Below are positions 1 through 64,000 of a DNA stretch of 64,000 bases, one piece after another. This DNA is from Yuukianura sp. NJ FZ-2021. Its lineage: Eukaryota. Positions within the stretch are counted from its first letter, which is position 1; every line of letters starts with the position of its first letter. Location of the stretch: the NCBI GenBank assembly GCA_046563655.1, contig CM102289.1, positions 2,666,001 to 2,730,000 on the forward strand. Direction: 5' to 3'. The position numbers and the translations under genes are program-made. A model generated the notes under the pieces. The model ran no database searches and had not been told where the DNA came from. It saw only the letters and a program-made list of their open reading frames with translations.

Positions 1-617
1 TCTCGCGGTGAGACTAATTTCCACTTCACATGCATCAAACTAGAATCAAATGTCGCCCGCAAGGTGCAAATTTCCGAATTTCGCACTCCGGAGAAAACAC
101 TGTTCATTTTTACTCTCACCACAAATTTCTTTTTTTACATCTGAATTTTAAAAATTTGGTTGAATTTTTTTTATAAAAACTTTTTTGTAAAGTGGGCAAA
201 TTTGTGTAACTTTCGTCATGAGTTTTGACAAAAATTTGATTTCACTCCGTCCTGACATATTTCAGTTTGCTTTTTTCTCCTGGCCTTGCTAGCTCAATGT
301 TTGGTTTGTTGTTAGGTTATATTAGGCTAACATGAAAATTGAACCTAAATTTCACTTAAACTGGTTAGACTGTAATAGGAAGTTGTTGTCAAAGTTTTTG
401 AAGTGGACGGACAGCAGTGGCCGGAGATGTGGAGACTGAGTGCCTTCTGGGAAGGACAGTCCGATGGCATGCGTTCGGGAGAAAGTGGTCATTTAAAATT
501 TATTGGAAGGTGCTTAATGATTCAGAGCTCGTGTACTACGCTGAGCGTTTCAAAGTGGCACTCAGGAAAAGTCCACAGAAAAACTGAAAAGCAAAAGTAG
601 CAGTGAATTGGACTTAC

Positions 618-845
618 CAAGTCAATAAGTTGTGAGAGTCGCATGCCAAGTCGGACGAGGACTCTGTCCGTATTGTTGGAGACAGGTCGGATGAGTCTGT
701 TGTAATTGCTTAGGAGGTCGTCGTAGAGGCGCTTCGCGTCGGGATTCGAAGTTGAGCGGGGCAGACTGCTCAAAATCAGGAGCACTGTGAAGGTCAGAAG
801 GGAAAAAACAGGGAAATGCTGCAGGGGAATGCCCGCTCTCCGCAT
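618..845 (-). CDS. nAChRalpha2: Nicotinic acetylcholine receptor alpha subunit, alpha2-like: first coding exon only; the gene continues beyond the left edge
   Basis: Signal peptide, then [43 protein letters not shown], ending at a GTAAG donor (617). The VSNNTD...LIDL pattern matches the insect alpha2 N-terminus as I recall it. Confidence 0.85.
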
Positions 846-1116
846 TTCGGAGGGAAAAGGCTCTGCTCACGCCAAGGCCTTCTTCCTTGTGCTTTATTTG
901 ACAAGCATGGTCCACTGGGCACATTCACTCCCTTTGTTCGGTACGTCTGAACCAAGGTTAGGCTAGTTTAGATGACTGGAGCACACAACGAACTGGAGGA
1001 AGTAAAAATATAAACTTTGGGACGTTCACTTTCTCCTTCCGTTCTCTGGTATTTTTTTTTGCTGGAGAAAGTTCTCGTTCCTGCTGGATTCCTGCAAAAA
1101 TAGAAGAAACGGCTAA

Positions 1117-1364
1117 TGCCCGGTTCGTCCATTGCAGTTTAAATTTTAACGGAGTTTAAATATTTAACCGGAGATTAAAAAATTTAACTGGAGAAAATCG
1201 GCCGGTTAAATTTAACCGGACTTTAACCGGCGGAGGAATACAAGAATTTTGATACCTTGTATGCCAAGATTAATTGACGCATAATTAAGTTAATTGAGTT
1301 TAAAGGGGGAACTAGTTTGCACTAAACTCCGTTTAACTTTAACCTGCAATGGTCGAACTGGCCA
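1117..1364. mobile_element. PIF/Harbinger (Tourist)-like MITE
   Basis: Imperfect ~40-bp TIRs (TGCCCGGTTCGTCCATTGCAG... / ...CTGCAATGGTCGAACTGGCCA), TAA on both flanks (1114-1116, 1365-1367), and internal TTAACCGG repeats. Confidence 0.75.
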
Positions 1365-1566
1365 TAAGAATCGTCACTTTTTGTGCGAATCGATTCATTA
1401 GCACTCGGCAGCACAAAACTCCTCAACTTGTTTCTCCTGCTGAACAACTCCGATAAATGTCTGACTACTTGCAGTTTCCTGAATCCTAAAGAAAATCTCC
1501 CGGGTAAAAGTTTTTGAGTAGAGCATGGGGTGGGAGGGAGGAGAAAAGATTAGAGACTGTGATGAG

Positions 1567-1769
1567 CAGACCTGCCAAAAATATTTAGTTTTCATACCTG
1601 AAATATTAACGTTAGCAAAATTGATATTTGCGGTCTTTTTATTGAAAAATATGTCTTTATTTTCCCATGCTCTTAATGCTAAGTTAGTAAATATTTCAAC
1701 CTTTTTCAGTAATTATTGTATATATTTAAATATTTCGTCGGTTCTTGGTAAATATTTTTGGCACGTCTG
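1567..1769. mobile_element. hAT-type MITE, copy 1
   Basis: TIRs CAGACCTGCCAAAAATATTT / AAATATTTTTGGCACGTCTG and an 8-bp TSD GTGATGAG (1559-1566, 1770-1777). Confidence 0.85.
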
Positions 1770-2191
1770 GTGATGAGGCTCAGACTGTCGCAATGGATCT
1801 GACTTTTTGCTTTGAAAGTTCGTACCACCATGCTGGATTTGCAAAAACTTACAAAAGTCTGTGTCTGAATATAAAAGAACTAACCAGAGCCGCGGAAACA
1901 AAGTTTTGAACCTAACGATAACTGCAAAGTTTGTGCACAATGACTCTATAGCATGAGGATTCAACATCAACAACACACTTACCAACTTAAGTAGTGTTGG
2001 AGCACTGGACAAACCAAAACGTTTTTGGCGGGAGTCACTATAGTCTCAAAAATTTTTACATTTTTTACTATATATTTTACTTTCAAGTTTCTACACTAAA
2101 TTGAGTGCCATGCTCCAGCATCACGCACGTTTTTGGAACATATCCCGCTTTAGTACATCGCGAAAATTTCGTGACTTATGATCTTAATTAG

Positions 2192-2375
2192 CAGACCTGC
2201 CAAAAATATTTCCATCTTTTTGGTGTTAAAATAATCAATATTTCGGGTATTTTTTATTAGTTTTTTTTAGTTAGCACTTAATGCTAAGTTCATAAATAGT
2301 TCAATGTTTTTCAGTAAATATTGCATTTATTGAAATAATTTTGCTGATTGTTAGTGAATATTTTTGCCAGGTCTG
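2192..2375. mobile_element. hAT-type MITE, copy 2 (same family)
   Basis: Same TIR CAGACCTGCCAAAAATATT / AATATTTTTGCCAGGTCTG, an 8-bp TSD TTAATTAG (2184-2191, 2376-2383), and internal similarity to copy 1 (CTTAATGCTAAGTT...TTTTCAGTAA). Confidence 0.85.
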
Positions 2376-5300
2376 TTAATTAGCTTGTAGAGCTGTGTTA
2401 AGCATTATATCAGATGATCATATGTGGGCGGTGGAGGTGGTTGTACTGTATTAAAATTTAATACATTTGAATAGTTTTTAAATAATTAAAAATTTTGGTT
2501 TCTAGTCATTCCAAACGGAATGCAGGTAAAACCTATTCGCGAAACTGGGTTTTCGCGGAGTTTGCGCCGAGCGCTCATGCTGGTGTAACACTTTCTGGGC
2601 AATTACACGCCATTCCATAGCAGTTTATGCCATGCGCAGGACAGTCTAATGTGACAAATAACAGAAACTTGACGGAACGGCATCAATACAAGTAAGGAAC
2701 CAAAATTTGTAATATTTTCTTACTGTTGTATTCCATTTTGTATTGCATTTACAAAAATTTCGGTTACTGTAAACCTCAACCTGCCGTACCCAAACAATTT
2801 ATCTAAAAATATTAAAAAATCCGAAATTTCAAATCAGAAAGAACAACGTTTCTAACTATTTGAAAACGAGTTTGTAAAATTCAACAATTTTTAATCAGTT
2901 ACCTTGCAAGTTGGGTGATATTTTTTGTACGCCGGCAATCTTCTTGAATTAGCCCATCCGACACACAAACGGCATAGGACGTTGGACGAACTTAATCGGC
3001 CTAATGTGGGGCAGTGGATTAAGCTTTTCCTTTTAAAGTGAGAACTGTTGATGTATTCAGAAGAAGCTGAAAAGCCGTGGAGCGGGAATGTTATTTTGAA
3101 CTGGAATATTCGTGGGAAGTGAGCGGATGAGGCTGATGCACAACGTGCTCTGAGGAACTGTTAGTTCTCCTAAGACTCTCCAGTCTAATTTGAACTTTCC
3201 CGGACTCTCAGCCTGTTGCAAGCCAAACGGAATGGAGGAGAGACTACTAGGGTTTGAACTGGGAAGACTTTCAACTCGTTCTTCCTCCTCCGAGAGGATT
3301 CGAAGGGCCTCCACTGCCTTGGCGGCATTCCCCTTAGGTTAGGTTAACCTAACCTTCCCTGCCTAGTTCCTGCTGCTGCTGCTCCGAAGGAGAAAGTGAA
3401 TCCCATTCAGGAGACTCAAGGCAGAAACTTCCCGAATCCAAGCCTCCGCCCAGCTAGACTTTCTCTTCTAGCATCCTAGTGCCTAGTGTCCTACAATCCA
3501 AGGTCTCTGTAACATACACAGTTTAAGGCACAGAGTTGGTGGATCCAGAAATCCTTGGAAGCAACGTGCCTTGACTTGGAACGGCACCAACGCACAAGTC
3601 CCCTCCTGCCCCTCCACCACCAGCTTTCTCTGCATTATTTTCACCACTGCAGCATTTCGACCTAGGACAGATGAAATTTCAAGTCCACAGAAAATCTCCT
3701 TTTCTTCCAAAACCACATCACACCATAGGATAGAAAAAATAACGTTGCAACGAAGCAAAATGCGGAGGAGACACTTTGCAGATATTAACTTTTACTTTCA
3801 ATAAATAACTTTCCCTTTCCACGCTTTTCCATTTACAGAAAACGACAAAAAAAGAAGCCGAATCTGAAATGATAGAAGTTGTACTTATTTTTTTTTTTTG
3901 TGTCTTCCAAAGAAATTCTAAAGTTTTTGTCAAGTTAATTTCCAAGTGTGCCGCCATGATTAAGTTTTGATCTTCCAAAATTTTATATGCTTAACACAGC
4001 GTTATGCTCCATATGGAACCTGCAACCTACAGATCATCAATCATCGCTTCAATTAGGAACGTGTGTAAAGACAAATTAAGTAAGCATCACAATTGCTGCC
4101 ACTCTGATTTGATTGGTTTTCTGACAAGAGACTATTTAAAATTAATTAAAAACTTTCCAAATCACTCAAAACAATCAAAACTTCCGAAAAAAATCAAAAT
4201 TTTAAATTTTCAAATTCTACAACTCACTCAAAATTTGGTTGACATGTGAGGAAAAATGGATCAAATTTGGAATTTCTTGATACAAATTGTAGGGAAATTT
4301 TTAAAATCTGAGCCTTGCATACAGTTTTCTTTTTCAATTTGTTTTTTTTTCTGAAGGAAACTCGCAATATGCGTCACCAAATAGCTTTTTTCTTGTTGAA
4401 AATGGAACAGAGTAATATCCGTTTTCAATTATTTGGAGTTCCGCAGCTGACGCTGACTTTAAGTCTTACGTTAAGAGCCATCGTTAAGATCAACGACCGC
4501 AACGCAACGGAGTTTATAACTTTTGGAACTGCTATGGCTGACGGGAGAGTTTTTCTGGAGCAATTTCTTCATAAAAAACGATGTCTGGTTCCAGCATCTT
4601 TCCATTTTGAAAGGCAGTTGACCGGGAGTTATATTGGACATAAAGAATTGTTCAAAAACTATGCACGCAACTTCTGCTTTCTATATAAAATCAATTGCTG
4701 AAATTTTGATTACTACTTCTATTAATGTCGAAAGCAGAAAAGAAGTTTTTTCGAAATTCTTCCGAAGTTACTTTATGTACTTCCAGATGTGAGTCACGTA
4801 AAGTCTTGATCCTGCTTCAAGAACAAGAGAACAAGAAGATGAAATTTTTTTCAAAATTTACTAACATTTTGCATCGGTTTGATGAAAACTGTTTCTCTTT
4901 TATTGAACTTCATCACATCAAAGTTTCCTTCAATTGAGCCAATCAGGAGACCCATGAAGCGTAACAAAAGAATCATCCGAAGACAATAGAGACTTTCTTT
5001 TTCCAAAATTCCAGCCTATTTTCAGTCTAAATTTTGAAGTTTCAAAAGAAAAAAGAAGTCCTGAGTTTCGATGATTCTGTTGATCTTTGCTCCAGAATTT
5101 TTCAAAATTTTCGAAAACGTATGCTGTAACTTTTCTAAAACTATGAACATAACTTTTATATAAGGTCGAACTTTCTACAAAGTGAAAGTGTAACAGCGTA
5201 AGTAGACTGTAGAGTTTTGAAATTGGACGCTCAAAAGTGGAATGACGAGGAAGTGCGGAAGGAACGTGTTGATTGGATACATTTTCTGCCTCAGTTGAAA

Positions 5301-8300
5301 TTCGATAGGAAAGTTTTTAAGCGCGGGAGATTTTGAAGCAGCTCACCTAAAATGCTTCGTGGTGGCAGATTCTGGACGAGTTTAATGTAGCATAAGATTT
5401 TCAGGATCCATGACTCCAATTTACTTTTGTGAGCTAAACGTTGAAGTTGTAACAGAGTATGGCGGGTCCCGGAAGTGAGCCACCGTGTGAGCCGCCTAAG
5501 GACTAAAACCTAACTGCCTAACGTAGCCTAACTTTAGCCTAACTGGAGTGAGGGCTGTGTAGCTGGAGCATAAAGGGATTTGGCCAAGTCCCTCATGCAC
5601 TTTTGTAAATTTGATGAATGTGCAAATGTCACTTGGCTCATCTTTTATCTTCCTTCATCATTCTAACTTCCAAGGACTCCTTTTATAACATGGACCAACA
5701 AACAGCGTAAGTTCTAACGCGCATTTTGTAAAACTTTTTCTTAGAAAACAGAGGTTTTAAATTCTACCTTTGAAATATTCCAAAAACATTTTCAAAATCT
5801 TTGTTCCTTTGAAAACTTCGAAAGTTTGTTGAGAGGAGAGAAAATTTTGAAACCAAACTTGAAACTTTAGCCGCCAGCCAAATCTCTCTCTTTGAAATCT
5901 TCCAAAATAATGGAAACGAGTGTATATTTCATATATTCTTGTTTTTGGCGGGATTTTGAGCTGTGCTGTGCGTCGCTGTTGCTATGCAATCAAAAGTGTT
6001 AAGGGTGCGTTGCAACATAACTGAAACTAAATTCTGTGTTTTGATCCAATTGAATCTTCCACATTCCATTTACCATAGCCAAACCTTCTTTGCATATCCT
6101 TTTGTTCACTGATGAAAAAAGAACATGTAACTGAAAGTGAAACTACTAGAATTTCTAGTTTTCTAGGAACTTTTCTATTTTCGAAATGCAAAAAACCTTT
6201 TAGATTTCCATGGAAATGGATTCCACGTGTAGGAAACCCAATTGAATTCAAATTCCTTTCCCGCCTTTCTCTTCTTAATTAAAATTGAAGACTTACAGGC
6301 TTGCAAGTCTTCTACTACCATTCTAGTGTATTGTACCGTTAAAGCTACTCTAGTCCTTGCCCCAATTTAAAGTTAAAATTAAAAAAACAAATTTTTCAAA
6401 AAAAAAAAAAAACTTTTTTATTTGGAAAAAGTGAAGTTTAGTTAGGAACCTTGCAACTTCTTAACTTATGTTTAGGTTAAGGTTTTAACTGCACTCTTAA
6501 AAGTGACAGTTGTCCTGAAGGTTTGCAAATTTCAGACAGTTTGTAAATTTAATCTTAACACGTCAAACTAATTTGATAAGTTTATCTTAAGTTACATTTT
6601 GAAAAGTACGAACCTTTGTAGTGAAATAGGCCTTTCAGGCCTAAAAGAAAAAGAAACAACACTACAAGTTTGTTTTGCCTTCCGTGGTGGAAGGTAGAAA
6701 TGAACTTTTTTTATTCAAAGTTAAAGGAAAAATGAAAAGCCCAGATTGACCTCGCAGAGGTCAACTGGCGAGAAGTAAAGGTGAACTCTGTTCCAAGCGG
6801 AGCAGAGTCACCAGATAGAATGAATTGTATGTACAGGCGGCGCTGGGTCCTTTTATAGGGCCCAGACCGGAAACCACTGGAGTAAGACAACAGCAAGTCT
6901 AACTCCAAATTAGAATATTTGTAAACTTACAATCTATTTTTAACAAATGTCAATGAACTTTGGGTTTTTAAACTTTAAAATCAAAAACAGAAAGATCTCT
7001 AATTAGAAGATTTGCATATGCAAATTGATGTGAAGTTGAAGTCGCTGAGTTGGAACGGTCATTTCATGACACCTTGTTGACCTCTGACCTCTGAACTTTT
7101 CCAATCAGTCATGCCGATCTTAAAAGGAAAGTTGAGAAAGCGAATAATAGTAAGTCATTTAATTACACTTCCTTCCGACGAGTCCATTAGTCTCAAGGAA
7201 CAAGTTAACCTAAAGTTAGACTCTGAAGACGAGAAAAGTCATTTAATCTTTGCACCTATTTTTAGAATCTACAAAACTCATTCTCCAATTAAGCCTTTTA
7301 GGTCTTAGTTCTTATACGACCTTAGTAACTATTCTGAGCATGCCCAAGGGAAAGTAGTTTCCAGTTCCAAAGGAAACTTCATTTCCCATAATTTAATCAC
7401 GCTGTCCATTTCCAAGTTTTTAGAACTTCACAAGCAACGAGAAGGAACAAGAATTATGCTTCTAAAACTCAGATTCGATTAAAACGTTGTTTTACGTAAA
7501 ACGAGAACTTTATTCCGACTTGAGGCTTTGCCCAAAGTTCCGGTTTCCCGCCAAATGACTTTTTGGTAAGTCCAAAGTCTGTGTCGTCTTAAATTTCAAA
7601 AATTTTCAACTTTTTTGTTTCCGCTTTATTATGTTTTGAGTGTGAAGAAAATGGACTTTGTAAACCTTTGAAGTTAAATTTGAGTTTCAGATTTCAGAAT
7701 AATAATTCGACTTCTTAAGAAAAATCTCATTTTCGTTTTAGGAGTGATGATAATGTATAAACAAAGTTGTGTTTCGGTTATGCGAGGGATTGGAGCGTCT
7801 TAATATCAGACTTCCACTTTCTCATAAACGCTTTCACTTTTTTTTTGAGAAAGTAATAACAAGCGAGTTATGAGAAGAACAAGTAGTGACGAGCAGGAGA
7901 TCATTAGGTGCTGTCCAACTTTATTTTGATGGAGGATATCCATTTCATTCCTTCCAGAACTTCCATACCACATGCCGTGTTATTATCCTCGACGCAAAAC
8001 AAGTTTTAGTTCAACTTGAAGAAAGCAGACTTTCTCCAGCTTTTATTTCTCTTTCTGTCTAAACCTAACACTTCAACCTAACTTCCCAGGTTCGTTAGGA
8101 TATGTTCCAAAGGTGCCCTTTGACTTCCTCTCTGCATCTTGGTTAGGTTACGTTAGGATAAAGCTTAGGTTACGTTAGGCTCAAGAACTTTGATGATAAT
8201 CCTTGAGCCAGAAAGTAGCACACAGTAGCACCTGGGACTGTCTTCCATCTCTCCTGGTTGTCAGGGGAGATTTACGAAAACGAAAAAAAGCGGGTAGTTT

Positions 8301-11300
8301 CGGGGCGATTCCTGGAGGACCAGTGCTATAGAATCCGCTAAGGAACAATAAAGTGCTTTTCACTTTTCCATGCGATAGGATCAGTTTACATGGAAGAAAA
8401 GTTAGGTTACCTAACCTAACCGAGAGGGAGAGTGTTATCGTTAGACATTTCTAACGACAGAGAAGCTGCATCGTCCCTTCAATGAGATTTTCTTGATCAA
8501 AATGAAAATCTTGCCTAGCGTGTGTTTTCAAGACAGATAATAAGATGAATTGTTTCAAATTGAAAAGCGGGCCGACTCCAGTGCTGTGTTGTGATTACAA
8601 AAGTGCCGCAGGTTGGAGAGACAAAGTAGAATTGAGTAGGATTTGTTAGGTTAGAGTGATGGTTGAAAAGATTAGAGTAGGTTAGGCTAGACAATGAAGA
8701 AGAGTCGAATGAAGTTGATTGGAGAAAGTTGATTAGTTTCTGGGCCAAGCTGATTAGAAAGAAGAATTGAGCGGTTAGGCTAAGGTTAGGCTAATCCTTT
8801 ACTCTAACATTTCTAAAACACTTCCTTGTCATTTTGAGCTCTCGGAAGTTTCAAAATTTTGAAATTTCTACTCCATGACTTTCCAAATTCAACAATTTTA
8901 GTTTGACACTAATATTCTAAATGAAAATTTTGAAATACTTTTTTTTTAATTTTTCAAGGCGCCATTCCAAAGTTAATTACACGGAAAGATACGGGATAGC
9001 GGTAGTTTTGTTAAATGTTCTCTTGTTTTTGAAAAATTAGAACAGAAATGCTATAATGATTTTGAACAAGGAATTTGAAGATGTAGATTTGAAACTTTTT
9101 ACAAAAGCTTTCAAGAGAAAAAGTTTTTTTGAAAAAAAGGAAACCCTTTAACTCAGTTAAGAGTAAAATTCAAAAACTTTTTTAATTGGATGTCTGATAC
9201 AGTTTTTGTTTCTTTTTAGAAAATTAAGCGAAACGTAATTTAACAAAGTTTCCACCCAAAAAATATGCAAGGAACGTTTCCATTTAAGCTGATTTGTAAA
9301 TGACAAAAGCACTTACTTTTTTCCTTTACGCTCGCTCTAGAACAGCCCAAAAACTTCAGAGAGGAAAAGACAATTTCAAAAACGGCGCTCTTCATTTTGT
9401 TCCACTCAAAAGACGGGCGAGCATTAAAAGCAGCTTAAAAAAGATCCTGGGAGGAAAAATTCAAATAAAAGAAGGAACGCAGGAGGTACTTCAACGTTGC
9501 CCGCTCTGGAGAAACGGTTCCTTAGTTTGTACTAATGCGAATGAGCAGTGCGTGTGTAGCTTGAGTGGAACTTTTTGTTCAGACCAAAATTTAGCACAAA
9601 AGTTTCATCTTGCTTTTCTTTTTTTAGTACGTGACTGCATTAGAAGAGACCGTTGACGCGCAAAGAGAAAGTTAAGGCTAAAATAAAAATTGCAGAAAAA
9701 AAAGCAAAAAAAAAAGTGCGGGAAAGCAGGCCAAGAAAAGAAATGCGGGAAAGTTCAAACTGGAGTCGCAGTGAAGTGAGCCCAAGCAAGCTAAAATTGT
9801 CCCGAATTTCATTTAGAAGAGGCCTCGAGGGTTGGGCCTCAGCTTTCCCTTTATTCGTTGCTCCATTTTCTAGAGTTCTAGGATCTCTACTAAAGCACCT
9901 AACCATTCTAAGCATAAGATGTTAGGTTGGATGTGTTTTTGTAAAACTGGTCCACCAGGGACGTGGTGACTGTAGGATTGGCGCCGTAGCCATCCTTCGG
10001 AGTCTGCGCTCTGCTCAATCGATGTCTGTCTGCGTTTGGCTTTGGATGCTGCTGGAGTTGCTGCTTTCTGGAGCAGTTTGGAGGTTCGGAAGAGAAAGCC
10101 AGCTTTCACTTCTGGGGCGAAACGAGGGGAAAGCTAGGCCAGTACGCCAAGGCTCTTGAGTTTTCAAAAAGCTAAATTTAACTGAAAAAGTCTTAAGCTC
10201 AGTTCAAAAAAAGAAAGTTGGACTACAAAGTTAGACAACTGTTGCCACTTTCTGACATTTTGTTCAAGAATTCTTTTAAGTGGAGTCAAAGGCTCAACGT
10301 TACCAAGAAACACACCAAAGACGCAAGGAAAAAGACCACCACTGCGGCAAAACTTTAGTAAACATTACATAGCAGGAGGAAGGCACAAACACGCGCCAAC
10401 TTCAAATTTTCTCCACTTTGATTCTGCTTCAACCAAATCACGAGAATACTCAAAACAATAACAACTTTTTGGGTCTCCGATGCTGTTTTTCTTCCAAAAA
10501 CTGTAAGAATTCACAAAATTTTTATGAAAATTTCTTTCAAAAGTTTAGTATTTGAAAATCAGAAAAAGCAAATATAAGTCACAGTTAAAATTTGAGAGTT
10601 AAAAGGAAGATTGTAAATATTTGAAAACCGTGACTAAAATCCAAAATTACAAAATTTTACTTTCACGAGAAATTTGTCTGATAAACCTCTAAAATGGGTG
10701 AAAGTAATAAAGCGTAAAACTTTTAACCGCGCTCATTCGGACATAAAATTTTTGAACATAAACCGGGGTTTTCAAACTGATTAGCCGGTGAACCGAAATT
10801 GAAAAGTGAGTTTAGAGGTACTGCTTACATAACATGAATGTAACAGATTCAAAGTGGTTCGTTTACGACCAAACACTTACTATACTATATCAGATAGTAA
10901 CCTATTAGTTCATGTTTAAGTGGAAGTTAGGAAGGAAGTGGAGTGTGTAATTATATCCGGGAAGGAGGATGTAAAATGTAGCACTCTCTAATTTGAATTT
11001 CCCTCCTAAAAACATAGGCTTGTGTTTTTGTTGTTTAGCATTAGAATTATGTTCCGTGTCGGAAGGAGATTGGATTCCTCTGAAGAGGGTATCTGGAGAT
11101 ATGCCAAAAGAACAATATCCATCCCATTCCAAATGTAGCTGATTAACACAAAATGAGCATTTAGATCCATCCAAATCGCTGAATAATGGAACACTTAAAT
11201 TCAAAACCCCCGCTTTTGTAAATAAAAATTAAATGGGGTTTGTACTACCCTAATTTAAAGCCTAGCTTTATAAAATCGCTGTACGAATTCCGGTAAAAAG

Positions 11301-12008
11301 AAACTTCAAAAATCCAATAACCAAGCTTTTCCTAATTTTGTAACTAAAAAACATACAAAAAATAAACACTAAAAAAACACATCCAAATGCCGATTACTGC
11401 CTTCCATGCGCGTTATATAAGTATTGATGGATAATGCGCATGCGTGGGATTCACGGTACAATAAAGCTAATACTCTGAGTGACATAATCCGCTGCTGTTG
11501 TGACGCGGCTTAAGTTAGAGTGAACAAAATGAAAAAGTGTCAGAAAGTTTTGGTAAATTGAAAGCAATAATAGATTCCGTCAGGACTTAAGTGCACGGTA
11601 TAAATCAAAATTATTAAATTTTTGCAACTTTATTTACTGTTATGACTAACATTTCCAAAAAAGTAAGCTATAAACAAAAACTGTCTCAACTTTCTCTTCT
11701 TTTCTTTCAACTTTTCAAACTTATAAACAATATTTCCTGTGTTATCGTTTTCGTTGTGATACTGATAGGGAGAAAACCAAGTTTTCTAATAACTTCGCTT
11801 AGTTTTCAACTCCCTTAAGTTTTGCAGTAGGCAACTAAAATAAAGTTTTGGGAAGAGAAAGTTATGCACTAAATAAAAAGTTGTGTGTTGCCGTGTACAG
11901 GTGATATAAATCCAAAACAAAGACACACACAGGAGGACTTTGGATGGATATAAAGAAAGCGGCACTAAGGAATTGCCTGTCGACTTGAAACTTTTTGAGG
12001 GAAGAAGG

Positions 12009-15000
12009 ATGAATCGGAGTTTGTGTCTAAGAGGAGGGATTCGATTAATCCTGTTCGTTCTGGCAGTTGGTTTTATTCCAACTCGGATCGAAGGGAATGC
12101 CGACGCAAAGAAATTGTACAACGACCTCCTCAGCAACTACAACAAACTTATCCGACCTGTGGGCAACAACTCCGATCGACTCACAGTCCGCATCGGTCTC
12201 AAGCTATCACAACTCATTGACGTCGTAAGTCAACTTTACACGCCTCTTTTACTTCTAGAGTAACAAAAACTTAACGTAAACCGGGGTATTTCAATCATTT
12301 CCTTCAAGGTTTCTTGACAACCAAATTGTATTTTCCATAACATGTTGTCCAATAACTCAGGATTTCCAATAACCTTACTTCAAACAAATTTCTGCACCAA
12401 TTCCTATTACATTACATACAAATCATTACTTAAACAAAGGCACAGCGAAGCAAATTTTGCAAATTATTTAACAAAATTAAAAACGTCGAGTTATTGGACA
12501 ACCTGGTGTAGAGGAAGCTTTTCATTTGTTTACGAACCTTGATTTCCGTGACTCAATCTCAACAATTCTTGTCCCGTTAACAAATTTTGTTCTAGAAACT
12601 CCAAAATTTTAAGGCGGCCAGGCTTCTCCAACCATAGCCTTATACGAACTTATACGAAAGCACATAGTAGATACCGATTTGCCGAAACAAAGCAAATCGA
12701 AACTCAGTTCGTGAAAAAAACCGAACTTAACGTCTGGATTCTCGGAAGCAAAACCCATTAGATTTGAAGTCGGGCTCTATTTTCTGGTATCCAATCAGAA
12801 TCGAGATTTGCTAAATCCTCGACCTCATGTTCAGGGTATAAGGTTAGTCATAAGGAGCAATAGGTTAGGTTAACTTTTTTTGTGCATGACCAGGGTAGGT
12901 TTCATCAGCAGAGCAGCTTTGGCGTCAGAGACAAAAGACTTGGTGTAAATAGGATTGGCGGAGAAAGTTGACTTTCTTCTGGTTTCTCCCTTTGCTTGTC
13001 TCCGCAAACGCATGAATTATGACCAAACTTCTTTTTTTCTGTGCCTGCAATAACTCTTGAGGAGTCATGAGAATAATACTAAAAGGAAGGATACTTTTAT
13101 GTCTCGTAGCAAGACGTGCCAAGGATCTTCTGGAATTTTTTCTAGTGTCTTGAAAGAGGATACACTCTAGAAAGTTTTTTTTTTAGAAAATGGAAGATAC
13201 AATCTTCTTTTTTCTGTCCAGAACAACAGAAGGAGTGGGCGTCTTGGAATAATAAAAGCTTAGGATACCATCAATAAAAGATGCGTTCACAAAAATAACA
13301 AAAGCTTTTGACTCTAGACGCAAACGAAAAAAAAAACAGGATCCTGTTCATACTGAGAAACTGCAATAAAAGTTTAGAATAAAATTTCAAAATGAAATTT
13401 TGTAATGAAATTTCAAAATAAAGTTTATGAGCTCCAGAGTCCGAAGTATAATTGCAAAGTTTCAATTGAAAAAGTTTTGGGCACGGAGTGAAAGTATAAT
13501 CGGAAATGGAACTTTCTCCGTGCAGTTTCCAAAAATTAAATTTAACTAGAAATTTAAAAAGTTGCGCAATTTTTACTTCCGCTTTGCCCAACCACCGGTT
13601 TATCGCACTAACCATTTTTGAAGATTTAGTTCCAAGATGGCTGGAAGGAGAAAGTGACTACCCAAGTTTTGAATGGGAAAAGTTTTGGCGCCATTTTTTA
13701 AATGACATCAAGTGAAAATGCTATTACACTTAACAACATGCGTCTAGATAACGAATGTTAAATCTTTCCTTTCTCCAATTACTGTCACTTGAATTAAAAT
13801 TTATAACGTACCGTGATTTTAACGTGTTTGCACATTTTCAAAAAAAAAATCCAAATAAAAAAAAATCTGCAAACTCGAGATAGCAAATGAAATTTCAGAC
13901 GAACTTTGAATTAGCGGCGTATCAGTTAAACTGTTAGAACTAAACCTTTTGCATTAAACAATCTAAATTCTTTTTGAACTGTAATTTGAAATTTTGAGCT
14001 AATTGATGAAAGTTTAGGAATTTTGGGCGGTTCAAAGAAAACTTGAAGCTAAGGAGCGAAGTTTCTATTGATAAAGTTGACGAGAAAAGTGATCTGACGC
14101 AGCAGCGATCGATTGCGCCCTGGGAGCCTTAGACTTTCTTGCAACCTGTACCAAACGGCGTTTGAAATGATTCATTAATGTCATGTGACTGGAGGCTCTT
14201 TAATGTATCTCTAATTAATGTCTTTTCGGGTCCTTGCAGAATCTCAAGAGTCAGATCATGACTACGAATATGTGGTTGGAGCAGGTAAGTGTCACAAAGC
14301 TACTTTTGGGTTCCTTGGTATTCTGTATCATGCGTTTTCCGGTTTCCTTTGATGTCGTGACCTCTGTGACCACGCAGGAGTGGAGCGACTACAAGTTGAC
14401 GTGGAATCCAGATGACCATGGTGGTGTAGAGACACTTCACGTTCCCTCGGAACACATTTGGCTTCCTGATATCGTCCTCTACAACAAGTAAAGAGCCACA
14501 GTTTTCACTTTTTCAAAAAAACAAAAAAAAAAACACGTTTTTTTTTTAAAAAAAAAAAAAGAGAACATTTACAGCTGCTTCTACCATAACGCTCTCGTTC
14601 CAGGCATTTCCTAGAAAAAGAATTTCGAATTCAAAAATTCGTGGAATTCAATTTTTCAAAATGTAAAGCTTCAGTCATTTCTTTTAAAAAACCTGCGCTA
14701 TAGAGTAAACATGGATCTGCGCATGTAGTTTAGTGAAATCCGAAACAGTATTTTTTTAGTATCCAGTGCGGTCCAGTGCCAAACAGACTGAATAAATCAT
14801 GGAGATGTACGCACCAGCCGAAATCGAATTCAGGATTTCTGAATTGTAAAGATGATGAATGAGTTTTCTCTTTACGCTAGACTTGAACAATGTTTTCAAA
14901 AAATATTTTTCCAGAAAAAGTGCTAGATGGATGTTATTGGTGTCTCGATGCGAGTGAAGTGTGTGCTGGTATAGGTTTTGGAAGACAATGAAAGATTGAT

Positions 15001-18000
15001 TTGACAGGAAAAGTTGAACGAAAGTATACGGATTCCGCCACTTTCTGTCAATACTCATCGAAATGGTTGCGCGTCTGATTTTTGGTTTTGAAATTTTGAT
15101 TTCACAATTTTTTTAGTAGCATGACCTTTCATCTCATCTAACACAGTAAACTAAAACAAATGTCAAGCAGAAATTTTCTTAGGGTTAGAAGACGACCTAA
15201 TGGAAATTATTCTTTTTTTAAAAAAAGCGAAAGCACGAACAGCCAGAAGGGGTAAAAAAAGTTTTCCTTTTAAGGCTATTTCCGCTGCGTCTTTTTCGTT
15301 TTTACGCTGGAAGATTTTGCACAAAGCAAATTTATTCTGAACGCCCGAGAGACTCTTTTCGTCGCGTCGCCTTTTAAGTGTCTTCGTCTCCCTTTTGAAC
15401 TAACTTAAAAAAACTTAATACAAAATTTTATTTTTTTGAAAAAATAAAGCACAAATCACAAAATTCGGTGGTGACTCTCAGATTCACAAATCACATTTTT
15501 TTTTGTTTAAAAATTGCACTTTCTGTAATCAAATGTGATTTAGAATGTAATTTTTAGTTAATATTATAAAAAAATAAGGTTAGGTGAAAGTTAGGTTTTA
15601 AAAAAGTTTTAAAATATTTGAGTTTGGATCTTGTCTGTAAAGAATGATGCAGAACATGCAGGTAGAACGTAGTGAGGCATGAAAGCAGTTGTATAGAACG
15701 ATGTTATTTTGAAATCCCCACAGGAAAGCAAATTTTCCAAGAGTCTTTCCACCATTGAATGGGTAATGTTAGGTGTAGGTTATGCGAGGTATATGTTAGA
15801 CTGCAGTTGAGCCTCTCTACTAAGGTTATTTCCAGAAAAACTTTGTATGCGATCAACATACATAATTCATAAGGAGCGAGGCTGAATTGGGAAGCGAAGT
15901 AACCTTGCGAGGAGGAGCTCTTTCTTTTCCAGTGTTGGCAATCACCCCACCCCACCCCATTTTCCCCACCCCGCGAAAAATGGGGAAAATGGGGTTTAAA
16001 ATGGTACAACTGGGGAGGGGAAATTGGGGTTTTCAATTATATGCTTAAAATGCATATGATTACGGAGGGGATTCAACGACTTTCACTACGAATAATCTTT
16101 ATTGGCAGGTGAAAGTCACTTTCTCGTTGTACATTGCATTAAAAATCTAAATTTATCCCAGCCCCCTGCGTTCAGCCCCCTTAGCAACCAACGCCAGCTT
16201 TTGTTTGTGACGTCACTCGTTGAAAAATACCGGAATTCGGGGAATAATGATGGTATCCCATAGAAACCCATATATTGTTTGATGTGTAGATACGCGCCTC
16301 GGATAATAAGCTTACGATTACGGTATTTTTCAACGAGTGACGTCATAAAAAAATGCCGTGGTAACCTAACAAATTTTCTGTTCGCACTACCTGTAGTATT
16401 CTATTTACCTTGAATTTATCCCTAAAAATTTTTTTTCGCACATTTATTTGTAAAGTTCGTCTTTTCTCTGTGCAATTGGTAAAGTCAATTGCTTTGTCAC
16501 TCTTATGGGAATTTTCACTTTTGAAAACACAACCGCCATGATGCTTACATGGCGTTTTTCGAAACGTTAAAAACAGTAATGTCAATTGCCTATAAGGCGA
16601 TTGGAACAGCCGGACTAAACAGAGAAAAATGAACAAGAAATAATAAAACTATGAAGAGTTTTTCAAAAGATTGAAAAAAATATAACTATTTTCTTAAAAA
16701 TATTTTTTTTTACGTTTAAATACTGTCTTCTATTTTTTTAAAGGTATTTTTAATTTTCAAATAACGATTTTGAGGAAACAAAAATTTAGATTTGAAAATA
16801 TAAAATGTGTCCGGCTGTAAGGAAAAGAGTTTTAGATAAAAGAAAATAAAAAAAAGTATACGAGTTTATGTTGGCGCTTGCGCTTTAAGTACTCCGTACG
16901 AGAAAACCCCAATTTCCCCAATAAACCCCATAAACCCCGGGGTTTTTAATATTTCGCGGGGAAAACAGATTCTCGTTTGAATTCCCCGGGGTTTTGCCAA
17001 CACTGTTCTTTTCCAAATTGAATTTCATTGAGGTTTTAATTCAACGGAGCGGCAGGGTATTACGTTAGGTTGTTCCACTTGGTTGTTCTGCACGTCCAGG
17101 CCCTCAGGTTGTCTTCTAATGGAAATATACTCCGGTTTTCAAATGTTTTATTTTCTTTTGTTTCAGTGCGGATGGAAACTACGAAGTGACGATAATGACT
17201 AAAGCCTTGCTCAATTACACGGGAATTGTCCGTTGGAAACCGCCTGCAATTTACAAATCCTACTGGTACAATTAAAAATTCAAATCCATTACGGTAGACA
17301 CGCTTTGGCAAAAGAACAAACGACTTTCTTTTCTTTGTTTTTAGTGAAATTGACGTCGAGTACTTTCCATTTGACTACCAGACATGCACTATGAAATTTG
17401 GTTCTTGGACCTACGATGGTTACACGGTAAGCCAATATTAAAATCCAAATAATTTTTTTTGAATCATTTCCCTCAGTATCTACGCACAATCTGCGCAGTA
17501 TCTGCGCAGTAGCTGCGCACAATCTGCGCACTGTCTGCGCACCATCTGCGCACAGTCTGCGCACCATCTGCGCAGTATCTGCTCAGTATCTGGGCACTTT
17601 ATTGATATTATTATGTATATATAATTATAATTATATAAGTTATTATTATTTATATAATATAATTCGTACTCATTTATATAGTTCATTCATACAAACACGA
17701 CAAAGTCACCAAACATTTCATATGAATGATTTGATATGCTTGTGTGGAGTATTGTAGTGAGATGTTGATTATTAAACATTTATTTAACATCTTCGCGCAA
17801 GATGAAACTTTTTGTTTTTAGTGTTGTGTAGGATCTTTTATGCATTAAGTTCAGTGAGTATAGTATATTATTCGGCATAAATTTGCAGTAAAACGCGGTT
17901 TGATAACTATTTTATGCGTTTATGCGCAACAGAGTCTAATGTTTATATGGTTAACTGCTTTCTTCCTTCTCCGTTCTTTGCGAAAAAGAGAAAGATCGAC

Positions 18001-21000
18001 CGCGTTCATTGTACTTCGGGATAACAATACCGTGTGGGACTTTTGAAGCAGACAATGCCAAAAGTCTCCAACTTAAAATCAATACTTAAAAAGTCTTCCA
18101 AAGCTAAAATAAGACGCCAAATGTGCGTTTCAACGGAAGTTCACATCCTCCCGTCATTCAACTTCTGAAGTCAAAGTTTTATACAAAGGTTGAAAAGTTG
18201 TATTTGAAGATTCGCCCACATTTGATATCTCCATAGACTTTTCACGTGCTTTCAAAAGTCAAACGCACAAAAGTGGTGAAAGTCATCGCGTGATGGAAGT
18301 CATAAAATTTAAAGTCCATTGCAGGTGTAAACTGCTCACAAACATTCCTCTAACCTATCAAATACACTCGTACATAAAATTTTCCTTGTTTTCATGCTTG
18401 GGAAGTGTAAATTTACTTTTTCTATTGTTTTCATCATTTAGGAACTCATTGGTTGATAGCCACATTAAAACTATGATTAATGCTCTGGTTTTCACGTAAC
18501 ATCACTAATTATGCACACGCAAATATGCATCATTCAAAAATCATTGCATTCAAAACATTTTTATCTCTGCAAAAAATTTCAAAAAAATTTTCTGAATAAG
18601 AAAAATTATCTGATATTTTGGAATTTGGCATAAATGTAGTTAATTCGTGCTGAATTTGTGATAAATATCCAAAATTTTCAGGTTAAGCGAGTTTTTTTAT
18701 CTGACGAGATGCGTTTAAAACAAAAACTTATTAAAGTGGTTTGATTTTAGGTTGATCTGCGTCACATTCAAAATCGTGGTGAAAAGGAGTCTTCGGATGA
18801 TACGGAAATTGGAATTGATTTACAAGATTATTACATTTCAGTTGAGTGGGACATCATGCAAGTCCCGGCTAGAAGATCCGAGAAATATTACAGTAAGCTC
18901 ATTTCCTCAACTCAATTTTAAAATCATTGAGTTTAGTTTCTCCAATGCTTTTTTTGTGTAGTTTTCACTTTTCATAATCAAAGTGACATCTAACGCCAAG
19001 ATATGCTTTATTTTCCACCTGGAGAGTGCAAACTCTTCAATCTTTTCAAATAACAGTTGCATATAAAGCAATAGAAGCGTTGCCTGCGTGTCAGGCTTTT
19101 GAAAAATCCTATTTGTATTTCCATTTTCAATGCATCAATTCAGCACTCAATAAACAAAAAATGGCTTCCGAAAACCATGAGCAAAATTTTTGTAACCTAT
19201 CAAAAATTTTGCCTGCAGCGAACTTTAGTAACTTTGGCCGAAAAAAGTCGTAGCCATACTTATAGCCCCAGGCGTGAGAAAGTGCAAAAAGTAGGTAGAA
19301 TTTTTCAAAATGACTTTAAAAATATTTGACTTGAGTTCAACCTTGAGTGAAAATATTTCACGCTAAAATTTCTCCTTGACCTTGACCTATTTTCTTTTCT
19401 CTGTCAGGTTGCTGTGAGGAACCGTACATCGACATAATTTTTAGCATCATTCTGCGTCGTAAGACGCTCTACTACAACGTCAACCTCATCTTTCCCTGCA
19501 TCGGCATCTCCTTCCTCTCAGTCCTCGTATTCTACCTCCCGTCAGATTCAGGCGAAAAAATGTCACTGTGCATCTCCATTCTGCTGTCCCTGACCGTGTT
19601 CATTCTCCTATTGGCCGAAATCATCCCGCCGACGTCCAAGGCCGTTCCACTCCTCGGCAAGTACTTGCTCTTCACAATGACCCTCATCACCTTCTCCGTC
19701 ATTGTCACAATTTGTATTCTGAATGTCAACTACCGATCTCCCGCAACGCACAAAATGCCCCGCTGGGTCAAGACTGTCTTCATCCAAGTGCTGCCGAAGT
19801 ACCTCTGTCTCAGCCGACCAGCCAAGGATGAAGAGGAGGATGACCTCCCGCAGTCACACGGCCTGCTCGTCACGAGTTCCGCAGGGGGTGGCGCCCCCTT
19901 TGGGAGAACTACGGGCTCCAATCTCCAAATATGTCACATCCATGGACTCAACCATACGAGTGCCGAGGGGGCTACGACGGACTTTGGCCACTACCCGAGT
20001 CTCCCTTCTCCAATTTTTGTTAGCGAAAGTGAGGCAACACTTAGACGAAACTTTGGAGCTCTCACGAAACAAGTTCCACCTGAAATTGAAAAGTCCGCCA
20101 CGCATGCGCGATTCGTTGCTCAACACATGAAGAACAAAGATCGATTTGGAGTGGTAAGTTTTCAAGTTCAAAGTCATGTTTACTCAAATTGGTAGGACGT
20201 CATTTTGCCGAATGAATTACAACAAAGAGAATTTCTCCGAATGAATTTCACCGAAAACAATTACAACGAAGGTTGAATTACCCCCAAGCGAATTACAACG
20301 AAAGTAAATTCCATCGAGTTGAGTTTTTTTTAAATCCAATTTTTACTTCTACTAAAAATTTCCTTTTTTGAGCCACTTTTTGTTTGAATTTGGTTTAAAT
20401 TTGAATTTACTTGAAACTGGAGAAAACATGAAAATCAGTTTGCCAACAAGGAGCCAATTTTGAAATGGTCTTCTTCTTTTGAAGTTTAAAGTGGCTTGAT
20501 TTTTGATCCGGCGACTTGAGACAGTCTCTTATCCTCTGCATGATCTTCGCATGTTAGGTTTGGTTAGAAGTTTGAAATCCTAGGTTGGAGTGGGGTTAGA
20601 TTCGTAGAATCTAGATTTAGTTCCGTTGAGAAAGTCCTCGTTTGGATTGTAAAGAGATTGGATTCCATTGGAAGGGCCTTTGGTTAGTACCTCCATCTTC
20701 CTTAATCCTCCTTTCATCTCCCTTTGTTCTCAATCCATTCAGACTTTCACTGGGGAAAGCAGTTTCTTCTTCCTTCCAAACCAGATCCTCCTCCTTACAC
20801 TTCTCTTGGAATTTCAACCTAGGCTTTCTCCTATACGAGTCTTGTTCTAAAGGTTCCAGGATTTCCAAAAAATAATTCAATAATTTTTCTTACTATCTAG
20901 TTGACAAATCAGGGGATTTTTGGGCGGAAATTGAAACTGGCGTAAAATGAGCTTCCGAAAAAAAAAAGTTGAAAAAGAGAAAGTAAAAGAAAGTAGGCGC

Positions 21001-22351
21001 ACAGGGAGGAAATCAAGTCCTTCCTCTTTCGTATCTTCCTTTTCTTTATGATCTTCCTCTTCCTTACTTCTTTCCTTGAAGAACATAACGTAAAAAAACT
21101 AGAAAAAAATCTAACGTTGGAAAACCTAATATTAAAAAAGAAGGAAAATTTGATAAAGTTTGAAAGGAAAACTCTTGTTGAGTTTTTACTGAAAACTCGG
21201 AGTTGCGGAATTTAATTCTTGTTTACTGAAAACTTTTATTGAAACATCGGCCAAAAAAAAAAGTTTTGTAACAAAAAGGAAAAGAAAAGAGAATTGATAG
21301 TAAAAAAAAAAAAACAAGTCGATTCGCTTGAGCGACTGTAGTTTTGTTAAATGCCTTGTTTTGGAAAAGTTTAAAAAAAAATTTAGAACTAAAATATTTT
21401 TGTTTCCTAACATTTCAGCTTCTTTTTCAAAATTGCCAAATTTTTTTAGATAAACAGTTATCTTTTAAAGTAAATTTTGACATAACTTTACGTAAAGCTA
21501 TGTTGTCCTTGCGAGGGGTATTAAGTTTGTAGGCAAAGTGCTTTTACGAGCTTATACTGTCTCAAAATTTTGAAAATATTTTTAAACTAATCTGAAAACA
21601 TTCCCAAGACAGAATTTTAGAATACTTCGTTCCTGAAAATATCTTTAAAAAAATAGGTACTTTCTCCACTATCCGAAAAAATGCTTGCTCATGCGCTCTA
21701 CGACTTGTCTCATGTTGCAAATGGTTTGTAGATGGGAAAGTACAGGCAAAGCTTAAGGAAAAAGTGAAAGTTTGAGCAAAAGTTGGACAGAATCCAAAAG
21801 TAAAAATTATTGGATGCGATAGGAAAAGCTTTTAATGCTGCCCATTCAGCTTATTTTGGTGGTTGCAACGCTTCAGCGATTTTCCCTCCAAGTTCAATAG
21901 AAATCTAAAAACTTTAATTACACAAAAAAACTAATAAAAAGTGAAAGCTGTGCAATGACCTCTCGTGACCTCTGTAGAAAATCACATCACTAGAAGAGAG
22001 AAGACCCAAGAAGTTTTCGTTCTGATTATTTTCTTCTCTTTACTAAAAGTTGGTGACATTTGTCGCTGTGTAACTTTTGTAGGAAACCACTAACGTCCAC
22101 CCAGCCGCTAAAGTTGTGAAAGTTGGCTAATCGATTTTTGTGTGTCACAGATCGAGGACGACTGGAAGTATGTGGCCATGGTGCTGGACCGTTTATTTTT
22201 ATGGATATTCACAACAGCCTGTGTCGTGGGTACATGCACCATCATTTTGCAAGCTCCAAGCTTGTACGACACTTCCCGCCCCATAGACGTTCAATACTCA
22301 AAGATTGCCAAAGCCAAGATGATGGCCATGGAGCCACCAGAAGAGGACTGA
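12009..22351 (+). CDS. nAChRalpha1: Nicotinic acetylcholine receptor alpha subunit, alpha1-like; 8 coding exons (12009-12224, 14240-14284, 14378-14487, 17167-17265, 17345-17426, 18751-18892, 19408-20153, 22151-22351)
   Basis: Exons splice in frame with GT-AG and include the conserved 45-nt and 110-nt nAChR exons. Motifs: WLPDIVLYN (loop A), Cys-loop [20 protein letters not shown] (loop B), YYSCCEEPY (vicinal Cys, so alpha), GEK-TM2, [17 protein letters not shown] (TM4). The C-terminus [17 protein letters not shown] is alpha1-like. Confidence 0.93.
15930..17005. mobile_element. Non-autonomous hAT-like element in nAChR alpha1 intron 3
   Basis: TIRs CAGTGTTGGCAA / TTGCCAACACTG, a perfect 8-bp TSD TTCTTTTC (15922-15929, 17006-17013), and subterminal CCCC/GGGG motif arrays. 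No transposase ORF. Confidence 0.85.
17475..17596. repeat. 11-bp minisatellite (consensus ~TCTGCGCAGTA / TCTGCGCACAA), about 11 units, intronic
   Basis: Tandem units with a TGCGCA core are directly visible and are followed by a very AT-rich tract. Confidence 0.85.
20185..20320. repeat. Dispersed ~15-bp-period repeat (GAATT...CCGAA/ACGAA) family
   Basis: Repeated CGAATGAATT/AATTACAACGAA units. A related sequence forms an inverted pair at 23941-24110. Confidence 0.6.
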
Positions 22352-23461
22352 AGACAACAAGCGTCAGTGTCACCACAAACGTTCCAAAGTTTTTGCTATT
22401 CAGTCATACAGTTTGCACGGTTAGGATGGTCAACAAGAATTGTTATGTTTACATTTATGCTAACCTTTTTCGACAAAAAAATGTAGACAAGATTGGGCAA
22501 GGTTTTTTGACTTTGATTCTTTTACAGGTTGGGTAATACCTCATGTTATTTCGATTTTCCAGCTTTTCATTTCCGGGCATCAGTCATAACAATACATTCA
22601 ATTTTGTTAAATTGTGCATCAGAATTGGTGCCAATACTTGGTACCAATTTTGTTTTTTTTTTTCTTTTTTTTTTTTTTGCCAACAAGCGAGGTAGTACTC
22701 AACCTGTCAAAGAAAATTAACTTTTCCTTTTCAAAGAACCTTGAGATGGGGTAAGATGTTTACAAAGTTGTACGCTAAAGTTCCTAAGTTGGCGTTAATT
22801 GTTTGGATACTGGACATGGTCCATGTCACGTGACTTGATGCATAAAATAGTTCTGATGTTGAAAATTTTACTGATTCTAGAAATGGACAATAACAAAACT
22901 AACTTCTCCTTCCGTTGTTAAGTTAAAACGTTTTTAAACCTAAGTTGTTGGGTATAAAAAGTTGTCAAAATTCCACACTCCAAAATGTTAAAATGAAGAT
23001 TTGAAAAGCTAATTATAGTTTGTCTATTTTAAGAAGGCGGGTTTGTTTCGTTGATTTTTTCGCTTCCATTGCGACGCTTATGGCAAAACTCAGTTTTTGA
23101 AAAACACTTTCTCCATTAGGTTTGTATACAAAATTTCACAAAATTGATAATTTCTGTGTTAACGGTCCATAAGGCGACTGAAATTTTTTCAAATTTGAAA
23201 ACCGCCTTCTAAAAATAGACAAACTATAAGACTTGAGTTAAACAATTTTTGAAACCGATATTGCTTGTACCACGAAAACGTAGCGCCTTTGAAAATAAAA
23301 GAACATTCCAGCTAAAATACAATTTGCGCTCTTTTAAAACTACTCTAAGAAAAATGTTGAACAATGCCTTTAATCATTGTAATTTTGTTAGCGTCCAATC
23401 CGCAATAGTCAAAAACAAAAATCAGTGAGTAAATTATCAAATTTTAACAAAAAAAAATCAG

Positions 23462-26400
23462 TTAACGTGGAGTGCTAGGGTAGGACAACAGCGTAAGCAT
23501 AGAATTAGTTCGCGGCTGCAGTAACGTTGATTCTCCATTTCTATTGGCCAAGAACTCTTCTTCCGAATATATTTTGTTGTAGATGAGATCCTCCTCCATT
23601 GTCAACGTTCCCGTTTCTTGCATCATTTCAAAAATCTACACAATGACAAAAACAGTCACTCTTGCAACATGCCAAATTCAAATTTTGAACATCGTTAACA
23701 CCTTTCCCTCGATTCCCAACTGCCGAATAGTTCGCTCCCGCTTTTTCATCATTTCCTTCCGGTCATCTTCTTCATGAGCCTCGACAGGCTGCGGTAAAGA
23801 TGATGACGAGGTGTAGCTGCGTTTCAGAGTCGGCGCAGAAGTTGGTACAGACTTTTTAACAGTTTGCTAAAAAATCAAAAACCAACATGGAATGTTTTTC
23901 AGTCAGGTTTTCTTATTCGTTTTTGGGGTGGTTTGATGCCATATCTCCGAATGAATTGCGACGAAACCAATTGCACCAAAAATAAAGTGCTCCGAAAATA
24001 GTCCTTCATGCTAATCTAACTTAATGCAAGTATTTATAACTCTTAAGCAACTTGTCTTTCGGAGCAGTTGGTTTCGCAGCAATTCGTTTCGGAGAATTCC
24101 ATTCGGAGAAGTGGATTGCTACCTTTGGGATTACTTTGGGCTTGGAAATGACCAGTTCCTTTTTCTTCTTCCGTTTGACTTTCTTCTTGGATCCTTCTGC
24201 TTCTACTACTTTTCTTTCGAGTACTTTCAAGTCCAGTTTGGATTCACAATCAGTTTTACTGGCCGTAGTTAGATGTGAAGGATCCCCTTTCTCAAATACA
24301 GGATTAGTCGGCAGTTGATTGAAGGGTGAAACAAAGCTTGACTCGCTGCCACCACTTGTATTTGGCGATGGAGGTTCAGTACTTGGTTTGAAAGTGATGA
24401 CTGGAAGACGAGTCATAGGTCTTGAAGGTGTAGAAGGCAACATACCAGTGTTTGTGCTGCAGGAGCTCTTTGTTGCTCTGGCTGATTGAAATACTTTCCG
24501 AAGTTGAGGTGTTTGGGGCTGAGGCAGACTAACGACACTGGAAGCGACGCCGTTTTTGTCGCCGTTCTGCGTCTGTTCGTTAGTGTCGTTTGTCGTTCCT
24601 GCCGTGAAAGGAGCAAAGGACGTCCCACGACGGGAAATGGGAATGGCCATTTCGTTAATCGGAGAAATATTGAGTATGGGATTCAAAAACTCGGCATACT
24701 TGAAGCAATTGTCGGTGGGATAAATGAGACGGAAGTTGCCTTGGTTCAGTGTTTCGTGGTAGTACTGCTTCTGGAAGCTTTTTGGAACACTGTGTCCAGC
24801 CTTGTCCATTCTAAAAATGATCAAAATCATAGAATAATCGTTGCAATTAAGAAATTTACTGAAAAGCTAAACTTTCTTGTTACATTTCAACTTGTGATGG
24901 ACTTAGATTTAGCACTCCTTTTTGCGATGGAGTTGAAGGAGCAGCATTTTTATCCTTCAAGGTTCCAAGAAATATTTTGTTGAACGTATCCCGCAGAAGC
25001 GCCTCCTTCACTTCAGCGTCAACAGTCAAATCCAAGTTGAAGCTTGGAGACAGGTTGACCTTTGTAAAAATAACAAAAACCATAGATCACTTACCGATAT
25101 TGAAGTCGGATTATGTAAAATGCTTACTTCAAGCAGCCATGGTTTCAGAGTATCGTCAATCAGAATGTCAAATCCAAGTAGTTCGAAACAACTAGATCCG
25201 CCTGGATTCTCTTGCGGAAATGACGAGTTGTACATTTGCTTCAGAGTAGGCTGAGCAGCCATTACTGTTTTGATGATTATGTCGTCAATGTCTTCAACCA
25301 ACTTCTCCACGTTGAATCCCTTCTCCAAAAGATATCCGTATACAGTGGACAACTTTCTAAATTGAAACGAAAATAGTTAGTTAATTTAAGAATTTCGTTC
25401 AACTCCAGTTAAAATAATCCGCCTGTACTCACCGTTTGCTCCCCTCTGGATCAGGAACGTACGACTGACTGTACTTGTTCAACGAATAGTTTGTCAAGTG
25501 CATAAACACTACGTCAACATTGTGGTCATTTGGCTGAGCGTACTTTACAGTTGCAAACCTGTAAAAAAAGTGAATTCATATTAACATTGGTTGTGATTTA
25601 CTTCTGGTAATTGCTAAAAGAAAAACTAACCTTGCAATTCCTTCGTTGTAGATGTACATTCTGAGTGGGTCACATGAAGTTATCAGAATGTAGATTCGCA
25701 AATCGAATTTGAATCCATCAATTAGAAGAGGCTGAAAGCAGCAAACAAGTTTTAAATGACTTCGTTTTACAACGTAATTGTCAAGATTGAAGTTCATTTA
25801 CATTTGGAATGTAGATTTGAGCTATGTGTTTTGCAAAGGGATTCATCTTTTTCAGATTCCGGACAAGGAAGATCCCTTTCCCCTGGCATCCGGAATCCGG
25901 TTTGCAAATTATAACTTGACTTTTGTTTGTTCTGACATGCGAAAGTAGATCTGGAATACTGGAAGAAAAAGAACGATAAGTTAACGTATATTTTACGTTG
26001 AACTTGTGTTTCGGAATGAACCTATGTTAAGTACATCTAAGAATTCGAAACTCACTCAGATGGAAGCGACCAGGTTTGAGGATAAAATTGATAGTCTTCC
26101 GGAAATACTTTCTGCATCCGGTTGAGGTTCTTGGCAAGTCGATCCTTGCGGCAGATTTCGTGCATTCCAGGAAAGTGGTTCGTTTTCTGAGCGTTTTTTG
26201 TAGGGCCATAAAACGAATGCTGGCTATTTTGTTGCTAAATAAAGAAAATGGACCAACATTATTTTCAATTTGAGTCCTATATCTTTCCTGAATTGGAATA
26301 ATTACTTGGAGTCGACGCATGTCAAAGGCTTTTTCCATAGAAATTGGAGAATCCGTCCATAGAATGTTCCAAAAATCAGATTCAGTGACCTGTAGTTGAA

Positions 26401-27035
26401 GTTACTGCTGTTGAATCTTAACTCGGCCGGCTTATAAAGTTCAAATTCATGATTCATTTGGCCTCACCTCACAAAATCGGAGTTCAAGAGCAATCCGGCG
26501 AACAACATCATACCGACACCCCTCCAGACATATCGTTTTGTTGACTTCATTTTCTTTCCTGTAAAATCCATTTTTTTAAAAAACGTATTGATTGCTCTGG
26601 TGTTTGGAACACTTGAAAAACAGACTTACTCGTCACATGATTTTCTGCTGGTAGCAGTGCTCGTACTAGAACAAGAAAGCTTCGAGATTGAACGACCCTT
26701 GACCGATAACTGAGTAGGAGGGCTCTTGATGTTATTGTTGTTGTCCAATTTGTACTTCGAAGGGATCTTGGGCAGTGCGAATTGAGTAAGGTCATGAGCG
26801 AACCGCTTCATGATATACTTGTTGCGAACGGATGGATTGAACGCAGAAATACTCGTGCTGGGGTAGCTCGAGCATGATGTGCTTACTGATCAACAAAATA
26901 ATCAATTAGCAATAAATTAATACATCAAATCGCCAAACCATTCATACCTGGCAAACTGTCAATGTCAACTATTGGGGTGTTTGGTAAAGTTAAACTATTC
27001 GGGCGGATTTGGACTGTTTGTTTTACCCTATTCAT
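23462..27035 (-). CDS. TTLL6: Tubulin polyglutamylase, TTLL6/TTLL13-like, about 13 exons
   Basis: Spliced motifs [98 protein letters not shown]. The start Met and last exons are inferred from in-frame splice sites. Confidence 0.85.
23941..24110. repeat. Foldback repeat inside a TTLL intron (23867-24122)
   Basis: TCTCCGAATGAATTGCGACGAAACCAATTGC is inverted relative to GCAGTTGGTTTCGCAGCAATTCGTTTCGGAGA. Same motif family as 20185-20320. Confidence 0.6.
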
Positions 27036-27310
27036 GCTAAATAGCCTATGAGGCTGTAGCCACTTCTAACTGTAGAAAAATGGAGAAAAAATCGTGTCTG
27101 TTTTTTGGACTTTGGTTTTTTATGTGTATTCATTTTCTTCTTTACTAAACAAATTAGTTAAAATCGTCGTGAACCTGCTTATAGTCTCCGTGACAACAAA
27201 ATTATCCGTTACCTTTTCGTATTTCGTTTTTCCAGAAATCGGTCGTTTTCGCCGATTTTGGACATCAGTAGTGTCCGATCAATTAAAAAATGTATTCGTA
27301 CTGATGACTA

Positions 27311-28176
27311 CCGTAAATGCTCTAATGCAAGCGCGTATTCTAATATAAGCGCATACTCTAATGCAAGCGCGGTTTCAGCGGGGGCAAATTGCGATATAAG
27401 CGCGGTAGCTATCTTGAGTTCAAAGTAGAGCAAAGTGACATCATCTGTTTAACTTTATGTTGCTAAATTGACTCATCAAAATGTTGCACTTAAATACAAG
27501 TATTAAAAATGGTGTAACTAAAAGACGATAGTTTGATCTGTTTTAAGTTAAAAGTTGGCTTCTACTAATACCACGGATGGTACCGCAGCTCACTTCGGAA
27601 TACACCAAAAACAAGTCTTCAGTTGGCTGAAGCAAAAGGATAAAATCGGTAAAAATTTAACTAATTTTAGCTTTCGACTCGAGAATTTTAAACCTGCAAA
27701 GTGTCTCCTTCAAATCTATTCGTGTGAAAGCTAGAGAAGTCTACTCTGCAGTGCTTCAAACAAACGAATTTCAGGCCAGCAGTGGTTGGCTACAAAAATT
27801 TATGAAGCGCCATGACCTCAGTTTGAGAAAGAAAACGTCGTTGGCTCAAAAAGATCCAAATTCCTTATTTGAGAAGCTTGTTGAGTTCGTCATGTACACT
27901 TCCAACCTCGCTGTTACGAATAAAATTTCCAACCCAAATATTATTGCCATGACTGGAATATTTTTTGACATGCCAAGTATTACTACAGTGGGCACAGTTG
28001 GAGGAGACTTGAAGAAAGCAACAGTGACACCAGCGACGAATGGGATCACTATTAATTGAATTTTGGCTCACTTAAAACTTATTAATTATTCCGGTAATAA
28101 ATAGTGTTCTAATAGAGGCGCGTCCGAAAGGTCGAAAATTCTTATAAGCGGCGCGCTTATATTAGAGCATTTACGG
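27311..28176 (+). mobile_element. Internally deleted pogo/Tigger (Tc1/mariner superfamily) transposon with transposase pseudogene
   Basis: TIRs CCGTAAATGCTCTAAT..AAGCGCG / CGCGCTTATATTAGAGCATTTACGG with TA on both sides. ORF 27724-28059 encodes a CENP-B-type HTH (FQASSGWLQKFMKRHDLSLRKKT) and the start of the DDE domain (IIAM--TGIFFDMP). Confidence 0.9.
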
Positions 28177-28182
28177 TATAAT

Positions 28183-28815
28183 GGTTGCACCTTCTATTCC
28201 GGTCCCACTTTGAAAATTTTTCTAAGTACAAAGTTGATGCTCCCAGACAACCCCAAAAATGACCCCTACAAAAGTTGTTGGAACTCCTTCTGCAAACTCG
28301 CGAAGCTCATTTAATTGAGATAAAAATCTCAATTAACTCAGTTTTTTACGCTGATTACGAATCTGTAATTAGTTTTGGCCGCTCATTACCCTAACTGAAC
28401 CTAACCTAACTTTAACTAAAATGTGCCCCCATGTATGAGATAGGGAGAAGTGAGATGCCCAGAGCTGTTACTCTGAGTGAAAGTGAAATTCCCTATCTCT
28501 CCCATACAACCTTCGCGAGTTTGCAGAAGATAAGCCAAGTTGTTATTAAGGTCAATGACGCGATCATTTTGACATATCTCACATGACCTTGTGACTATCG
28601 GTTGAGGTCATAGGTCAAAGGTTAGGTTTGGTTAATTTTTGAAAAACCTAACCTTTGACCTCAACGGAAGGTCGCAGGGTCATGTGTGATATATCAAAAT
28701 GATCGTGTCGTCATACTGATCAGTTTTTGTAGAGGTCATTTTTTGGGTTGTCTGGAAACATCTACTTTGTACTTAGAAAATTTTCCAAACTGGGACCGGA
28801 ATAGAAGGAGCAACC
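28183..28815. mobile_element. Non-autonomous element with long TIRs and a 9-bp TSD (Mutator/MULE-like)
   Basis: ~95-bp TIRs (GGTTGCACCTTCTATTCCGGTCCC... / ...GGGACCGGAATAGAAGGAGCAACC). Right flank is GACTATAAT; the left copy is reconstituted when the pogo element is removed. Two nested internal hairpins. Confidence 0.85.
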
Positions 28816-29374
28816 GACTATAATTTAGTTTAACTTACTTGCACAACGTTAACTGCGTCAAACGAAAAGAATGCATTGGAGACGTCAAAACCACGTCCAC
28901 GTCCCAGTACCAGTCCCTCGGACTCCCTTGCACTAAGGTCATTGCCGCTAAGATGGAACAAAAGGAACCAACTGCCAATCAAATGGATCGAAATGAACTC
29001 CTTACTTGAATAGTTACGTGGAGACACGCTACTAGATTTAAATCCTCAAATTACCTTAGTTAAGTTAATTACCTTAGTTAAGGTAATTAAATGAAGATTG
29101 ACGAGCAACAACCTGTTTACATTTGTAGTAGACCGAAAAGTCAAAAGTAACAATAAAATTACGAAAAACATTTCCAGCTGGCAATGTAAACAAACCCCAC
29201 TATTACACAGACGTAGCCGATTCTGCTGAATCCGGCAAAAATTACTTCAGCCGTACTGACTCGCAATGTAGGATATTTGAAATTATTACTCTATGTTAGT
29301 TATTTTGCAAGAATTATACAACAGTTATTTTTATGTCTCACTTTAGTATATTGCCTTATGTAGTTGGTTAGTGC

Positions 29375-29465
29375 TGTGAGACAGACAAACAGACAGATGA
29401 CAGACAGACGGACAAAGCCGGATGAAGAGTCCGCCTCAGCATGCCTTAGACATGCGTCTCTAGAA
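29375..29465 (-). mobile_element. Probable Helentron/DINE-1-like fragment
   Basis: (GACA)n microsatellite next to a short hairpin GCATGCCTTAGACATGC. The other end could not be delimited. Confidence 0.35.
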
Positions 29466-29728
29466 AAGAAATCACATTTTATTTGTAAATTATGTTATTT
29501 GTATGTTTAATGTTAAAATATAGTCAATTAAATAAAAATTTGAGATTCTTCAATTAGTTATTTGAAATTCAAGTTATAAAATAATATTCGCCAATTTAAA
29601 AGCGTAAATAATTATCAAACTATTCAGATTTATTACAGTTTGATAGAGTTTTAAAGTAGAGTGTCGATTTTGATTGGATGTTTATGATTTTTTTTTGTGT
29701 GTTTGTTGGAGTTCATGATGGAGTGACA

Positions 29729-30691
29729 TTAAACGCGAGCAGCCTCTTCCGCTGGCATTTGTTGAGCATTGACAACAAAAACTTTGAAGTCGGAAGGAAG
29801 TTCATCTTCCGAATACAGTTTTTCACAGAAGTAAACCTTTTAAACAAACAAAAAAATCCGAGGTCAACCAAGGTCAAACTATAAAATGTTACACTGAACC
29901 GCAAAAATACAAACCAAGCAATTCGTTCTTACACGGCGTAGACGACAATTGGCATGAATTTGAATTCGTGTTGTCTCAACGTAAGTGGTTCCGTAGGCTC
30001 GGCGAGTAAAATCGCACAAATTGATTTGAATCTGAAACCACAAAATGTTTAATCATCACAAGAAAAACTCTCAAATTTGTGTGAGAAACTAAAATTTTGT
30101 AGATTGATTGTGGAAAAATTGTGGATTGCCTGGTTCCAGCCTTCATCCAGGCGTAACGGCATTGTACAGTTGAAGGGGCGAACACGCGTAGTCGATTGGA
30201 AGTTACTTGAGCGGAATCGACGACGAATGTTTTGATCATCAAGGACCTTGGAGGAGAAACAACAGGAAGCAATTAGAACATCACAAGCTAAATTATTCCC
30301 AAGAATGTCAATTTTGAAAAAAATAATGTCAATTTGACACCGATTTAGTCTCACCTCAACTTCAAACGTAAAGTAGCGTTTCAAGTTCTTCACGACGAGA
30401 ACCAGGAAGGGAAGGCGCACGCCTAGACTCGTGTAAGGACAATTGGGAGCAGAGATGTATGTCGTACTGACATTGTTTCCCACAATCTCCAAAGTCACTG
30501 AACGAATGTCAGGGTCAGTGATTCTCTTGATATGGCCATTTTGAGTCTAAAAACCAGAAAAACACAGAATTAGTGACAATAAAGGTCAAAGGTCACGGAA
30601 AAAGTACCTTCTTGCACCAAATGCTCAGCGGTTTTCCACCAATGGCGTAGAAGACGGACAGAAATCCACTCTGATAGGCGTTTCGAAACAT
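29729..30691 (-). CDS. CFAP20: Cilia- and flagella-associated protein 20 (BUG22/DUF667), divergent; exons 30691-30608, 30546-30355, 30246-30130, 30031-29933, 29836-29729
   Basis: [22 protein letters not shown]..., [93 protein letters not shown]. Colinear with CFAP20 over its full length. Confidence 0.93.
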
Positions 30692-31368
30692 TTTTTGAAA
30701 TGGAACTTCGACTTTCGTCCAAGGATGTTCAGATTTTCCAGAAAAAGTTCGGAGCAAGAAAAATCGTGACCTTCTTCAGCAAATCCTGGGAACGAAATGA
30801 TCAAAAACCTAGAAAAAAGTTTGGCGGAAGCGACGCGAGTATTTTAGTTTTGAAAAACAATCAAAGTTACATTTCGTCTCCTTGGCAACATTGATGACTT
30901 GAAATCACAATTTCAAAATCAAATCGGTGATGACTTTTTTTCAGTGGAACTTCAAACAAAAAAGTGGTAAACTACATATAACTATAACTATAATAAAAGT
31001 ATAAAACTAGAATAAACTGTGTTGCTCGTTGAATAGAAACGTTTTGGACAAATATTTTCACAATTATTTCGAAATTTCTAATTCAAAAACAGATCTTTCA
31101 GACCAGGTTTAAAAATCATTAAAACTAAATTTAGCCTACAATGAGCTCTTAGAAAGTAACTATAAATTCGCCATCTTCGCATATTTATTTCAAGGAAAGG
31201 AAAGTTTCGACTGATACATTTAATTCAGAAAATATTACAAATTATTGGTGGTTAAAGTTGTTCTTTCTTTTGAAAAATTAACAAGTAATTTTGCAAAAAT
31301 TATTATTTTTGGAAATGTAATTTAGGAATAATTTGAGTCTTGAATTCAAAATTTTTCATTTTCAACGG

Positions 31369-31959
31369 TCAGTGTGCCCAAACGAGTAATAGAAAACCAA
31401 CTTGAGCCGTGATTTGACAATCAGTACATAGTGCAAAAGTGCTTGCGGAATTGTTGAACCCAAACGGCACGGGAGTAGTCGTTGTCGTTGTCGTTTTGAA
31501 GAAGGCTGTTGGTCGTAATTGTTGAAGATGCATTTCAGCATAGCCCCTTCGCCTTTTCTTGTCCGTTCTCTTCTCGCAACTGAATGTTTCATCGCCGTAG
31601 ATTGATTTTCTCAGACAACACCTCTCGAATAGTTTTACGAATACTACATGGAGATAGGGATAAACGCCCAATGGCAGGTCAACCAAATAATCGTTTCCGG
31701 TGGCGATTGTTGCAAAGTATTCTTTTTGTCGCTCAAAAAGAAGCTCTCGTATTTCCAAAGTTTGGTTTGGTTTACATCCAAATACGATCCATGCCGACTC
31801 CACTTTTGCGTAGAATTCATCGCTATTCAGGATTCTGTCAATGACGCACTCATTATCGCTGCACGACTTGACCAAGTCTGCTGTATAACATGCTCCAAAC
31901 ACCAGAAATGCTGAAAACACAGTGAGGAGTGCCATGTAACTTCGTAATAGTAACCCCAT
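31369..31959 (-). CDS. Unknown secreted or membrane-anchored protein, 196 aa, single exon
   Basis: ATG-initiated ORF with a hydrophobic signal peptide, several Cys, a basic cluster, a poly-Thr tract and a hydrophobic C-terminus. No family recognised. Confidence 0.6.
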   Translation of the reverse strand: MGLLLRSYMALLTVFSAFLVFGACYTADLVKSCSDNECVIDRILNSDEFYAKVESAWIVFGCKPNQTLEIRELLFERQKEYFATIATGNDYLVDLPLGVYPYLHVVFVKLFERCCLRKSIYGDETFSCEKRTDKKRRRGYAEMHLQQLRPTAFFKTTTTTTTPVPFGFNNSASTFALCTDCQITAQVGFLLLVWAH

Positions 31960-32441
31960 TTCGCTTTCGCTTTTCTTTGGAGGAAGCTAGAACGCCAGTG
32001 TGACTTTAAAACTGAAACTTTAGGTTTTTTCAAATGCTGGCTAATTCCAATGACAGTCTCAGGGTAAGTAGGTCGTCCACCAACCCTGGACAGCCGCAGC
32101 CCAATAAATTTGAAATTTCAAATTGTAAAATTAGTTTTGCTTTTAGTATGTAACAAACATTGGTTGAATGTGGTTCTCATAACAGTTTTACTTTGTTTCT
32201 TGGGGACTTTTTCATTTTTAAATTGAAACAACTTCGACATTGGGCCAGATCCCGGTTCAAAAATTTTGGTTTTTAAAAGTCGTCAATTTTATTTATAAAG
32301 GTTTACAAAAAAAAATATCCCAACACCGAAATATTTACTAAGCATCTAAGTTCCCAAAGTATCAGACTAAAAGTTATACTTTCAAAAATAACTAAAACTT
32401 CATCCAAAATTTTTTTGAATTTGAATTTGGAGTTTTTGAAT

Positions 32442-33798
32442 TTAGCGCCCAAATCCAAATCCACCTCCGTTGTAACCAGCTCCACCGCCATGCCCAACGG
32501 AGCCACCACCACCATAACCAGCCTGGTAACCTTGGTCACCAAATCCACCTTGCTTCTTCCCAAATCCAGCACCATAGTTTCCTCCTAAAAATTAATGAAA
32601 AACCATAAAAATTAATTAAAATTGTAATTAAAATAATTAAAAGTTGAGGTCAAAGGTCATACCATAAGTGTTGTCATGGTGCACTCCCTTGGTGAATCCA
32701 TTTCCGAATGTGTTCCCTCCTTGTTGAGCGTATTTGGCATTGTTGTTGTGGTGAGCCTTCTGACCATGGACAGCATTGATTCCTTTGTTGGCAGCATTGT
32801 TGTGTCCAGCCAAGAAGTGTCCAGCATTATTTTGATGATTTTTGTTAAAAACGTTGGCATGGTGACCCTTGAAAAATCTGTCGCCCTTGACATCGTTACG
32901 GAATGCCCCTTCGTCTCCGAATTTGTCAAAAAAGTCGTCAACGTTGTTCTCATCATGGAACGTTTGTGTCTTCACAAACTCATCCTATTTGAACAAAAAA
33001 TTTAGAAAAATCCAAAATTTAAAAAAATTTAATTTTTTCAAAAAAATTTTTTGTATTCAATAGGTACCTTGTGAACTTGATTTCTGAAGCCCTTGGTGGC
33101 ATGACCCTTCTTGTGGTTTCCTTTGGCGCCAAATTTGTGTCCTTTGGCTGCTTTCACGGCGACGTCGTTATTTGCATAAATTGAGCCGTCATTTTTCGCG
33201 GCCTTTGCAAATCCACCAACATTTCCAAAGTTCCCTTTCTTCAAAGCGTTGTTGACATGCGCAGTTTGAGCTTTGTTGTGTCCATTGTTAGCGACAAAGC
33301 TTTGATCACCTTTGATTCCAGCGTTGGCTTTGTGAGCATTTGCGAAGGTGTTGCCGTAACCTTTGACATTATTGGCCGAACCGCCATACTGTGAGCTGAA
33401 GCTAAAAAAATAAAAAGAAATTTCAAAATTTTTCACAAAATTCGAGAAAGTCCAGAAAATGCAACTAGAGATTGGAAAAATGATACTTACTCTCCGCCAG
33501 TGCCAACTTGTTTAGCCCCACCAACATGACTTGACCCACCGTGGCCACCACCGTACCCACCGCTTCCTCCAAACCCACCTCCGTACCCACTACCACCGAA
33601 CCCACCACCACCGAATCCACCATGTCCATATCCGATTCCACCAGTCGCAGCAGTCTCCAAATCGGTTTTCACTGCAGCAGAACCTTCACTGGCGTCTTTC
33701 GTCAAGTCCAGGTCACTAGCTCTCGCTAGGTCAGCGGAAAATAATGTCAGGGTAAAGCAAAGTAAAGAAAAAAGCGGGAAAGTTTTGAACTGTCCCAT
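32442..33798 (-). CDS. Secreted Gly/His/Lys-rich protein (DUF4779-like, probable cuticular), 4 exons
   Basis: Signal peptide, DLETAAT motif, GGFGG/GGYGG repeats, and KGNHKKGHATKGFRNQVHK|DEFVKTQTFHDE, which resembles the arthropod DUF4779 core. Exons splice in frame to TAA at 32442-32444. Confidence 0.75.
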
Positions 33799-34636
33799 GA
33801 TTCAAAATTTTTAGGAACTTGTCAAATGTCCAGTCAATTCAACAATGGATAACGAAATGTCGGAAGTAAGACTATTTATACCAAATTGCCATAATTTTTA
33901 ATCTCCAATACTACCCACAAAAAATTGCTAAAAGAATTTGGATTTTGGGAATTCTTCGTTTAACCCAAGTTTAAGGTTTGCCTTTAGCAAGTTCAAGTGA
34001 TTTTTGGTTTTGGACAAGAAGGTTGCGGTTTGCCAGTTGAAATCGATGGTGCATGGGATGTGAGAATCAACTTTGAAGGGACAATGACAATACTATGATA
34101 GTTTAATAGTGCAAACCACTTTGTTGCTTTGGAATTCATCAAAACAATTACAAAAGTGGCAGAATTTGTGTAATTTGGATATTTCAAATCATTTGGTAAC
34201 CGGTACAAAGGGAGGTTCCAAGGAGAAGGAAGTGTGGAATTTGTAGTATACTTTGGGAATTCTCCTTAAACACTTAAATCAATTCTTTAGGTATTTTGGT
34301 TGTTAACGACTTACATAAACAATAGTGACAGTAGACGAGAAGGTGTCGACGATTATAAAGTGGTCACGCTTCAGGTCACTTCACTTAAAGAAAAGTTTGA
34401 CGGAAAAATTGTTTTTCAGGATTTTATTGACTCTTGCAAATGGGCAATAAATGAGACAATTACTACCATAATTAATGAACGCCAAGAAGTTTTTTGTGAA
34501 AATAAATGAGAAAAATAAAACTTTTGATTTTAGTTTATTAGGATTTTTTTTTGAAGGAGAGAATTTCGTTTTTCGAAAAAAATAAAATAAATCGTGCCAG
34601 TAAAGGTGAATGACGCTAGTGCCCGCTAGACGCGTG

Positions 34637-34749
34637 CAGTGTTGGTGGATATCCACATTTTCGACATTCCATCCACCCCATTTCTTCCACTGGATACCCA
34701 GTGGAAGTGGGAATTAAGCCACTGTGCGTTTAAACATCCACCAACACTG
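34637..34749. mobile_element. Short hAT-like MITE (113 bp)
   Basis: Perfect 14-bp TIR CAGTGTTGGTGGAT / ATCCACCAACACTG and an internal hairpin CTTCCACTGG...CCAGTGGAAG. The TSD is degenerate. Confidence 0.6.
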
Positions 34750-35148
34750 ATGCTGTGACGGTGGATTCCTCGGATTGTTCAGCTAGGAATCCTCAGCTTT
34801 TTTAAAAAATCGGTCGGTGAAACTCTAATAACAATTTCAAATTATATTTTTATATTGCAAATTGCAATGCTTAGGTTTGGTAAGATTTTTGCTAAACATA
34901 AACTGCGGATTGGCAGTGTACATCCCTCATACAACTCTGAGGAATCTGATGAGTCCGAGATACGACATTTAGTCAGACCCTTGCTCTTGTTTATCATTTG
35001 ATATTTTTTGAGGAATGGAATACTAAAGTACTTAAAATAAACAACTTAATCCATTTAATGATTTAAATTGAGGTTGGTTAATCAAAGTTCGAAGTCATTG
35101 CTCAATAGGATAATAAGTGCCGGAAGACAGTGTGAAAATTGTCTCGCC

Positions 35149-35742
35149 ATGCCATCCTACGAAGTGGCCCTCGTTTTGAAGAAAATGGCCAAAGCCGAAA
35201 CAGCGACCGTTTTAAAGCGCATAGCTACTCAAATACTAAGCAACAATGGAATTCTTTTCAAAATGGAGAATTTAGGTACGCGAGCTCTTCCGTATGTGAT
35301 GTCATCGCACGGATCAAAATACAAAGAAGGAAGGTATTAATCGCACGTTTATGATGTTCCAAGTTCCATAACGCTAATCGCCTTTCGTCTTGATTTTTGT
35401 TTTGTAGCTATTTTGTCATGCAGTTTGATTCCTCGCCAACTTTATTGGACACACTGACAGACGAGTATCGGAGGGACGTTGATATTATACGTTCAGGATT
35501 CACCAAAGTATCGTAAGTTCTCCAATTTCTTAGTTGGACCCATTCCTCATTTCTTGCGGATGCTTAACGTAGGTCTTCATTCCTTGTTTAGTGTCGAATC
35601 TGCGTATAATTGCACATTGGAAGAAGAACTGAAACCCCCTGCGTACCGCAAAGATGTCAAAGCCATGATCGAGGAGGGCCGAAAGCGAGAACGGATATTT
35701 AACCCCAACACAGGACTAAACTATAATCCATGGAGTCGATAA
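35149..35742 (+). CDS. MRPS6: Mitochondrial ribosomal protein S6 (bS6m); exons 35149-35333, 35408-35512, 35592-35742
   Basis: MPSYEVALVLKKM...MENLGTRALPY...EGSYFVMQFD...RDVDIIR...CTLEEELKPPAYRKDV. AATAAA at about 35895. Confidence 0.92.
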
Positions 35743-36269
35743 AGTTCAGTATACCTTCGTCACAGTTTGTGAACCTTTGTTAAAACTTGACGTCGATTCC
35801 TATAGAATAGTTTCCGACTTGTTCACAGTGTAGTAACGGCTGCTTTTTGGTCATGCTGGCCACACGAAGTTGCAATTTCAGATTTAGCTTTTGTAATAAA
35901 ACTTTAATCGTTTAGGTTAGTACTCATGTCGCGATGTGTTTGAGAAAACTTTCTCAAGCACATCTTAAACTTTCTACGGTTTCTTACCTCCAGCAATGAA
36001 CGCCTGAGCCTCTGATCAAGCGAACGGCAGATTTCGCGAAATTCTGAGGATTAGCCACACCGAAGTTCGCCGTGTGTAAAACACATTTCCTCTTTTATTT
36101 TTCTCCCTCCATTTAATGTTTAACCAATTTTTTTGTTTACGATTGAAGACGTCGAACGAAAGGACGAAAACAAAAATAGTCTCCTACCGGGACGTAGGGA
36201 GTGGGAGGTCGACATTTCCCTGGAAGGAGCAGAAGATACTCCAGCGAAATCATATTAGTAAAATTTAAA

Positions 36270-37480
36270 ATGTTTCGTTCACGTTCAGCAAGTATTTTGA
36301 CTTCTTACATAAGTAAAGTATTCAGGCAAGTGGAACAGAGACATAGTTATGCGAGCATCAGCGCGAATATCGCGCAAGCCGATAGCGCAGTGAAGATGGG
36401 AACTACTTCCGGAGACTTGTCGGAAGAAGCGACGTTAATTCGCTCAGGTAAATGCGTATAAAAAATGGTGATTTGATTTCGATTTAGGCGATTTAACTCC
36501 CTTGATTCTGTTTCCTCAGACAGAGGACCGCTTCCGATTATAACATCAAGGCAACTGGAATATTGTCCAACCCATAGAATCCCACGTCAAGCCTGGGTTG
36601 AAAACTTGGACACTATTGAAGAGGAAAAACTTGGCCTGGTTGACCTCCATCCTGATGTCTTTGCGCATTTTCCAAGAATGGATATACTACAGGAGAACAT
36701 CCGATGGCAAAACATGTACAAACGGATAGTGAGTCATGATACCGTCGTTTCAAAATTTATAACTAACCTGACCTTTTCTTAGTTAACTTTTGACAAATTG
36801 TGTTTAGGATTGGCACACAGTTAAAACCAGAGCTGAATTACCTGGCGGTGGAAGGAAACCATGGCCACAGAAGGGAACTGGACGTGCTCGTCACGGTTCC
36901 GTCAGAAGTCCACTTTTTCTGCATGGAGGGAAGGCTCACGGCCCGAGAGGACCGAAAACTCACTTCAACATGATTTCCTTCTTTACGCGTGTCAAGGGCC
37001 TTTGCATTGCTTTATCAATGAAGTTTGCCCAGGACGACTTAAAAATTGTCGATTCCTTGGAAATCCCGTCTGAGGATCCGGAGTTCCTAGAGGACTTGGC
37101 AGCGCAGCGCAGTTGGGGAATCTCTGTTCTCTTCGTTGACGAGTAAACTAAAACTTAAGTTACAAAATCTAAAAGAAACAGTCTAACTCATGTATTTAAA
37201 TCTTTCCAGCACGGACATGATGCCAAAGAACATATCACTTGCCACAGAGGTAGTGGGACACATCAACCTCATGCCAGTCTATGGCCTAAATTGTTACTCC
37301 ATGCTGAAGCATGAGACTCTCGTTCTTACAACAGCCGCTGTAAATCGGATTGAAGAGAGACTTCTTTTTCAATTGCATCGAAGTGACGCCCATGGCATGA
37401 TTCAGAAAAGTGCAAATCCTACTCAGGGTTCTGCTTATAGACCAAAGACACCTAGTACTGCCCAGTCAAGCCAACGCTAA
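36270..37480 (+). CDS. MRPL4: Mitochondrial ribosomal protein L4 (uL4m); exons 36270-36447, 36520-36728, 36808-37142, 37210-37480
   Basis: Arg/Ser-rich targeting peptide, then [72 protein letters not shown]. Confidence 0.95.
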
Positions 37481-37941
37481 AAATCCGTCAATCAATTAAA
37501 ATTAGAGCTGTTTCGGAATACTTTTACTAATAAATAACGTTATTCCAAAATTGCCTTATTTAGTTGGCCAACAGGCGTCACTTGCAATTTCACTCCCCCT
37601 TGTCACACTGATTAATCTAAAACAAGAGAAATCGGAAATATTTTCCATGATTATTGTCATGACATGACCTGCCACATTTTTCTTAATTACTTTCATCACT
37701 CATTAATCTCCGCCTGCAACCTCAGGAGAAATCTGTGACAAATATGGAAATGTGCAATATGTGCACAGTCAAAATTGAACACAACGCGGTAGCAAGGTAG
37801 CAAGTTAGCAAGGTAGCGCAAACACAACACAATTCCCGTGAACCAACCAACGGATTCTTGCAATTTCATTGTTAGTAAAGACAGTATACTAATCCCAACT
37901 AGTAACTAAGAAATAACAGAAAAAAAAACAAAACTAACAGT

Positions 37942-39224
37942 ATGAAGGTGAGACGGCAACCTGTTTTTCCAGCGCTTCCAGATTTCAACACGTAAGTCGA
38001 CACAGACTAAATTTCTCGCTTCTGTAAACAAATTAGTTGCCTCAGAATAAGTTTTATAACTTAAACAGAACCAAACCTAGAATTCTACTCGTCGTTCTAC
38101 TTTTCTTGCTGGTCTCTTTGGAGAATCTCGTTGTTGGAACCGGTACGTCAAATACGATGCAAGTCAAACAAGCAGCATCGATCTCTCCGAAACGGATTCC
38201 AGCGTTGCACGAAGTAGTATTTAACGTCTCCAAAAATCCAATAGCTGCTTATGTACAGGCCATAACGTGCTGTGGAACAGGAAACCAATTATATACGTAC
38301 GCTGCTGCATACGCCTTTTCGCGTACCTTAAAAATTCCGTTGGTAGTAGAAGTCAAACGTTGGACTTGCAAGTCTCGCTCTTTCACATTGGATTTGTTCA
38401 ACATTTCAAACTCAAACACGAAACTTGTCGCTTCCGAAGTCGGGAGAAACTTTTTACTCGCTAACAATGTTACACGCATCAACGAGTTGACTTTTCAGTA
38501 CGCCATGGATTACTTGAAAACACATGAGGAACGCTGCAACGGCAAAACTTGTGTATTTGTGTTCAATCACCATTTCCAGGTTCTTCCGTTCTTCGATACA
38601 TTCCGTAACGAATTGGCGGAAATTTTTAGTTTAGAAAAGTACATGAGTAATAGGAGCAAGAATCGTCAACAGAAGTCTATCAAACTACTGGAGAAAATTG
38701 GCCAAGTCGATAGCGTTGCCGTTCACATACGTCGTGGTGACTACGTACATTCAAAAAATTGTCATGCGCTGCTACCACTTGGATATTACATACATGCAAT
38801 GGAGAAACTCAAACAGCTGAGACGGGAAGCCCACTTCTTTGTCTTCTCCGACAGCATTGGCTGGGTAAAGACAGCATTTCAACGACTCAACTTGACGGCC
38901 ACGTACACCATAACGTTTGTAACTACGAAATACCAACTGAAGTCGCTGGACCAATTCTATGTAATGGGAAAGTGTAAACATTTCATAGTTGCTAATAGCA
39001 CATTTAGCTGGTGGGTAGCTTACTTAAACTCAATTAGAAATGGCACAATTGTTATAGCGCCGTTTCCAAATTTCCCAGAGTATGTATTTGTGGCGGGTAG
39101 CAAACGTAAAATACTAGAAGACGGGTACCCGCGGTACCCACCGGAATGGATCCTTCTAAACCCTGCTTGGAACACATCATCAACTAGACGCAAACTACAA
39201 AAGAAAAAAGTTATTAAAAATTAG
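37942..39224 (+). CDS. GT11 alpha-1,2-fucosyltransferase-like type II membrane protein; exons 37942-37991 and 38069-39224
   Basis: GTGNQLYTYA, VAVHIRRGDY, FFVFSDSIGWVK, CKHFIVANSTFSWWVAYL, VIAP. A phase-2 intron (GTAAGT...AACAG) joins a short Met exon to the TM anchor ILLVVLLFLLVSL. Confidence 0.88.
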
Positions 39225-39923
39225 CTCAAAACTGACACAAGAATAAATAAATTTATTCTGGGATTACCGTTAGGCCTACTCGTTATAGTTTCAATAACGT
39301 TCGGAAGAAATTTTAACCGAAGAAAGTAAAAAACGCAACAGATCTGTAAACTAGTATTTAGTTTATGTTTTCTTCCTACACTTCCGGGCTAATACGCTGC
39401 CTTGGTTAAATTTCATTAGGTTAATGCATGTTTTGAAATAGAGTGTTAGTAAATTTCACTCAACAAACTTAGACAACAAAAAGTTAGCACCAGAATAATT
39501 ATTAATTTCTCCTGATTTGTACTGTTTTAAAAACTACGATTAAAATAGAGTCATTAGTAGCTGTCTGGATATCGAGAAATTCGAAATTGGCATTTTCAAT
39601 TCCTGAGCCTTCGTATACTAATTAAGTTTAAGTTTTTTACACAGTTGACAACGTTTCAATATTTGCGAATCGGGCCAAGGCAAAACATGACACATCCATG
39701 GTAAGTTAAATTAATAAGTGCATGGGGCAAGACTTTTCAAAACGAAAAACAAAAACATTCGCCCTAACTCTAAGTTACTACTGTCAAATGGCTCGGTAAA
39801 AGGACGTTAAACGTAAACTGAAGATCCAGGCTATTAATTAAAAATAGTAAACTTAATAGCTGTTAAACTGTTAGATAATTTGACTCGGAAACATGAGAAT
39901 AGAAGATCATTTCTAAGGTTCTC

Positions 39924-41801
<1,878 letters not shown>

Positions 41802-44740
41802 CCACTAAAACAAAAACAAAAGGATGTTATGAGAAACTTAGTTCAGAAAAAAATTTTTTGGCAATAATGTTTTCCAAGTGGATAGGCCACAGACAGCAAA
41901 TATTTTTAAACCTGGTATATATTAGCAGTGGCAGTTTGGTTCATGCTTCTCCCACGATCGTAATTGTAATCGAACGCAACCGAAACGGTTTGATTGGAGA
42001 AAACACTACAAGTTCCTCACTGTGGTATCCCGAAACCCTGCAATTCACTTAAGACTTCAAACACGCAAAACCTACACAATGACACGTCACTTCCGATGAC
42101 ATCCCTTTCTAAATCTGAATAACTGCATGTTATAACTTTAAAACTCACTGTGATCCGACTCTCATCCTTTGAGATGATTCACCAATGTTTGTCTTCGAAA
42201 TTCATTTGACACCGCGAATGGTAGAAATTGTGATATGCTGATTCAGATGTATTCAAGATCGGGGTAAAGTATCAATCTCCTTATCAATGCGTAAAGAATT
42301 GATCAGTTGGAGTTGGAGGATCCTGATCCTGAATTAGTCCCAAGCGGTCATCTACAGATTTTGGCTGCTCCACACTTTTTGGATGCTGCAATACACACAA
42401 AGAAAACGAGTAGAGTAAGCTTTGCAATTAACCTTAAGTTAAAAAAAATATACCTTGAAATATAGAACTTGCGTGCCTACAATAGAGAAACAACGTATTA
42501 AAACGTTTCAACGTTTTTTAAGTACTAATTAAAAGCGCAGGCAAAACTAACAATAACTGTGCTTGATTCAAGATTTAAAGATTTATATCACAGTTGACCA
42601 ATCAAGAATCAAGGTCATAAGGACCTCTGTGTGTATGGCAGAAGGTATTTACAATTACAATAGAAAAGCAATAGGAACTTCCGCTTTAATCAGAACTTCA
42701 TTGTGTTTAGTAATCTGTCATCTCTATTCTGGATCTTTTACTTTCTCTTCACACACAATTTTTTGTTGTTGTTGTCCACTAGTCTACCATGAATCATGAT
42801 TATTTTTACACAGAAATCATATTATTCTATGGGAACTTTTGGTAAAGTTCACACGAAATCCCATTCCCAAATCCCAATTACCGAGTAAAAGCTGAATTTG
42901 TTTCTTTTTTTTTCTGTAATACTTATCTGATTCTGGATCAATCCAAACAATATGTCCTTCGATTCTCTATGCTACATAGGAGATAGTAAGCATATGCGAA
43001 ATCGGATAATGGCAAAGGCCAAAATACCTACATGTATTTTAATTTGAAAACTCGGGGATCTCAGTTCCAAACACAATGAAGTTAATCTAAAATCTGGTAA
43101 AGGATTGCGTAAAGGTTAATACGACACACAAATTAGTAATCTGCTGCTGATTAAAGTGTGCCTGTTTCAGTATTAAATTTCTACGAACGGAGAAACAGCT
43201 GACAGGGAAAGCTGACGTGCTAATGCCTTTTGCTGGCTAGGACGAGACTTAGTACTTAACATTTGATCAAGTTTCTTATAAGTAAAGATTTGCAAAACCT
43301 ACCTAATAAGAGTAATGAACTTCTCAGAGCTCAATTAACTAAAAATCCAAATTGATCAAAGTTAACTTACGCATTCGTTGAATGACATAATCACAATTGC
43401 TGCATCTGTAAAAGAGCAGAGATTCCGCAGTGCGTGCGACTTGGTTGGATGAAAGAAACCGATGAAAAAGAAAAAGTGATCTTGAATTCCAGAGAGAGTG
43501 GAGCGGAGATCCGACAGAAATTGGAGATTGGAATTCGAGGAATGTGTACTTGCTCAAGGTATTCGATACATTCACTTTCTATTGTTGATGTGCTGTGTGT
43601 CTGACAACAAATCCAACCGCAGCAAGTGGATCTTCTTGTTTGTCCTATTGTGTTCCACCTTACTCCTTCTCCACCTGGGTCTCCCGTCTGTTTACAGATG
43701 AAGATTCGGAATTCCTCAGAAACACGAAAGACACGAGCGAGGCAGGGAATAATACAGGGCATATGGAAGGAATTTCCCTTATAATGATGTTAATCTTAAG
43801 CTGCGGAATGCAACTCCAACACGTCAAAGACCGAAGGCTCAAATCTGTTAACAAATCCAAAGTCAAAGTGGGCTCGATTGTTTTGTCTGAAAGGTGCAGG
43901 GATATGAAGAATCTCTCTGCGATTGTCCTACGCCCTCAATTCAAAAAATAGAATAAGGTAAAATGACTTTAAGGCCATTCAAAGCGATGAATACGAAAGG
44001 CGACCATATATTTTCCTGAAAAAGAAATTAACTACACCCTAAATCGTCGCATATGACGTGCGCCATATTCTACATTTTTTCGATTCTAAAACAGGCTACA
44101 AGTAAAATCCTGCATTTTTGGCATTAAGACGGGTGCAGATACGGCGTAATGTTTACGACTAATAAAAGAAAGCACAAGTACGCGGTATATCCGAGGATTT
44201 AGGGTAATACAAGTGAATTTTCCAGCTTTTTAGTCGTGTTTCTGAAAAAAAATCAAAAATCTATACAATACTGGGTGGAATCGTTAGAATAATTATGTTA
44301 TTTTAGCAAGGAAGAAATTATGTTCAGCAAACGACGGCATGACAGATGTAATTACGATGGCTAGTGTTAGAGGTAATTCTGGTAATTAGCTGATGTCGAT
44401 ACTACTTGAGTAACTTATTAATGTGTTATAAGTTTTCAAAGGATGCGACGCTGGAGCGCATTAGAATTTCGTATTTCCCCCCTTTTTGACTTTCTAAATA
44501 TGGAATTTAGCCTCTGGGTCTTCTTCTTTTATTAGTTTTTTTGAAACTCAGTTTTTCCAATTTTTGTTACAAAAAGAGAAGTGAAAGTTAGTCAAAAAGT
44601 TGTTCGGAAAATGGAACAATTTTTTACATAACAATGGACAGTCTGTTTTTATTTTTTCCTTTTAAAAGACACCAAGTGGGTGTCATGTTTTAGTCGCATC
44701 AAGAAGCGGAAGCATTTTGGAGATTTCCGAAAAATCTAAG

Positions 44741-47124
44741 ATGAGAGTTTTCAAATTCAAAACGTTTTGGGCACTGACATGGTTGGTATCAATTTTAATT
44801 TCAAATTCTTTTCAGAAACAGCAACAACCGCGTCCATTTCGCTACAAAATCAAGTTCGAAAAGAACCGGCTCATTAAAGTGAAAGCAGGGCTGGGCATCG
44901 GGCTGAAATCCGGAAGTTACAACATGGCTGGTCAAAACTCTAATCTACCAATGAGCTACGAGCTTCAGCAATTGGACGAAGCCTTGGCGTTTTGTAACAC
45001 CGTCGATTTGCGAGAAGTGACAATCATGGATCTGCAGAAAGCCATGGCAACGAGACATGTCTCTTCCCTGGACTTGGTTCGATGTTACACCGCTAGAATT
45101 ACGGCGATGAACCCATACTTGAATGCAGTCATTGAAATCAATCCAGATGCGGAACAAATTGCGAAGAAGTTGGACGAAAGTAGACAAGTTGGCATTCTGC
45201 ATGGACCGCTTCATGGAATTCCGATTCTTATCAAGGATAATATTGCCACTGGAGATAAAATGGAAACCACTGCGGGATCCACGGCGCTTCTCGGAATTAA
45301 GCCCAGAGAGGACGCGGAGGTTGTGAAACGACTGAGACGCGCAGGCGCTATTATTCTAGGAAAGACAAATTTGTCTGAATTTGCTTAGTAAGTCATCTCT
45401 TACACAAAAGTTTTCCAAATTTTTTAAACAGTAGCTATACTTTTTCCTAAACAAAAATTTTTGTGTCAATTTTTGTAGCTTTCGTGGAACTGCTCTTCCG
45501 AATGGCTGGAGCAGCAGAGGAAATCAAACGCGAAACGCGTACGTCCTCAGTAAAGATCCTGATGGATCGAGTTCTGGTTCGGCAGTGGCAGTTGCAGCCA
45601 ATTTGATTCCAGTTGCAATCGGAACTGAAACTGACGGTAAATTTAGGACTCAAAAACATTCTGGAATCGATTTGAAAACGTTGTTAAAAAACGTTTTCAA
45701 ATCGATTCCTTATTGGTTTCCCTATCTTATTCTTATTGGTTCAAACGTTCTTCAAACGTTAAAACGTGATTCTTATTGGATCAAACGTTACCGTATTGGT
45801 TTGCAGGGTCGATTGTTGATCCGTCGTCTCGAGCTTCAGTTGTCGGCCTCAAGCCCAGCATTCACAGAATACCGAATGATGGCGTCATACCGTTAAGTTT
45901 CAGCCAGGATGTTGTAAGAACCTAAAACTTCAAATTATATTTAAAATGTACGTCATGTTTCAAGCCGCTTCCCGCCAATTTGAGCACACCTTTAAACAAA
46001 AGCATGGCGGAGACTAAAATTTCTGAATTTTTAAAGATTACTTTAGAATTGGCGATAAACTGTGACGAAAATTGAGACAGACGCAGTTTTGTAATGTGTG
46101 ACCGTAGTAAGTTTTTGTCGTTTTGATTTCAGATTGGACCAATTGCACGGACTGTTGCTGATGTGGCGGTGTTGTTCCACGTGATTTCAAAATACGGTTT
46201 TACAGATAGCTGCTTCAGCGTCAACTCTGGTTTAGACAATTGTGCCATTAATGTAAGAATGAATTAACTGCAAAGTGTTTAAGGAAGTTGAACATAGGAA
46301 AAGGTCACAACAAGTCGGTTAATTTGTGGTTTCTTTATTGACCCGTTTCTTATTGTTTTTTTTAGAACTTGCGGGTTGGAGTTTTACGTGACCCCAATTG
46401 GGAACGTCAAGAAGTTCGAGATCAAGTTCCTCAATTAGAAGACGTTCTAAGTGTACTGAAATCCGCAGGCGTAGTTGTAGAAGATCCAGTAGTAGCATCT
46501 CCGGGTACTTTGGCCTGTGTTACCACAGAATCAGGTCAGCTTTGATCAAAGTTTTTTCCGTTTCATTCCAAACCTCAAGTTTACAAAGTGAAAACGTCTT
46601 CAATTTCATTTTCAACAGAAATCCTGGTGTTTCTGCATGAATTCAAGTACGGGATCAACGAATATCTGCAAACCAAAGTAAAACAGAACCTGCGCAGTGA
46701 GAATGGGCGTGCTTATTCCATTGCTTCTCTCGACGACATCATTGAGTTCAACCGAAAGTGTCCAACATCCGCTGGACCTTATAACCAAGATCTTCTGATT
46801 CGAGCCAGCCAAACGGACGGAATTTTAAACAAAACGTACTTGGCTGAACGGGAGAAGAATCAGATGGCTGCTACTTTGTACACTAAATTTTTATTTGAAA
46901 AGTACTCACTAGATGCCATTATTGTTCCGTCTGCCAACGCATCTCAAGTTCCCGCAGTCGCTGGTTATCCAATCATAACTGTGCCAGGAGGATTTACCCA
47001 AGATCATCTTCCTTTCGGAGTTGCACTTTATGGACAAAAGAATTCGGATGAAACGCTACTCCATTTGGCTCATCTCATTGAACGAAACTTAAATGCTCGC
47101 AAACCTCCGAATTTTCTACCTTAA
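44741..47124 (+). CDS. Amidase signature family enzyme (peptide-amidase / fungal-bacterial type); exons 44741?-45387, 45479-45636, 45807-45913, 46133-46252, 46366-46534, 46619-47124
   Basis: [14 protein letters not shown] (catalytic Lys), [41 protein letters not shown] (nucleophile Ser), [24 protein letters not shown]. The start codon is uncertain. Confidence 0.92.
45660..45800. repeat. Intronic palindrome plus short tandem repeats
   Basis: Hairpin AATCGATTTGAAAACGTT-GTTAAAA-AACGTTTTCAAATCGATT followed by four TATTGG-containing units. Confidence 0.7.
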
Positions 47125-47585
47125 AGTTTATAAACTGAGGTGACTTTTTAAATTTTCCTGATCTTAAAAATATCATTTGCAATTAAATTTTATAGTTTAA
47201 ATTTTACAATTTTGTAGATGATATTGTGATTTTAGTCCACCAAAAGAAAATCTTCTCTTTGCGGTTATCCTTACATCCGCTTTGTAACCAATTTCTTATC
47301 CGAGCCAATTAGAATCTCCAGTTTAGAATCTTATGATAAAACAAACTCTTTTGATTATGAATGCGACTGACCTCAACCGGCTAAAACGACTGACCTCAAC
47401 TGGAGACAAGACAATATTTTAACTTATCTTATGAAACAATTATTGTGATTGGGACACTGGATTTTAAACAGTATCAGATATTTTACAATCTTCAAAACTG
47501 AAATTACGCCGCAGTTACTTAACTCCAATTTAGTTTGATGGCTTTATTTGCTCTGTACGGAGAGTAAAAAGAAATAAGCTCAAAA

Positions 47586-50500
47586 ATGCTTTCACGAAAA
47601 AAAGAATTGGGTGAAATCGCTCCACTTTTACCTCAACAAAAACACTCGAAAGATTCACCCGATGAAGAAGACGATACGAGGTATGAAAAAATATTTTAAA
47701 AAAATTCAACTCAAATGCACATCAAAATTAAAAATTGTAAATTCAAACAAAGTAGTCTAAAACTTTAATTTTGAAAATCTCTGAAAATTTTTTTGATTAA
47801 GTGTGCTGAAGTTCATTAATTTTTCATTCTACTGTAGGAAGCTATTGGGATTTAAGGATGAGAAGAAAGGCAGCGTCACTGTCCTGGAACTGGTAAGAAA
47901 AATTCCTTTTATTAAATTTTTCAAACTTCCACTTTTGCTGTAAGGAGCGAAACTTTCTCTTGTTTTTGGTGATTTTTTTTTAATTTTTTAGTTCCGCTTT
48001 GCCAGTCCGAAAGACAAACTAATCATGATAATTGGAACTTTTTTTGCAATTGTGCACGGAGCCGGTGGACCAATTCTAGGAGTTGTATTTGGGCACATGG
48101 CAAATACTTTTCTGGCTACCAGTTCGGTAAGGATTTTCAAAAAAAAAAAATATCTGAAACTACTTCTTTTTTTAGAATTTTAAAATTCTGGTTGAATTTT
48201 AGCCTCAATGGACGGTGCAGCACTCTTCGGCATCAACAAAGATGGCTACTTACTGTATCATCTACGCTTCACTAGGAGTGATGACACTTTGTTCTGCTTT
48301 CATTCAGGTTAATTGATAAAAATTTTATGCAAAACAAAACAAAAATTCATAAAGTTTAAGTAACCTCTATCGATCAAAATTAAAAATCTGGAATATAATT
48401 TTAGACATACTGTTGGGAAGTTGCAGCCGCCAGCCTAGTTTTCAAATTACGACGACAGTTTTTCCGTCAAGTTCTTCGGCAGCAGATTAACTGGTTTGAC
48501 GAACACCAAACTGGAGATTTAACACTCAACTTACTAGAGTATGTAACAAAAAAACTTTTGTCTCAAAGTATATTAAGATTTTCAAAAAAAATAGTTTCAC
48601 CATATTTTTTTAATTTCGTTTTATAGCGACCTGGAGCGTTTCCAAGAGGGAGTTGGTCAAAGTTTTAGGTAAGACTATGCATAACTTAAGGACATACAAA
48701 TTTCTTATTCGGTTACTTGTTAAACTAATTAACGTTTGAATTTCCAGTGCTGCAATCCAGTACATGTCCGGCTTTTTACTGGGTATTGCAGTTGGCCTTG
48801 CAACTTGTTGGCAGCTCACTGTACTCGTCATTGCCCTCACGCCAATTCTATCAATGAAGGCTGCTGTTGTTGGAAAAGTTTGTGCAAAAATTTTGACTAG
48901 ATTATTATTTGTATTATTATAATTATTATGAATTTAGCCTAAAGCTTTATACTGACTCAAAATATTTTTTTAGTATGTAATCAGGAAAATGGCAGAAGAA
49001 AAAGAAAAGTATGCAAAAGCGGGATGTTTGTCCATAGAAACTTTTTCAAGCAACCGAACAGTTGCAGCTTTCGGTGGAGAAAAGCGGGAAATTGAAAAAT
49101 ACAAAAACGCTCTGACTGAAGGACTACAGTCGGCGAAAAAACGAATTTTACTACAAGCGGCGGGAATCGGATTTTCATTTTTCATGCTCTACTCGTGTCA
49201 AGGTGTAGCTTTTTGGTATGGAGCAAAACTTATTAATGACGTCCTTGCAACTCCTGGCTCAATTCTAACGGTAAATAGATAAGAATAACATAGTATATAA
49301 AATAATATAATATATTACCAAGTATTATAATCAAATATGTACGTATGTATACAATTTTTAGGAAATTTCACAAACGTCTCGATTTTGTATAGGTCATGAC
49401 CTCAACAATGATGGGAGTGTTCGCATTGGGTCATGCAATTCCATACTTCAGCATCATCACAATTGCTCAATGTGAGCATTATTTAGTGTTTTTCTACACT
49501 TCATAATTAATTGTATAATTAACGCTTACAATTAATTCAAACTTGACATGGAAACTGACTATTTTTTAGCTGCGGCTGAAAGAGTTTACAAGGTCATTGA
49601 CACTATCCCGTCCATTGACCCCTACAGCACCACTGGAGCCTATCTGGACAAAGTAGTCGGCAAAATTCAGTTTTCAAATGTCCATTTCAGCTATCCAGCA
49701 AGGCAAACTATACCAGTAAATACTTTTAGGTTTTCAAATTTTTCAAAAAATGTTTATGAAGAGTTCTCACTTGCATAGGTGTTGAAGAGACTGGACTTTA
49801 CAGTGATGCCTGGTCAGACAATTGGGTAAAAAATATGTGTTTTTTTTTTGCCGAATTTGAATATTTCTTGTATCGTTTTTTAATCACTTTGTAGATTGGT
49901 GGGAACAAGTGGCGCAGGGAAAAGTACGATTGTGAACATGTTGCTTAGGTTTTACGATCCGCAGAGTGGTGAAATTCTGTTGGATGGAAATGACATCAAG
50001 TCGCTCAATCTGCATTGGCTCAGAAATCAAATCGGATACGTCGCCCAAGAGCCCGTTCTCTTCAGCACAACAATTTACGACAACATTCTCCTTGGCACAA
50101 CAAAGGAAGTTTCACATCAAGACGTCATCGATGCTGCCAGAATGGCCAACGTCCACGAATTCATCGTATCTCTGCCGCAGGTGATTCAAGATAAATTCAT
50201 GTTTGTTTGAATTCAAAAGCATTTCAAAATTTTCTCTGCAATATTTTTTAATTTTATTTATCTTAGGGCTACAATACTGAAATCAGCGGAACCAAATTGT
50301 CCGGAGGACAGAAGCAACGAATTGCAATAGCTCGAGCCATTATCAGTAATCCAAAGATTTTGCTTCTAGATGAAGCAACAAGCGCTCTGGATGCAAAATC
50401 CGAAGCTTTAGTTCAAGTTGGTCTTCGTAAGGCAATGAAAGGACGAACAACTATCATAATTGCACATAGACTTTCTACCATACGTGACGCCGACGTAATT

Positions 50501-53500
50501 CATGCTCTGAAGGTGACAAAATTTCACATCAATAATTCCAAATTTTTGATTTTTCAAAAAATCCAAAACCGCAATTTTTTACTTTCACAGGATGGTGTCA
50601 TTGTAGAATCCGGAACACATGAAAATCTAATGGAAGCTCGAGGCTTGTACTACGATCTTGTAATGGCACAAGCTCCGCTGGAAACTGTGGAAGACACGGA
50701 TGGATATTCTGTTGCAAGTACCGTCGAATCAGTGTAAGAAATTGGGAACTAAAATCTAAATTTTTGAAAAAATTTTATTTTTGACTGAAATTGTTTTTAT
50801 TTTTCAATTAGAGACGATTCTGCAATAGACTTTGAGTACAAGCAGCTAAAGCAACGCAGGAGGAACATGAGCAATAGACTTTCCATGTCAATTGATGCTT
50901 TAGCCCTTGAGCATGTCGACAAAGCCCAAATGCTCAAAGAGGTCAAGGAACTTCGTCTCGAAATGCCCGGAATTTTCAAAATTTTGAAAAAAGGCGGGCA
51001 GGGATGGATCCTTCTTGTTGGACTTGTTGGAGCTCTTTTAGCTGGATCCGTTCGTCCTGCACATTCGTATCTCTTCGGTGAAATGCTAATTGTACGCAAC
51101 CTCTTTGCTCAAACATATATTATGTCAAATTTTTGTTATTATGATAAAACTTGTTGAAATTTTTTTTTTATTTTACAGGTTTTGACGGACGGCGGAAACG
51201 GTCTCCTCGACGTGACGCAATTCCTAGCGCTTGTGTACTTGTTCCTTGGCAGTGTAGCAGGAATAGGATACTTCATAGACGTATAGAAATCCAAAATTTT
51301 GAAAAATGAATTTTCAAAAAAAAAATTGTTAGTCCAAGAATTTGAATTGTATTTTTAGATACTTTTTGTGTCATGGGCTGGAGAAAATTTAACAACAAAG
51401 CTACGACTGGAGTCGTACACGGCAGTAATTCGCCAACAAATTTCTTGGTACGACGAAGACGCCAATTCTCCGGCGCGAATTTCGGCTCGGTTGGCAAGAG
51501 ACGCTCCATTGGTCAACATGGTACATTTTAGCGCTAATTTTGAAAATTAAAAAACCACTTGAAATCTTATTTGATATTAAATGTTATAAAAAAATATGTG
51601 CTGTTTTTATCTTAGGCAACCGGAGAACGTTTGGCAATAGCCATGATTGCAATTACGACAATTACACTGAGCTTGTCCCTTGCGTTTTACTTCGGATGGC
51701 GACTTGCTAGTGTTCTTTTTATAGCATTTCCTGCTCTCGTGGTCAGCGGTTACATTCAAGTTATGATTCAAGCTGGAGGGCAACTGCGCAACTCGGAATA
51801 TATTGAAAATGCTGGCAACATGGCCATTGAAAGTATGCAGTCCATTCGAACCATCCAGGCTTTGTGTCAAGAGGACTACTTTTACAGTAGATACCGAGAG
51901 TGCGTGGAACCAGTTTACCTGTAAGTGCATATCCTAGCTAAAATCTAAACGAAAACTCAACATTAAATTAATCTCAGCATAACTTTTTAATTACTTGGCT
52001 ACAAATATTTCAGAGAAGCTAAGAAACAAGGCGCATATTTTGGAATTGCGCTTGGCCTTTCGGCTACAATTATTTACTTTGTTTACTCTGGAACGTTTTG
52101 GTACGGAGCGAAAATGGTGGACGAAGGTTTGATGACACAAGACAACATCTACAGGTAAAAAATTTCAAAATTTTGAAAATGACAAAAATAGCTTTCTGGC
52201 GTGCTAAAGTGTTGAAATTTGAAATTATTTTCAGGGTATTCTTCCTTGTCGCTTTTTGTGCTGTGGCCATTGGTCACATGACAACATTCATTCCAGACTT
52301 CCAGAAAGGAAGACTCGCTTCTGCACTGATTTTCAATCTCATGGAGCTGGAATCTGAAATTGATCCAATGAGTCCAGAAGGAACAAAACCCGAAATTCGG
52401 GGCAATATTGAATTCAAGGACGTTCACTTCAGTTACCCTGCTCGTCCTGACACAAAAGTCCTGCAGGGCTTGTCATTCAAAATTGAGTCAGGCCAAACCC
52501 TTGGTAATTTCAAAATTTTGACTAAAAAAAAATTACAACGCAAGCATATTTACAATGCACATTTACTTTACACAAAAAGTAACACCATACTGCAATTTCA
52601 TTTCAAATTCCAGCTGTCATTGGAATGAGTGGATCTGGAAAAAGTACAGTCGTGTCTTTGCTGGAAAGATTTTACGACGTTTCTTCTGGTGTTGTGGTAA
52701 GACAGAACTTGACAATTTTAGTTGTACAAAATTTGTGAAATGTGTAGTAAAATTTCAAAATAATGCACATCTTTTGTGCTATATTTTTCCATAAAGTTGA
52801 TAGATGGGACTGACATTCGTCACATAAATATTCGATACCTACGGAAACATATTGGTTTGGTTCAGCAAGAACCTGTGGTAAGTTTTTTTTATAGAAAGTG
52901 TTTTATCAGATTTTGAATAAGTAACCATTTTCAAACTTTCTTAAAGCTTTTTGACACAACCATTCGAGAAAATATTGCCTATGGTTACGTTCCAAACAAC
53001 AGTCACGACTCCCCAACACACGAAGAAATTGTCCAGAGTGCACGAGATGCAAACATACATGATTTCATTATGAAATTACCCAGGGTATGACGAACTTCAA
53101 ATTTTTATAAAATTTAGTAGCGAGAAATCACAAAATTATTTTGGAGCATCACGTATAAATTGGAATGTGTTTTTTCAATTGATTCAAGGGTTACGATACT
53201 GTCGTGGGCGAAAGGGCTGTTCAACTTTCTGGCGGACAGAAGGTATTGACTGAAATTTGTTTCCTAAAAGCATAAATCAAGTGAAAAATGCATTCAGGAA
53301 ATTTTGTCTTGCGTATTGTACTCAGCACAAACAAAAATCCGGTAAAAATTACAAAAATTATTCTGTTACTTGCAGCAACGTGTAGCAATTGCCCGGGCCC
53401 TTATTAGGTAAACGTATGAAAATTTTATATCAACGCGTATATGGCTGCATTTTTTAAATGAATATTCCTTATTATTTATTTTAGGAATCCACGTATTCTG

Positions 53501-53956
53501 CTTCTGGACGAGGCAACAAGGTATGTTCCATAACATATGTCCGTCCAGTTTATATTCCAGCTTGACGGGGATCAATTATAGTGCTTATATTAAATCGATT
53601 AATTATATTAATCATTTCAAATTTATATATTGTATTGACACAGTGCCTTAGACACAGAAAGCGAGCAGATTGTACAGGAGGCCTTGGATAGGGCAAGAGA
53701 AGGCAGAACTTGTGTCATTATTGCTCACAGGTAAAAACAAAATTATTACAATTAACCAGCTATAACTAAAAACGACTAAAATTTTTCTGCAATTGGTTCT
53801 GGATTTAGGCTATCCACAATTCAGAACGCCGATGTTATTGCTGTAGTTAGCAATGGGCGTATCATGGAGATTGGGTCTCCGGAGAGACTAATGGCTAAGA
53901 AAGGAATTTATTACAAAATTACAAAGAAACAGCGAATGCAATTTATGGACTTGTAA
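47586..53956 (+). CDS. ABCB1: Full-length ABCB (P-glycoprotein/MDR1-like) transporter, about 28 coding exons
   Basis: TMD-NBD-TMD-NBD. NBD1 has [51 protein letters not shown]2 has [45 protein letters not shown]. The exons checked splice in frame. Confidence 0.93.
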
Positions 53957-54360
53957 ATTTTTTATAATGTATTTTTCGGAAGTTCTAGTTATTTATGGAT
54001 AAACGCAGTTGGGTTTCGTTTTGTTATACTAAAACAAGAAATCTGATTCGTGGATTATCTTTTTGTACGATTAGCGAAGTTAGTAAAAGGTCAGAATTTC
54101 AAGTTCATTTTAGATTGCACAATACACAGTTTGTGTAAATTTTATTACTAACGACGTCCTTCAGTTCAGTAGTTCATTTCAAGGCTAAAATTGTTAAGTA
54201 TTTAACAAAATTGAATTTACAAATTTGCTAGCCAACAGCATAGTATATATATCTACGTTTAGTACAATTTTGTAAAGAACATTAAATTAAATTAAAAAAA
54301 GACTCCAATTGGGAGGTAATTCTAGGTTCTGAAATGAAAAATTGCCATGTTGTTCACTTT

Positions 54361-55741
54361 TCAGTTTTTTCGTCTAGCGGGAAGTGACCTTGGAGGCGAC
54401 AAGCAACGTGCTATTTTACCAACACCATTTGAATTAACCGCTTCGTTTATTTTAGTTAGACCACCGATAGGCAGGCATAGAGAGTTTGGTGCGCATGTGC
54501 AGTTTTGGTATATAGAATACATATCCGTCCGAACCGTTCCACAACTGCTGGTGGTTTCGCATGGTTCCATCTAAGCAAATAAAAGTTTGTACTGTAATAT
54601 AGCAATGTTTTGTAAAGTAAATATGCAAACAAACGTAAACTCTTTGTAAAAGTTTAAACAGTCTGCGAAATAGGGTCGACGTGTGGCCAAATTTGGCGAA
54701 ATTGGCCAAAATTCGATTTTGGAATACCATATTGCAAAATTCGTAACAAACCTTGATTATTTTGTGCATAATTTGAAATAATGATTTGAACTATAAGAAG
54801 CTCTACTAATGAGTTCCAACATATGCTGTACCTTTTCACACTTGAACAATTTGGTTGGAATGGCCTCAACTACAACTGGCTGATTTTGGTTGTCCGACGA
54901 CTCTGGGCGTTGTGACCTGAAACTTGTTGTGGTTTCGTCTCTGTGTAGACTTTCTTCCAGAACGATGCTTGTTTCCTCTTTACTGTCCGGAGACTCATCA
55001 GGATCCATTAGTCTCCAGTACCTGCGTTTATGTGGACAGAAACAGTTGAGGTGATACGGCACATCATCATTTCCGCCAACTCGCAAGATTCCCCATCCGC
55101 CATGACACTTTGGCAATTCCTGACAAAACTGCAAAAAAAAATCCACGCGTCAATAGCGCGCAAATAAAAAACAACCGATCTCTGCAGATGACTTCCAAAA
55201 ATATTTTCCTAGAAAATTCAATATTTTCAAAGTTTAGTTGGGTAGACGGTTTGAACCAAATTTCAATCAAGTGCGTTTCAATATTGAGGTAGCACGACAT
55301 AGCGCGAAAATTTGAAATTTGAAAAAATTCGGAACAATACCTTGAGTTGTTCTCGGTTGTTGATGAAAACCGTGTCTAATGACCGCCTCACTTCGAATTT
55401 GTCCGGACACCGTTTCTTTTTGCATCGGCAAAAGTGTTTTACCCTGAACGGATAGAAAAATGGATTCTGAATTATACTACACGGTGAGTAATTGTCCTGG
55501 CACTCCTCCAACTCATCTTCAGATGCCTGTAAATTTTGAAATTTAAATTTTGTAAAAATTTCAAATTTTTTTCATATTTGTTAATGAAGTTTACCACTCC
55601 TCCATGGAAGTACGTCCTGGAGCCCTTGTCTAAATCAGTTTTTGACAAAGTTGACACGATTGGACACCAAGAAAATAGGATTGTTGCAAGAACTAAAAGA
55701 TTTGTGAGACACAAGAGGTGAAGGCAAAGCAGAGATTGCAT
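54361..55741 (-). CDS. Secreted Cys-rich protein, scoloptoxin-11-like; exons 55741-55595, 55526-55341, 55128-54832, 54570-54361
   Basis: Signal peptide and three Cys-rich modules joined by phase-0 introns. CGTVRTDMYSIYQNCTCAPNSLC resembles the arthropod SLPTX11-like C-terminal module (from recall, not searched). Confidence 0.65.
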
Positions 55742-56451
55742 TATCCTGATAATGATGAGATTGAGACTAAACACTAAAAATAAATTGACTCCTAGTTTTT
55801 CTAGAAGACGCTTTTCTAGAGTAGTAGAACAGATTATATGGCACACATCATAGGTTAAAGTTCTATCTGTAGACGCCAAAAGCCAATAAACGTCCAACGA
55901 ACAGTAAATATTTTTTAGCATTTGTTAGGAAAAGCTGTAGAGATTAGTATTCATCGGAACGTCCTTGGCAAGAAAAAAAGTTGTCAAAAGTTGAAAATAT
56001 TTCCACTAAAATTTGAAAATATTTCAATGCGAATACGCGAATAATCTTCGTTTTTTCAAAGTTTGCAACTGCGACCTTCGCGTTTCATTGTATGTATGTT
56101 AATAATTTAATTTAATTGGCAAATCTTAGTTTGTGGTATTTCACGCAAACCCACAGTTAGAAGTCATGTTTGAAGCTTTATCTTATCCATAGCTAATTTT
56201 GATTGGCCCATAACCATTTCTAGTGGCAATGGCGGTTTAACCCGAGTCTAACTTGTTTCTAATTGTATTTTTGAATGGTCTTATTCTTGCTGATCTAATT
56301 TCTTAGAAACAGTCACATCAATGAATTTTTTAACCGTGCATATCATTCGATAGTTCTTAATTTATAACCTTGTGGTTGGCTTCCGAGCTTATAAAGCAGC
56401 AATTCTGAAAATCATTTTTTTGACGCCATCCATTTTTGAAACTTTTGAAAA

Positions 56452-58896
56452 ATGGTTTACGAGTGCTGTGATCGGAAAATTTACTATGTACGGGTCAAAA
56501 CAGAAATTTGCAGATACGTTTTAATATTCTACTGGAAACTTCTTAGAAGCCAAAATTCTTTGTTTGATTTCAGTATGGAGATCCAGAATTGGAAAAAATC
56601 ACGGATATCCGTAGCCGACTATGTAAGCCGCAAGTGTACGCAGATATTGTAAGTTCTCTCAAAAAATCTGGCGGGAACTTTCAAGATCCTGAATTTCCAC
56701 ATACCGAGGAATCTGTGGGCGACGTTCTCGATAAGTTACTGGACACAGCTAATCCGAATAACGCAAAAAAAGTTGAAGATTGGAGAGCACGGGGTTGGGA
56801 TGAAAAACTGCACTTTAAACGCTGTTCCGTAATTCTGTTTAAAAAAGTTCTTCAGATGAAAAAAATTTCTGGTGCTACTATTTGTTTTGAATACTTTGTA
56901 GGACTTTGTAAAAAATGGTTTTGGAAAACAATATAAAGCCGTTTTCAACGATGGAGATTTTGGAGAGTCAAAAGCTCGAATGGACATTCATCAGGGAATG
57001 ACCGGTTAGTCACATTTTGAAAGACAAATTCAAATTTTTCCAAAATTTTCATTAAGCTGTTTTTGAACTATCAATCAAATTTCAATTTTTAATGTAAAAG
57101 GTGACTGTTGGTTGGTGAGTTCCATTTCGGCTGTTACACTGGACAAAAGCTTGATTGATTTTGCTGTACCGTCGGAAAATGCCACAAATGATGCTGGGGT
57201 GTACCATTTTCGGTAAAAAGAAAATCACACACTACTTTTAAAAAATTTTGATATTATAATTTGAAATTCGAAATTTTAACTACGCTTGTTGTTAAATAGC
57301 TTCTGGTACGAGGGTGTCTGGGTTGATGTTGTTGTGGACGATTACATTCCTTGCTACATCGTTGGTAAACAGTATATAACACTTGGATCAAAAATTACGA
57401 GAGACCAAAAAACTCGTATCGCTGAATTTTGGGTTCCGTTGCTCGAAAAAGCATACGCGAAGTACGATAAAAAATTATTTTTAAATCGACCATTTTTTTT
57501 TTGGCATTCAAATTTCAAAAATACTGCAAATTATTTGAGAATAATTTGTGTTTAAATTTTAGGTTAAACGGTGGTTACCAGTATATCAGTGGCAATTGGC
57601 CAATTTACTCTCTTCAAAATTTGACGGGCGGCTTTGGCCAGGGATTCAAGTTACCCGGAGGCGGGACAGATTCCGATCCGGATTTGGGCGACGTCAGTGC
57701 CCACAACCATTCTGGAGAAGCTGGAAGTGATGACAAACAAGCTGACGACGGAGGAAATGACGACTCAGATCTAGAAGACGACTACAACTGGGAGAATAAC
57801 GACAATACCGAAGGGGAAGCCTGTGACGAGTTATGTTCCTTGGATGGAACTGGACCACAGTTTTCCTCTTACGGCAAAATTGAAAAGTGGATCGGCAGAG
57901 GCTTGCTGGTTTGCGCCTGCACTTCTCGCAGCGCCAAAGGAATTCGTGGACCTCACGCTTATTCCCTTACAGGCACTGCTGAAGTCAAAAAAACCGACGG
58001 AACTACTGTCCAATTAGTTCGATTTCGGAATCCCTGGGGTCATACGGAATGGAGCGGCCCATGGTCAGACAAATCCGACCGCTGGAGTATGGTTTCAGAG
58101 GAACAGAAGAAGGCGTGTGGCTTTTTAGACAAAGACGATGGCGAATTTTACATGAAGTTTGAAGATATGTTCAAGTACTTTACGCAACTGACGACTTGCT
58201 ACTGCTTTAAGCCCGACGATGTAAGAAACATGAAGCAGGAAACGCACTTCAGCAAGTGGTCGAAGGCGGAAAACACAGCGGGTGGATCAAGTGAGTCAAA
58301 AATAAACAGATTTCACCAACATTCAAAAAATGTTGAATATAGTTCAGATTATTTTTTAAAATGCTTGCAGATCGCATCGAGAACAACCCGAAATTTCCAA
58401 TAACACTGAAGGCAGAAGATCCAGATCAGTGGTTTGTTTTGGTGATTAATGTTACACTGAACGTGAAGTTGAAGACAACTGTGGGCCGTGGCTTCCACAT
58501 TAGTCTCTACAAGGTATGGATAGACGTTGGCATTAGCTAACAGTTTAAAAAAAAATTACTTTTCAATTTTCACTAACTTCCTTTTAAAAAAAGTAAGCTT
58601 AATTTTTGGTTATTTGTCTGATTCCTTGTTTAAATGAAACTCAGGACACGGATCCTCCTGCAAAAACATACGGAAAAGGATTCTTCAAACCTTATAATCA
58701 ACTTATCCCAGACGGATTCCTGGAGTTGACAAAAGTTACACCATCGGATAAGAAAACGTTGACGAGGGAATTTCATCTTGTGAATGGAAACTACGTCATT
58801 GTGCCACATACGGTTTCATCGGGCGTCGAGTACGAATTTTCTCTGCGTGTTTTGAGCTTTGAATCAAACGAAAAATTGAAGGAATTAAACGTTTAA
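56452..58896 (+). CDS. Calpain-like cysteine protease, copy A (CysPc plus domain III, no PEF domain), 8 exons
   Basis: FQDPEFP, QGMTGDCWLVSS (Cys), WVDVVVDDYIP, EFWVPLLEKAYAK, HAYSLTG (His), RNPWGHTEWSGPWSD (Asn), DDGEFYM, GNYVIVPHT..EFSLRV. Confidence 0.92.
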
Positions 58897-59196
58897 ATTG
58901 CTCCAACTGAAAATCCTATGTAGAACTGGCGGACAAATCACTGTGTTTACAAAGTTTTCAACAAAGACATTTGTGTTTTATCACATGTTAACAATTAAAA
59001 ATAAATTCACCGAATCTTAGTCTGTGTTGAAACCCGGAAACCCACAATTAGAAGTGATTTTTGGAGTTGTATCTTATCCAAAGTTAATGTTCCTCCAGAA
59101 TGGGTTAGAATTGGTGTATAATCGTGTCCGGTGGCAATTGCGGTTAATTTCTGAACAAAGTCTAACCTGTTTCTAATTGGGTTTTCAATTGCGCTT

Positions 59197-59590
59197 ATTG
59201 AAGTAGTGAAACCTACTTTACGCATCGACCTTCTCTGTCTGTCTGTACGGCCGGCCATTGGCGCCAATTATTTTTGGAAGGGCTAAACATTTTCGCAATC
59301 TGTTTTCGCTATTGAACATCTTGTGACCCGAGCGTACTATTGAATATGATGCCAGTGCAGTGGGTCAATTCATCACAGGTCAAAGGTCAAGCTCAGCCAG
59401 TATGATTCCCGGTAACTTAGAAAAAATGACAAAAGTTGTTGATGATCTTGCAGGTCAACTTTTTGGTTTACTTTTTATGGCAATAGCGCATTACTATTCA
59501 CAATAGTGTGTCCGTGTAACCAACCGTTCGCTAATGCAGGACCATCTTTCGCTACTTTCGTGCAAATTTCGGTTTACGAATTTGTTATTT
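59197..59590 (+). mobile_element. Helentron-associated (HINE/DINE-1-like) element upstream of calpain copy B
   Basis: Subterminal IRs AAGTAGTGAAA (59201-59211) and TTTCGCTACTT (59547-59557), a partial IR next to the 5' copy, a (CTGT)n microsatellite, and a 3' stem-loop CAAATTTCG-GTTTA-CGAATTTG. Absent from the paralogous region upstream of copy A. Confidence 0.6.
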
Positions 59591-59765
59591 GTTTATCCAA
59601 AACACAAATTTTTTAAGAGAAAGTCAGTCAAGATAAAATGTGTTTTTAACCGCGGATCACTCGATAATTCTTAATTTATAACCTTGTGGTGGGCCTCTGG
59701 GCTTATAAAACACCAATTCTGAAAATCAATTTTTGAAGGCTCCGTTTTTGAAGCACTTTGACAAA

Positions 59766-62195
59766 ATGGTTTACGAGTGTTGCGATCGTAAAATTTACTA
59801 CGTACGTCCCATAACAGGAATTTTGAAATATATTTTAATATTTTACTTTTTTTAAACCGAAAATAGACCAATGAATACTTTGCTTGGTTTCAGTATGGAG
59901 ATCCGGAGTTGGAAAAACTCACGGATATCCGTAGCCACCATGGCCAGCCGCAAGTGTACGCGGATATTGTAAGTTCTCTCAAAAAATCTGGCGGCAACTT
60001 TCAAGATCCTGAATTTCCGCACACTGAGGAATCTGTGGGCGACGTTATCGAAAAGTTACTGGACAAAGCTAATCCGAATAATGTAAAAAGAGTTCAAAAT
60101 TGGAGAGCAAAGGGATGGGATGGAAAAGTGCACTTTGAACGCTGTTCCGTAATTCTGCTTTTTTTTTAAAATCTTCAAGTTGGAAAAATTTCTGTTACTA
60201 ATTTCATGTGAATACATTGTAGGATTTTGTAAAAAATGGTTTTGGAAAACAATATAAGGCCGTTTTCAACGATGGAGATTTTGGAGAGTCAAGAGCTCGA
60301 ATGGACATTCTTCAGGGAATGACCGGTTAGTCACATTTTGAAAAGCAAATTCAAAAATTTGTTAAATGCATTGTGCTTCAAATTTCAATTTTTAATTTGC
60401 AAGGTGACTGTTGGTTTGTGAGTTCCGTTTCAGCCGTTACGCTGGACAAAAGCTTGATTAATTTTGCTATACCGTCGGAAAATGAAACAAATGATGCTGG
60501 AGTGTACCATTTCCGGTAAAAAGAGAGTCACAAATTTCTAACAGAAACTGTAAATTTTAGGTTCCAAATTCAAAGTTCAAATTTTTTATAACGTTGTTTT
60601 TTGTTAAACAGCTTCTGGTACGAGGGCGTCTGGATTGACGTTGTTGTGGATGACTACATTCCTTGCTACATCGTTGGTAACCAGTATATAGCACTTGGAT
60701 CAAAAATTACGAGAGACCAAAATACACATATCGCCGAGTTTTGGGTTCCGTTGCTCGAAAAAGCATACGCGAAGTAAGATCTTTAAAAAAAACATAATAA
60801 AAATGGACCATTTATATATTGCAAAAAAAAACTTTGATTTCTTTCTGACATCACAACTTTATTTCTTTAATGAAAATAATTTATTTTTAAATTTTAGATT
60901 GAACGGGGGTTACCAGTACATCAGTGGCAATTGGCCAATTTACTCTCTTCAAAATTTGACGGGCGGTTTCGGACAAGGATTCAAATTGCCCGGAGGCGGG
61001 AAAGATTCTGATCCTGATTTGGGCGACGTCAGTGCCCGCATCGAATCTGAACCAGCTTCAGCTGACGACGGAGGCGACGATTCGGACCTAGAAGACGACT
61101 ACGAATGGGAGATTCACGACGAATGGGAAGCCTGGGCCGAGTATTGTGCATTGGATGAAACTGGGCTTCCGTTTTACTTTTACGACAAAATTAAAAAGTG
61201 GATCGGCAGAGACTTGCTCATTTGCGTGTGCACTACAGACAGTGCCAAAGGAATTCATGGACATCACGCTTACTCCCTTACAGGCACTGCTGAAGTCAAA
61301 AAGACCGACGGAACTAATGTTCAGTTGGTTCGAATTCGGAACCCTTGGGGTCATGGCGAATGGAGTGGCCCATGGTCAGACCAATCTGACCGGTGGACCA
61401 AGGTTTCAGAGGAACAGAAGAAGGCGTGTGGCTTCTTAGACAAAGACGATGGAGAATTTTACATGAAGTTTGAAGATATGGTCAAGTACTTTACGCAACT
61501 CACGACTTGCTACTGCTTCAAGCCCAACGATGCAAGAAACATGAAGCAGGAAACGCATTTCAGCAAGTGGTCAAAGGCGGAAAACACAGCGGGTGGATCA
61601 CGTGAGTCGAAATTCAAGAAATCGCATAAGTAGGTATTTAAAAAAAAACATTGAATACAATTCAGATTATTATTGAAAATGTTTGCAGAACACATTGAGA
61701 ACAACCCAAAGTTTCCAATAAGCCTGAAGGCGGCAGATCCTGATCAGTGGTTTGTTTTGGTGATTAATGTCACGTTGAAGGTGAAGTTAAAGACAATTGC
61801 GGGTCATGGTTTCTACATCAGTCTGTACAATGTAAGCAAAGAAATTGGAATAGCCAAGCGCTGAACAAAATTAATTTATTTATTTTTTTTTTCAAAATTT
61901 TTAATTTTCTTTTATTTTTCTGACTACTTTTTTAAATGAAACTCAGGACACAGATCCCCCTGCGAAAACATACGGGAAAGAATTTTTCAAACCTGATGAT
62001 GAAATTATCCCAGACGGATTCCAGGATTTGACAAAAGTTACAGCGTCGGACAAGAAAACGTTGACGAGGGAATTTCATCTTCAGAGTGGAAATTACGTTA
62101 TTGTGCCCCACACAGCTTCATCTGGCGTCGAGTACGAATTTTCTCTGCGTGTTTTGAGCTTTGAATCAAACGAAAAAATTGAAGAATTACTGTGA
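59766..62195 (+). CDS. Calpain-like cysteine protease, copy B (tandem paralogue), 8 exons
   Basis: Same exon structure as copy A: QGMTGDCWFVSS, HAYSLTG, RNPWGHGEWSGPWSD. Stop TGA at 62193-62195. Confidence 0.92.
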
Positions 62196-62850
62196 ATCCT
62201 ATTTGGTATTGATTTACAACAGGAACCATTGTGTGACACGTTACTTGTATTGAAGATTGGCTACGAAATTAAATTTTTGGTGGTATGGTGATTCAAATCC
62301 TCTTTGCACCATAAATTTTCAACTTATGAGGACTTATTTTTTTAAACAAGCGGTGTACGTAAAAGGTAGTAGTCTCGTTGAATAGTATGAAATATTTCAT
62401 ATTTAGATGAAAAAAAAAACCTTAGACACCTTAACGCCGCTCTATGCTCGTTATCCGATTTTGAAATTTTGCTCGCAAAGAACTGAATACTCGTACAGCG
62501 TATGACGGACGAACTTTGTTTTTGCGTGCTTATCCTAATCCTAATAAATCAGGTAAGTTTAATAAAAAGGGAAAGGTGAGAAATACTGGTAGTATTTAAT
62601 GCTGACGTTGATGATAAAAAGAAACCTTACGGCATCATCGAGTACCAAGTGAGAATACTATTCACATCAAACACTGAAAAATTTAAGGTGTTGCCCACAT
62701 CAAATCGTTTCACAATTTCAAATTTTCCGTAAATTTTCTATGAGTAGCAGTTAGGGCTTTACAAGCACCTAGTAACTGAGCCATGGAGCAGAGATCCGCA
62801 GAGCGTACAACTTTATTAGAAGTGGTGGCTGGTAAAAAAAACAGACTCCC

Positions 62851-64000
62851 CTAGTTTTCTTCTTCGGGGCTTTTCACCTTGTGAATGACAACGTCCGTGT
62901 TTTCAAGTTTTGTCCGAATGTAACTTGTACAATAACTAGACAGCTGAAAATTAAAAAAAAAATAATTGGAGACATTGCGAAATTGACCACAATGACCTTG
63001 CACACTTACCTTCCGATTACCACGCAAAGATAACTTTTCCAGCCAATTCATTTTCGCCAAACCAAAATACGCAGTGGGATCGAGTGAGCCTTCACCTTGA
63101 AGAATGATACTAAGCGTCCTCAAACCTATTTGACGAGAAAATTTGATATTCCTTATTCAAATAACTCAATTGTTTGAAAATTTTGAGGTTACCTGTTAGG
63201 TTCAAAATGGAGTTAGCGGAATGTACGACTTCAATTGTTTCTACTTTCGTGGGAGCCAAGTACCTCTGTAAATGTCTCAGAGTGGGTTCGGTAATGCCCA
63301 ACAAGCCCATGTTGACATCATCGTCGCCAGGTTGAGGCTTGAGCCAAATATCCAGTGTTTTCAACGAGCTCCAAGCCCACAAGGGTTCAAATTCACAAAC
63401 TATTTTTCCTTTGAGACTAACAGTTTCTGGGAAGCACTGCGCCAGCGCTGCTATGAGTTCTCCACTGGCACCAAAGTATCCCAATGTAATCTTCGTTTCC
63501 GGTTCTCTCTCAATACGAATTCCGCCAGTTGAAGTCTTACAGAATCGAATTGGATGTACTCCACCAACAAACCGAGAGAGGTTACACTCAAATCGTGGTA
63601 AAAGTTTAATGACCTTCAATCCATCAAAGTACTCTCTGCGCAGAAACCAACTTGCATCGTGTGGTCTAAAATCGTAAGCATCAACGACGTGTCTGAAATC
63701 GTAACCACCCAAATCAAGTCCATAGATATGCAGTTCCTCTAGCGTCGGAGGGCGACTTTTCATCAAATTAGTCAGACCAATACGACAAGCGTCTGCTTCT
63801 TCTTGTTTAACCCAGTAATAGAACAGTTTCAAAATTTTAAGCCCGCGTGCCTTTGTAACTACTGATTGAAGTGCGGTTAGCCCAGCAGCATCCATATCTC
63901 CGGCTGTCTCTAAACGCGTTAAGTTTGGGGCGAATTGAGAATTGTCAAGTGCTTCTAAGGCTGATGACGGCCCTGAAACTCCAATTCCCTCGATTGTAAT
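62851..64000 (-). CDS. Unknown protein with degenerate LRR-like (RNI/F-box-LRR type) repeats, 3' part only; exons >64000-63193, 63125-63010, 62943-62851
   Basis: Long ORF with LxxLxL-type motifs (LKILKL, LEELHI, LKTLDI, LRTLSI, LEKLSL) and in-frame GT-AG introns. The start lies outside the window. Confidence 0.6.

What the first reader, a model, noticed from the sequence alone, without database searches (positions are those of the whole stretch)
37942..39224. Bacterial-type GT11 fucosyltransferase fitted with a eukaryotic anchor and a 5' intron: horizontal transfer candidate
Seen: the whole catalytic domain lies in one 1.15-kb exon, whereas most neighbouring genes are broken by introns every 50-300 bp. 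The only intron is upstream of the TM anchor. The C-terminal motif is CKHFIVANSTFSWWVAYL...VIAP. Known: bacterial alpha-1,2-FucTs (FutC/WbsJ type) carry IANSTFSWW, whereas vertebrate FUT1/2 carry TIGTFGxW; Drosophila has no GT11 enzyme. Inference: a bacterially derived enzyme was domesticated into a Golgi type II protein and could give this animal H-antigen-like glycans. It sits between native MRPL4 and Csk, which argues against contamination.
Basis: partly seen in the sequence, partly recalled or inferred. Interest (0 to 1): 0.7.

Follow-up and report, generated by a model that had tools for sequence, protein, structure and literature searches.

The report
Anchored bacterial-type fucosyltransferase gene in arthropod
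This is a real, intact, spliced arthropod gene for a membrane-anchored GT11 fucosyltransferase whose catalytic core looks bacterial, but it belongs to a group already present in springtails, a fungus gnat and a ciliate, so any bacterial origin is old and shared, not a recent event in this animal.

Summary
A 401-codon gene has exon 1 at 37942-37991, a 77-nt GT..AG intron at 37992-38068 and exon 2 at 38069-39224. It lies between a split mitochondrial L4 gene and a convergent SH2/tyrosine-kinase (Csk-like) gene. It matches Pfam GT11 and keeps the HxRRxD and NSTFSWW motifs. Its model has a fucosyltransferase GT-B fold. It has a type II anchor. A transcript-like contig skips exactly the predicted intron.

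The horizontal-transfer reading is only partly supported. The core is 24-41% identical to bacterial GT11s (best segments) and 24-40% to viral ones. No donor is close. Codon usage matches the neighbouring genes. In trees built on core columns only, the protein sits with 100/99 support in a clade of N-terminally extended, mostly anchored, long-tailed GT11s. That clade holds Folsomia, Orchesella, Bradysia and the ciliate Stylonychia. The nearest relative is an unnamed metagenome protein at 45% identity. An alien index from named hits is about 1 to 7. One clade of all the arthropod sequences is not rejected (p-AU 0.485).

I could not obtain classical metazoan FUT1/2-type sequences, so the root is open. 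The linkage made and the acceptor are untested.

The parts
37942..37991 (+). Exon 1: start codon and most of the cytosolic tail (MKVRRQPVFPALPDFN plus 2 nt). A stands at -3 of the ATG.
   Evidence: An X4 contig continues from here into exon 2 (table 5c).
37992..38068 (+). The only intron: 77 nt, GT..AG, GC 0.33, phase 2.
   Evidence: Sequence. X4 joint 37985 to 38069 with 6 bridging letters. Neighbouring introns are 67-119 nt, median 79.
38069..39224 (+). Exon 2: anchor, stem, the whole GT11 catalytic domain and the stop codon TAG.
   Evidence: Pfam PF01531, 91 bits, E 1.1e-25. AlphaFold2 model with pLDDT 82.3.
38082..38138 (+). Signal-anchor (transmembrane) segment, residues 22-40 of the 401-aa protein. 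The tail before it has 5 K/R against 1 D/E, which fits type II topology.
   Evidence: mean hydropathy 2.66. The model shows a helix at residues 3-21 of P0001.
38724..38744 (+). HIRRGDY, the HxRRxD donor-binding motif of alpha-2/alpha-6 fucosyltransferases.
   Evidence: R221 is invariant; H219, R222 and D224 are at least 90% conserved in the 91-sequence alignment. The role of the motif is taken from PMC4202792.
38991..39014 (+). ANSTFSWW, the C-terminal GT11 motif.
39063..39221 (+). C-terminal extension after VIAP, ending in ...YPPEWILLNPAW... plus a basic end. The tail after the motif is 69 residues, against a median of 37 in the 300 sequences outside the clade.
   Evidence: Of 80 prokaryotic matches, 59 stop by residue 337 of P0001.
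39242..39247 (+). AATAAA, a candidate polyadenylation signal 18 nt after the stop codon.
   Evidence: Sequence. Its use is inferred only.
36270..37480 (+). Upstream neighbour: mitochondrial ribosomal protein L4 gene. Exons end or start at 36442, 36515-36728, 36808-37142 and 37210-37480.
   Evidence: Pfam Ribosomal_L4. Best named hits are arthropod uL4m at 65-71% identity. Spliced X4 contig. The start at 36270 is inferred from the frame.
39924..42148 (-). Downstream convergent neighbour: SH2 plus tyrosine-kinase (Csk-like) gene with at least 9 introns. Its 5' end lies beyond 42148.
   Evidence: Pfam SH2 and PK_Tyr_Ser-Thr. Nine CT..AC joints in X4. An X5 genomic contig spans 38877-40485 and links it to the GT11 3' end (record 28).

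Best explanation
This is a native, single-copy (within the window), two-exon arthropod gene. It encodes a 401-aa type II membrane protein with a short basic cytosolic tail, a signal anchor, a disordered stem and a luminal GT-B catalytic domain of CAZy family GT11. It most likely sits in the Golgi and uses GDP-fucose, bound through the HxRRxD arginines, to add fucose with inversion to a terminal sugar. The acceptor is most probably galactose in alpha-1,2 linkage. The catalytic core is of the bacterial/phage GT11 type. The gene is nevertheless one member of an older clade of GT11s with an N-terminal extension (mostly a hydrophobic anchor) and a long C-terminal tail, borne by eukaryotes: springtails, a sciarid fly, a ciliate and many unnamed sequences. 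If the clade came from bacteria, that happened long ago and before this lineage. The gene is not a recent acquisition of this animal. Shown here: gene structure, splicing, linkage, family membership, fold and clade membership. Inferred: Golgi location, donor, linkage, acceptor and bacterial ancestry of the clade.
For: Gene and locus: the spliced frame is open for 401 codons. A transcript-like X4 contig skips exactly 37992-38068. X4 contigs also skip introns of all three neighbouring genes, so X4 behaves as cDNA although it is labelled 'DNA?'. An X5 genomic contig from another study spans 38877-40485, from GT11 to the Csk-like gene. X1 covers 30 of 30 bins.

Composition: GC 0.42, GC3 0.446 and an RSCU correlation of 0.51 with 1712 pooled native codons. 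Five native controls give 0.26-0.63. The intron is 77 nt against a median of 79 for neighbours.

Family and fold: PF01531 at 91 bits against a cut-off of 23.9. The protein has the consensus residue at 28 of 29 invariant or near-invariant family positions. The AlphaFold2 model has pLDDT 82.3 and pTM 0.79. The best Foldseek matches are FUT8, POFUT1, AtFUT1, NodZ and POFUT2, at E 1e-7 to 6e-6 and probability 1.0.

Topology: a hydrophobic 19-mer at residues 22-40. The tail before it has 5 K/R against 1 D/E. Eight N-x-S/T sequons lie on the luminal side.

Clade: in FastTree of 353 GT11s, all 33 sequences flagged as anchored fall in one clade of 53 (support 0.975). IQ-TREE LG+G4 on 58 rows and 250 core columns, without anchor or tail, splits 27 long forms from 31 bacterial and viral rows at 100/99. 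Window plus P0131 get 100/99. With named rows only, 7 eukaryotes form a clade at 94/95. Shared traits: tail median 58 against 37 residues, tail of 50 or more in 44 of 45 against 2 of 292, and an N-terminal extension of median 55 against 7 residues.

No close donor: matches in 80 kept prokaryotic loci are 24-41% identical (best segments), and those covering most of the domain 24-32%. Viral matches are 24-40%.
Against: No classical metazoan GT11 (vertebrate FUT1/2, nematode, mollusc, Daphnia) could be put in the tree, so the root is unknown. It follows that bacterial ancestry of the clade is also unknown. With the whole protein as query, the ESM Atlas puts mollusc and chordate GT11 clusters nearest (score 0.96). 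This is a lead only, but it points the other way.

Only 5 species in the clade are named. The others are unnamed contigs, and some, such as the P0011/P0153 group of 306-324 aa on contigs up to 122 kb, could be bacterial.

The mixture-model trees did not finish. All support values therefore come from LG+G4, which is more prone to long-branch effects, and the bootstraps had not settled (correlation 0.94).

RNA evidence for the GT11 junction is a single contig at depth 2.56 from a diverged allele.

No enzyme activity, donor, linkage or location has been measured. GT11 also contains an alpha-1,3-fucosyltransferase (PMC4202792).
Confidence: 0.64

Rival explanations
1. One reading: a recent, lineage-specific transfer of a bacterial alpha-1,2-fucosyltransferase gene into this animal, which was then given an anchor and an intron.
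For: The best E-values among proteins of near length go to short forms, of which the named ones are bacterial (5.1e-29). The core alone is nearest to phage GT11 clusters in the Atlas. The catalytic domain is uninterrupted in an intron-rich locus. No close annotated relative of the host appeared in the L4 search (65-71% identity), so the distribution among near kin is unknown.
Against: On core columns the protein groups at 100/99 with other eukaryotic anchored forms, not with any bacterial group. The anchor and the tail insertion are shared with them. The best bacterial matches covering most of the domain reach only 24-32% identity. Codon usage and GC3 are native. The alien index is 0.85-6.9. 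A 45%-identical relative exists in a different, unnamed organism.
Confidence: 0.08
2. No horizontal transfer at all: an ancient eukaryotic or metazoan GT11 subfamily, inherited vertically and lost in most lineages, including Drosophila.
For: The clade spans a ciliate and three arthropod groups. Holding all arthropod rows as one clade costs only 0.99 lnL, with p-AU 0.485. The split between the clade and the bacterial and viral rows could itself be the root. The whole-protein Atlas neighbours are mollusc and chordate GT11 clusters.
Against: No named mollusc, chordate, nematode or crustacean GT11 appears among the best 120 hits of the clade profile, whereas about 100 mostly short hits, of which every named one is bacterial, do. 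That search is word-limited. Human FUT2 is reported as only 12-17.5% identical to bacterial GT11s, against 24-41% here (best segments). The named members are few and are soil or freshwater organisms, and a paper passage reports that genes called as horizontal transfers in Folsomia candida are enriched for carbohydrate-active enzyme domains (PMC5490193). Vertical descent would need very many losses.
Confidence: 0.22
3. Contamination or misassembly: a bacterial gene wrongly placed in an animal contig.
For: Nothing beyond the sequence similarity of the core to bacterial GT11s.
Against: The gene has a spliceosomal intron that is skipped in a transcript-like contig. A genomic contig from a second study links it to the Csk-like gene. 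Cover is even in X1. Composition is native. The anchor, stem and sequons are eukaryotic features.
Confidence: 0.01
4. A decaying or non-catalytic relic, or a lectin-like protein, that no longer transfers fucose.
For: The transcript-like contig is at low depth. The stem and the GxGNQ neighbourhood are divergent (CCGTGNQ). No activity data exist.
Against: The frame is open for 401 codons. The protein has the consensus residue at 28 of 29 conserved family positions, and the one change is F to Y. The only coding-region indel listed among the 12 indels shown (77 more were not shown), at 38089, removes 3 nt and keeps the frame. The fold is confident across the domain.
Confidence: 0.05

Closest known systems
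'O-antigen biosynthesis glycosyltransferase WbnK(-like)' / 'L-fucosyltransferase' gene models of springtails (Folsomia candida, Orchesella cincta, O. dallaii) and the fungus gnat Bradysia coprophila, and the 'glycosyl transferase family 11' protein of the ciliate Stylonychia lemnae
   Same: They fall in the same clade on core columns (100/99). They have the same architecture: N-terminal anchor, stem, GT11 core, a roughly 20-residue insertion after (I/V)AP and an ending of ...YPxxWIxxNP(F/W). They share the same motifs.
   Different: Identity to the window protein is only 26-34% across alignment A3. The window protein and P0131 form the deepest branch of the clade and carry an extra basic C-terminal end. 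These database entries are automatic names only. I found no paper that discusses them.
P0131, an unnamed 333-aa protein from a 2714-nt JGI/IMG metagenome contig
   Same: It is the nearest relative: 45% identity, E 4e-70, over residues 60-371, with the same tail motif (...YPSKWILINPW).
   Different: Its organism is unknown. The model starts 9 residues before the first strand and has no anchor. That would fit a prokaryotic gene call on an exon that follows an intron, but I could not check this because its contig could not be fetched.
Bacterial GT11 alpha-1,2-fucosyltransferases (H. pylori FutC, E. coli WbsJ/WbwK/WbnK type)
   Same: Same family and same motifs (GxGNQ, HxRRxD, NSTFSWW). Identity is 24-41% (best segments), and 28% to the H. 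pylori locus L037. The predicted fold class is the same.
   Different: The bacterial enzymes are about 270-300 aa and mostly have no extension before the first strand (median 7 residues) and short tails (median 37). They sit in polysaccharide gene clusters, whereas this gene has an anchor, stem, sequons, an intron and animal flanks.
Vertebrate FUT1/FUT2 (H and Secretor enzymes), the classical metazoan GT11s
   Same: Same CAZy family, type II Golgi architecture and HxRRxD motif. The expected reaction is Fuc-alpha-1,2-Gal.
   Different: From recall only, the vertebrate C-terminal motif is TIGTFGxW rather than NSTFSWW. Human FUT2 is reported as 12-17.5% identical to bacterial GT11s (PMC4202792). 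None appeared among the listed hits.
FUT8, NodZ (GT23), POFUT1 (GT65), POFUT2 (GT68) and plant FUT1 (GT37)
   Same: These are the best structural matches to the model (Foldseek E 1e-7 to 6e-6, TM 0.34-0.53). All are GDP-fucose-dependent inverting GT-B enzymes.
   Different: Sequence identity is 10-15%. They belong to other CAZy families and use other acceptors. No GT11 structure was found in the PDB by sequence (0 hits at E up to 1).

Membership tests
CAZy GT11 / Pfam PF01531 (Glyco_transf_11) | Score above the curated Pfam cut-off | tested here: met
   91 bits against a cut-off of 23.9, E 1.1e-25, covering profile positions 107-285 of 298. Bacterial and anchored relatives score 66-107 bits.
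CAZy GT11 / Pfam PF01531 (Glyco_transf_11) | HxRRxD donor-binding motif, N-terminal GxGNQ motif and C-terminal NS(T/S)(F/Y)SWW motif | tested here: met
   HIRRGD at residues 236-241, GTGNQ at 86 and ANSTFSWW at 325 of the 401-aa protein. The protein has the consensus residue at 28 of 29 conserved positions. The role of the motif is taken from PMC4202792.
CAZy GT11 / Pfam PF01531 (Glyco_transf_11) | GT-B-type fucosyltransferase fold | tested here: met
   Model pLDDT 82.3. Top Foldseek matches are FUT8, POFUT1, NodZ, AtFUT1 and POFUT2, all at probability 1.0. This rests on a predicted model, not a solved structure.
CAZy GT11 / Pfam PF01531 (Glyco_transf_11) | Transfer of fucose from GDP-fucose with inversion (alpha-1,2 to Gal in most members) | not testable with these tools
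   An enzyme assay is needed. The family also holds an alpha-1,3 enzyme.
Eukaryote-borne anchored GT11 clade (springtail, Bradysia and Stylonychia 'WbnK-like' proteins) | Falls inside the clade in a tree built without the clade's own trait columns | tested here: met
   58 rows and 250 core columns, IQ-TREE LG+G4: the 27-row clade has 100/99. The named-only set gives 94/95. The mixture-model runs did not finish.
Eukaryote-borne anchored GT11 clade (springtail, Bradysia and Stylonychia 'WbnK-like' proteins) | N-terminal hydrophobic anchor with stem, and a long C-terminal tail ending YPxxW(I/L)xxNP(F/W) | tested here: met
   Anchor at residues 22-40. The tail is 69 residues, against a clade median of 58 and an outside median of 37. 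The window protein reads YPPEWILLNPAW.
Bacterial FutC/WbsJ/WbnK-type alpha-1,2-fucosyltransferase (as a member, not only as a likeness) | Short protein of about 270-300 aa without an N-terminal extension, encoded in a prokaryotic polysaccharide locus | tested here: not met
   401 aa with anchor, stem, an intron and animal flanks. It falls outside all bacterial groups in the trees.
Classical metazoan GT11 (FUT1/FUT2/Sec1, nematode CE2FT type) | Groups with these in a rooted tree | not tested
   No such sequence could be fetched with the tools on hand. None was named among the best 120 hits of either protein search.
Horizontally transferred gene (usual operational criteria) | Alien index well above the threshold (30-45, recalled) | tested here: not met
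   ln(4.9e-26/2.1e-26) = 0.85 using named hits (Bradysia against Ruminococcus). ln(4.9e-26/5.1e-29) = 6.9 using the best short unnamed hit. The index is blunted because other arthropods carry clade members.
Horizontally transferred gene (usual operational criteria) | Nested within donor-domain sequences in a rooted tree | tested here: inconclusive
   With midpoint rooting, the clade sits among bacterial and viral rows in the 101-row tree but forms one side of the root in the 58-row tree. No outgroup was available.
Horizontally transferred gene (usual operational criteria) | Physically integrated in the host genome (native flanks, intron, host-like composition, expression) | tested here: met

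The most novel reading that the evidence does not exclude
The window gene and its unnamed relatives define an undescribed GT11 lineage borne by eukaryotes. In this reading a bacterial or phage fucosyltransferase core was captured once, fitted with a type II anchor and a C-terminal extension, and then passed between unrelated soil and freshwater eukaryotes (ciliates, springtails, sciarid flies, this arthropod). Carriers would gain H-type or other fucosylated surface glycans that their relatives lack, with possible roles in interactions with microbes.
Probability: 0.3. Interest if true: 0.6.

Novelty: new member of a known kind. Interest (0 to 1): 0.4.

Why it matters
By recall, insects such as Drosophila have no GT11 enzyme. 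A working one here would add a terminal fucose epitope to this arthropod's glycans that is not expected in that group. More broadly, the same anchored, bacterial-type GT11 occurs in springtails, a fungus gnat, a ciliate and this arthropod. That pattern is either a clear case of an old gene capture spreading among soil and freshwater eukaryotes, or a forgotten ancient eukaryotic subfamily with massive loss. One rooted tree would decide between them. As it stands, the finding is a sound annotation plus a correction: the gene is not a recent alien in this animal.

Tried and rejected
No whole genome is held for the window, so paralogues and sister-species orthologues could not be sought. tblastn inside the window finds only this copy.

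No listed run is on record as RNA. X4 is treated as cDNA-like only because its contigs skip introns. X2 has no cover at 37674-44000, and parts of X5 are uncovered. Neither fact is used as evidence.

PDB by sequence gave 0 hits. NCBIfam gave 0 families for 7 proteins.

Earlier findings of this scan returned nothing by place, by sequence or by words.

The metagenome scan found only two distant loci (27-29% identity) and not the contig of P0131. Cluster look-ups for 30 proteins named only Folsomia and Stylonychia; most entries are unnamed. The control genomes of the genome search hold no GT11 (0 of 14), so they gave no metazoan sequences.

Mixture-model (PMSF) trees of 101 rows did not finish on one CPU. 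The careful LG+G4 run of 101 rows also did not finish, so only its quick tree is used.

No repeats or target-site duplications flank the gene; only short, chance-like matches were found.

Pfam scores do not separate anchored forms (66-97 bits) from bacterial forms (70-107 bits).

Literature: I found no paper on arthropod or eukaryotic bacterial-type GT11. The Daphnia Pasteuria-resistance fucosyltransferases are described in the passages as potentially alpha-1,3 enzymes and lie in a different locus, so they are not relevant here (PMC11500718, passages). The two supplementary files of the Folsomia genome paper that are held as text contain no fucosyl, WbnK, GT11 or PF01531 term. Its other supplements, and those of the Orchesella paper and the Archegozetes preprint, were not seen and may list such genes.
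Full report
**1. What is in the sequence**

An ATG at 37942 opens a 50-nt exon (MKVRRQPVFPALPDFN plus two bases). GT at 37992 and AG at 38067-38068 bound a 77-nt intron. The frame then runs from 38069 to a TAG at 39222-39224. Joined by coordinates, the frame is open for 401 codons.

The stop-to-stop frame at 38037-39224 (395 codons) is the longest of the 23 frames of at least 130 aa in the 64-kb window. No ATG lies in that frame before the hydrophobic segment. The anchor can therefore only be translated from exon 1 through the splice.

The upstream neighbour matches Pfam Ribosomal_L4 (E 5.6e-27 and 3.4e-6 for two exons). MRPS6 lies further upstream. The downstream neighbour, on the other strand, matches SH2 (E 2.4e-24) and tyrosine kinase in several exons. 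The L4 exon's best named hits are mitochondrial L4 proteins of arthropods at 65-71% identity: scorpion, horseshoe crab, ticks, hemipterans, a centipede. The host is therefore an arthropod without a close annotated relative in that collection. No whole genome is held for it.

**2. Independent read evidence**

Four coded runs were laid on 34000-44000.

- Run X4 is labelled 'DNA?', but its contigs skip 15 listed introns. These are GT..AG in MRPS6 and MRPL4 and CT..AC in the Csk-like gene, 67-119 nt long. X4 therefore behaves as cDNA.
- One X4 contig at depth 2.56 goes from 37985 to 38069 with six letters between. These equal 37986-37991 with two differences. The transcript therefore skips 37992-38068, exactly the predicted intron, in a diverged allele.
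- Run X5, from another study and organism label, has a 1610-nt unspliced contig on 38877-40485. It links the 3' end of the gene to the last exons of the Csk-like gene. X5 also has an 814-nt contig on 37920-38717.
- X1 covers all 30 bins, but it may be the window's own sample.
- The only coding-region indel among the 12 indels listed (77 more were not shown), at 38089, removes 3 nt and keeps the frame.

Contamination and misassembly are thus excluded for practical purposes. Expression is shown only as presence, not level.

**3. The protein**

Pfam GT11 (PF01531) scores 91 bits against a cut-off of 23.9. The three family motifs are present: GTGNQ at residue 86, HIRRGDY at 236 and ANSTFSWW at 325. 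The protein carries the consensus residue at 28 of 29 invariant or near-invariant positions of a 91-sequence alignment. The one exception is F75Y.

A 19-residue segment at 22-40 has a mean hydropathy of 2.66. It follows a 21-residue tail with 5 K/R and 1 D/E. Eight N-x-S/T sequons lie on the C-terminal side and one lies in the tail. This is the layout of a type II Golgi glycosyltransferase.

The AlphaFold2 model built with the 91-row alignment has mean pLDDT 82.3 and pTM 0.79. It shows an N-terminal helix, a low-confidence stem and a two-lobed alpha/beta domain. Foldseek against the PDB gives 107 matches at E up to 0.001. Human FUT8 leads at 1.2e-7, followed by POFUT1, Arabidopsis FUT1, NodZ and POFUT2. 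All are GDP-fucose-dependent inverting GT-B enzymes. No GT11 structure was found by sequence.

From a review (PMC4202792, passages read): the first arginine of HxRRxD is critical in alpha-2 and alpha-6 fucosyltransferases, WbsJ needs no metal, and GT11 also contains an alpha-1,3 enzyme. Donor and inverting chemistry are thus well grounded by family. The alpha-1,2 linkage to galactose is the likeliest guess, not a result.

**4. Relatives**

*Word-indexed search.* It scored 8000 candidates, of which 3952 had E up to 0.001, and listed 120. The best are 28-38% identical. Short proteins of 270-300 aa, of which the named ones are bacterial, lead at 5.1e-29 (the named Ruminococcus hit is at 2.1e-26). 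They are mixed with 347-377-aa forms that include Bradysia coprophila (4.9e-26) and Folsomia candida (5.0e-25).

*Exhaustive HMMER search of 1.84 billion representatives.* It found 19,770 hits at E up to 0.001. One hit stands out: P0131, 333 aa, 45% identity, E 4e-70. It comes from a 2714-nt metagenome contig and has no name. Everything else is at 29-45% identity.

*Profile of 23 long forms.* The top hits named were Orchesella cincta, O. dallaii, Folsomia and Bradysia, and only after them bacteria. No mollusc, chordate, nematode or crustacean was named among the 120 listed. That search is word-limited and capped. A ciliate, Stylonychia lemnae, is also a member.

*Prokaryotic genomes.* One genome from each of 185,579 prokaryotic species was scanned. 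The 80 kept matches are 24-41% identical (best segments). The best E-values are 3e-34 and 2e-33. Of the 80, 59 stop by residue 337, before the C-terminal extension.

*Viral contigs, including giant-virus bins.* Identity is 24-40%. There is no close donor.

**5. Trees**

*FastTree.* It used the 353 stored GT11 proteins of 230-470 aa (shorter and longer ones were dropped) and 274 columns. All 33 sequences flagged as anchored fall into one clade of 53 (support 0.975). Window plus P0131 have support 0.976.

*IQ-TREE quick search, LG+G4.* It used 101 rows, after dropping nine near-duplicates from the clade, two redundant named bacteria and four loci. A clade of 43 rows has SH-aLRT 95. It holds every long form and no named bacterium or virus.

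*Core-only tree.* That alignment kept columns of the long tail, so I repeated the analysis on 58 rows using only columns filled in at least 85% of rows. This left 250 columns, without the anchor or the tail insertion. The split of 27 long forms against 31 bacterial and viral rows has 100/99 support (bootstrap/SH-aLRT). Window plus P0131 have 100/99, and the other 25 long forms have 97/95.

*Named rows only.* With named rows plus six unnamed short forms (38 rows), the seven eukaryotes form a clade at 94/95. Forcing the six arthropod rows into one clade, with the ciliate excluded, costs 0.99 log-likelihood units (p-AU 0.485). Arthropod monophyly is therefore not rejected.

*Control and cautions.* A Lactobacillales MAG protein with an N-terminal hydrophobic segment (L019) still falls among bacteria. 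Mixture-model runs did not finish. The bootstraps had not settled. There is no outgroup.

*Shared traits.* The clade's shared traits are strong.

| Trait | Inside the clade | Outside the clade |
|---|---|---|
| Tail after the motif, median | 58 residues | 37 residues |
| Tail of 50 residues or more | 44 of 45 | 2 of 292 |
| Residues before GxGNQ, median | 55 | 7 |

**6. Signs of age**

GC is 0.42 and GC3 is 0.446. The RSCU correlation with 1712 pooled codons of neighbouring and other window genes is 0.51. These values lie inside the native range: GC3 of native genes is 0.27-0.62, and five native controls give correlations of 0.26-0.63. The intron length matches the local median. No flanking repeats were found.

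An alien index is 0.85 using named hits and 6.9 using the best short unnamed hit. The usual cut-offs, which I recall as 30 or 45, are not reached.

**7. ESM Atlas (leads only)**

With the whole protein as query, the nearest clusters are eukaryotic GT11s, with mollusc and chordate labels (0.96). With the core alone (residues 58-335), the nearest are phage and giant-virus GT11 clusters (0.94-0.96). This fits a prokaryote-type core in a eukaryote-type frame, but it carries little weight.

**8. Reading**

The interpretation needs correcting. The core is indeed of the bacterial type. But the 'fitting' with an anchor and tail was not done in this animal. It is shared with a well-supported clade that spans springtails, a sciarid fly, a ciliate and many unnamed sequences, and the nearest relative is itself only 45% identical.

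The data fit an old capture of a bacterial or phage GT11 by some eukaryote, followed by vertical descent with loss and/or spread between eukaryotes. My odds are about 0.64 for the statement as worded. Purely vertical ancient ancestry remains open at about 0.2, because classical metazoan GT11s could not be brought into the tree. A recent transfer into this lineage is unlikely, at about 0.08.

Function is inferred as a Golgi GDP-fucose fucosyltransferase, probably alpha-1,2 to galactose.

**9. Literature**

I found no paper that discusses these arthropod or ciliate GT11s. The database names ('WbnK-like') are automatic. Passages in the Folsomia genome paper say that genes called as horizontal transfers there are enriched for carbohydrate-active enzyme domains, glycosyltransferases among the three largest classes (PMC5490193). 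Passages in the Archegozetes preprint report candidate transfers related mainly to carbohydrate metabolism. The two Folsomia supplement files held as text do not mention this family. Other supplements were not seen.

Noticed in passing
window 37602 (between the L4 gene's stop at 37480 and the GT11 start at 37942): A 2958-nt contig of X2 and the spliced L4 contig of X4 both leave the window sequence at 37602 (loose end ATTGATTGATTG...). A diverged haplotype or strain therefore has different sequence just upstream of the GT11 gene. X2 has no cover at 37674-44000, not even on the Csk-like gene, so nothing can be said about presence or absence of GT11 there.
   Followed up: no
window 39087-39602: An X4 (cDNA-like) contig covers this stretch at depth 33, against about 2 on the GT11 body. 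It is probably the 3' UTR of the convergent Csk-like gene, running antisense over the last ~140 nt of the GT11 coding region.
   Followed up: no
window 34334-35001: Contig depth is 2500-4000 in X1 against about 220 around it, with many loose ends at 34636-34749. This is a dispersed repeat just upstream of MRPS6.
   Followed up: no
window 57471-58403 and 60692-61633 (+): Two long, closely similar open frames about 3.2 kb apart share stretches such as ...RNPWGH.EWSGPWSD.SDRW. They look like tandem duplicates of a calpain-like protease exon. That name is from reading only, not from a search.
   Followed up: no
window 33038-33801 (-): Glycine-rich open frames with a weak match to Pfam GRP (E 2e-5, below the cut-off) lie next to the MRPS6/MRPL4 pair.
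   Followed up: no
L019:2878-3987 (uncultured Lactobacillales MAG contig): A 370-aa bacterial GT11 has an N-terminal hydrophobic segment and an 82-residue tail, yet falls among bacteria in the trees. N-terminal anchors on GT11 therefore arose more than once.
   Followed up: partly
P0389 (Orchesella cincta, 700 aa); P0398 and P0399 (650-674 aa, PF09612 plus PF01531): Double-length or fused GT11 proteins rank high against the long-form profile. One is a springtail protein that scores like two tandem GT11 domains, and two are fusions with an HtrL/YibB domain.
   Followed up: no
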